A stretch of 20,000 nucleotides of DNA. Source: Nitrospirae bacterium MYbin3 (lineage in GTDB: Bacteria; Nitrospirota; Thermodesulfovibrionia; Thermodesulfovibrionales; Dissulfurispiraceae). Position numbers and translations under genes: made by a program. Positions within the stretch are counted from its first letter, which is position 1; every line of letters begins with the position of its first letter. This document shows, piece by piece, positions 1-20,000 of the stretch. The stretch spans positions 50,939 to 70,938 of the forward strand of contig PEAD01000015.1 of the NCBI GenBank assembly GCA_002753335.1. Reading direction: 5' to 3'. Below the pieces are notes generated by a model. That model ran no database searches. It was not told the origin of the DNA and worked only from the letters and a program-made list of their open reading frames with translations.

Positions 1-551
1 ATAACATAAACCCCGCGTGGATTGCCGGACGCGATATTGGTGGGGCTTTCCCCCAAAAACGGCTGGCCGTTGCCTCCTGTAGATCCCGAAGTGCAGCATG
101 TGCATCTTGTTATATACTGGTTTGTGGTGTCATAAACATACCGTATCACCTCGTTCGGCTGTCCCGTGCTGCCGATAATCCCGTCTCCATTAATATCGGC
201 CTCTACCATAATGGCGGTTGACGATGACTCCATTATGCCTCTCCGTGAAGTATATGCCGGGGATGATGTCAGGACACTACATTGGCCACTGCTGTTTGAG
301 GCCGGATCTGCCCATATTGTAGAGGTCCCCGGGGTGGTTGTGGTGGGGTTGTAAGAGGCCATGCCTATCTCCATCGCCATCATATCGAGCACCGCCCTCA
401 CATCCTGCTGTCCCGAAACTTTCTTCTCCTCGGTTCTTGTAGCGTAAGTGCTCGCCTGTATTGCTATCAGCATGCCGCCCATCAACATTATAGATATAGC
501 TACCGCAAGCAGCATCTCAACAAGAGAGAATCCTTTATTATTTTTAATCAT
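1..551 (-). CDS. pilW: Type IV minor pilin, PilW-like (3' end runs off the window; not in the ORF track)
   Basis: Manual translation gives MIKNNKG|FSLVEMLLAVAISIMLMGGML...QQDVRAVLDMMAMEIGMASYNP..., open to base 1. It has a class III prepilin cleavage motif (G|FxxxE) and a PilW-like 'R..LD.M..EI.MA.Y' helix. The ATG at 551 overlaps the pilV stop (ATGA); an alternative in-frame ATG at 560 has GGAG upstream. Confidence 0.8.
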   Translation of the reverse strand, partial: MIKNNKGFSLVEMLLAVAISIMLMGGMLIAIQASTYATRTEEKKVSGQQDVRAVLDMMAMEIGMASYNPTTTTPGTSTIWADPASNSSGQCSVLTSSPAYTSRRGIMESSSTAIMVEADINGDGIIGSTGQPNEVIRYVYDTTNQYITRCTCCTSGSTGGNGQPFLGESPTNIASGNPRGVYV

Positions 552-997
552 GGTATACATGCAATTGCTCCAGGACATGTCGAACACCCCGATTTAAAAA
601 ATTCCTGATTGCTGACCACTATGCTCTCGGAATATCCGGTTGTGTTGCCGGGCCATGTAACCTTAACCGTCACCCTCCACATAGAGCCTACAGCAGCAAC
701 GGTTCGCTGCACAGTAAACGGCAGGTCGCCCGACTGCCAAGTGCTTCCGCTCGAATAGACGTTAGTTGTGCTATTCGTCGGGGTAGCGCAACAACAGTTC
801 ATTATGGCGAGCTGTGCCTGTTCCAGATTCTGATGCATAAGGGCTGCTGCGCGCCCGATGCGGTCGGACTGAAGTGTAAGCTTTGAACCTTGAGGGAAAA
901 CAGCAAGCGTGCCAATTATGCCTATCATAAGTATCACCAACGCGACTATCACCTCTAAAAGCGTAAGGCCGCGGTTATTGCAATGTGTAGGTAACAT
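548..997 (-). CDS. pilV: Type IV minor pilin, PilV-like, Cys-rich
   Basis: Prepilin motif NNRG|LTLLEVIVALVILMIGIIGTLAVF and C-terminal 'RVTVKVTW' strand typical of PilV/GspI-like proteins; lies between FimT-like and PilW-like genes. Confidence 0.75.
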   Translation of the reverse strand: MLPTHCNNRGLTLLEVIVALVILMIGIIGTLAVFPQGSKLTLQSDRIGRAAALMHQNLEQAQLAIMNCCCATPTNSTTNVYSSGSTWQSGDLPFTVQRTVAAVGSMWRVTVKVTWPGNTTGYSESIVVSNQEFFKSGCSTCPGAIACIP

Positions 998-1454
998 AGG
1001 CCTTCCCTGTAATATTAACAGTTATAACCGCACTTGACCCCCCGCAGGTCACAAGAGTAACCGAGCCCGGAGTTATCGTACCTCTCGTATCAAACTGTAC
1101 AATAGCGCCCGAAAATGGGTTTCCGCTTATGCTTATACCCGAGTCAAAAGTATTAATGTTCGTTGTGGAAAGATTAGTGTAAGCAGCACATGGCACCTCA
1201 GCAACATTGTTGCACCGGCTGATTGTATAGCTGGACCCGGAAAAAGTTAGCCTGTACAATCTATTCTCAGATGTGGTCTTTAGTTTCAGTTCGATAAAAT
1301 CCCCCTGAATACTTCTTGCCGCTGTTTTTAGTCTGTTGTTTTGTATGTAATGCATAAGATTCGGAAAACCGACCGCAATCATAGCCCCCATTACCGCGAC
1401 GATTACCAAAAGTTCTACAAGCGTGAAGCCTTTTTTATTTTGTCTTGATATCAT
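975..1454 (-). CDS. Type IV minor pilin, FimT/FimU (GspH-like)
   Basis: KKG|FTLVELLVIVAVMGAMIAVGFP prepilin motif, 'RLKTAARSIQGDF', 'QFDTRG' and terminal 'VNITGKAYV' match the FimT/GspH pattern; RBS GGGAG upstream. Confidence 0.85.
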   Translation of the reverse strand: MISRQNKKGFTLVELLVIVAVMGAMIAVGFPNLMHYIQNNRLKTAARSIQGDFIELKLKTTSENRLYRLTFSGSSYTISRCNNVAEVPCAAYTNLSTTNINTFDSGISISGNPFSGAIVQFDTRGTITPGSVTLVTCGGSSAVITVNITGKAYVTYTLQ

Positions 1455-1481
1455 CTGTTTTCTCCCTGCCCTAAAAACTAA

Positions 1482-1497
1482 AGCAATTTTAATGCCT
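1482..1497 (-). promoter_or_regulatory. Sigma54 (-24/-12) promoter for the minor pilin operon
   Basis: Minus strand AGGCAT-TAAAA-TTGCT has exact GG-N10-GC spacing and is close to TGGCAC-N5-TTGCW; 27 nt upstream of the FimT ATG and downstream of the pilQ terminator. Confidence 0.7.
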
Positions 1498-1532
1498 CAA
1501 AATTAATTATTATTTTTCAACAATAACCTATT

Positions 1533-1572
1533 AAAACAAACAAAGACTATGTAACTGCTTACATAGTCTTTG
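1533..1572 (-). terminator. Intrinsic terminator after pilQ
   Basis: Perfect 14-bp inverted repeat CAAAGACTATGTAA (1541-1554) / TTACATAGTCTTTG (1559-1572) with a 4-nt loop, followed on the minus strand by TTTGTTTT. Confidence 0.8.
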
Positions 1573-1602
1573 GGTAGTACGATTCACACTTTGTGCCAAA
1601 AG

Positions 1603-3777
1603 TTATATCTTCATTATTCTCGGTGTGATAAAGATTATAAGCTCTTCGGTGTCATCGGCATCGGTCTTAGTCTTAAATAGCCATCCAAGCCCGGGTATTT
1701 TAGACAGCCCCGGAGTGCCCTGCTCGTTCTTAGTGGTAGAATTTTTCATTATGCCGCCTATTACTACGGTTTCACCATCTTTTACCATAATCTGCGTCTG
1801 AGCCTGTCTGGTGTCTATGGCAGGATTGCCCTGAGTATCCCTGAAAGCCCAGTCCGGCTCGTCCTTATTAATTTCAACCTTAAGCACCATAGTGCCGTCC
1901 GGAGCGATCTGCGGGGTTACCGTAAGCTTAAGGTTGGCGTCAATATAAGTAGTGGTATAGTTTCCGTCCTTGCCTACAGTGGTAATAGGAACCCTTTTGC
2001 CGTGCTTGATAACAGCCTGCTCATTTTCTAACGTCATGACTCTCGGATTAGAAAGTATCTTGCCTTTACCCGAACCTTCAATAGCAGAAAGCCTCATATC
2101 CAAACCAATAGTTTGAGCAGCATTCAGGTATGACATGGTTACCGCGGCGGTGGGATTTGCATACGATGTGTTCGTGATCGCTCCGACGCCCATAAGAGAA
2201 GTATTAAAGCTCGAACTAAGAGTTGTAGAGTCTAGCCTGTCGCCTGCTGAAGGCACAAAGGTCGGTGATGACCCGCCCTGCGACTGCAATGCTGAAGCGC
2301 CTCTTGATCCTGCATACTGAAGGCCGTTCCTGCCGCCCACTGAAAATCTCCTCATTCCCCATTCAACACCCAAGCTTTTGTATGCGTTGGATTTCATCTC
2401 GACTATGCGGGCTTCGATAAGCACCTGCGGGGTTGCTATATCCAGCATTTCCACAAGCTTCTGTATCTCAGAGATTCCGGTCGGAGTATCCTTGACTATC
2501 AGGGAACGGGTTCTCACATCTGTGCTGATGCTGCCTCTCATAGACAAAACCTTCGCATCTTTAATAGCAGCGCTAATCTTGTCAACATTGGCGTAGTTGA
2601 CCACAAAGACCTTTGTGAGAATATCTTCGGCCTTTGTCTGTGCCTCTTTCGTATCAACTAAAGCTTTTTTCTCATCCTGAAAAACTTTATTGGGAGCGAT
2701 TCTTATCACATTGCCCTCTATCGCTTTTTCGAGCGTAAAGGTTTTAAGGATCAAGTCCAGAGACTGCTCCCACTCAACATTAGCCAGCTTCATCGTTATC
2801 TTGCCCTTTACATCAGGGTGTATCAGGATGTTATACCCGCCAACATCACCCAACAGCCTCAGTATCGGCAGTATATCGGCATCCTGAAAATCTAGCGATA
2901 CGGTCTGGGGCTTAGGCTTTAAGGCTTCGGCCGTTCTGGACGAATCCATCTGCATCGCCGAATCCTTGGCGCCGTCTTTTTTAATTACGTTTTTATCGAG
3001 AATGCTTACTACCACCTCATCGTCAACAACGGTAACCTCGGTATAGTAGCCTCTCTGGAGTTCGAGCATAAACCTGATGCGATCCTTCTCATCCCTGTAA
3101 CGAATTCCTTTTACAGGGGACGGCACGGATGAAGGCATAGAGGCCTTCATTATAACGTCAGGAACATCTATATATACCGAATTTTCGAGCTCAATAACCG
3201 AAGGCTCAGAAAGATTGCCGTCGCTCTTGATAATCAAATCATAGCCCTCGTTAGTCTTGTCAAAGAAAACACCGGTTATCTCTTTTGCGGTGCCCTTATC
3301 CGAAATATCAGTCGCTGCCGGCATACTCCTTTCAACAGATGCAGAAACTTCTCTAACCGGTGCAGCATCCTTTACCGGCTTATCATTCCTTTCGGCAACC
3401 AGCGTAAGGGTGTTCGATGATTTATTGGCTTTAACTTCCATCGGCGACTGAAGCAGAATATCTAGCTTTGTCATCGTAGAAGGGTAAGTCACAGCAATTG
3501 GGGTAACCTCGGTTATACCCTGCTTATAAGAAATTATTTTTGTCCTGTAATTGCCGCTGCTTATGCCTTCAAGGTCAACGATAACGCGAAACGGATCGGC
3601 CGAATTCTGCAGCTTATATGTAAAGGGGCCGTCCGCCTTAACGGTGACCGAATAATCCGAAACCGTTATGTCGGTTATTTTAGAAAGACCTGTTTTTTCT
3701 CCTGCCTGCGCTGTTGCGGCAAAGATTAAAAAGCAGGAGACGGCAAGAAACAGGAATGCTGCAGCAATTTTTTTCAT
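1603..3777 (-). CDS. pilQ: Type IV pilus secretin PilQ
   Basis: Signal peptide, AMIN-like N-terminal domains, 'VSLDFQDADI' N0 domain, 'PQVLIEARIVE', and secretin C-terminus 'VKDGETVVIGG...PGLSKIPGLGWLFK...EELIIFITPRI'. Confidence 0.97.
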   Translation of the reverse strand: MKKIAAAFLFLAVSCFLIFAATAQAGEKTGLSKITDITVSDYSVTVKADGPFTYKLQNSADPFRVIVDLEGISSGNYRTKIISYKQGITEVTPIAVTYPSTMTKLDILLQSPMEVKANKSSNTLTLVAERNDKPVKDAAPVREVSASVERSMPAATDISDKGTAKEITGVFFDKTNEGYDLIIKSDGNLSEPSVIELENSVYIDVPDVIMKASMPSSVPSPVKGIRYRDEKDRIRFMLELQRGYYTEVTVVDDEVVVSILDKNVIKKDGAKDSAMQMDSSRTAEALKPKPQTVSLDFQDADILPILRLLGDVGGYNILIHPDVKGKITMKLANVEWEQSLDLILKTFTLEKAIEGNVIRIAPNKVFQDEKKALVDTKEAQTKAEDILTKVFVVNYANVDKISAAIKDAKVLSMRGSISTDVRTRSLIVKDTPTGISEIQKLVEMLDIATPQVLIEARIVEMKSNAYKSLGVEWGMRRFSVGGRNGLQYAGSRGASALQSQGGSSPTFVPSAGDRLDSTTLSSSFNTSLMGVGAITNTSYANPTAAVTMSYLNAAQTIGLDMRLSAIEGSGKGKILSNPRVMTLENEQAVIKHGKRVPITTVGKDGNYTTTYIDANLKLTVTPQIAPDGTMVLKVEINKDEPDWAFRDTQGNPAIDTRQAQTQIMVKDGETVVIGGIMKNSTTKNEQGTPGLSKIPGLGWLFKTKTDADDTEELIIFITPRIMKI

Positions 3778-4454
3778 TCTTCCCCCCTGCGGAGTTTTAA
3801 AGGATTCTCCTTGATAATGAGCCTTCCTCTTTCGTCCTTTATTTTCTCTTTAATAATAACAGAATCCTGAGTTATTTTATAAACGCGTCCTTCACTGGAA
3901 CATACGAGCATGCCTGCCCTGACAGTATATGATTTGCCGTCAGGAAGCTTTACGAGTCCATAGTATCCTTCTTTGCCTTTTACAATAGCGGTAAGCTGAA
4001 CATCGGCCAACGAGCAGTCTTCAAGCGGGCTCAACCTCTTTTTATCGGTCTTCTTTTCTAAAATTTCTTTAGGGATAAGCAGCGGCATAAAAGGGTCGCG
4101 CTTTCCTAAGGAGGTGTATTGAGCCGGCTGCTGAGTCTGAGGAGGCAATTGCGCGGTTTTGTTGTCAGGCTTTACCGACTGCACCGTCTTATTGTCAGTC
4201 TTTCCCTGATGAATAGTTTTATTGTCAGACTGCGCGGTTTTGTTGTCGGGCTGTTTCTTTGCGGTGGCATTGTCTTTGCCCTTAGGCATAGGCACAGCAG
4301 CGGGCTTTGCCGTTGTAGGTTGCTCAGAAGAAGAGGGCATCAGAAAAAATATCGCGACCCCAGCAATAATTAAAACCAGGACCCCCCCCACAACCATCTG
4401 CAGGCGGCGGTCGGATTTAAGTTTTTCTATGATGTCCCCAACCTGAAAGCCCAA
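3774..4454 (-). CDS. pilP: Type IV pilus assembly protein PilP (TM-anchored, no lipobox)
   Basis: 'RDPFMPL', 'SPLEDCSLADVQLTAIV' and 'PDGKSYTVRAG..V...EGRVYKIT' match the PilP domain; lies between pilO and pilQ. TTG start directly follows the pilO stop, so the start is somewhat uncertain. Confidence 0.9.
   Translation of the reverse strand: MGFQVGDIIEKLKSDRRLQMVVGGVLVLIIAGVAIFFLMPSSSEQPTTAKPAAVPMPKGKDNATAKKQPDNKTAQSDNKTIHQGKTDNKTVQSVKPDNKTAQLPPQTQQPAQYTSLGKRDPFMPLLIPKEILEKKTDKKRLSPLEDCSLADVQLTAIVKGKEGYYGLVKLPDGKSYTVRAGMLVCSSEGRVYKITQDSVIIKEKIKDERGRLIIKENPLKLRRGEE
4150..4275 (-). repeat. Intragenic DN(K/A)T peptide repeats in the PilP linker
   Basis: DNAT plus four DNKT; an identical 17-mer tgcgcggttttgttgtc occurs at 4150-4166 and 4231-4247. 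Confidence 0.8.
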
Positions 4455-4455
4455 G

Positions 4456-5115
4456 CTACTTCTTCTCCTTATCTTTTTTCTCTTTTTCTTCTTTTTCCTT
4501 CTTTGCTTTTTCTTTGAGAATCTTTTTCTCTTTCTCTGGTATCATCGAATACGTTGCTGCTATAAATTCCACATTCACCAGCGACAATGTTTTGCTGTCT
4601 TTAACTTTACTGCCCTCGATGCCTATATTCGAAACATTAACAAGCCTGTCAAGCCCCGCTATTTTGCTGAACAACATTCCTGCGTTATGATAATAGCCGC
4701 TCAACTGAACGACTAAAGGTATCTCATACACTTCGTTGCTCGGATGAACCACACGCACTTTGGGCTTCCAAGACTGTATTGTCATGCCCTCTTTTATGCT
4801 GAGTTCCGAGATCTGTTTAAGTAATCCGGAAATCTCTTTTTCCTCAGGCAGCTTTCGCTTAAGTTCTGCGAGTTTTGCCGAAATTATTGTATTCTCGGAT
4901 TTAATCTTGCCCATCTTGGCGGTATCTTTTTTAAGGCTATCTATAACCTTGGTCTGGTTGTCCAGCTCTTCTCCAAGCTTGCCCATAGTCTCATAGTCCG
5001 GCATCATGAAAAGATAAACGGCCAACCCTATTATCAGCACAGGCGGGATGATCAGAAGCAGCTTCTTCTGAACAGGCGTCATTGTCTCTACATTGATGTT
5101 TAGTTCAAGCCCCAT
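4456..5115 (-). CDS. pilO: Type IV pilus assembly protein PilO
   Basis: N-terminal TM helix, coiled coil, 'LPEEKEISGLLKQIS', 'YEIPLVVQLSGYYHN...F..IAGLDRLVNV'; position in pilMNOPQ. Confidence 0.93.
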   Translation of the reverse strand: MGLELNINVETMTPVQKKLLLIIPPVLIIGLAVYLFMMPDYETMGKLGEELDNQTKVIDSLKKDTAKMGKIKSENTIISAKLAELKRKLPEEKEISGLLKQISELSIKEGMTIQSWKPKVRVVHPSNEVYEIPLVVQLSGYYHNAGMLFSKIAGLDRLVNVSNIGIEGSKVKDSKTLSLVNVEFIAATYSMIPEKEKKILKEKAKKEKEEKEKKDKEKK

Positions 5116-5765
5116 TATCCACCCACCAGCACCATGAATTTATATACAGGCGTCTTGGCTATCTCTTCGCGTTTGGTTTCGGCTAAATAGGCAATGGCAT
5201 ATTTCTTTTTTATATTAGCTATATATGAAACTATGTCATTATTTGTAAAAGCATATCCTTCAAGATAAATAGCCTTTCCTGAAGCCATTATGTCCTTGTA
5301 CTCCATCGTAGAACTGAACGCAGCAAACTTTTCGGGGTTGGATGCCTCGCGCACAAGGTCCTTATCCAGAAACGCAACTACGGTGAGCCATACACCTTCG
5401 GGAAGCATCGAACTCATATCATCAAGCACCGTTACGGGCAAAGACTGTTTTTTGCTGAGCGTTTCTATAAGCCCGCTGAACTGCTCCATCTCTTTTTTCA
5501 TGTCTTCAAGCTTTATGACATCTGCTGCCTGCTTTTCAAGGTCGGCGAGAGTTTTTTTATTCGTTTCGATCTGGTCTTTCAGGCTCGATACTTTATGCAT
5601 CAAGTAGGCGGTGCCGCCGCCGGCAATAAGCAGGGCCAAGCCTGTGGTGGCCCCCAATATTATGAGAAACATCTTGGGGCCTTGAAGCGCTGAAGGGGCT
5701 TTTTTCTTTTTCTTCTTCTTTTTCTTCTGTTCTTCGGTTACTGTGAGAAGATTGATTTTTATCAT
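5115..5765 (-). CDS. pilN: Type IV pilus assembly protein PilN
   Basis: N-terminal 'MIKINLL' PilM-binding motif, TM helix, coiled coil, 'LPEGVWLT', 'LEGYAFTNNDIVSYIANI'. Confidence 0.93.
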   Translation of the reverse strand: MIKINLLTVTEEQKKKKKKKKKAPSALQGPKMFLIILGATTGLALLIAGGGTAYLMHKVSSLKDQIETNKKTLADLEKQAADVIKLEDMKKEMEQFSGLIETLSKKQSLPVTVLDDMSSMLPEGVWLTVVAFLDKDLVREASNPEKFAAFSSTMEYKDIMASGKAIYLEGYAFTNNDIVSYIANIKKKYAIAYLAETKREEIAKTPVYKFMVLVGG

Positions 5766-6827
5766 CTACTTGTCATCCTCACGCCTTAGAGCAAGCCCGA
5801 CAGCTACTGCAGCCATCGGCCCCATATCCTTAAGGAACTCCTTGTTGAGTGCATCAGGAATTTTAAATCTTTTGAAAGGATCGGCAACCTCCACCTCAAT
5901 GCCCAGCCTCTCTCCGAGCGCTTCAGAAAACCCCTTAATTAGGGCCGCTCCGCCGGCGAGTATTATGCCGTTTATCTCCTCAAAACCGACGCTGCTCCTG
6001 AAGTAGTCGAAAGAGCGTGATATCTCTCCAAATATATCCTCAGATGCATTAGCGATAACAGTCTCTGCCTGTTCGGGATCAACTCCGTCGATGGCGCGTC
6101 CCATTTTCAGCCTCTCGGCATCCTCTTTTGATATGCTCAACTCCTCTACAAGCATATCAGTATGATGGCCGCTTCCTATCGCGCTGTCTCTGGTGAAAAC
6201 AGGCAGTCCGTCCTGAAGTATGTTTATTATCGAATTCGTGGCGCCTATGTTTATCAGCGCAGCAATCCGCTTCTCGCTTATATCGTAATTGAATTCGTAC
6301 ATATTGCTGAGCGCAAAAGAATCAACATCGGCAAGGATAACATCAAGGCCCGCATCTTCAGCAACTTCAACATAGTCATTTATCACGGTCTTCTTTGCCG
6401 CAACCAGAACAACATCCATCTGCCCCTCTTCATCCTGCTTGGGGCCGAGTATCTGAAAATCAAGGTTGACATCATTGATGTCAAAAGGTATGTATTGCTC
6501 AGCTTCATAGCGTATAGAATTGGTGAGCTCTTCTTCGGTCATTGTGGGGATTGTGATGCGTTTTATTATTACGGATGAATGGCCCGAAACGCCTATGATT
6601 GCATCGGCAGACTTGCAGCCGGTCTTTTTCATAAGTTCGCGTATCACCGAAGTAATATGTCCTTTATCGGTGATCGCTCCTTCAGTTATCGTACCCGGAA
6701 GAAGCGGCATCATATCGTAGAAGCCAAGTTCGTATCCGCCCTCTTTAACATCCTTTAACTGCACCATCTTTACATAGCTAGTGCCTATATCAAGGCCTAC
6801 GATATAATTCTTCTTCTTAAAAAACAT
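5766..6827 (-). CDS. pilM: Type IV pilus assembly protein PilM (actin-like ATP-binding)
   Basis: 'VGLDIGTSYVKMV', 'EAEQYIPFDINDVNLDF', 'ALINIGAT', 'ILAGGAALIKG', 'AVAVGLALR'. Confidence 0.97.
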   Translation of the reverse strand: MFFKKKNYIVGLDIGTSYVKMVQLKDVKEGGYELGFYDMMPLLPGTITEGAITDKGHITSVIRELMKKTGCKSADAIIGVSGHSSVIIKRITIPTMTEEELTNSIRYEAEQYIPFDINDVNLDFQILGPKQDEEGQMDVVLVAAKKTVINDYVEVAEDAGLDVILADVDSFALSNMYEFNYDISEKRIAALINIGATNSIINILQDGLPVFTRDSAIGSGHHTDMLVEELSISKEDAERLKMGRAIDGVDPEQAETVIANASEDIFGEISRSFDYFRSSVGFEEINGIILAGGAALIKGFSEALGERLGIEVEVADPFKRFKIPDALNKEFLKDMGPMAAVAVGLALRREDDK

Positions 6828-6832
6828 AGTCT

Positions 6833-6861
6833 TTTTTACCAGAATCGGCGGGGAAAGTCAA
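6833..6861 (-). promoter_or_regulatory. Candidate sigma70 promoter for pilM (possibly leaderless)
   Basis: TTGACT-N17-TAAAAA with TG at the extended -10 position, 5 nt before the ATG; the -10 lacks the conserved final T. Confidence 0.45.
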
Positions 6862-6881
6862 GAAAAAAACCTTGCCGAGCC

Positions 6882-7355
6882 TCATGAATCCTTGTTTTTA
6901 CCAAACTCAAGGATTTTTTCCACAATGCCGGTGGTTGACATTCCATTCACAAACGGCAGACTGCAGGTCTCTTTTGCTATGTCAGAACCCACGATATCCT
7001 CCTTCTTCCAATCTCCACCTTTCACCAGAAAATCAGGCCGCAGTTGTTTGATCAACTCATACGGCGTGTCCTCTTCGAATATCGTTACAAAATCTACGGC
7101 TATCAGTGAGGCAAGCAGCTCAGCCCTGTACGCCTCTGGCACTATCGGCCTGTTGGGTTTTAAATCTTTTACGGATGTATCTGAATTCAACCCCACTATT
7201 AATATATCGCCTAAACCTTTCGATTCCTTTAGATATCTTACGTGCCCCACATGAAGAATATCGAAACAGCCGTTGGTAAAAACTATCTTCTTGCCCTCTG
7301 TTCTGAGCGCATCTATTCTTTTTATGAGCTCTTGGCGTTCGAGTATTTCGCCCAT
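6882..7355 (-). CDS. rfaE2: D-glycero-beta-D-manno-heptose 1-phosphate adenylyltransferase (RfaE/HldE domain II)
   Basis: 'VFTNGCFDILHVGHVRYL', 'GLNSDTSV', 'LVKGGDW', 'STTGIVEKI' cytidylyltransferase-family motifs. Confidence 0.95.
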   Translation of the reverse strand: MGEILERQELIKRIDALRTEGKKIVFTNGCFDILHVGHVRYLKESKGLGDILIVGLNSDTSVKDLKPNRPIVPEAYRAELLASLIAVDFVTIFEEDTPYELIKQLRPDFLVKGGDWKKEDIVGSDIAKETCSLPFVNGMSTTGIVEKILEFGKNKDS

Positions 7356-7789
7356 ATTATGCTGCTCGCCTCCTTAAGAATCTCTTTGTCTCTTTTATAA
7401 GAAAGGGTATTCATAGCATCTTCGATGCCAAACCATCTTGCCTCGTCAACTTCCCAGTTGTGATCGTCTGTGCTGCCTTCAATATATTCCACGAGATAAT
7501 AGGTTACGGTTTTTCTGCATTTAAGATTTTCGTTCTTTAAAAAAAACCAGTACGCCTTCTCGCCTAACATTTCGAGGACTCTGCCTGACAGTCCTGTCTC
7601 TTCACGTATCTCTCTCACAGCAGCATCTTCTCTTTCCTCGCCCCTGTTAATCATACCTTTAGGAAGAGTCCAAATAGTGCTGTTCTTGTTTGCAATCAAG
7701 GTGACCTGCGGAGCAGCCTCCACAAATCTAAAAATCACACCGCCTGCAGAGTGCATATGTTTGATAGTTGCAGGCCTTGCGGTTTTCAT
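7322..7789 (-). CDS. NUDIX hydrolase
   Basis: Nudix box GMINRGEEREDAAVREIREETG, preceded by 'SAGGV' and 'WTLPKG'. Confidence 0.92.
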   Translation of the reverse strand: MKTARPATIKHMHSAGGVIFRFVEAAPQVTLIANKNSTIWTLPKGMINRGEEREDAAVREIREETGLSGRVLEMLGEKAYWFFLKNENLKCRKTVTYYLVEYIEGSTDDHNWEVDEARWFGIEDAMNTLSYKRDKEILKEASSIIWAKYSNAKSS

Positions 7790-7795
7790 AGCATG

Positions 7796-8866
7796 CTATG
7801 GCAGCGGCTTGCCGGTTATTATCCTGAATATGTCGTTGTACATAGCAAAGGCCATCAGCATTACGAGAAGCGCAATGCCGACTTTTTGGGAAATTATGAT
7901 AATCTTCTCGCTCAAAGGTTTTTTTCTCAACGCTTCGATGCCGAGGAACACAAGATGGCCGCCGTCCAGCACAGGAATAGGCAGAAGATTCAGCACGCCC
8001 AGATTTATGCTTATGACCGCCGCAAAGGTAAAGTAACTGAGAAACCCTGCGTTCGCCTGCTTTTCTGCAAGCTGAAAAATAAGTATCGGCCCGCCTATGT
8101 TGTCAGCAGGAACAATGCGCTGGATCAGCTTAACCATTCCTACAACCGTAAGCACGCTTATTTCCCACGTCTTTAAAAAAGCCTGCTTCACAGAGCCGGC
8201 AAGGCTTTCTTTGTAAACTATCGTATCCCCTAAAGGTTTTATTCCGATAAGCCCTACTGTTTTTTCTTCACCAAAAATGTCCTTCGTCTTTTTGCTTTGG
8301 GGCGTTACTTTAAAATCTATAAGCTCTTCCGCTCTTTTAATTTTGAAGTTGAGCAGCTTGTCAGGGCTTTTATGAATCACCTCTGTCATCTCTGACCATT
8401 GGCTTATCTGCGCGTCATCTATCTGAACAATCCTGTCGCCTTTCTGAAGCCCGGCGCTTTCGGCAGGGGTATCTTTCATCACATCCCCCACAACAGGCAG
8501 TAAGGTGGGCACTCCCAAAAGAAATACGAAGAAAAATATAACAACCGCGGTGAAAATATTGAAAAGCGGGCCGAACAGAATTATCGCTGCACGTTTGTGA
8601 ATAGGCTGATTCTTAAAGGAGCGCGCCATGTCGGACTGCTCCACCTCGTCTTCAACCTCTTCACCAAGCATTTTTACATAGCCGCCAAGAGGCACAGCAG
8701 AAAGCATGTATTCGGTCTCGCCTATCTTTCTGCCCACAATCTTGGGGCCAAAGCCAAGAGAAAACTTCAGCACCTTAACATTGCTGAGTTTCGCAAAAAG
8801 AAAATGTCCGAGTTCGTGGATAAAAATCAAGAAGCCAAAAAGAAGCATCGCCGATAGAAAGCTCAA
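7796..8866 (-). CDS. rseP: RIP metalloprotease RseP
   Basis: HELGH zinc motif, 'FSLGFGP', 'PLGGYVKM', PDZ domain, 'NLLPIPVLDGGH'; follows dxr with a TTGA overlap. Confidence 0.97.
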   Translation of the reverse strand: MSFLSAMLLFGFLIFIHELGHFLFAKLSNVKVLKFSLGFGPKIVGRKIGETEYMLSAVPLGGYVKMLGEEVEDEVEQSDMARSFKNQPIHKRAAIILFGPLFNIFTAVVIFFFVFLLGVPTLLPVVGDVMKDTPAESAGLQKGDRIVQIDDAQISQWSEMTEVIHKSPDKLLNFKIKRAEELIDFKVTPQSKKTKDIFGEEKTVGLIGIKPLGDTIVYKESLAGSVKQAFLKTWEISVLTVVGMVKLIQRIVPADNIGGPILIFQLAEKQANAGFLSYFTFAAVISINLGVLNLLPIPVLDGGHLVFLGIEALRKKPLSEKIIIISQKVGIALLVMLMAFAMYNDIFRIITGKPLP

Positions 8867-10014
8867 CTTTTAATCTCCTTTGCCGCATTTTTTCTCGCCC
8901 ATGCATCCGCTTCTATTATGCCGTCCAGATCAGAGGCGGGTTTTACTGCATGAGCATCCATAACTTTTTTGATTATAACAGGTATCTCCATAAAGCCAAT
9001 GCCACGGTCCAGAAATGCCTGCACAGCAACTTCGTTTGCAGCGTTTAAAACCGCCGGCATTGTGCCTCCATCTCTCAGCGCGTCATACGCCAAACCAAGG
9101 CAGGGGAATGTCTCCATATCAGGTTTTCTGAAGGTAAGAGACTGCAGGGTTTCCCAATCCATTTTAGGAATAACGCTTTCAAGCCTATCGGGATATGAGA
9201 GCGCATAAGCGATAGGCGCCTTCATGTCCGGCCTTGAAAGCTGGGCTATAAAAGTTCCATCAACAAACTCCACCATCGAATGAATTATGCTCTGGGAGTG
9301 AATCAGGACATCAACTTTTTCTGCGGGAAAGCCGAAAAGATGGTGCGCCTCTATCACTTCAAGACCTTTATTCATAAGCGTTGCCGAGTCTATAGATATT
9401 TTTCTGCCCATGCTCCAGTTAGGATGCTTCAGCGCATCTTCGGGTGTTACTTTCTCGAGTTCGTTTTTTCCCCTTCCTGCAAAAGGGCCGCCGGATGCGG
9501 TAAGAACAAGCTTTTGCACCGACCGCTTCTCATAATTTCCGAGGCATTGAAACACCGCGCTGTGCTCGCTGTCAACAGGTATCAATACAGACCCCGAACG
9601 CTTAGCCTCTGACATAACTATATCGCCCGCCATTACAAGCGTCTCTTTATTTGCTATGCCGACGGTCTTGCCCGCCTTAATTGCCGAAAGAGTGGGCAGC
9701 AAGCCTGCGCTCCCGACTATGGCCGAAATCACAACATCAGCTTCGGACAGCGCTGCGACCGCATTTATGCCGTCAACGCCGCATAGCAGTTCGATTTTCT
9801 GGCCGGTCAGCTCTTTTTTAAGAATTTCGTACGAGCCTTGTTGAGGTACAGCAACAAATTTTGGGGAGAACTTTTTTATCTGGCTCAAGAGCAGTTCTGT
9901 ATTGCTTCCTGCTGTCAGGCCGAGCACGCTGAATTTATCAGGAAACACCGAGACAACATCGAGCGTGCTTCTGCCTATAGAGCCGGTGGAGCCTAAAATG
10001 ACAATCTGCTTCAT
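8863..10014 (-). CDS. dxr: 1-deoxy-D-xylulose-5-phosphate reductoisomerase
   Basis: 'ILGSTGSIG', 'ANKE', 'PVDSEHSA', 'LTASGGPF', 'HPNWSMGRKISIDSATLMNKGLE', 'NAANE'. Start moved to the ATG at 10014 (ATGA overlap with the cdsA stop). Confidence 0.98.
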   Translation of the reverse strand: MKQIVILGSTGSIGRSTLDVVSVFPDKFSVLGLTAGSNTELLLSQIKKFSPKFVAVPQQGSYEILKKELTGQKIELLCGVDGINAVAALSEADVVISAIVGSAGLLPTLSAIKAGKTVGIANKETLVMAGDIVMSEAKRSGSVLIPVDSEHSAVFQCLGNYEKRSVQKLVLTASGGPFAGRGKNELEKVTPEDALKHPNWSMGRKISIDSATLMNKGLEVIEAHHLFGFPAEKVDVLIHSQSIIHSMVEFVDGTFIAQLSRPDMKAPIAYALSYPDRLESVIPKMDWETLQSLTFRKPDMETFPCLGLAYDALRDGGTMPAVLNAANEVAVQAFLDRGIGFMEIPVIIKKVMDAHAVKPASDLDGIIEADAWARKNAAKEIKS

Positions 10015-10817
10015 AATACGAGCGTCATCCAATAAAGAGCAGGCCCCGCATAAAGCGAGCCATCAAGCTTGTCCAGAATGCCTCCGTGGCCCGGCACTAT
10101 AGAGCCGGAATCCTTCACGCCTGCATCCCGCTTGAACATCGATTCTACAAGATCTCCGGCAATAGTCACCAAACCTATAACAGCGCCCATAGCCGCTAAA
10201 GAGGCATCAGGGCTTTTCGTCAATAAAAGCCTGCCTAAAATAAGTGCAGCAATAATTCCACCGGCAACAGAACCTACAGCGCCTTCCACAGTTTTGTTAG
10301 GGCTTACCGACGGATAAAGCTTTCTTTTCCCAAGGTTCGTGCCGACATAAAAGGCCAAGCTGTCAGAAGCCCAGACGCAGCCGTAAAGAAATATAATCCA
10401 TTCAGCCCCCTGAAGCCTGAGATACCATTGTGCGCTCATAAGATTCGGAACATACAGGAAGCCTATTATGGCCGGCGCAAGATCAGAGAGAGAGGCTGAA
10501 GGCTCTTTTATCAAGAAAAGACGCGCCGATGCCATAAGCACAAACGAAAGCATGAAGAATATTCCGTTGATGCTGTATCCGCTCATATCTATGACCGAAT
10601 AGCGCGACAGATATAGGGATGACATCAGGAGCAGTCCGCTGACTATGCCCCATATCGCCAGCTCTTTTCTGGTTTTGTACATCGAATAAAATTCTGCCTG
10701 CCCCAGCGCAGATACCAGCGAAAGCAACAAAAGGAAATAAACGGACGAAAGTTTTGTGATATATAGGTAGAGCAGCGGCAGCGCGACAGCCGCGACCACA
10801 AGGCGCTGAAGATGCAT
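10011..10817 (-). CDS. cdsA: Phosphatidate cytidylyltransferase
   Basis: 'WASDSLAFYVG', 'VSPNKTVEG', 'GDLVESMFKRDAGVKDSG..PGHGGILDKLD'. Start moved to the ATG at 10817 (TGATG overlap with uppS). Confidence 0.97.
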   Translation of the reverse strand: MHLQRLVVAAVALPLLYLYITKLSSVYFLLLLSLVSALGQAEFYSMYKTRKELAIWGIVSGLLLMSSLYLSRYSVIDMSGYSINGIFFMLSFVLMASARLFLIKEPSASLSDLAPAIIGFLYVPNLMSAQWYLRLQGAEWIIFLYGCVWASDSLAFYVGTNLGKRKLYPSVSPNKTVEGAVGSVAGGIIAALILGRLLLTKSPDASLAAMGAVIGLVTIAGDLVESMFKRDAGVKDSGSIVPGHGGILDKLDGSLYAGPALYWMTLVL

Positions 10818-11551
10818 CAACCGCCCCACGAATTAAAGGCTTTGGGTTGTGATAGATTTACGGCTCCGAAACGCCTGCTGCGCTTCTGGTATTCTCTGAC
10901 AGCCTCAAGAAGTTCGTCTTTGGTAAAATCGGGCCAGAGCGTGTCGGTGAAATAAAACTCAGAATAGGCCGACTGCCATAGCAGAAAATTACTGATGCGC
11001 TGCTCACCGCTCGTCCTGATTATGAGGTCCGGGTCCGGCACTCCGGCTGTGTCCATCAGGCTACTGAAAAGCTCCTCATTAACAGTATCGGCTGAAGCTC
11101 CTGATTGAACTATTTTTTTTGCGGCCCTTATTATCTCGTCGCGGCCGCCATAGCTTAGAGCACACTGCAGCGTCAGCCTTTTATTTTCTGCGGTGCCCTT
11201 CTCGACCTGCTCAATCACTGCACCTACGGTGCGCGGCAGCCTGTCGCGGTTTCCGATTATCCTGAACCTTATGCCTTCCCTCATAAAATTTAGAAACTCC
11301 CTCGACAGGGTAGTTTCCAGAAGCCCCATAATTACGGATATCTCATCCTCCGGCCTTTTCCAGTTCTCGATAGAAAAAGCATACAGAGACAATGCCTCTA
11401 TGCCTATACCGGTTGCGGCCTCGACCATCTCCGAAACCCTCTCAACTCCCCTTTTATGCCCTTCAACGCGCGGCAATCCCCGCATCTCGGCCCACCGTCC
11501 ATTGCCGTCCATTATAATGCCTATATGCTTTGGTATTGACGATTTTTCCAA
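10817..11551 (-). CDS. uppS: Undecaprenyl/polyprenyl diphosphate synthase
   Basis: 'HIGIIMDGNGRWA', 'YAFSIENWKRP', 'YGGRDEI', 'DPDLIIRTSGEQRISNFLLWQ', 'RRFG'; TTG start with GGAGG RBS. Confidence 0.98.
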   Translation of the reverse strand: MEKSSIPKHIGIIMDGNGRWAEMRGLPRVEGHKRGVERVSEMVEAATGIGIEALSLYAFSIENWKRPEDEISVIMGLLETTLSREFLNFMREGIRFRIIGNRDRLPRTVGAVIEQVEKGTAENKRLTLQCALSYGGRDEIIRAAKKIVQSGASADTVNEELFSSLMDTAGVPDPDLIIRTSGEQRISNFLLWQSAYSEFYFTDTLWPDFTKDELLEAVREYQKRSRRFGAVNLSQPKAFNSWGG

Positions 11552-11570
11552 AAAAAACCTCCAGAAAAAA

Positions 11571-13307
11571 CTACATGCCCTTCATAGGATAAATATTGAG
11601 CGTTACACCCAGTGGGCTTCTGCCTTTTAGCACGTTGGTCATATTCACACCAAAAAGAGATTTCGAAAGCACCACAAGTTTGTTGTCGATGAAAACATAA
11701 TCGTAAAGCTCTCCGCTTATCTTATCAACAAGAGTCCTCTCTTCTACGGTCAGCCCGTTCCAAAGAAGGCTTTTTATGGCCGACTTCCTGTAGCCAAGCC
11801 CCCGTGACATCCCGACAAGCGGTGTGCGGAATGGGGCAAGAATCTCTCCGTAGTTGTTCAGCATCCTGTCTTTGATGGCCCATTCGCCCCTGTCAACCAT
11901 GACTGTAGGAGCTTCTTTTTTATAGCTTATAGAAAACCCTCCGTAGTCCTGTCTGCTCCGCCAAACATTCACTCCGCTCTCGTTGTAAAGGGTCAGATAT
12001 CCTTCGTGGTCCCATGCAAGAACCCCTTTTTCTCCGCCGATCGCCCTGATAAACTGAAAGTCGTATATATTCACTCCGGAAGGAATCTTGAACCTTTCGG
12101 CCTTCTTGTATGCGCCGTCTTTAAATACTATAGTGAAAACATCGCCGTCATAACCTGAACTCTTGTCAAACTCCTGCCCCAAGATGCTTCCTTCAAAAGC
12201 GCGAACAAACATCCCATTAATCTTGGCAAGCAAAACCAACCCCCCCGGAACGCCGCCTTTCACCTGAGTCGGCTTAGCTGGATCGAATTCGTATATGTAG
12301 GAATTGACCACACCTTCGGACATCGCGGTTACAAGGATTTTGGACCGTCCGCCTTTGCCAGACTCTATTGTGTCCATCCACAATATCTCGCCCTTGGGCG
12401 CAGCCTTTAATGTCCAGAGCAGCTTCAGGTCAAGTCCGTAGCGGTACACCTCAATTTCATCACCTGCAGATAGAAGCAGATCCTGAATGCCGTCGCCGTC
12501 AACATCTCCGAGCGCCATATGTCTAGACCGTGAAGGCAGATCTATCGATAGCAGCACAGCGCCTTCCTGTTCGGCGTACAAACCTGATTTGAAGCGCAGC
12601 TCCTTTACATGGCCGCTGTTTATTGATGCAGCGCTTCCGCCGAACTGCTTTGCATCATTTGCCCAGAAAAATTTTTGTGTCAGGTTTATCAGGCCTGCCG
12701 ACTCTGTCGAATCAAGGGCCAGCAGAATTTCTGCACCTTTTTCTCTGGCTTCGGCCGTAAGCTTAGCGATGTCTTCGGTCTCGATGCCGGTGTCAATAAG
12801 CTCAAACCTGCCGCTGTCCTTGAGAAGCTGGTAATAGGCGTCTCCCAAATACCAGTCAACCTTGCCCTGATAAAAGAGCAGTTTGACCTTCTTTGCCGGA
12901 ATCTTTATTTTGGCCTTCTCGAAATCTTCGGGCTTGCCCTGAACTATCGCACCTTCTGAAGTATCATCACTTGCTGATACTATCTCGATATTCCCTACCG
13001 GCATCTCCATGCGACCCAATGCCTCTTTTGTTACAGGATGGACAAACTTTACTCCTTCTGTATAAGCAAAAAACCTCATCCCCCGCTTGACGCGGTTCTT
13101 GCTGCCTTTATCCAATTTCAGGGAGTTGCCGGTTATCGAGGTTACGCTGCCGCTTACAGGTTCAAAGTACGAAATAAGCTCATCCCTAAGCACCGACAAT
13201 GAAAGCTCTGCCGCAAGAGGAGCCTCTTTTTCGGCTGCTGCTACCGGTGATATAAAAAGAACTGTGCACAGGGCATAAAACAACAATCCTGCAATAATCC
13301 TCACCAT
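11571..13307 (-). CDS. Secreted FG-GAP/VCBS-repeat protein (probable beta-propeller with an N-terminal FlgT-C-like domain)
   Basis: Signal peptide (..SPVAAA), 'LDKGSKNRVKRGMRF...HPVTKEALG' segment resembling the FlgT C-terminal domain, FG-GAP-type motif 'ALGDVDGDGIQDLLL', beta-rich C-terminal half. Function is not assignable. Confidence 0.7.
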   Translation of the reverse strand: MVRIIAGLLFYALCTVLFISPVAAAEKEAPLAAELSLSVLRDELISYFEPVSGSVTSITGNSLKLDKGSKNRVKRGMRFFAYTEGVKFVHPVTKEALGRMEMPVGNIEIVSASDDTSEGAIVQGKPEDFEKAKIKIPAKKVKLLFYQGKVDWYLGDAYYQLLKDSGRFELIDTGIETEDIAKLTAEAREKGAEILLALDSTESAGLINLTQKFFWANDAKQFGGSAASINSGHVKELRFKSGLYAEQEGAVLLSIDLPSRSRHMALGDVDGDGIQDLLLSAGDEIEVYRYGLDLKLLWTLKAAPKGEILWMDTIESGKGGRSKILVTAMSEGVVNSYIYEFDPAKPTQVKGGVPGGLVLLAKINGMFVRAFEGSILGQEFDKSSGYDGDVFTIVFKDGAYKKAERFKIPSGVNIYDFQFIRAIGGEKGVLAWDHEGYLTLYNESGVNVWRSRQDYGGFSISYKKEAPTVMVDRGEWAIKDRMLNNYGEILAPFRTPLVGMSRGLGYRKSAIKSLLWNGLTVEERTLVDKISGELYDYVFIDNKLVVLSKSLFGVNMTNVLKGRSPLGVTLNIYPMKGM

Positions 13308-13358
13308 AAATTAGCTACCCCCATGCTGTTAGAAGTTGGTCAACGCACTGAATTTGAA

Positions 13359-13388
13359 AGTTTAAATGATACAACCAGCTTTAGTCAA
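13359..13388 (-). promoter_or_regulatory. Candidate sigma70 promoter upstream of the FG-GAP gene and uppS-cdsA-dxr-rseP operon
   Basis: TTGACT-N18-TAAACT in the uvrA/FG-GAP intergenic region. Confidence 0.5.
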
Positions 13389-13405
13389 AGCGAATAAGCG
13401 TATTA

Positions 13406-16174
13406 TTATCGTTGCAGAGACATCCTGAGATGCTCGGCGGTATATGAAACCTCATCATCATATAGCGCGTCTGGAGTACCCTGAAAAAGTATAGTGCCGC
13501 CCTTTTCGCCACCTTCGGGGCCCAGGTCAATTACCCAATCAGCCTGTGCAACAACATCGAGGTTGTGCTCGATTATCAGGACCGCATTCCCGGAGCTAAC
13601 AAGCTTACGCAAAATAGTTACGAGAAGCGCAACATCCCTTCCATGCAGGCCAATAGTCGGCTCATCAAGTATGTACAGCAAACTTTTGCCGCTACCTGAT
13701 TTGCGGGCTTTTGAAGCGCCGCTGCCGGATAATTCTGCGCAGATCTTAAGTCTCTGTGCCTCTCCACCCGAAAGCGTAGGCGCAGGCTGGCCCAGCCTGA
13801 GATAGCCAAGACCGATATCTCTCATAAGTCTGAACTTTAAAGATATGTCGTCATGGGCTGCAAAAAATTCATACGCCTCGTCAACAGTCAGGTCAAAGAT
13901 ATCACTAATATTTTTCCCATTATACGTAACCCTCAGCGCATCATCGATATAACGCCTGCCCTTGCAGTCTTCGCATCTGACAAAAATATCCTCGAAAAAG
14001 TACATCTCCATCCTCTGCCAGCCCTCTCCCTTGCAACTCTCGCACCTACCTCCCGGAACATTGAAAGAAAAAAAGCCGGGCGTGTAGCCATGGGCCTTGG
14101 CTTCGGGCTGCGAGGCAAGGAGCTTCCTTATCGGCTCGAACATCTTTAAATAGGTTAGAGGGTTAGACCTCGGTGTCTTTCCAATAGGCCCCTGATCTAT
14201 TAGCCTTACACCGCTTATCTTTCTTATGCCGTCAATACGGCTATGTTCGAGCGGATGTCCGGAGTCGGTTTTGAAATGTCTTGCCAGAGCCCTGTAAAGG
14301 GTTTCTACCACAAGGCTGCTCTTGCCCGAACCAGAAACCCCGGTGACAACTGTCAGCGCTTTTAGCGGAATCCTGAAATTAAGCTTCTTGAGATTGTGGC
14401 CCGAAGCTCCAGAAAGCTCGATATAATCCGAAAACTGCGCTGCGCCGAAAACCTTGGCAGAAGACATTGCTGCGCCACAGTCATTGTGATAAACATAATT
14501 CGAAGTCAAGGTTTCTGCTTCTTTGAACTCTTCAACAGCCCCGGCAAAAACAATGTCCCCGCCTAAATGTCCCCCTCCCGGCCCCATCTCGACAACCCAG
14601 TCACTCGAAGCGATTATGTCTTTGTCATGCTCAACCACTATAAGCGTGTTGCCCGGAGAAGCAAGTTCACGCATAATCTCGGCAATCCTTCTCGTATCCC
14701 GCGGATGGAGCCCTATTGTCGGCTCATCCAGAACATATATAGTGCCTGTAAGCGCTGAAGCCAGTTGATTCGAAAGATTCACGCGCTGGTATTCTCCACC
14801 CGAAAGCGTCTTTGACTGCCTGCTCAAAGTGAGGTAATCGAGGCCCACGCGCTTAAGAAATTTCAGCTTGCCTTTGACCTGATTCAAAGCGTCTTTAGCG
14901 ATTTCGCGCTGCATAGGCGAAAGCTGAAGATTGTCAAGCCAGTCCAAAAGCCGAGACAAGGGCATAGTAGAAACATCGTAAATATTAAAGCCCTCAAGCC
15001 TGTACGATAGCGCATCTTCACAAAGCCTTGCGCCTTTGCATTTTGGACAGGTTTCTGGACTTCTGTACCTGCTGAGCAAAACCCTTACATGCAGCTTGTA
15101 CCGCTTTGCCTCCATATCCTCAAAAAAATCGTTTATGCCGTAAAAACCTTCTCCCCCTTCATAGAGTAGGGTCTTCTCTTCTTTAGAAAGTTCGCCAAAA
15201 GGCTTGCTCATGTCGAGGGCCGACTTTTTTGCGCCCTTTAGCATCTGTTCTTTCCACCATATATAGCCGGGCTTTTCCCAAATATTTATCGCACCCTCAG
15301 AAAGAGAGAGAGCCTTGTCCGGAACAAGCAGGTCTTCATCATACACAAGCACATTGCCAAACCCTTTGCACTCGCTGCAGGCGCACACTGGGTGGTTGAA
15401 AGAAAACATAATCGGGGAAGGCTCCGGAAGCGTTATGCCGCATTCATCGCATCTGTTTTGGCCAGAAAAACTCAAGACTTTAGGAAAACCTTCTTCTCCG
15501 AACACCAGTATCTTAAGCTGGGCCTTGCCCTCTTTCCATGCTGTTTCGATAGAGTCAGCAAACCTCGGCTCATCAAGGACCACAAGCCTGTCAACCACAA
15601 CCGTCAGCGGCATCGATATTGCGACCGGCTCAGAGATATCCAAAAAGAGTCCATCGAGCCAGAGTCTGTGAAACCCTCTCTGCATGAGGCTTTCACGGCC
15701 TTCTGCCGTCTCGAACGCTATAGCGATCCGCTTTGATTGATGCTGCTCCAATAGTTCGGCCACGACAGAGGACGGGTCCCATTTTCGTATCTCCCTGCCG
15801 CATTTAGGGCAGCAAGGTGTCGAGACCTTAGAATATACAATCCTCAGCAGGTCGTAAATCTCGGTCATTGTACCGACAGTCGAACGGGAGCCTTTCACCG
15901 GATTCTTTTGTTCGAGCGCAATCGCCGGCCTTATATTGCGTATTGCATCAACGTCAGGTCTGTCGAGTTTTTCTATAAACAGCCGGGCATATGTTGAAAG
16001 AGATTCGATAAAACGCCACTGACCTTCGGCAAAGATTGTGTCAAAAGCGAGTGATGATTTGCCGGAGCCCGAAACGCCGGTAATGGCAATAACCTTGTTA
16101 TGCGGAAGCCTCAAAAAGAGATTTTTGAGATTGTTCTGTCTGGCGCCCTCTATAATCAGTTCATGCTGAGACAT
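13406..16174 (-). CDS. uvrA: Excinuclease ABC subunit A (UvrA family, divergent type)
   Basis: Two Walker A motifs (GVSGSGKSS), two LSGGE signatures, two LDEPT Walker B motifs, CxxC zinc fingers and 'DLGPEGGEKGG'. Confidence 0.93.
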   Translation of the reverse strand: MSQHELIIEGARQNNLKNLFLRLPHNKVIAITGVSGSGKSSLAFDTIFAEGQWRFIESLSTYARLFIEKLDRPDVDAIRNIRPAIALEQKNPVKGSRSTVGTMTEIYDLLRIVYSKVSTPCCPKCGREIRKWDPSSVVAELLEQHQSKRIAIAFETAEGRESLMQRGFHRLWLDGLFLDISEPVAISMPLTVVVDRLVVLDEPRFADSIETAWKEGKAQLKILVFGEEGFPKVLSFSGQNRCDECGITLPEPSPIMFSFNHPVCACSECKGFGNVLVYDEDLLVPDKALSLSEGAINIWEKPGYIWWKEQMLKGAKKSALDMSKPFGELSKEEKTLLYEGGEGFYGINDFFEDMEAKRYKLHVRVLLSRYRSPETCPKCKGARLCEDALSYRLEGFNIYDVSTMPLSRLLDWLDNLQLSPMQREIAKDALNQVKGKLKFLKRVGLDYLTLSRQSKTLSGGEYQRVNLSNQLASALTGTIYVLDEPTIGLHPRDTRRIAEIMRELASPGNTLIVVEHDKDIIASSDWVVEMGPGGGHLGGDIVFAGAVEEFKEAETLTSNYVYHNDCGAAMSSAKVFGAAQFSDYIELSGASGHNLKKLNFRIPLKALTVVTGVSGSGKSSLVVETLYRALARHFKTDSGHPLEHSRIDGIRKISGVRLIDQGPIGKTPRSNPLTYLKMFEPIRKLLASQPEAKAHGYTPGFFSFNVPGGRCESCKGEGWQRMEMYFFEDIFVRCEDCKGRRYIDDALRVTYNGKNISDIFDLTVDEAYEFFAAHDDISLKFRLMRDIGLGYLRLGQPAPTLSGGEAQRLKICAELSGSGASKARKSGSGKSLLYILDEPTIGLHGRDVALLVTILRKLVSSGNAVLIIEHNLDVVAQADWVIDLGPEGGEKGGTILFQGTPDALYDDEVSYTAEHLRMSLQR

Positions 16175-16180
16175 CCTGAT

Positions 16181-16189
16181 ATTTTAGCA
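16181..16189 (-). promoter_or_regulatory. Extended -10 promoter (TGnTAAAAT) for uvrA, probably leaderless
   Basis: TGCTAAAAT lies exactly 6 nt (ATCAGG) before the uvrA ATG; no Shine-Dalgarno is visible. Confidence 0.55.
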
Positions 16190-16192
16190 TTT

Positions 16193-16453
16193 TCATTTGG
16201 CATCTACAGCGCTTTTCTTCTTGCCTCCGGCCTTAATAGCCTTGCCGTCCTTCACTTCGACCATGTCACCGATTTTTATTTCCTTAAGATCCACAATTGC
16301 TGTAGTTTCTCTGCCTTTATGGTCCCTTACCGTAATTGCATTCCCGTCAATGGCAATCACCGTGCCCCTGCAGTCTTCAGCAAAGGCAAAAGACGAAGAC
16401 AGGCAAACGATTAACCCAGTACAAACAGTCCAAAATCCAAGCTTTTTTTTCAT
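16193..16453 (-). CDS. Small secreted beta-rich (OB-fold-like) protein, 86 aa
   Basis: Start moved to MKKKLG (GGGAGG just upstream). Signal peptide ends AFA; mature 'GTVIAIDGNAITVRD..G......IKIGDMVEV' pattern is typical of small periplasmic OB-fold proteins. Confidence 0.75.
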   Translation of the reverse strand: MKKKLGFWTVCTGLIVCLSSSFAFAEDCRGTVIAIDGNAITVRDHKGRETTAIVDLKEIKIGDMVEVKDGKAIKAGGKKKSAVDAK

Positions 16454-16473
16454 ACGCCTCCCTTTTTCACAAT

Positions 16474-16511
16474 AAAAAATCGGGTGAATGCGCATAGCGC
16501 TCTCACCCGAT
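16474..16511 (-). terminator. Intrinsic terminator after the KD-repeat protein gene
   Basis: Minus strand ATCGGGTGA-GA-GCGC-TAT-GCGC-AT-TCACCCGAT followed by TTTTT. Confidence 0.85.
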
Positions 16512-16528
16512 AAAATTCATAGAAAAAA

Positions 16529-16804
16529 TTAGCAGCCTTCGATAGCCTTCTTTTTCTTCTTGTCGTCCTTCTTAGGCTCAGCCTTCTTATCGTCAGCTTT
16601 TTTGTCGTCTTTCTTGTCAGCCTTCTTGTCGTCCTTCTTGTCAGCCTTTTTATCAGCTTTCTTGTCGTCCTTCTTGTCAGCCTTCTTGTCGTCAGCCTTA
16701 GCTTCAGCCTTCTTATCAGCCTTCGGAGCGTCTGCTGCGAAAGAGATAGAGGTCATAGCAAATGCAAACAGAATTGCAACTACAAGTGCGAGTACCTTCT
16801 TCAT
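16529..16804 (-). CDS. Secreted low-complexity Lys/Asp-repeat protein with C-terminal Gly-Cys, 91 aa
   Basis: Start moved to the ATG at 16804 (RBS AAGGAGGTGA, 8-nt spacing). Signal peptide MKKVLALVVAILFAFAMTSISFA, then (A/D)DKK repeats and KKKKKAIEGC-TAA. Confidence 0.88.
   Translation of the reverse strand: MKKVLALVVAILFAFAMTSISFAADAPKADKKAEAKADDKKADKKDDKKADKKADKKDDKKADKKDDKKADDKKAEPKKDDKKKKKAIEGC
16556..16720 (-). repeat. Tandem 12-nt repeats encoding (A/D)DKK
   Basis: About 11 units of GCTGACAAGAAG / GACGACAAGAAG type with synonymous variation. Confidence 0.9.
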
Positions 16805-16841
16805 CTTTTGATTCACCTCCTTCCAATTTTTTTTATTAAGA

Positions 16842-16857
16842 AGCAACTTATGTGCCA
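16842..16857 (-). promoter_or_regulatory. Sigma54 (-24/-12) promoter for the KD-repeat protein gene
   Basis: TGGCAC-ATAAG-TTGCT matches the TGGCAC-N5-TTGCW consensus, 37 nt upstream of the ATG. Confidence 0.88.
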
Positions 16858-16910
16858 TCTTAATTCCGGTTATTTTACAATACTGCAAATTCCGAAAACA
16901 ATACTCATCT

Positions 16911-16941
16911 TTACCTTTTGAGGATTATCCGTTACCTTTTG
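16911..16941. promoter_or_regulatory. Candidate upstream activator site: 10-bp direct repeat
   Basis: ttaccttttg at 16911-16920 and 16932-16941 (21-bp period) flanks the palindrome ggattatcc; about 80-110 nt upstream of the predicted sigma54 start site. Confidence 0.5.
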
Positions 16942-16945
16942 GGAA

Positions 16946-18034
16946 CTAATCCTCCATCGGCTTTATGAACATAAAGTATGTCATGGTCCAGTTGCCGAGT
17001 ATTATAAAAATAGTTGCCAATATGCTCTGAAGCGAAAGCGCCGACACACCTGTCAGCGAGTGCCCCACTGTTCAGCCACCGGCAACGGCAGCGCCGAATC
17101 CCATCACGAGCCCTCCGCAAAAAACCTTAAGAACTTCGGAGGCATCACGCGGAATAGTCAGCTTGAACTCGCTGAGCCCCTTAGCGCTCAAATATGCGCC
17201 TAGCGGAATCCCAAAAACATACAGAGCGCTCCACGAACCAGTTGCCACGCCCCAGAAATTGAACATCGGGTCTTTGGCCATGCTGTTGCCCATCGCCAGC
17301 ATTAATGCGGCCTCCGAGGTTGGACCTGCTGCAGAAATACCGCGCGCCTGTCCGCCATAATAGTAGGACGCCCACCACGCAATCATAACTGTCACGCCTA
17401 CGAGCGCACCGCCCACAGACCATGACCAGCCCTTTTTAGGCCCTTTGCCAAAAGGGTTCCCCCTTAGTATAACAATCAAAAAAATAAGCGTTATAATGCC
17501 TATTACCGGCCATTTCATTTCGGGGCCGCCCAATATGTCCCATAAGGCCGGGGAAGATATTGCGTTTTCCCCCTCGCCAATAGAAACCTTGTAACTTTTT
17601 ATATACTGACTTATCGGCTTAAGCGGTCCGTGCATTGTAGCAAGAAGCGACAGCACAAAACCGAAGGTCGTAACAAGAGCGGCCAGCTGCCCTTCGCCCT
17701 GTTTGTACAAAATGCCTGTGCCGCATCCGCCGCCCACCACTATGCCGAGTCCGAAAATATATCCCCCTACGATTGCGGCAATAGGAGCGAACGCTTGACG
17801 TCTGAGACCGTCCTCGCCCAGCATGCCGATGCTCTCCATGAGATTTGAGCCTATTATAGCGATGAAAAGCGCGAGAAACCATGCCCTAAAAAGCGTAATG
17901 TCGTTCACAAAGATCACGTCTCTGAACGCTGAGTTCATTCAGTATCTGCCACGCTGCAAAACAAAGCCGAGCATAACGCCTACGCCAAGACCGCTCAGCA
18001 AAACCATGATAGTTGCCTGTGGTATCTGCTCCAT
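16946..18034 (-). CDS. YeeE/YedE (TsuA-like) sulfur/selenium compound transporter, predicted selenoprotein with two Sec (U32, U321), 362 aa
   Basis: RBS GGGGAGG at 18040-18046. Frame reads MEQIPQATIMVLLSGLGVGVMLGFVLQRGRY-TGA(17939-17941)-MNSAFRD...GGYIFGLGIVVGGGCGTG...GGLVMGFGAAVAGG-TGA(17072-17074)-TVGHSLTGVSALSLQSILATIFIILGNWTMTYFMFIKPMED-TAG. Both TGAs fall at conserved Cys positions of the family (QRxRFC and GGCxxG motifs). Confidence 0.9.
17039..17058 (-). promoter_or_regulatory. Putative bacterial SECIS element for the second Sec codon
   Basis: CGCTGACA-GGTG-TGTCGGCG: 8-bp stem (one G-U) starting after a 13-nt spacer from the TGA, loop GGUG with its first G at +22. Confidence 0.8.
17902..17928 (-). 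promoter_or_regulatory. Putative bacterial SECIS element for the first Sec codon
   Basis: CGTTCA-GAGA-CGTGA-TCTT-TG-TGAACG: 6+4 bp stem with a 2-nt bulge, starting after a 10-nt spacer from the TGA, loop CGUGA with G at +22. Confidence 0.7.
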
Positions 18035-18262
18035 CACTACCTCCCCTTTAGTTTATTAAAAGGCCAAAGGCCTCCTGTGTAACCGGCAAAAAATAAATGC
18101 TATCTTTGTATCATAAAAAGGGGGGAAAAGTAAAACCAGCAATAAAAAAAAGCTAATACGCGGATGAGCTTTGTTTATATGCTTAAATCCAAGAATCGGT
18201 TTAGTGCGTATGTCAGAATTTTAAGAGTGCTTCTCATAAAAGCAGCAAATGAAATTATACCG

Positions 18263-19531
18263 CTATATCCGGCCCTGTCCCTTTAGTATCTTTACAAGCA
18301 GCTTTACAAGCTCCGGATCGAAGTTGCCCTTTTCTCCAGTCTCTTTAAGTATCTTCTCAAGGGCCGCAAACGGAGTGAGCGGCTGCTTAAACGGCCGCCT
18401 TGTTGTTAACGCATCGTAACAATCAACCAGCGATAATATTTTGCCGAACGGAGTTATGGCTATCCCTCTTAGTCCGAACGGGTATCCTAGTCCCGATACG
18501 CGCTCGTGATGCTGCTGTACACCAACAATTGCTTCCCGAGGAATTCCATTGTTCTGTATAAGGCTTATGCCGTCTGTAACATGTTTTTTCCAGATCACAA
18601 ATTCTTCGTTTGTAAGCGCCTCTCTTTTATGCAGTATTGACGAATGAAGATTCTTCTTTCCCACATCATGCATCATCGCTCCCATAGCAAGCTTCTCTAT
18701 CTGGGACTGATCCATTCCCATAGCAAGCGCAATGGCTGTTGACAACACAGCAACATTGGTGGAGTGATTATATAAATGCATATCACCGGCGCTGACTGTA
18801 AGCATATTGCTTAGAGTGGCCTCTTTGCGTCTCAGCACACTTATCACCTGGTTGGCCGAGACGACCACCCCGTCTATATTCTTGGAGCTGCCAGGGTCGG
18901 AAAGAAAGTCCCTAATGTTCATTTTTGCACTTTCTTTTATTCCGGCAATCTTAGCCTGCATAGCTGAACTATCCGTTGAAGAGGTTTTGGACAGGCCCGA
19001 GATATATTCCCTAAATAATTTTATATCCGCTATTTTTATAGCCAAGCCGCCCGAAACTGTTTTTATATTTTCTGTAACAGGAACATGTCTGTCTGGCATA
19101 GTTTCGATAAGCGGTGAAAACTGAGTGCCGACATTATTGAATATACTGAAATTCACCCTGGATCCGGGAGCAAAAACAAGCTTGCTGACATGATGGAATT
19201 CGTCTTTGGTTTTTGTGTATGAATGGTAATCTGGCTCTGCAGGTTTAGGTGCAGCGGAAGAAGGAGCCTTGAAAAACTCTTTAATCTGCGTTGGATCGCC
19301 TTCAACATACAGATACAAAATGCCTTTAGACTTCAAGGATGCTTTTATGTCCTGATCAAACTTGGTCCATTTCTTTAAAATACATGCATACCCGATGCCT
19401 TCTTTGCTGTAAACATCAAATGGAACCTTGAAGCCCAAAAGAAAAGATTCTATGCTTACCGGAACCTTGGGTTTTTGTGCAGTTCCGGCAGGACTTCCGG
19501 AAATAGTATTTTGGGCCACGCTTGAGTTCAT
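18263..19531 (-). CDS. HD-GYP domain protein (probable cyclic dinucleotide phosphodiesterase)
   Basis: 'YNHSTNVA', 'MHDVGK', 'KHVTDG', 'QHHERVSGLGYPFGL', 'VDCYDALTTRRPFK', 'FDPELV'; the N-terminal region is not recognised. Confidence 0.92.
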   Translation of the reverse strand: MNSSVAQNTISGSPAGTAQKPKVPVSIESFLLGFKVPFDVYSKEGIGYACILKKWTKFDQDIKASLKSKGILYLYVEGDPTQIKEFFKAPSSAAPKPAEPDYHSYTKTKDEFHHVSKLVFAPGSRVNFSIFNNVGTQFSPLIETMPDRHVPVTENIKTVSGGLAIKIADIKLFREYISGLSKTSSTDSSAMQAKIAGIKESAKMNIRDFLSDPGSSKNIDGVVVSANQVISVLRRKEATLSNMLTVSAGDMHLYNHSTNVAVLSTAIALAMGMDQSQIEKLAMGAMMHDVGKKNLHSSILHKREALTNEEFVIWKKHVTDGISLIQNNGIPREAIVGVQQHHERVSGLGYPFGLRGIAITPFGKILSLVDCYDALTTRRPFKQPLTPFAALEKILKETGEKGNFDPELVKLLVKILKGQGRI

Positions 19532-19533
19532 AT

Positions 19534-19543
19534 CCCCCCCCCC
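19534..19543 (-). repeat. G10 homopolymer at the HD-GYP ribosome-binding site
   Basis: Ten consecutive C on the plus strand; minus strand reads AA-GGGGGGGGGG-AT-ATG. Confidence 0.85.
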
Positions 19544-19614
19544 TTGTTATCTCTTCAAGTTGTTAATTCGTCATTGTTTAAATCAGAGCCAAGATTTACA
19601 ATGGCCTGCGAGAG

Positions 19615-20000
19615 TCATTCTTCGCGAAAGGCCTCTTCACGCTTCTTTGTCAGGGCAGGCAGGCTCGCAAGCACAACCGCCACAACTCCGAGCACAAGCA
19701 GGGTTGCGCTTATAGGCCGTGTGACGAAAACCGTCAAGTCTCCGCGCGAAAGCAGCATGGCTCTTCTGAGATACTCTTCCATCAGCGGACCTAAAATAAA
19801 GGCCAGAAGCATAGGCGCGGGCTCGCAGTCAAGCTTTGTAAACATATAGCCCAAAACCCCGAACAATGCCATCATGTATATGGAAAACTCGCTGTTATTA
19901 AGGCTGAAGACGCCGATTCCGCAAAAGACCAAAATGGCAGGAAACAATAACTGGTAAGGAACGCTTACCATTCTGACCCATATGCCGATTAAAGGAAGGT
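19615..20000 (-). CDS. tctA: Tripartite tricarboxylate transporter permease TctA (C-terminal part; 5' end outside the window)
   Basis: 'LPLIGIWVRMVSVPYQLLFPAILVFCGIGVFS', 'EPAPMLLAFILGPLMEEYLRRAMLLSRGDLTVFVTRPISA' match the TctA C-terminus; the frame is open to the window edge. Confidence 0.92.
   Translation of the reverse strand, partial: LPLIGIWVRMVSVPYQLLFPAILVFCGIGVFSLNNSEFSIYMMALFGVLGYMFTKLDCEPAPMLLAFILGPLMEEYLRRAMLLSRGDLTVFVTRPISATLLVLGVVAVVLASLPALTKKREEAFREE

Follow-up and report, generated by a model that had tools for sequence, protein, structure and literature searches.

A YeeE/TsuA-family transporter gene with two predicted selenocysteine codons in a Thermodesulfovibrionales bacterium

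The gene and its read-through product

The window, i.e. the whole stretch of 20,000 nucleotides that was analysed, carries on its minus strand (16946–18034) a gene for a full-length YeeE/TsuA-family transporter with two predicted selenocysteine (Sec) codons. Read from 18034 down to 16946, the frame encodes 362 amino acids followed by TAG, and contains TGA at codons 32 and 321 only. The first of these, the UGA for U32 (17939–17941, minus strand), lies in the context QRGRY-U-MNSAF of the read-through translation, and the second, the UGA for U321 (17072–17074, minus strand), in the context AVAGG-U-TVGH. Codon 104 is TGC and specifies a cysteine (17723–17725, minus strand). With translation table 11, the middle piece alone is called, as an ORF of 288 amino acids (17072–17938). 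The sequence-only reading had proposed that this ORF is part of a hidden 362-residue protein with a strong ribosome-binding site and additional transmembrane segments at both ends, and the follow-up agrees on each point. A Shine-Dalgarno sequence, GGGGAGG, is located 5 nt upstream of the ATG (18040–18046, minus strand), and the read-through parts contribute the hydrophobic segments 8–26 and 329–347 in a hydropathy profile with seven strong segments overall.

The protein matches PF04143 with 222 bits against a cut-off of 27 (E 1.6e-65), covering positions 1 to 310 of the 310-position profile. It also aligns over residues 13–358 to YeeE of Spirochaeta thermophila (StYeeE; 6LEO, E 2.3e-41). This alignment places U32, C104, and U321 on C22, C91, and C293, confirming the proposal that the three residues occupy the conserved cysteines of the family. 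By this equivalence, U32 would be the pore residue on the cytoplasmic side, C104 the central pore cysteine, and U321 the periplasm-facing residue that contacts the substrate. An hourglass fold with nine transmembrane helices is predicted from the similarity to 6LEO; the single-sequence AlphaFold model of the transporter, with a pLDDT of 42, was unusable. Judged by its sequence, the gene encodes a full-length inner-membrane protein of the YeeE/TsuA type, and its host, a member of the Thermodesulfovibrionales, bears dsrAB. The pore axis is predicted to consist of Sec (outer), Cys (centre), and Sec (inner).

Sec and Cys states among homologues

Homologues were compared after removal of five duplicate loci, of rows shorter than 330 amino acids, and of rows below 40% identity, leaving 65. 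In the order inner site (site 1), centre, and outer site (site 2), 22 of these are U/C/U, eight C/C/U, and 34 C/C/C, while one is cut by a contig end. The central residue is Cys in 65/65, and among these homologues of at least 40% identity neither U/C/C, nor a central Sec, nor TGA at any other column was found. The assignment of Sec to the first and third positions and of Cys to the centre is thereby upheld, as is the expectation that homologues carry Cys or TGA at both columns. Copies with two TGAs occur in 20 of 61 related genomes, all within the family of the source genome (20 of its 37 genomes). This distribution, together with the confinement of TGA to two columns, argues against chance. 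Each of the 20 U/C/U genomes has selA over the cut-off, and GGAGG-type sites precede 21 of the 22 U/C/U genes, the remaining one having Ns upstream.

The named close homologues belong to the Nitrospirota, mostly to the Thermodesulfovibrionales. A phylum-wide search yielded a match in 128 of 301 genomes. Of the 150 rows listed from it, 18 have two TGAs, and all 18 come from the family of the source genome. A degenerate pattern that matches an inner-site Sec was used to search metagenomes and returned 38 loci, some of which may repeat genomes already counted. All share 64–88% identity with the query, and a more distant lineage with an inner-site Sec was thus not found in this search. TGA is present at site 2 in 28/28 loci that reach it, and the central Cys in 33/33 that reach the centre. 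Small shares of four DNA sequencing runs gave pieces from relatives only, and these runs were left out of the evidence.

In quick and FastTree phylogenies, whose roots were not tested, the outer Sec is scattered over the order and the inner Sec is restricted to one clade. Three Cys-bearing genes fall inside this Sec clade, namely the all-Cys gene L036, at 78% identity, and two genes with Cys at site 1, L041 and L044. L036 is the closest named homologue and comes from a genome with selA. In the possibly incomplete genome of L044 (C/C/U), no selA match was found. These three genes indicate that Sec is not indispensable. The simplest reading of the trees would be that the outer-site Sec arose first and the inner one later, with occasional reversion.

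SECIS-like hairpins

A SECIS-like hairpin lies downstream of each UGA, within the coding frame; the sequence-only reading had missed these hairpins, which strengthen the case for Sec. Hairpin 1 (17908–17924, minus strand) has the sequence CAGAGA-CGUGA-UCUUUG with the loop G at +22, and hairpin 2 (17039–17058, minus strand) consists of CGCUGACA-GGUG-UGUCGGCG with its loop at +22 to +25. A hairpin rule that requires at least six pairs and, at +20 to +23, a loop containing GU, set after viewing the genome set, holds at site 1 for 22/22 Sec genes versus 3/42 Cys genes, at site 2 for 26/30 versus 0/35, and after the central Cys for 2/65. On metagenome loci fetched later, it holds for 38/38 at site 1 and for 27/27 scored at site 2. 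As a background in the source genome, it selects 5 of the 729 long frames that end in TGA, and two of these five are Sec sites.

Synonymous sites point in the same direction. Among 21 U/C/U genes, the uncorrected synonymous difference amounts to 0.24 in the segment after U32 and 0.44 after U321, compared with a gene median of 0.76 and with 0.85 after C104. The equivalent segments of 13 sister Cys genes show 0.90 and 0.77. Synonymous change thus falls only after each UGA, and only in the Sec genes. Compensatory changes were scored in a test that is inflated by relatedness: for hairpin 2, 20 cells have both sides changed (0/500 shuffles), and for hairpin 1 there are eight such cells, with C-G replaced by U-A in 4/21 rows.

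The two hairpins differ in strength. The published bSECIS model is described with a loop of 3–9 nt, a G in the first two loop positions, a spacing of 16–37 nt, and an MFE of at most -7.5 (PMC13188914). Hairpin 2 is canonical by this standard, with an 8-bp stem, a GGUG loop after 21 nt, and -12.0 kcal/mol. Hairpin 1 conforms in loop, G position, and spacing, all conserved, and reaches -3.6 kcal/mol (+13 to +36), short of -7.5. The MFE fold does not contain it, and 4647 of 20000 synonymous recodings (23%) form it, compared with 3 of 20000 for hairpin 2, so the case for site 1 rests on conservation. Loop and stem of hairpin 1 are invariant in 22/22 and 38/38 Sec genes, and its loop, CGUGA, is similar to the one that follows the selD UGA of the source genome, CGUGC, both sharing CGUGn. 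Single-sequence folding against shuffles gave z values of -0.18 (hairpin 1), -1.03 (hairpin 2), and -0.38 (SelD SECIS), none of them separated, and an Rfam search at the transporter gene and at selD returned nothing meaningful.

Hairpin 2 also scores as terminator-like. This reading was rejected on the basis of one site versus 2.2 expected and the lack of a conserved U-run after the stem.

The weakness of hairpin 1 raises the question of whether only UGA321 is efficiently recoded, with UGA32 acting as a leaky stop or selenium gate and translation re-initiating at the adjacent Met33. An AUG does follow this UGA directly, and the 288-residue ORF begins there. Met33 is nevertheless kept in the Cys paralogues as well, the TGA occupies an invariant Cys column, and codons 2–31 are under purifying selection. 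Combined with the invariance of hairpin 1, these observations make a leaky UGA32 very unlikely.

Sec machinery, genetic code, and database entries

The source genome (2.93 Mb, 93.7% complete) contains the Sec machinery that such an interpretation presupposes: selA, selB, and selD score over their cut-offs, and tRNA-Sec is present. Its selD has an in-frame TGA of its own. Further probable selenoproteins are a rhodanese, a Vhu/Mvh-type hydrogenase subunit, a DsbA-like protein, and ExtKL. A genome-wide hairpin screen produced 56 candidates, mostly spurious, and three of the four tested match known selenoprotein-type families.

A pseudogene, a sequencing error, or a genome-wide change in the meaning of UGA would each provide another account of the interrupted frame. 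Truncated products in public databases might be taken in favour of it, as 60 of the best 120 protein matches are cut at both TGAs. Against a pseudogene or an error, the identical two TGAs, with no other internal stop, recur in 22 genes and 28 metagenome loci, and hence in many separate assemblies. Both flanks of the transporter are under selection: across 21 U/C/U genes, pN/pS is 0.22 for codons 2–31 and 0.09 for codons 333–362, so that the loss of purifying selection, which the sequence-only reading had named as a refuting result, is not observed. The genetic code is not globally changed either, as already argued from the window itself, because, of the 2170 open frames with 200 or more codons, 729 end in TGA, and prfB is found in the genome. 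The probability of this group of explanations is negligible, and they are effectively refuted. Sec is very probably inserted at both UGA32 and UGA321, to judge from the combined sequence evidence, and SelB would carry out each insertion with the help of the in-frame hairpin belonging to that codon.

The truncated entries are instead in line with the prediction that standard pipelines cut the gene. Among the closest database entries, one in two has lost both ends and, with them, two of the pore residues. An example is WP_203472006.1 of Dissulfurispira thermophila, a truncated RefSeq protein of 289 amino acids, whose DNA (L126) contains both TGAs and both hairpins. D. thermophila is described as the only member of the Nitrospirota known to disproportionate sulfur compounds (PMC12998232). 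Surveys of YedE/YTD sulfur trafficking in the Nitrospirota therefore rest on mis-annotated proteins.

Gene neighbourhood and sulfur context

Two small genes follow the transporter gene on the minus strand. The product of the first (16529–16804) begins with a signal-peptide-like segment, carries a Lys/Asp/Ala repeat, and ends in KKKKKAIEGC. By its position, it is the orthologue of ExtJ-family proteins with an EGC end, compared with which it has lost the beta-rich core and kept the tail; one tested positional orthologue scores over the NF040942 (ExtJ) cut-off. This product is a candidate periplasmic carrier arm. The second gene (16193–16453) encodes another ExtJ-like protein, without the EGC tail, which scores 40.5 bits on NF040942 (cut-off 52.5). 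The tail of this second gene reads TGA-AAA-TGC, a possible U-K-C end, seen in two genomes of the same genus only and without a clear hairpin.

An ExtJ-like cluster is found at 15/22 U/C/U, 0/8 C/C/U, 2/14 sister-Cys, and 6/21 other loci, counts for which the flank lengths differed. Conversely, a YeeE gene lies no more than 1.5 kb from 19 of 30 ExtJ-like loci, and every one of these 19 ends in EGC; among the 11 without a near YeeE, eight end in GGY or SGY and three in EGC. ExtJ itself belongs to the Geobacter ext cluster and is described as having no known function (PMC5877670). An ESM Atlas search with ExtJ gave no match of at least 0.9.

The source genome has several genes of sulfur metabolism. 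It contains dsrA, and tusA with TusB/TusC-like genes is located about 23 kb from the transporter gene on the same contig. A second YeeE gene, all-Cys and with its own TusA, is found on another contig. No YeeD/TsuB partner lies beside the window's gene, the four TusA-family genes of the genome being elsewhere, and no TusA/YeeD-like gene was found beside the U/C/U genes: a CPxP neighbourhood screen gave one match, at a C/C/U locus. DsrE-like genes are located 5' of 10/22 U/C/U loci, and that DsrE-like gene was not found in the source genome. SoxT-type relatives are reported to import sulfur for oxidation (PMC11582611), and both SoxT and the YeeE proteins of YTD clusters have been proposed as importers of sulfane sulfur (PMC11582611, PMC13293266, PMC12998232).

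A close all-Cys paralogue is present in 9/20 U/C/U genomes, and 4/14 sister-Cys loci are preceded by a LysR gene of the selenium-associated family NF040786. The archaeal LysR relative HrsM represses Cys isoforms at adequate selenium (PMC11097638, PMC5322559). LysR proteins of NF040786 are found in 41/41 relatives, so this adjacency is modest evidence only. In some relatives, the all-Cys sister paralogue is probably a low-selenium back-up.

Nature of the cargo

The identification of the protein as a member of the YeeE/TsuA family stands, based on PF04143 and 6LEO. The thiosulfate substrate that had been implied with it is an assumption, because on the NCBIfam TsuA models the protein stays under the cut-offs (NF052577, 230 of 400 bits; NF041049, 158 of 645 bits). 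In the preferred reading, the cargo would be a reactive sulfur species: thiosulfate, or else sulfane sulfur taken from polysulfide or from a carrier in persulfidated form.

Selenium (selenite, selenide, or carrier-bound Se) or tellurite, moving in or out, could be the cargo instead of sulfur. This idea draws on the ExtJ-family gene, named after the ext cluster linked to selenite and tellurite in Geobacter, beside 15/22 U/C/U loci, on ExtKL at 3/22 of these loci, and on the selenium-associated LysR 5' of 4/14 Cys paralogues. YedE relatives have moreover been proposed as selenium transporters (PMC11097638, PMC5322559). A yedE deletion in M. maripaludis is reported to have had no clear selenium-uptake phenotype (PMC11097638), and ExtJ, as noted, has no known function (PMC5877670). 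The near-universal NF040786 LysRs add little for the reason given above. The protein is closer to the TsuA models than to the selenium-type YedE models, on which it reaches 84 of 350 bits (NF033796) and 45 of 200 bits (TIGR04112), and an importer that itself requires two Sec residues would presumably be absent at scarce selenium. A selenium or tellurite cargo is consequently quite unlikely.

A second departure from bulk sulfur import would be a conduit that passes a sulfur signal to a sulfane-sulfur-sensing regulator. SoxT1B acts in signal transduction (PMC11582611), and regulator genes do occur near the U/C/U loci, with ArsR genes at 4/22 and PAS/sigma-54-type regulators at 6/22. Such neighbours are a minority and variable, and none adjoins the window's gene except for the upstream HD-domain gene. 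Little probability is assigned to this role.

Proposed transport mechanism

In StYeeE, C22, C91, and C293 form a line with distances of about 7 Å through the thin centre of the protein; the thiosulfate site on the periplasmic side contains C293, and C22 lies towards the cytoplasm (PMC7449682). The variants C91A and C293A do not complement, C22A does, and a C22–C91 disulfide was observed in about half of the purified protein (PMC7449682). C22 adjoins C17 of YeeD, and the published model of TsuA transport is based on S-H...S hydrogen bonds along the three cysteines (PMC7449682, PMC11073785). The data from Cys-to-Ser/Ala exchanges fit hydrogen-bond and covalent models alike.

A pore axis in which two Sec flank a central Cys is a poor fit to a hydrogen-bond relay and favours covalent sulfur transfer. 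Selenolates are ionised and do not donate S-H...S hydrogen bonds, and they are good nucleophiles as well as good leaving groups, properties that favour a covalent hand-over. In the proposed mechanism, the U321 selenolate would attack the sulfur at the periplasmic side, from where it would be handed to C104 and on to U32, which would pass it to a cytoplasmic acceptor of the TusA/DsrE type. With Cys at the centre, the inner pair, which forms a disulfide in StYeeE, may be spared a diselenide that would be difficult to reduce. Import of sulfane sulfur or thiosulfate by such a Se-S-Se relay is the likeliest function, although only marginally probable. The explanation as a whole, a double-Sec YeeE/TsuA protein made under SECIS guidance and acting as a covalent sulfur-import relay, is moderately probable on the sequence evidence.

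If both Sec residues are real and transport is nevertheless non-covalent as in the TsuA model, Sec would serve to resist over-oxidation or to tune the electrostatics of the pore. The three-residue axis and the motifs are identical to those of StYeeE, and R78, R79, and R231 are conserved within the clade of the window's protein. In addition, the all-Cys close relatives and the apparent reversions L036, L041, and L044 show that Cys is tolerated. What speaks against non-covalent transport, besides the anionic selenolate without a hydrogen to donate, is the maintenance of the Sec sites. The synonymous constraint on two SECIS hairpins across near-saturated divergence implies a benefit of Sec, and the order of states is fixed, as Sec at site 1 always comes with Sec at site 2. 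Non-covalent transport with two Sec residues is accordingly considered unlikely.

The covalent Se-S-Se relay can be extended to both sides of the membrane. A periplasmic ExtJ-type carrier would bring sulfane sulfur, or selenium, on its flexible Lys-rich EGC arm, and the atom would be relayed from U321 through C104 and U32 to the cytoplasmic TusA/DsrE acceptor. The weak first SECIS and an HrsM-like LysR would toggle between the double-Sec channel and the all-Cys paralogue depending on the selenium supply. This extended version is tentative and, in its entirety, unlikely; if true, it would mean that a membrane transporter is switched between Sec and Cys isoforms.

Comparison with known systems

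YeeE/YedE already appears as a selenoprotein family in a 2026 catalogue, with one Sec in the motif GUxSG (PMC13188914; also PMC9312934). Both the catalogue representative, WP_012471001.1 (174 amino acids), and two other examples are of half size and carry GUPSGH (PMC12013277), and Peng et al. counted five such YeeE/YedE proteins (PMC5029168). This lowers the surprise attached earlier to a double-Sec membrane transporter; the full-length form with two Sec does not appear in these lists. The catalogued proteins have about 170–180 amino acids and share the Pfam family of the window's protein, which differs in having 362 amino acids, the motif GGUTVGH, and two Sec. The half-size protein L078 (RLADG-U-PSGH) aligns its Sec with U321 at 27% identity (E 3e-11), so the outer Sec site was known in principle. 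L078 and the other half-size Sec genes, L079 and L080, belong to the same order as the source genome. The inner U32 site, equivalent to C22, is outside the C-terminal half matched by the half-size Sec protein, and the N-terminal partner halves of the half-size forms have the central Cys only. The full-length form and the inner U32 Sec are therefore additions to the catalogued YeeE/YedE selenoproteins, and an integral membrane protein with two Sec joins a catalogue that lists the family with one. No two-Sec YeeE/YedE protein was found in the literature covered; the contents of BSepDB were beyond this search, and its tblastn pipeline, as outlined in PMC13326102, could have captured two-Sec YeeE genes. 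YeeE is unmentioned in the excerpted text of PMC2398784, and no Sec-specific NCBIfam model matches the window's protein.

The selenium-associated YedE/FdhT proteins (TIGR04112, NF033796) belong to the same superfamily and are found in selenium-using organisms (PMC5322559). They are described as Cys proteins beside selD, SirA-like, or Sec-lyase genes, and the window's protein remains far below the cut-offs of both models.

SoxT1A/B of Hyphomicrobium denitrificans and the YedE of YTD/tusA-dsrEFH type II clusters represent YeeE-family sulfur import in energy metabolism or signalling. The present system resembles them in the DsrE-like genes beside 10/22 U/C/U loci and in a host with dsrA, tusA, and TusB/TusC-like genes. 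It differs from them in that the window's gene lies outside the tusA cluster, at the distance of about 23 kb given above, and Sec is not mentioned in the excerpts of their descriptions (PMC11582611, PMC13293266, PMC12998232).

The natural series of U/C/U, C/C/U, and C/C/C proteins, together with the cultured host D. thermophila, makes the YeeE mechanism testable. The closest structural reference is YeeE/TsuA of S. thermophila (6LEO, 6LEP, 8J4C, 8K1R), along with E. coli TsuA. Pore positions and motifs are kept, and so are the YeeD-contact residues R28, E101, and E261 of StYeeE, which correspond to R38, E114, and E289. K67, R215, and E241 of StYeeE are not kept in register, being Q80, Q229, and S269 in the window's protein, and R98 is replaced by Lys. 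A further difference from StYeeE and TsuA is that two of the three pore cysteines are Sec in the window's protein.

Possible mosaic structure of Sec-YeeE

The 362-aa YeeE/TsuA-family transporter Sec-YeeE (16946-18034, minus strand) does not group uniformly in trees. The segment at 17195-17347, covering residues of about 230-280, clusters with the all-Cys sister paralogues (support 99), while the remainder of the protein clusters with the selenocysteine-containing clade (support 99). This split grouping is common to the loci L011, L036, L118 and L136. The pattern looks like a mosaic produced by gene conversion between paralogues. Alternatively, it may be an ancestral loop that has been retained.

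In the same order, Thermodesulfovibrionales, split YeeE pairs of half-size proteins carry a TGA in the C-terminal half (L078-L080; G024:C23, G057:C1); the catalogued RLADG-U-PSGH motif is present in L078-L080. One full-length homologue with a single in-frame TGA was found outside the class among the matches listed (G230:C63:7993-9054).

Gene neighbourhood

In the first ExtJ-like gene (16529-16804, minus strand), a Lys/Asp/Ala repeat takes the place of the beta-rich core, while the signal peptide and the C-terminal KKKKKAIEGC are kept. The ExtJ-like genes of L043, L085 and L090 are altered likewise. Such replacement of the core between conserved ends suggests that the function resides in the terminal Cys.

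The second ExtJ-like gene (16193-16453, minus strand) has the 3' end TGA-AAA-TGC-TAA (16184-16195), which would read U-K-C and is identical in a genome of the same genus. No clear hairpin was detected after this end, which may instead be sequence upstream of uvrA.

Another region of the contig that carries the window (L110, G000:C46:33000-51000) contains kup, a gene for an ArsR regulator, and tusA together with TusB/TusC-like genes. It also holds selD, which two probable TauE-like membrane genes flank. In relatives, kup and the ArsR gene adjoin Sec-YeeE.

Further probable selenoproteins

Other probable selenoproteins of this genome are a multi-domain rhodanese with YCAGPT-U (L105:830-2185), a DsbA-like UxxC protein (L107:604-1197), ExtKL (G000:C11:71166-72449), and the large subunit of a Vhu/Mvh-type hydrogenase (L106:936-2432, corresponding to G000:C63:30435-31931). 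The in-frame TGA of the latter lies within the N-terminal RICGV-U-P (CxxU) motif and is accompanied by a 7-bp hairpin, whereas the C-terminal CxxC is all Cys. According to PMC13582414, it is the C-terminal motif that normally holds the NiFeSe site.
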